A stretch of DNA of 12,992 nucleotides from Campylobacterota bacterium. GTDB lineage: Bacteria; Campylobacterota; Campylobacteria; Campylobacterales; Sulfurimonadaceae. The position numbers and the translations under genes are program-made. The DNA lies in assembly GCA_034717975.1 (NCBI GenBank), contig JAYEMF010000130.1:1-12992 (forward strand). Reading direction: 5' to 3'. Below, piece by piece: positions 1-12,992 of the stretch; the first letter of the stretch is position 1, and each line of letters opens with the position of its first letter. Under the pieces are notes generated by a model. The model was not told the origin of the DNA. It did no database searches and saw only the letters and a list, made by a program, of their open reading frames with translations.

Positions 1-102
1 GCAAAATGGTTGAAAATGCTAAACGATCAGCCTGCCAGTCATATTTACCGATTGAGCCCGATGAAACAAAAGAAAGAGAGCAGCGATGAAAAACCTTGGT
101 AA
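1..102 (+). CDS. 3' end (partial) of upstream Bat-operon protein (BatB/BatC-like VWA/TPR protein)
   Basis: Frame 1 is open from base 1: AKWLKMLNDQPASHIYRLSPMKQKKESSDEKPW* (TAA 100-102). A terminal ...KPW/KDW* directly before batD is typical of BatB/BatC-type TPR proteins. It overlaps the batD ATG (86) by 17 nt. Not in the ORF track. Confidence 0.7.
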   Translation, partial: AKWLKMLNDQPASHIYRLSPMKQKKESSDEKPW

Positions 103-1558
103 ATTACTGATACTTCTGATGATTGCCTGTCTGCCGGCAGTGGCAAAGTTAAGTATAACCGTAGATTCGCAAAAGGTGACGCTTGGCGAGTCGGTAACAC
201 TGAAGATTCATGCAAGCGGCAGTGATGTAAAAGCACCTGCTTTGAGCCGGGTATGTGACTCGAAGATCACCTCTTCATCACAGGGGACCAGTATCCAGTC
301 GATCAATGGAAATTTTACCAAGAGCTATATCTTCTCCTATCAGTTCACACCGATGCGTGATTGTGTTATTGAGCCGATCAGCATGTGGATCGATGGCAAA
401 GAGGAGCAGTCCGAAGCTATTACTATTGATGTCGTTGCAATGACGATCACAAAGGATTCACCTTTTATTTTAGAGATGAAGACAGAAAAGAAGAGTGTTT
501 ATGTCGGTGAACCGTTTAAGATCACTGTACTTTTCAAGCAGCGCCGAAACAGTGAAGCAGTAGATTCGAAGTTCGTTCCGCCGGAGTTTACCAATTTCTG
601 GACCAAAGAACAGCAGCAATCCCGTCGTTTTGAAGAGGGCGACTACAGTGTCAGCCAACTGCAATTTGTTGTTGCCGCACAAAAAAGCGGAACTTATAGT
701 GTTAACCCCTCTCAGATCAAGATCGCGACACGAAGTCACTCCCGCGATGCATGGGGACAGTGGATGCAGTCTCTGAAATGGCGGACCTATTTCTCCAATC
801 CGCTGGAGATCAGGGTTGATCCGCTGCCTGAAGGTGTTCACCTGGTTGGTGATCTGAACATCAGTGCCACCGTAGACAAACAGGCCCTCAATGCCAATGA
901 GGCGGTAAATCTCAATCTGCAGATCAGCGGAAGCGGAAATTTTGAAGATATCGGCTCACTGAAGCCTGCTGTGAGTGGTGTCTCTGTCTATAATGAAGAG
1001 CCGCAGATCAAAGCGTACATTGAAAATGGCATCTATAAAGGGAGCTGGAATGAGAAATTTGCTTTTGTAAGCGACAAAAGTTTTACAATTCCTCCTTTCA
1101 GTATCCGCTATTTCGATCCGGAAAGTAAAACGATTAAAACGGCAAGTACCAAAGTAATTCCGATTGATGTGAAAGGGAGTGAGCTTACACCGCCGGCACA
1201 GACTCTGACGATCAAGCGTCCTGAAAAGGAAGTAGAGGCGGCGATTGGTGATACGCCCTCTGAATCATCACCAGACTCATTTATTATGGGATTGCTTGCG
1301 GGTCTTTTGCTTGGAATTTCTACCATGTTTTTGCCATGGCGTCAATGGCTCAGTCGTAAAGAGAAAGATCAGAGTCTAAATCTGAAAGACAAAAAGCAGC
1401 TTTTGATGTTTATGCTTCAACACCGTGATGATCCTGAAGCGGCAGAATTGGCTGAAAAGCTTGAAGCGTTAATCTATGAAGGCAAATCGGTCGATATAGA
1501 TAAAAAGACAATCAAAAATGTCATTAAGCGGTTCTCTGAGGCGAAAAACAGTAAATAA
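86..1558 (+). CDS. batD: BatD family protein (oxygen-tolerance Bat operon; signal peptide, beta-rich repeats, C-terminal TM helix)
   Basis: 490 aa. N-terminal signal peptide, repeated motifs (VDSQKVTLGESVTL, KKSVYVGEPF, VDKQALNANEAVNL, SGSGN, IPPFSIRYFDP) and a hydrophobic helix FIMGLLAGLLLGISTMFLPW near the C-terminus. Confidence 0.85.
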   Translation: MKNLGKLLILLMIACLPAVAKLSITVDSQKVTLGESVTLKIHASGSDVKAPALSRVCDSKITSSSQGTSIQSINGNFTKSYIFSYQFTPMRDCVIEPISMWIDGKEEQSEAITIDVVAMTITKDSPFILEMKTEKKSVYVGEPFKITVLFKQRRNSEAVDSKFVPPEFTNFWTKEQQQSRRFEEGDYSVSQLQFVVAAQKSGTYSVNPSQIKIATRSHSRDAWGQWMQSLKWRTYFSNPLEIRVDPLPEGVHLVGDLNISATVDKQALNANEAVNLNLQISGSGNFEDIGSLKPAVSGVSVYNEEPQIKAYIENGIYKGSWNEKFAFVSDKSFTIPPFSIRYFDPESKTIKTASTKVIPIDVKGSELTPPAQTLTIKRPEKEVEAAIGDTPSESSPDSFIMGLLAGLLLGISTMFLPWRQWLSRKEKDQSLNLKDKKQLLMFMLQHRDDPEAAELAEKLEALIYEGKSVDIDKKTIKNVIKRFSEAKNSK

Positions 1559-1580
1559 AGCGCTTTTTCAGATGTTTGTT

Positions 1581-1603
1581 TATAATATCTGTAGAGACAA
1601 GGA
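1581..1603 (+). promoter_or_regulatory. sigma70-type -10 box (TATAAT 1581-1586) and SD (AAGGA 1599-1603) for the GGDEF-like gene
   Basis: Perfect TATAAT. AAGGA lies 5 nt before ATG 1609. Confidence 0.65.
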
Positions 1604-1608
1604 CGAAT

Positions 1609-2529
1609 ATGACAGATCGGGCAGATATGGACAAGGAAAAGCATTTAAATCTTGAAGATGAGCTCAGGTTTTTACAGAAGATCATTGATCAGCAAGATAA
1701 TATTATTATTGTTTCAAACGGTCATGAACTGACGATGGTCAATCATCAGTTTCTTGATTTTTTTGCCCAGCCTTCCCTTAATGCCTTCAAAAGCGAGTTT
1801 GGTGATATCGGCAATGCTTTTGTCCGGCATGAACGCTATTTTCATCTTGGTAAAGTTGAAGCAGGTCAGAACTGGATAGAGTCGTTACGAGCCAAAAAAG
1901 ATACTGAATCCATCGTCTCCATGGTACACCTTGGTGAGTATGAACCCAAAGCATTTGCCGTAAAGGTGAGCAAACTTGATGAGGGTGAGGCCCTGTACGT
2001 TTTGACCTTTACCGATATTACGAGTTTTGCTATCCAGGCCAATCAGTACTTCTATCAGGCAACGCATGACAAATTGACGGGTATCTATAATCGTGTCTAT
2101 TTCTCCGATGCACTTGCAGAGATGGTAGAGGACTCTGCCCAAATGCCACTGGCCATGATCATGTTCAGCTTGGATAACTTTAAAGCTTTTAATGATGATC
2201 ATGGCCATGACAAAGGGGATGACATCATTAAAGATATGGTAGATATGGTCAGTCTGCATCAGCGCGAACATGATCTCTTTGCGCGTTTAGGGGGTAAAAA
2301 TTTTGTCCTGCTCCTGCCAAAGATGGAGAGTGAACGTGCAGATAAACTGGCTCAGAAACTGTGTGATGCAATCGCAGAGATGGAGACATTTGTAGAGAGT
2401 AAGATTACAGCAAGTTTTGGTGTTGCTCCCTATGAGGAGTCAATGCAGGCAGATAAATTTATCAGTCATACTGAGAATTTGCTTGCCAAGGCGAAAGCGG
2501 CAGGGAAGAACAGGGTTATGGCGAAATAG
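1609..2529 (+). CDS. PAS-like + degenerate GGDEF-domain protein (probably inactive diguanylate cyclase; start revised from 1576 to ATG 1609)
   Basis: 306 aa. HDKLTGIYNR, SLDNFKAFNDDHGHDKGD, REHDLFARLGGKNF, ITASFGVA and AKAAGKNRV match the GGDEF fold. The N-terminal region (IIDQQDNIIIV...VNHQFLDFF...YVLTFTDIT) looks PAS-like. Confidence 0.88.
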   Translation: MTDRADMDKEKHLNLEDELRFLQKIIDQQDNIIIVSNGHELTMVNHQFLDFFAQPSLNAFKSEFGDIGNAFVRHERYFHLGKVEAGQNWIESLRAKKDTESIVSMVHLGEYEPKAFAVKVSKLDEGEALYVLTFTDITSFAIQANQYFYQATHDKLTGIYNRVYFSDALAEMVEDSAQMPLAMIMFSLDNFKAFNDDHGHDKGDDIIKDMVDMVSLHQREHDLFARLGGKNFVLLLPKMESERADKLAQKLCDAIAEMETFVESKITASFGVAPYEESMQADKFISHTENLLAKAKAAGKNRVMAK

Positions 2530-2538
2530 TCTCTTCTG

Positions 2539-3366
2539 TTATAGAATATTGTGTAACTCTTTACCGTTTTCCATCCGCTCGTGAAGTTTTTCCCACTCTT
2601 CATCTTTAATCGCTTTTTTGAGACTGGCGAGTTCAGTTTCAAAGACTTCGATGGCATTAAGTACATTGGCCTTGTTCTGACGAAAAATATCTTCCCACAT
2701 TCTTGGTGAGCTTTTGGCAAGTCTGCTCATGGAGCGGAAACCCCCGGCTGCAAGGGTAAGGATATTGTGTTTATCTTCCTGGGCAAGGACGGCATTGGCG
2801 ATAGAGTAGGAGATGGCATGCGGCATATGGCTGATGTAAGCGGCATGGCGGTCATGCTCATGGGCATGCATGTAGTGAAGCTGCATATGGAGTCCGGAAA
2901 AGATACGGACAGCCGTCTCTTGTTGAACCTCCCCGCTATCATTAAGATCACACAGAACGACGACTTTGTCATGGTAAAGCTCTTCGATCGCAGCAGCCGG
3001 ACCAAAGTTTTCGGTTCCGGTCATAGGGTGGGCAGCAACCAGGTTTTTACGGATCGATGGCGGGACTGATTTGACGATCACCTCTTTGGTACTTCCCAAG
3101 TCGATGATGGTGGTGTCACAAGAGATATCCTGAAGCTGCTGCAAGATGGCGATGACACCATTGACAGGAACAGCCAAAATGATGACATCACACTGTTTGA
3201 TTGGCTCAAAGCTTACGATCTCATCAACAAGATTGAGTTCGCGTGCAGCAGCTTGATGCTCTAGATTATGATCGCTGCCGATAATCGACGTGATGAATGG
3301 AAGTTTTTTAAGACTCAGTGCCAGGGAACCACCCATCAATCCAAGCCCGATAATTCCTACTCTCAT
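2539..3366 (-). CDS. tyrA: prephenate dehydrogenase
   Basis: GLGLMGGS Rossmann motif, DLGSTK, HPMTGTE, HDRHAAYISHMPH, AAGGFRSMSRLAKSSPRMWEDIF. SD AAGGAG at 3371-3376 on the minus strand. Confidence 0.96.
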   Translation of the reverse strand: MRVGIIGLGLMGGSLALSLKKLPFITSIIGSDHNLEHQAAARELNLVDEIVSFEPIKQCDVIILAVPVNGVIAILQQLQDISCDTTIIDLGSTKEVIVKSVPPSIRKNLVAAHPMTGTENFGPAAAIEELYHDKVVVLCDLNDSGEVQQETAVRIFSGLHMQLHYMHAHEHDRHAAYISHMPHAISYSIANAVLAQEDKHNILTLAAGGFRSMSRLAKSSPRMWEDIFRQNKANVLNAIEVFETELASLKKAIKDEEWEKLHERMENGKELHNIL

Positions 3367-3389
3367 GCCGCTCCTTTTACTTTGAGAAC

Positions 3390-3395
3390 ATTCTA
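3390..3395 (-). promoter_or_regulatory. putative -10 box (TAGAAT) for tyrA
   Basis: Reverse complement of ATTCTA, about 24 nt upstream of the tyrA ATG. Confidence 0.5.
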
Positions 3396-3447
3396 GCGAT
3401 ATTCGTGTTACATACCCTTGATATTTACGCTATATTAATCGTTTCAG

Positions 3448-3456
3448 TGATAGAAT
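3448..3456 (+). promoter_or_regulatory. extended -10 promoter (TGaTAGAAT) for bamA
   Basis: TGnTAnAAT, the typical Campylobacterota RpoD promoter, about 30 nt upstream of ATG 3486. It argues against the GTG start at 3405. Confidence 0.6.
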
Positions 3457-3485
3457 CTTGCCTATTTTATTTCTGGATGACATGC

Positions 3486-5807
3486 ATGCACCTTAGGCTT
3501 CTCTTTGTTTCACTCTTTTTTACTCTTACGCTCTCTGCAACTACGATCAAAGCTATTAAGTTTGATGGTATGGTACATATCTCCGAAGCGGTTGCCATAC
3601 ACATGCTCCCTTTTAAAGCGGGAGAAGAACTCTCTGAAGAGAAGATAGACAAAGCGATCAAGAAATTTTTTAAACAAGGGTATTTCCTCGATATCTGGGT
3701 TACCGAGGAGGAGGGAGTTCTGACCTTTCATTTTAAAGAGAAGGCTACGATCTCCAAAGTCGAACTCAAAGGTTGGAGCCCGGGGGAGGAAGAGGAAGAG
3801 TATGATCTGCTTCAGATCCGTAAAGGAGCACTTTACGACCCCAAACGCATAGAAGCGGCCAAAGGCCGTATCATCGAAGCGTTAAATCAAGAGGGCAAAA
3901 TCGACTCCGTTGTGGAAGTGGAGAGTGAACATCTTGAAGGCGGCAGTATCGCCGTGACCTATATTGTCAATGAGGGTGAAAATATCATTATTGAACAGCT
4001 GGATTACAGTGGGGTGGAGGGGCTTGAACCGGAAGCCTTTAATGAGATGATCGCCAATAAAGAGCATCAGTTTATGGGCTGGTTCTGGGGCCGTAACGAT
4101 GGCAAAATGAAACTAAGTGAGCTGGACTACGACCCTTTGCGAATCCGCGATATCTATATGCAGCACGGTTACCTTGATGCAAAAATAGATGAACCGTTCG
4201 TGCGTGTTGATTTTGACCACTATACCTCTCAGATGAGTTATCAGATTTTTGAGGGTGAAGTCTATCGTGTCAGCAATATTATCTTGTCACAGGAAAAAAA
4301 TGTGATCGATGATGAGAAGCTGCGTAAAGCGATCACGCTCGAACTCAATGAGCCTTTTAATATCCAGACCTTTCGAACCGATTCTGAACGCATCAAAACT
4401 GTCATTGCCGACCTTGGGTACGCTTATGTTCAAGTGGTTCCCGATCTGCAAAAAGATAAAGAGGCCCGTACCGTGGATGTCGTCTACAAGATCATTCCGG
4501 GAGAGAAGGTGTGGATCCGAAATGTGATTGTTTCGGGAAATACACGTACCCTTGACCGGATACTTCGTCGTGAACTCTATCTCGGGCCTGGCGATATGTA
4601 TAACCTGACCGATCTCAAAGACTCCAGAAATGCATTGGGACGTACCGGTTTTTTTGAGAGCCAGACGGTTGAAGAGAAACGTGTCGATGAACGTACGATG
4701 GATCTGGTCGTCAAAGTCAAAGAGGCACCGACGGGGAACGTTCAGATCGGTGGCGGTTACGGAAGCTATGGCGGCCTTTTGGCAAGTGTCGGCGTCAGTG
4801 ACCGTAATATCTGGGGATCGGGTATCAATATGGGCTTTAATGTCGAGGTCTCTGAACTGACAAAGAACTACTCGTACAATATCTCAAACCCGCGCCTGAA
4901 CGACAGTGATTTCAGCGGAAATTTTTCAGTCTACTACTCCGATACCGAATACAACGACTACTCGGTTGAGACACAGGGTGTCGGTGTAGGGACTGGTCAC
5001 CGTTTTACCCGCCATATAACCGGTTATGTGGGATACAACTACTCTAAAGTTGAATATAAGGACCCGACCACCTTTGTAGATGAATTCGGAAATACGGTCT
5101 CTGTTATAGGAGACGACAACCTTTTCCAAAGTTACAACAAGAGTTCGGTAACGGTTAGTGCATCGTATGACAGCACCGATGACTACTACCTGCCTCGTGA
5201 AGGCGCTGCTGCAAGCCAGAGCCTAGAAAAAGCCGGTTTGGGAGCAGATGCGGAGTTCTGGAAGAGCCGTACGACCTTCAATGTCTATCAGGGACTTAAT
5301 GAGTGGCTTGGCTTTGATCTGATAGCACGCTATAAAGCACGCTACTATTATGCCAGCGATGAGGGTTATCTGCCGTTGAATGAACGTTTTTATATGGGCG
5401 GTATGGGCAGTGTCAGGGGGTATGAGTCTTACTCCCTGCCACTTGTTTATCTAGAAGATGGAAGTGAGTTCAGAGCGGGTGCATCACAGACATTTTCAAA
5501 CAGTGTTGAACTCAGTTTTCCACTGCTTCCAAAAGCTAAAATGCGACTGTCAGCCTTTCTCGACTGGGGGTATATCCCCGGTGAGTCCGGTACCACTACG
5601 GTTAGTAGGATAGATTCGACGGATGGAACGCTGGTGACATCGACAGAGACGTGGGCTTTTGATGATATCTCACGGGGTGGTTATGGTATCGGTATCGAGT
5701 GGTTTTCACCGGTTGGTCCGGTTCAGTTGATCTTTGCAAACACACTTAATGAGCAACCGGGGGATAAAACAAGTACCTTCGAATTTACGATCGGACAGCG
5801 TTTCTAA
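3486..5807 (+). CDS. bamA: outer membrane protein assembly factor BamA (start revised to ATG 3486; ATG 3477 is an alternative)
   Basis: Signal peptide MHLRLLFVSLFFTLTLSA, POTRA repeats (IKFDG...GYF; GNTRTLDRILRRE), barrel entry GNVQIGGGYGS, L6 motif VRGY, SPVGP, and C-terminal FEFTIGQRF. Confidence 0.97.
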   Translation: MHLRLLFVSLFFTLTLSATTIKAIKFDGMVHISEAVAIHMLPFKAGEELSEEKIDKAIKKFFKQGYFLDIWVTEEEGVLTFHFKEKATISKVELKGWSPGEEEEEYDLLQIRKGALYDPKRIEAAKGRIIEALNQEGKIDSVVEVESEHLEGGSIAVTYIVNEGENIIIEQLDYSGVEGLEPEAFNEMIANKEHQFMGWFWGRNDGKMKLSELDYDPLRIRDIYMQHGYLDAKIDEPFVRVDFDHYTSQMSYQIFEGEVYRVSNIILSQEKNVIDDEKLRKAITLELNEPFNIQTFRTDSERIKTVIADLGYAYVQVVPDLQKDKEARTVDVVYKIIPGEKVWIRNVIVSGNTRTLDRILRRELYLGPGDMYNLTDLKDSRNALGRTGFFESQTVEEKRVDERTMDLVVKVKEAPTGNVQIGGGYGSYGGLLASVGVSDRNIWGSGINMGFNVEVSELTKNYSYNISNPRLNDSDFSGNFSVYYSDTEYNDYSVETQGVGVGTGHRFTRHITGYVGYNYSKVEYKDPTTFVDEFGNTVSVIGDDNLFQSYNKSSVTVSASYDSTDDYYLPREGAAASQSLEKAGLGADAEFWKSRTTFNVYQGLNEWLGFDLIARYKARYYYASDEGYLPLNERFYMGGMGSVRGYESYSLPLVYLEDGSEFRAGASQTFSNSVELSFPLLPKAKMRLSAFLDWGYIPGESGTTTVSRIDSTDGTLVTSTETWAFDDISRGGYGIGIEWFSPVGPVQLIFANTLNEQPGDKTSTFEFTIGQRF

Positions 5808-5858
5808 TAGGGGGAAGTGGCAAGGGTAAAGAGGTCGCTTCGCTAAGAGGTAAGTGAG
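5808..5858 (+). repeat. short tandem AAGAGGN-like heptamer array between convergent bamA and ppx
   Basis: TAGGGGG AAGTGGC AAGGGTA AAGAGGT [CGCTTCGCT] AAGAGGT AAGTGAG. Confidence 0.7.
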
Positions 5859-5868
5859 CTTCTTCTTA

Positions 5869-7332
5869 CTACAAGAACTCTACTGATATACCTTTAGGCA
5901 TCTCCAGTGCCTCTACAGCCTCTTTGGCAAGATAGAGCTCCTCTTTTTTGCTCTCAACCGTAATCGTCTTTTTTGTAAAGTAGAGCTCAAAGGCGATCTG
6001 TTGGGCATGGTCGCTCAGCAGCGCATCAGAGAGGGCAAGGATAAAGCTGAGCTGTGTCAGCGTCTTTTCATCCGGCAGTAAAGTCTCATAGGCCTGACGG
6101 TGCAGCTTCTTTGGCCGCTTTCTCTTCTGAAACCGGACCAGTGTCGATATCAGCATGATCTGTTCATGACTATAGCCATACTCTAGGGCGGTCTGCGTAA
6201 GATAGTAGCTGTGCTGGTGCAGTGAGTAAAAGTGAAGGGATGCACCGATCTTTGAGAGTTTGGCGGCGATGAGAAGATCTTCGCGATAGCCTGCAGGAAT
6301 CTCCCATGTCTCATAAAGCAGATCAAACAGTTTTTTACTTACCTGGGCAATATTATTGATCTGTCTCGGTTCAATGGTATAGTGATCAAGAAGATATCGC
6401 ATGGATGGATTGTAGTTCTCGGGAAAGTAGTGTCTGTTATGACGGAGCAGGTCCGTTAAAAAGACCCCTTCACGCACACCGACACCGCTGGTAGTAAGCA
6501 GCTCACTCTGAAGATGATTGATCACCCTGAGTAAAATCAGCGTCCCGGGTTTAATGACATCGAAACGCTCTTTTTTAATGTCGAGTGCTTTGAGCCCATC
6601 AATGTCAGCCTTCAAAATAGCATTTCCATAATCGACTAGTTTTTTGGCTTTAAACTGGTATCCATGTGTTTTGTGCAGTGGGTAATCAGCGCGTTTCATT
6701 AACGCGCGGGAGAGTGCCCGAAATGTTCCACCGACACCGATAAGCTGTTTACAGGTCTGCTCAGGCAGGTTTGAAAGGGCCTTATCAATGTAGTTGATCG
6801 CTCCGTTAACATCATCGTGATCAAAGAAGAGCTCTTTGATGCGAACAGTACCAAGATCAAGAGAGAGTGTCTGAGTTATCTTGCTATCAACAATATAGGC
6901 AAATTCGGTAGAGCCCCCGCCGATATCCACGGTAACGGCACTCATCTTAGGTAAAAGATTGGCACAGGCGATGCCGCCCAAATAGGCCTCTTTCTCGCCA
7001 TCAATCACTTTGATATTTAGTTTCAGCTTCTCATTGATACGTTTTACAAACAGTTTTTGATTGGGAGCATCACGAACAGCTGATGTAGCGACACATAAGA
7101 TTTTGCGTACATGATAGGAGTTGGCGATGGAAAGGAAATCACGCAGTGCCAGTTCGGCACGCTGTATTGCACTCTCCTGGAGATTGCCGTTATCTTCATA
7201 AGCACCTTCGCTGATGCGTACACGGCTTTTGGCTTCATGCAGAAGATGAAAAGCAAAACGGCTCGTCTTTTCGAAGACAACCATTCGTACCGAGTTCGAC
7301 CCGATGTCGATGACTGCGGTACGTTTTGCCAC
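5869..7332 (-). CDS. ppx: Ppx/GppA family exopolyphosphatase / pppGpp phosphohydrolase
   Basis: IDIGSNSVR, ATSAVRDAPN, IDGEKEA, DIGGGSTE, GVGGTFRAL, GVREG, plus a C-terminal helical domain. GTG start lies 3 nt after the ferredoxin stop. Confidence 0.95.
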   Translation of the reverse strand: MAKRTAVIDIGSNSVRMVVFEKTSRFAFHLLHEAKSRVRISEGAYEDNGNLQESAIQRAELALRDFLSIANSYHVRKILCVATSAVRDAPNQKLFVKRINEKLKLNIKVIDGEKEAYLGGIACANLLPKMSAVTVDIGGGSTEFAYIVDSKITQTLSLDLGTVRIKELFFDHDDVNGAINYIDKALSNLPEQTCKQLIGVGGTFRALSRALMKRADYPLHKTHGYQFKAKKLVDYGNAILKADIDGLKALDIKKERFDVIKPGTLILLRVINHLQSELLTTSGVGVREGVFLTDLLRHNRHYFPENYNPSMRYLLDHYTIEPRQINNIAQVSKKLFDLLYETWEIPAGYREDLLIAAKLSKIGASLHFYSLHQHSYYLTQTALEYGYSHEQIMLISTLVRFQKRKRPKKLHRQAYETLLPDEKTLTQLSFILALSDALLSDHAQQIAFELYFTKKTITVESKKEELYLAKEAVEALEMPKGISVEFL

Positions 7333-7335
7333 AGG

Positions 7336-7587
7336 TTACTCTTCTTCTGCCAGTTGCTTATGTTTAAACAGCAACTCTTGCATGGTTTCGGCATTCTCTT
7401 TGTCGAGTGCAATACAGTCAACCGGACAGACAGCGATACATGCCGGTTCATCATAGATACCTACACACTCTGTACAGCGGTCAGGCTCGATCACATAGAT
7501 CGGATCACCCTCTTCAATTGCCTCCGTAGGACACTCTTCGCGACAGGCATCGCATGCTATACATTCATCATTTATCAACAGAGGCAT
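7336..7587 (-). CDS. YfhL-family 2[4Fe-4S] ferredoxin (start revised to ATG 7587)
   Basis: CIACDACREECP and CTECVGIYDEPACIAVCP (CxxCx8CxxxCP). AAGGGTG lies just upstream of ATG 7587. Confidence 0.93.
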   Translation of the reverse strand: MPLLINDECIACDACREECPTEAIEEGDPIYVIEPDRCTECVGIYDEPACIAVCPVDCIALDKENAETMQELLFKHKQLAEEE

Positions 7588-7622
7588 TATCACCCTTTTT
7601 TTAACTCTTTAATTGTGTTCGA

Positions 7623-7631
7623 TTTATAGCA
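7623..7631 (-). promoter_or_regulatory. possible extended -10 (TGcTATAAA) for ferredoxin-ppx
   Basis: Near-consensus TGnTATAA in the AT-rich gap, about 36 nt upstream of the ferredoxin ATG. Confidence 0.45.
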
Positions 7632-7667
7632 GAAGAAAGCTTGCAGAAGTTTTAAAAAAAGTAATAT

Positions 7668-8972
7668 TTATTTGCTATGTATCGGCAAGGCACAGCAGAG
7701 GGTGGAATTGAGTCGTAATGAAGCAACGGCTCCCTCGCTCCCATCTGTCCGATTTTGTAGTTTGATTTTGGCTCCCATTGCTTCAGCCGCACTTTTGGCG
7801 AGGAAGAGTCCCAGGCCCACACCACCTTTGTTTCCTTCGCGCTTAAAAGGAGCAAACAGATCGATACTCTCATCGATCCCGATCCCTTCATCAATCACTT
7901 CGATAAGCAGATCACCTTTGTAGGGCCCACTTTGAATGATTACCCTCTTGCCTTTTGGTGTGAACTTCAGTGCATTTTGCAAAAAGTTTTGAAGGACCTG
8001 GTTGAGCAGATTGATCTGGAGCGTGGCGACAAAGACATCAGGCTGAAGATTGATTTCAAGCGCTTTATCTTCACTGTTGGCCAGTAGAAGAAAATCATCG
8101 GCTTTCTTTCTAATGAGATCGATGACATTGACACGTTCAGGAGGTTCAAGCTGTGCTCCCTCCTGACGACCGACATTAAGGATGTCAGCTACAATTTTGT
8201 TCATTTCGTTGACACTGTCGTTGGTGATTCTGATCGCTTCAATATAGGTTTCAGGATCACGTTTTTTGATCAAGGTGACCTGGTTTTTCAGTTTGATGAC
8301 AGCCAGCGGTGTTTTCAGTTCATGTGCTGCACCTATAAAGAGCTCTTTTTGGTACTTGACGAAGGTTTGGATCCGTCCGATAAGACGGTTCAGTGTTTCG
8401 CCAAGCGGTTCAAATTCCTCCGGAAGTTCTTTGACGTTGATCGGCTTCATCATGTTCTCATTCATGGTGCTCAGACGACGGCTGAGGGTGCGTATGGGTA
8501 CGACAAGCATTTTTGACATGGTGACGGCATATAAAAGAATGAGAATGAACCCGATGGCATTGATGATAAAGATTGAGTTTACTATTTTTCCTAACAGCTT
8601 TTTTGTTGCCGAGATATTTTTTGTTACTTTGAGGTAGGCCAACTCCTCTTCGGAAAAAGGGTGGTTAAGTGTCAGATAGGTCTCTCCCCCTTCGATAGTC
8701 TCATAATACCCTTCATAGATCTGGTTGCTCGAAGGTGTGATCAGTTCGACAGAAAGCCCCAGCAGCGTGTCAGTATTGCTCTGACCGGCTTCAGCCAGTG
8801 ATTGGTAGGAGCAGACATTTTCAGCGTAACGGAGAAGTTCGACTTTTTTCTCCTCTAAAATAGAGTTCTGGATGTAAAGATAGAGCAGAGAAGAGAAGGT
8901 GATGATCAGTGCAGCTGATGCGATAAAAAGCTGGATAAGAAACTGGGTTCTGATACTGCGTTGTGAAAACAT
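7668..8972 (-). CDS. membrane HAMP-domain sensor histidine kinase (CosS-like, probable partner of HsrA/CosR)
   Basis: Two TM helices, HAMP (PIRTLSRRL...PEEFEPLGETLNRL), H-box AAHELKTPL, N-box NFLQNALKF, G1 DEGIGI, F-box LFAPF, G2 GVGLGL. Confidence 0.93.
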   Translation of the reverse strand: MFSQRSIRTQFLIQLFIASAALIITFSSLLYLYIQNSILEEKKVELLRYAENVCSYQSLAEAGQSNTDTLLGLSVELITPSSNQIYEGYYETIEGGETYLTLNHPFSEEELAYLKVTKNISATKKLLGKIVNSIFIINAIGFILILLYAVTMSKMLVVPIRTLSRRLSTMNENMMKPINVKELPEEFEPLGETLNRLIGRIQTFVKYQKELFIGAAHELKTPLAVIKLKNQVTLIKKRDPETYIEAIRITNDSVNEMNKIVADILNVGRQEGAQLEPPERVNVIDLIRKKADDFLLLANSEDKALEINLQPDVFVATLQINLLNQVLQNFLQNALKFTPKGKRVIIQSGPYKGDLLIEVIDEGIGIDESIDLFAPFKREGNKGGVGLGLFLAKSAAEAMGAKIKLQNRTDGSEGAVASLRLNSTLCCALPIHSK

Positions 8973-8978
8973 ACGATA

Positions 8979-8984
8979 ATTTTA
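8979..8984 (-). promoter_or_regulatory. -10 box (TAAAAT) 6 nt upstream of the kinase ATG; probable leaderless promoter
   Basis: Minus strand reads ...attgTAAAATtatcgtATG, with no SD-like purine tract. Confidence 0.55.
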
Positions 8985-9042
8985 CAATAGTTTAATTGAG
9001 AAGTGACTTTTTAGGGCTGATGGTAGAAAAAAACTGTTTGGC

Positions 9043-9063
9043 TTCCATGCAAGAAGCATGGAA
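9043..9063 (-). terminator. hairpin downstream of hsrA (possible terminator or mRNA-stabilising stem)
   Basis: TTCCATGC-aagaa-GCATGGAA, a perfect 8-bp stem 10 nt past the hsrA stop. The U7 run on the minus strand is about 10 nt further on, so it is not a canonical intrinsic terminator. Confidence 0.5.
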
Positions 9064-9073
9064 AGTAAAGGGA

Positions 9074-9745
9074 TTAAACTTCTTTTGGAAAGCAGAAACG
9101 GTAACCGCGGCGGCGGACTGTTTCAATCGTTGTGATGTTAAGCGGTTTATCCATTTTCTGACGGATCTGGTTGATGGCGACTTCGATGACATTTGGTGTA
9201 ACGAGTTCCGGCTCTTCCCAGATAGCGTCAAGCAGCTGCTCTTTGGAGACGATCTGATCACGGTGGCGTGCCAGGTGCGTCAATACTTCAAACGGCTTCC
9301 CTTTAAGCTCGATCTCTTTCTCTTTATAGATGATCTTCTCTTCTTCAGGGTTGATCGTAAGATCTTCGATTTCGATGATATTGCTGCCGCCAAAGCGAAG
9401 ACGGGCTTCGATACGTGCGACAAGGACATCAAAATCAAATGGTTTACGGATATAGTCATCAGCACCGGCACGCAGTGCTTCGACTTCACTCTCGTTGTCA
9501 TCACGGGCAGAGAGTACAACGATCACTGTTTTCGGTGCATTGGTCTTGATGTGAGGGATAATATCGACCGTGTTGCCATCAGGCAGCATCCAGTCCGTTA
9601 AAATAAGATCATAATTACGGATATCGAGATAATACTCCCCGTCTTTCATTGTCTCAACAACATCACTCTGGTAACCAAACTCTTTCAGGCCTTCGGCAAG
9701 TGTCTTGTTTAGGGTAACTTCATCTTCAATAATAAGAATACGCAT
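9074..9745 (-). CDS. hsrA: OmpR-family response regulator HsrA/CosR (HP1043/Cj0355c orthologue)
   Basis: 223 aa. The C-terminal LKGKPFEVLTHLARHRDQIVSKEQLLDAIWEEPELVTPNVIEVAINQIRQKMDKPL...TVRRRGYRFCFP is the family signature. The receiver domain keeps E7/D8, D51 and KPF. Confidence 0.95.
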   Translation of the reverse strand: MRILIIEDEVTLNKTLAEGLKEFGYQSDVVETMKDGEYYLDIRNYDLILTDWMLPDGNTVDIIPHIKTNAPKTVIVVLSARDDNESEVEALRAGADDYIRKPFDFDVLVARIEARLRFGGSNIIEIEDLTINPEEEKIIYKEKEIELKGKPFEVLTHLARHRDQIVSKEQLLDAIWEEPELVTPNVIEVAINQIRQKMDKPLNITTIETVRRRGYRFCFPKEV

Positions 9746-9774
9746 TCACGTTCCTCTAGGTGTATTTTTATGGA

Positions 9775-9783
9775 ATTGTAGCA
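9775..9783 (-). promoter_or_regulatory. extended -10 promoter (TGcTACAAT) of hsrA
   Basis: TGnTAcAAT about 30 nt upstream of the ATG. SD GAGGA at about 9752-9756. Confidence 0.7.
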
Positions 9784-9787
9784 CAGT

Positions 9788-9826
9788 TTTAAGGAAGTTT
9801 GAAGCTAAATTTCAATTTTCTTTAAA
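9788..9826. promoter_or_regulatory. candidate HsrA/CosR autoregulatory site (11-bp phased TTTAAG-like hexamers)
   Basis: TTTAAG (9788), TTGAAG (9799), TTTCAA (9810), TTTAAA (9821) on the + strand, each exactly 11 bp apart. Confidence 0.45.
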
Positions 9827-10144
9827 TTTGTAACGGTCACTGACGGAGACTTCGCAATCAGGAAGAATATCGGGTTTTGAGATTTTCAAGGTAAGCGTCT
9901 CAATGGAAGGGTACGCTGCTTTAAGTCGGTTTTTAAGTGTCAGGAGGGCCTCTTCGATCAGCTCAAACTCCGCTTTGATCATAACTGCTTTGATGCGTTC
10001 TGCCGCATCGGCGTAGTCGATAAATTCACCCCGAAAATCGTACTCGAAAGCGGCATCGACAATTACGCGCTGAGGCGTAGTCCGCTCATGCTCCAACAGA
10101 CCGATAATGGCATCGAAGGTGAGGGCTTTGATCTCAATACGCAT
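9812..10144 (-). CDS. folB: dihydroneopterin aldolase (start revised to ATG 10144)
   Basis: IIGLLEHERTTPQRVIVD, FIDYA, FELIEEA, ISKPDI. The ATG lies 1 nt after the plsY stop. plsY-folB-hsrA is a conserved order in this phylum. Confidence 0.9.
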   Translation of the reverse strand: MRIEIKALTFDAIIGLLEHERTTPQRVIVDAAFEYDFRGEFIDYADAAERIKAVMIKAEFELIEEALLTLKNRLKAAYPSIETLTLKISKPDILPDCEVSVSDRYKFKEN

Positions 10145-10145
10145 C

Positions 10146-10760
10146 TCAGACGACGCGCTTCTCTTCACCCTTGATCAGACGGACGATATTGGGGATGTGT
10201 TTATAGAAGAGGATAAAACCTATAAACAGTACCGGTACATGAGGTATATCCGGATGGATGAAAAAACTGGCAATGATCAAAGCTGTCAGTCCCAGCAGTG
10301 ATGAGAGTGATGAGATACGGATTGTCTTGGCACCAACAACCCAGACAAGGAGGGCAATAATGGTTTCAATCGGGAGCAAAATCATCATTACACCCATTCC
10401 CGTAGCGATCCCTTTGCCCCCTTCGAACCATAGATAAGGGCTGAAACAGTGCCCGATAACAGCCAGGACAGCGATCCCCCAAAGGGTCGCGTCACTCACA
10501 CCGACAGCCATACCTGCAAGCAGAACGACGACCCCTTTGAGTGCATCAAGTGCAAGCGTGGCCGCACCGAGTTTTTTGGCCAGAGCAGGATTGCTCTCTT
10601 TGACGACACGCAGGACATTGGTTGCACCGATACTCTGCGAACCGCTCTCTTTGACATTGACACCGGCAAAAAACTTGGCCAGAAGGAGGCCGAACGGGAT
10701 TCCGCCGATGAGATAGGCGGCGATATAAAACTGTGCATTGAGATTGGTTAGAAATTCCAT
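10146..10760 (-). CDS. plsY: glycerol-3-phosphate 1-O-acyltransferase PlsY
   Basis: YLIGGIPFG, GSQSIGATNVLR, DALKG, GHCFSPYLWFEGGKGIATG, SLSSL, KHIPNIVRL. Confidence 0.97.
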   Translation of the reverse strand: MEFLTNLNAQFYIAAYLIGGIPFGLLLAKFFAGVNVKESGSQSIGATNVLRVVKESNPALAKKLGAATLALDALKGVVVLLAGMAVGVSDATLWGIAVLAVIGHCFSPYLWFEGGKGIATGMGVMMILLPIETIIALLVWVVGAKTIRISSLSSLLGLTALIIASFFIHPDIPHVPVLFIGFILFYKHIPNIVRLIKGEEKRVV

Positions 10761-10789
10761 AAAAAACCTGTATGTTGTATTGATATGGG

Positions 10790-10814
10790 ATTGTATTTTA
10801 AAGTTTGTTATAAT
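10790..10814. promoter_or_regulatory. back-to-back divergent promoters: -10 for plsY (minus; TACAAT 10790-10795 or TAAAAT 10795-10800) and extended -10 for nadA (plus; TGtTATAAT 10806-10814)
   Basis: Consensus matches in the AT-rich 97-bp plsY/nadA gap. Confidence 0.6.
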
Positions 10815-10857
10815 TCGATAAAAGTTCTATAAGAGATAGATAGAGTAAGGAAGTGGT

Positions 10858-11856
10858 TTGAACTACACAACCGAAGAGTTGAAAGATAAGATTAATGTGC
10901 TTAAAGAGAAATTGGACGTAACGGTGGTCGCCCACTTTTATCAGCGCGATGAAGTGTTTGAGATGGGAGATATCACGGGTGATTCCCTCGAACTGGCGAA
11001 AAAGACACGTGATGATGACGCGAAATTTGTCGTCTTCTGCGGGGTCGGTTTTATGGGACAGAGTGTGAAAGTGCTCAGTCCCGAAAAGCGTGTGGTGATG
11101 CCTAAAGTCGCCTGCTGTGCGATGGCACGTATGATCGATTCGCTTTACTTTGATGACTCGGTCAAGGCGATGGAAGAAGCGGGTATCAGTAAAGAGAATA
11201 TCCTGCCGATCACCTACATCAACTCCAACGCCGATGTCAAAGCCAAAGTCGGAGAGATGGGAGGCATGGTCTGTACCAGTTCCAATGCCAAACTGATCAT
11301 TACAACAGCGCTTAAAGAGGGGAAAAAGATATTGTTTGTACCCGATCGCTGTCTGGGACAGAATATTGCCAATCAGATGGGCCTCAAATCCGCCGTGATC
11401 GGCATCGATGAGAATATTGCCGATGCGGATATTATCTGTTATGACGGTTTCTGCTCGGTACATCAGCTTTTTACCGTTGAAGACATAGCGTTCTACCGTA
11501 AAAAGTTTCCGGGTATTTTGATCGCCGTCCACCCTGAATGTGATCCGGCGATCTGTGACAAAGCCGATTTTGTCGGTTCCACATCGCAACTGATCCGTTA
11601 CATCGCCGAACTTCCCGAAGATCAAAAAGTGGCTGTCGGGACAGAGTTTAACCTGGTCAACCGTCTGCGCCCGAAAAACACCTATGTGCTCTCTTCGACA
11701 AAACCGGAGTGCCCGACGATGAATGAGACGACGCTAGAAGACCTCTACCTGACACTCAAATCGATCGATGAGGGCGAACCGCTCAATGAGATCGAGATTG
11801 ATGAAGAGACTGCGAAATGGGCCAGAATAGCATTAGAGCGGATGATGGCGCTATGA
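10858..11856 (+). CDS. nadA: quinolinate synthase NadA
   Basis: AHFYQ, GDSLEL, FCGVGFMG, CCAMA, YINS, CTSSNA, PDRCLG, CSVH, HPEC, GSTS, GTE, CPTM. TTG start with AAGGA SD at 10847-10851. Confidence 0.97.
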   Translation: MNYTTEELKDKINVLKEKLDVTVVAHFYQRDEVFEMGDITGDSLELAKKTRDDDAKFVVFCGVGFMGQSVKVLSPEKRVVMPKVACCAMARMIDSLYFDDSVKAMEEAGISKENILPITYINSNADVKAKVGEMGGMVCTSSNAKLIITTALKEGKKILFVPDRCLGQNIANQMGLKSAVIGIDENIADADIICYDGFCSVHQLFTVEDIAFYRKKFPGILIAVHPECDPAICDKADFVGSTSQLIRYIAELPEDQKVAVGTEFNLVNRLRPKNTYVLSSTKPECPTMNETTLEDLYLTLKSIDEGEPLNEIEIDEETAKWARIALERMMAL

Positions 11857-12665
11857 TCGACTTTATAAAAGCGGCATTGGCAGAAGATGTAGGCCGGGGT
11901 GATCTTTATGCGAGAGTCTCCGAACCGACTGAAGCTTCTGCAAAGATCATTGCCAAGAGTGACGGTGTACTTGCCGGACAGACCTATATTGATCAGCTGT
12001 GCGAGATGGATAAGATCAATGTTGAGTGGTCTTTCCAAGATGGTGAACGTTTTGTGAAAGGTGATGTTATCGCTGAGTTTAAGAGCGATTCACACACCCT
12101 TTTGCGGGATGAACGCACGATCTTGAACATGATGCTGCATGCCAGTTCAATCGCCACACTGACACGTAGCTATGCAGATATTATTGCGCCTTATGGGACA
12201 AAACTGCTCGACACGCGTAAAACACGTCCGATGCTCCGTCTCTTTGAGAAGTATGCATCCCGCATCGGCGGAGCGGCAAATCATCGTATGGGACTTGATG
12301 ATGCTTTGATGCTGAAAGATACACACCTTAAGACGATTAGTGACCTTGAAAGTTTTATGCTTGAAGCACGCAGGCAGATCCCCTTTACTTCGACGATCGA
12401 GATTGAAGCGGAGACGATTGAACAGGCTAAGCAGTTTATGGCCGTTCATGCGGATATTGTCATGTGTGACAATATGACACCTGAACAGCTCTCGGAAGTA
12501 GTTGCATTTAGAGATGAACATTATCCGTCAGTCCTGCTTGAAGCCAGCGGCAATATTTCACTCGATACGATCGAAAGCTATGCCAAAACCGGTGTGGACG
12601 CGATCAGCAGCGGCTCGATGATCCACCAGGCTAACTGGATCGATCTTTCTATGAAACTGGATTAG
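11853..12665 (+). CDS. nadC: nicotinate-nucleotide diphosphorylase (carboxylating) NadC (start revised to ATG 11853)
   Basis: AEDVGRGD, ERTILN, DTRKTRP, HRMGLDDALMLKDTH, IEIE, MCDN, EASGNI, GVDAIS. ATGA overlap with the nadA stop. Confidence 0.97.
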   Translation: MIDFIKAALAEDVGRGDLYARVSEPTEASAKIIAKSDGVLAGQTYIDQLCEMDKINVEWSFQDGERFVKGDVIAEFKSDSHTLLRDERTILNMMLHASSIATLTRSYADIIAPYGTKLLDTRKTRPMLRLFEKYASRIGGAANHRMGLDDALMLKDTHLKTISDLESFMLEARRQIPFTSTIEIEAETIEQAKQFMAVHADIVMCDNMTPEQLSEVVAFRDEHYPSVLLEASGNISLDTIESYAKTGVDAISSGSMIHQANWIDLSMKLD

Positions 12666-12666
12666 T

Positions 12667-12681
12667 GCTCACTTTGTGAGC
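12667..12681. other. small perfect hairpin immediately after nadC
   Basis: GCTCAC-TTT-GTGAGC. Confidence 0.6.
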
Positions 12682-12685
12682 CGGA

Positions 12686-12826
12686 AAGAGGAAAGGTGAG
12701 AAGGGAAGAGGCAAGAGGAAAGGGGGAAGAGGCAAGAGCAAAGGCTTTAAGTCTCTTATCCCCCTTTTCCTTGATGTCAAAAGCATCAAATCTTTTTTTC
12801 TCTCTTTCCCCTTTCCGCTTCCCCCT
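12686..12826. repeat. inverted heptamer array: purine arm (AAGAGGN, about 9 copies) followed by complementary pyrimidine arm
   Basis: 12686-12747: AAGAGGA AAGGTGA GAAGGG AAGAGGC AAGAGGA AAGGGGG AAGAGGC AAGAGCA AAGGCTT. 12751-12826 contains GTCTCTT, CTCTCTT, TCCCCTT, TCCGCTT, which are reverse complements of the same unit. Confidence 0.85.
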
Positions 12827-12845
12827 GATGCCAAAGGCATCAAAT
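12772..12845 (+). repeat. 20-bp direct repeat, each copy a hairpin
   Basis: TGATGTCAAAAGCATCAAAT (12772-12791) vs TGATGCCAAAGGCATCAAAT (12826-12845), 18/20 identical. The second copy is a perfect TGATGCC-AAA-GGCATCA stem. Confidence 0.8.
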
Positions 12846-12975
12846 GGCTGACGATCAGGAAAAGACCGAAGTAATATCAGTTTTGAACGTAAAAGGAACC
12901 CGTCCCTTTTACTACGCTAAGGCCGCTGTGGCCACTGAAGGAAAATCTTTTCAAGATTTTTATGGGTTCTTCTAA
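12844..12975 (+). pseudogene. 43-aa ORF whose first 9 codons (MADDQEKTE) look like the FlhB N-terminus, then unrelated sequence; probable orphaned gene start or leader ORF
   Basis: ATG GCT GAC GAT CAG GAA AAG ACC GAA then GTA ATA TCA...TTC TAA. FlhB proteins start M(A/S)...EKTE(E/K)PT. The ORF is below the ORF-track size cutoff. Confidence 0.6.
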
Positions 12976-12984
12976 GGAGTTTTC
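12872..12984. mobile_element. putative ~113-bp hairpin-rich inserted element / structured leader between two copies of a gene start
   Basis: Stems GTAAAAGG/CCTTTTAC, GGCC/GGCC, AAAATCTT/AAGATTTT and TCAGT/ACTGA. It ends in TAAGGAG 5 nt before the second ATG. Mobility is inferred, not shown. Confidence 0.4.
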
Positions 12985-12992
12985 ATGGCTGA
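12985..12992 (+). CDS. start of next gene (partial), probably flagellar export protein FlhB
   Basis: Strong SD AAGGAG (12974-12979) then ATG GCT GA.., identical to the first 8 nt of the FlhB-like start at 12844. Only 8 nt are visible. Confidence 0.5.

Follow-up and report, generated by a model that had tools for sequence, protein, structure and literature searches.

The window, which is the whole 12,992-nt stretch of DNA that was analysed, corresponds to positions 1–12992 of contig C130 in genome G000 and stops at a 100-N scaffold gap. Towards its end, the upstream gene nadC (11853–12665, plus strand; TIGR00078, 285.7 bits, above cut-off) is followed by a native spacer (12682–12842), which contains an inverted repeat made of purine/pyrimidine blocks and a small palindrome, both outside the element described here. 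The 3' end of this spacer is common to the empty alleles of two genomes of the same genus. Next comes a 28-nt flhB-like start, ATGGCTGACGATCAGGAAAAGACCGAAG (MADDQEKTE), at 12844–12871 on the plus strand. This copy (S1) is identical to the real flhB start at C130:13594 and is most likely the original flhB start, judging by the native upstream sequence that it retains, as in the empty allele L004. As the preliminary description of this DNA had noticed, the start recurs as ATGGCTGA at 12985–12992 (plus strand), 141 nt after the first, in frame and behind a TAAGGAG. Chance recurrence of an 8-mer, of which about 0.005 are expected per 141 nt, was considered and rejected since full 28-nt copies follow on the contig. 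Contrary to the prediction made there, these eight letters do not open full-length FlhB but are the beginning of a further pseudo-start that is cut by the scaffold gap.

Between the two starts lies insert A, 113 nt long (12872–12984, minus strand), which is a member of an flhB-dedicated subfamily of a GTAG-hairpin repeat. All of its modules are on the minus strand. The 15-nt, A-rich and hypervariable 3' tail (12872–12886) ends at a fixed junction with the duplicated target and adjoins the core (12887–12918), which consists of an AGCGTAG tag, a 22-nt hairpin with a conserved G.T pair, and CGT. A middle small hairpin module (12919–12941; helix 4, with 98% of cells paired) and another hairpin (12942–12960; two-sided changes in five of seven pairs) lead to the adjoining 11-nt putative guide, GAAGAACCCAT (12962–12972), which is complementary in sequence to the flhB junction GAAG^AACCCAC. 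The insert also supplies, on the plus strand, the Shine-Dalgarno sequence TAAGGAG (12973–12979). The reading frame of S1, which was first thought to be abandoned after nine codons, in fact continues through the insert as a predicted 43-codon upstream ORF (uORF; 12844–12975, plus strand) that ends in the TAA of this TAAGGAG.

Past the window, the assembled order is start-A-(gap)-A-start'-(gap)-B-start-B-start-flhB, with starts on C130 at 12844, 12985, 13212 (one difference), 13453 and 13594, all of the full 28 nt from 13212 on. It is the start at 13594 that opens FlhB, a protein of 351 aa (C130:13594–14649; TIGR00328, 419.8 bits, above cut-off), which bears out the earlier proposal that the gene was left intact with a new ribosome-binding site. 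Inserts A and B are both 113 nt long and identical at 95 of 113 positions, and their tails are hypervariable even between the two. An assembly artefact at the scaffold gap, a danger that had been foreseen, does account for part of this order. The second assembled A is an overlap artefact, in which a Logan contig of run X2 spans the first gap with a 227-nt skip and 127 letters fit both sides. However, Logan contigs of X1 and X2 extend from nadC through S1 and A, and the B-start-B junction is visible in contig pieces of runs X2 and X4; the four runs used come from one study and include one that is possibly the source of the assembly. Moreover, the structure is present in 44 other genomes, some of them complete. 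For the start-insert-start structure the artefact is refuted, its probability being practically nil, and the real array is likely S-A-S'-B-S-B-S-flhB, with an uncertain number of B copies. The element disrupts short-read assemblies and misplaces flhB start calls.

The same insertion recurs widely. The element is found after base 28 of flhB in 45 of 156 distinct loci examined, a set that is enriched for filled loci and includes two loci without a parsable start. A strict start-plus-element pattern matches 26 of 301 genomes of the bacterial family, and recurrence at this one flhB site spans six genera. Because a match to this pattern required the codons of the first start to be conserved, genus g2 was resampled without selection (110 of 121 real-start matches), which yielded 26 filled loci, 73 empty ones, eight with the tail only (some borderline) and three with the element and no duplication (one a false call). 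The empty alleles that had been predicted exist in both same-genus relatives (G001 and G002), where the same native sequence lies directly before a single start, and in other genomes too. Several empty/filled sister pairs differ by little beyond the unit. The inserts at flhB are 107–171 nt long, the 3' tail measures 15 nt in 36 of the 45 filled loci, and none carries an enzyme gene or cargo. The insert is thus unlike an att-style element, and it is not the scar of a cassette-exchange site, two ideas raised at the outset. The description of the insert as some 113 bp without terminal inverted repeats or enzyme holds for the copy at flhB. In G008, a different subfamily occupies the same base of flhB; the duplication there measures 96 nt, and this subfamily has a 7-nt complement of its own. 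The inserts of L198 and L441 have a 33-nt extra palindromic module in common, with the uORF frame kept.

On the flhB tree (149 rows, seven truncated rows having been dropped and three false calls relabelled empty by hand; midpoint root), the filled state requires 32 changes, 26 of which are forced by starred branches. A two-state model with gain and loss reaches a lnL of -90.9 vs -103.7 for loss only, where "gain" may include transfer of the whole nadC-flhB interval. Identity between elements tracks identity between the flhB genes (Mantel r 0.57), and only nine of the 26 unselected filled loci have a first start identical to the real one, that of the other 17 having diverged. Much of the inheritance is therefore vertical. 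The notion that both starts are nearly always identical, which came from the pattern-selected set (20 of 25), was abandoned on the unselected count. Separately, we noted the same two changes in the first start (MADDAQITE) in L402, L415, L428, L430, L444, L448 and L465, with variants in L403 and L434; by breaking the repeat, these changes may protect the insert from deletion.

As for the host gene, the pseudo-start opens a predicted uORF of 42–48 codons that ends at the flhB ribosome-binding site in 35 of the 45 loci. The old start codon is kept in all 45, the frame is open to between -16 and +8 of the real start in 35, and the uORF stops at -11 to -13 in 26. In-frame stops are absent from the 39 distinct flhB leaders and present in 11 of 80 non-flhB copies (p=0.015). 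A letter shuffle predicts 6.0 leader stops (P=0.0004) and a column shuffle 1.8, the latter without significance (P=0.11). The kept start codon and the open frame fit a mobile element and also its main rival, namely a domesticated mRNA leader that stems from one or a few old insertions and whose uORF and helix would tune flhB translation. Such a leader would disappear when the repeats recombine, and homologous transfer of the nadC-flhB interval would be its sole way back. This would also agree with the correlated element and flhB distances, with the diverged first start common to several g2 lineages and with a gain term that cannot tell insertion from interval transfer. We nevertheless regard a leader of this kind as possible rather than probable. 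It sits poorly with the 73 of 110 g2 loci that do without the element, with the unrelated subfamily at the same base in G008 and with the identical tandem units that occur in both G000 and G277.

What is new here, to judge by the sequences compared, is a conserved and covarying 11-nt stretch of the insert that is complementary to the insertion junction. In the flhB subfamily, a stretch 11–14 nt before the ATG, with the GTAG-strand consensus GAAGAACCCAC, complements GAAG^AACCCAC. When this putative guide was placed by its first four bases only, which left positions 5–11 for testing in 44 loci, 225 of 308 cells were Watson-Crick pairs against a background of 22%; the remaining cells were 40 wobbles on the GTAG strand, one on the mRNA strand and 42 mismatches. 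Position 9 of the guide follows the target, since T accompanies a T target in nine of nine cases, vs seven of 34 for C with T, and in one case guide and target both have a G. Counted on independent pairs this covariation is 4-0-1 and not significant (p=0.125). In a 23-row alignment 93.7% of the guide helix is paired, and the structure of five helices, which was derived from those same 23 rows, exceeds all 500 shuffles and all slid controls. The helix folds as minus-strand DNA (z -2.9). It also folds on the mRNA, where it encloses the Shine-Dalgarno sequence and the AUG (z -2.1), which suits a domesticated leader: pairing of the region before the Shine-Dalgarno sequence with flhB codons 9–12 would turn the "guide" into an RNA control helix. 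On the other hand, the helix straddles the exact insertion junction, for which a control helix has no need. Since the wobbles of the guide itself are mostly what transitions give, its strand was inferred from the neighbouring hairpins. An 11-nt stretch that is complementary to the exact point of insertion suggests that the element likely finds its target by base pairing.

The insert is one member of a family of dispersed GTAG-hairpin repeats in Campylobacterota, so that the preliminary view of a non-autonomous inserted element with other copies in the genome proved correct. An iterated profile of the insert core has 97 matches in the 2.5-Mb genome G000, four of them within the flhB array. In the 87 of these that could be parsed, a copy consists, on the strand opposite flhB, of AGCGTAG, a 22–23-nt hairpin, CGT and an A-rich tail, the tag being GTAG in 68, GCAG in 12, GTAA in six and GCAA in one. 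Hairpin stems vary between copies, with stem position 8 a G.T pair in 56 of 65. Stem wobbles on the GTAG strand are G.T or T.G 94 times and A.C or C.A only three times, and this GTAG (minus) strand is accordingly the one that folds. On an informal reading, most copies are single or in direct tandem and a few form inverted pairs; in GTAG REPs, the mobile unit is an inverted doublet. Neither a replichore (lagging-strand) bias (43 vs 29, p=0.12) nor an orientation bias towards neighbouring genes (38/44 downstream, 36/43 upstream) was found, and this disregard for gene orientation in the wider family is hard to square with an mRNA leader. A strict family pattern matches 22 of 61 relatives, and its reversed control never matches. 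Among the matches listed, named records are nearly all from free-living Campylobacterota (Sulfurimonas, Sulfurovum, Sulfuricurvum and Sulfurospirillum); viral contigs hold the repeat at one locus. Rfam, at its gathering score, returned nothing except tRNAs.

The family includes copies of quite different appearance, which bring in a second rival, a MITE lineage of the DDE type whose target duplications are long and vary in length, as reported for IS1549 and IS1634. On this reading, the hairpins would be cargo and flhB a hotspot. In G020, a subfamily (L504–L523) has the GTAG core within a uniform MITE, whose terminal inverted repeats measure 15 bp and whose duplications are mostly 7–8 bp long, and it ends 13 nt after the GTAG hairpin. 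In G007 (L044–L063; 69 pattern matches, with tandem arrays of period 71–72 and 103–111 nt), many copies lie between TAGA-type palindromes that resemble IS ends. Furthermore, direct repeats as long and variable as 8–514 bp are described for two IS1634-family elements (PMC2266710). Elsewhere, however, terminal inverted repeats occur at chance level (3/80 copies in G000, null 3%; 0/28 in G033; 12/250 in a mixed set, null about 4%), and the flhB-subfamily copies have neither such repeats nor a fixed short target duplication. The tails also vary strongly, those of A and B included, and a search of five genomes for IS1595, also as a partner of the G020 MITE, found none above cut-off. Since a DDE lineage would also leave unexplained both the covarying guide and the third-position differences at thiC (see below), we consider it improbable.

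Duplications like that at flhB exist at other genes. Although most family copies are without a long duplication, tail-anchored duplications scoring at least 13 accompany 15 of 279 non-tandem copies vs one of 600 mismatched pairs; one of these 15 is a tRNA array and another a tandem copy, and both were later dropped along with two IS-end self-matches. A further set gave three in 77 copies vs one in 400 for the null. In a collection of 21 non-flhB duplications, lengths are 11–96 nt, the tail offset is 9–15 nt in 20 of the 21 and there is no common dinucleotide. The leader pairs with the junction over these 21 (p=0.0009, with a peak 2–6 nt before the junction) and in the 13 strongest (p=0.03); four held-out cases alone, two of which are G020 MITE artefacts, give p=0.08, and pairing at the far side of the duplication is not significant (p=0.19, one flhB row inflated). 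Taken case by case, pairing is strong in only about eight of 19. The same junction-centred pairing at 21 loci other than flhB again argues against a domesticated flhB leader.

General targeting of the 5' ends of housekeeping genes, suggested in the preliminary description, is not what these loci display: the non-flhB duplications read in detail concern mostly gene 3' ends or stop/start overlaps. At thiC, the two gene ends agree over 50 nt and thereafter show 12 differences, 10 of them in third positions. Because both ends evolved as coding alleles, one of them would have arrived with the element. The thiC gene is not a second recurrent site, as it was found in G000 only among 301 genomes. The duplicated 3' ends may thus be allele ends brought in from diverged lineages, to judge by their sequences. 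We also observed duplicated gene 3' ends with mostly synonymous differences at thiC (G000 C67:29560–29900, L394), at C106:57560–57800 and at L525. The gene at C106 we take to be hypD-like, from a motif, and that at L525 is an unidentified gene in G036. Other copies adjoin tRNA gene ends (G000 C111:33898–34587, C34:10575–10646 and C148:38–111), and at C34 the repeated sequence, which starts at the +15 junction, is an entire tRNA of 79 nt.

The family could also be an ordinary GTAG-type REP that was spread and amplified by a lost or unassembled RAYT, its arrays arising by the rolling-circle-like BIME model. The GTAG tag, the imperfect strand-specific palindrome, the high copy number and the tandem arrays of G007 are as expected for such a REP. 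Moreover, REPs often outlast their RAYT (PMC3686654), and REP clusters may be reiterated together with flanking DNA (PMC3733652). However, no RAYT flanked by the repeat was found at 11 Y1/RAYT loci, at the 30 best-scoring loci or at 20 further chosen ones, the RAYT loci read being the best-scoring plus some chosen loci of the 162 positive genomes among 301 searched. RAYT-like genes are present in 15 of 26 filled genomes vs 147 of 275 others, and in the complete genome G011, where the family pattern matches 14 times, no Y1 gene was matched. The cleavage rules of known enzymes also bear on this reading. In E. coli, TnpA-REP cleaves at C^T (PMC3333891), and group 3 enzymes cut at CT or CA as chosen by the GTAG (PMC8266576). 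The duplicated flhB segment itself does begin with CT, but CT is not enriched at the junction (7/86 vs a 6% background), and only two of the 21 duplications start with CT and four with CT or CA. Cutting directed by CT was accordingly rejected as a rule for the junction. Stems that differ among copies are likewise out of keeping with an ordinary REP, and duplicated units followed by element-free resident sequence are not what the amplification model gives (PMC3333891). We therefore judge this reading distinctly improbable.

Searches for other enzymes were equally negative. The repeat is absent beside eight IS110 loci and a TnpB locus, no reverse transcriptase (PF00078) was found above cut-off in five genomes, and a search of five genomes for a Y2 enzyme likewise found none above cut-off, a weak test as its controls matched nowhere. 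Among 350 ORFs that neighbour the element at 120 loci, none recurs in more than three loci, and a simple regular expression found no HUH motif. On C46, C57, C113, C120 and C146 (L033–L038), G000 has five Y1 genes of its own, apparently flanked by terminal inverted repeats (TIRYT-like), together with an IS605-type element whose tnpA is interrupted. No repeat lies beside the Y1 genes or the broken IS605, and the IS605-type locus has no profile match.

Our working hypothesis, which we regard as evenly balanced between true and false, is that the flhB subfamily moves as single-stranded DNA, its site being picked by pairing between guide and junction and the reaction probably being catalysed by an HUH-type enzyme. 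The mobile minus-strand unit would comprise the 28-nt start, a spacer, the guide, the hairpins and the 15-nt tail, and it would be cut 12–15 nt 3' of the GTAG hairpin. The guide would then pair across the junction of an empty or filled allele, with 4 nt in the start and 7 nt in the gene body, and strand transfer by the HUH-like enzyme would join the tail to the resident start, so that the carried or copied start becomes the working flhB start. Since new units would enter at the gene-proximal junction, the older A would be distal and the identical B copies proximal. If the 28-nt repeats recombined, the empty allele would return, and loci would therefore cycle. Because the ribosome-binding site of the old start is still in place, ribosomes would translate across the insert, unwinding the guide helix on the mRNA, and terminate at the new Shine-Dalgarno sequence, which would leave the insertion nearly harmless. 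Against the hypothesis count the negative enzyme searches and the fact that the Logan contigs of the four runs list no empty flhB joint.

A bolder proposal dispenses with a transposase altogether. The element would then be a self-programming homing ssDNA or RNA of some 110 nt, whose variable 5' leader is a retargetable guide and which is driven by a housekeeping enzyme of the host, for example one that acts on incoming transforming DNA. A copy that pairs with a nearby gene end would capture that end and thus become a site-specific invader. We think this unlikely. Whatever the enzyme, if the 11-nt stretch does set targeting, a 110-nt non-coding element would amount to a minimal programmable insertion system. 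Such a repeat can use the start codon of its host gene to occupy an operon that the cell needs, and it can import diverged gene ends, as at thiC. With one defined target, filled and empty alleles by the dozen, a guide that covaries and a junction that is fixed, the family is a rare natural readout of site choice, and it makes guide-swap tests direct. The in vivo spread and site choice of REP-like repeats are described as poorly understood (PMC8266576).

The element is REP/PATE-like, with likely guide-directed homing. In PATEs, a cut lies shortly 3' of a second hairpin, as is proposed for the repeat described here. The guide of IS200/IS605 PATEs is a tetranucleotide, and their insertion duplicates no target. 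In contrast, the guide proposed here is linear, 11 nt long and spans both sides of the junction, 11–96 nt of target are duplicated or carried, and neither a matching TnpA nor an autonomous partner with the same ends was found. A guide that lies 5' of a hairpin and pairs with the cleavage site is known from IS200/IS605 (PMC8266576), the likeness here being one of sequence complementarity. As in GTAG REPs, REPINs and BIMEs (PMC3733652, PMC3333891, PMC8266576, PMC3116915), GTAG marks the 5' foot of a hairpin that is imperfect and strand-specific, and there are many extragenic copies and tandem arrays. Unlike GTAG REPs, the repeat has no flanked RAYT that we could find, and its junctions do not obey the CT rule. 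Most of its copies are singlets that carry additional modules, its target duplications are long and fixed at one end, and it has a putative 11-nt site-specific guide. The Sulfurovum REP of PMC4690160 is a different sequence, while the Sulfurovum GTAG family of PMC3733652 may be the same repeat. In the literature covered, which included few subscription papers, neither this repeat nor a REP that combines a guide with long duplications is described.

Other systems share single traits with it. Integrative elements restore their target gene through attP identity. Like these, the element inserts within a gene, carries a replacement end, leaves precise empty alleles and accretes in tandem; unlike them, it measures about 110 nt, lacks an integrase and cargo, and has an identity of variable length with a junction fixed to the hairpin. 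Group II introns and retroposed RNAs differ in that a search of five genomes found no reverse transcriptase and that no Rfam intron domains were found here. Mycobacterial MIRUs (PMC12548453) are also short repeats at a start codon, where an ORF coupled to the downstream gene limits harm; in MIRUs the ORF is coupled at -4, whereas the uORF here uses the duplicated start of the host gene, and the structures are unrelated. Long target duplications of variable length are shared with IS1549/IS1634 (PMC2266710), which are, however, autonomous DDE elements with terminal repeats, and the flhB subfamily is neither autonomous nor provided with such repeats.

Two further repeats of G000 were noted in passing. 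The purine/pyrimidine-block inverted repeats (GGGAAGA-type heptamers) of the nadC spacer form long imperfect hairpins at 12682–12826 of the window and on many other contigs, and this stretch has 75 BLAST matches in the genome, in many spacers. A separate abundant MITE or IS end (GGGCACCTCTAAAAAC), about 270–330 nt long, has 75 motif matches, many of them near contig ends, and probably breaks the assembly.
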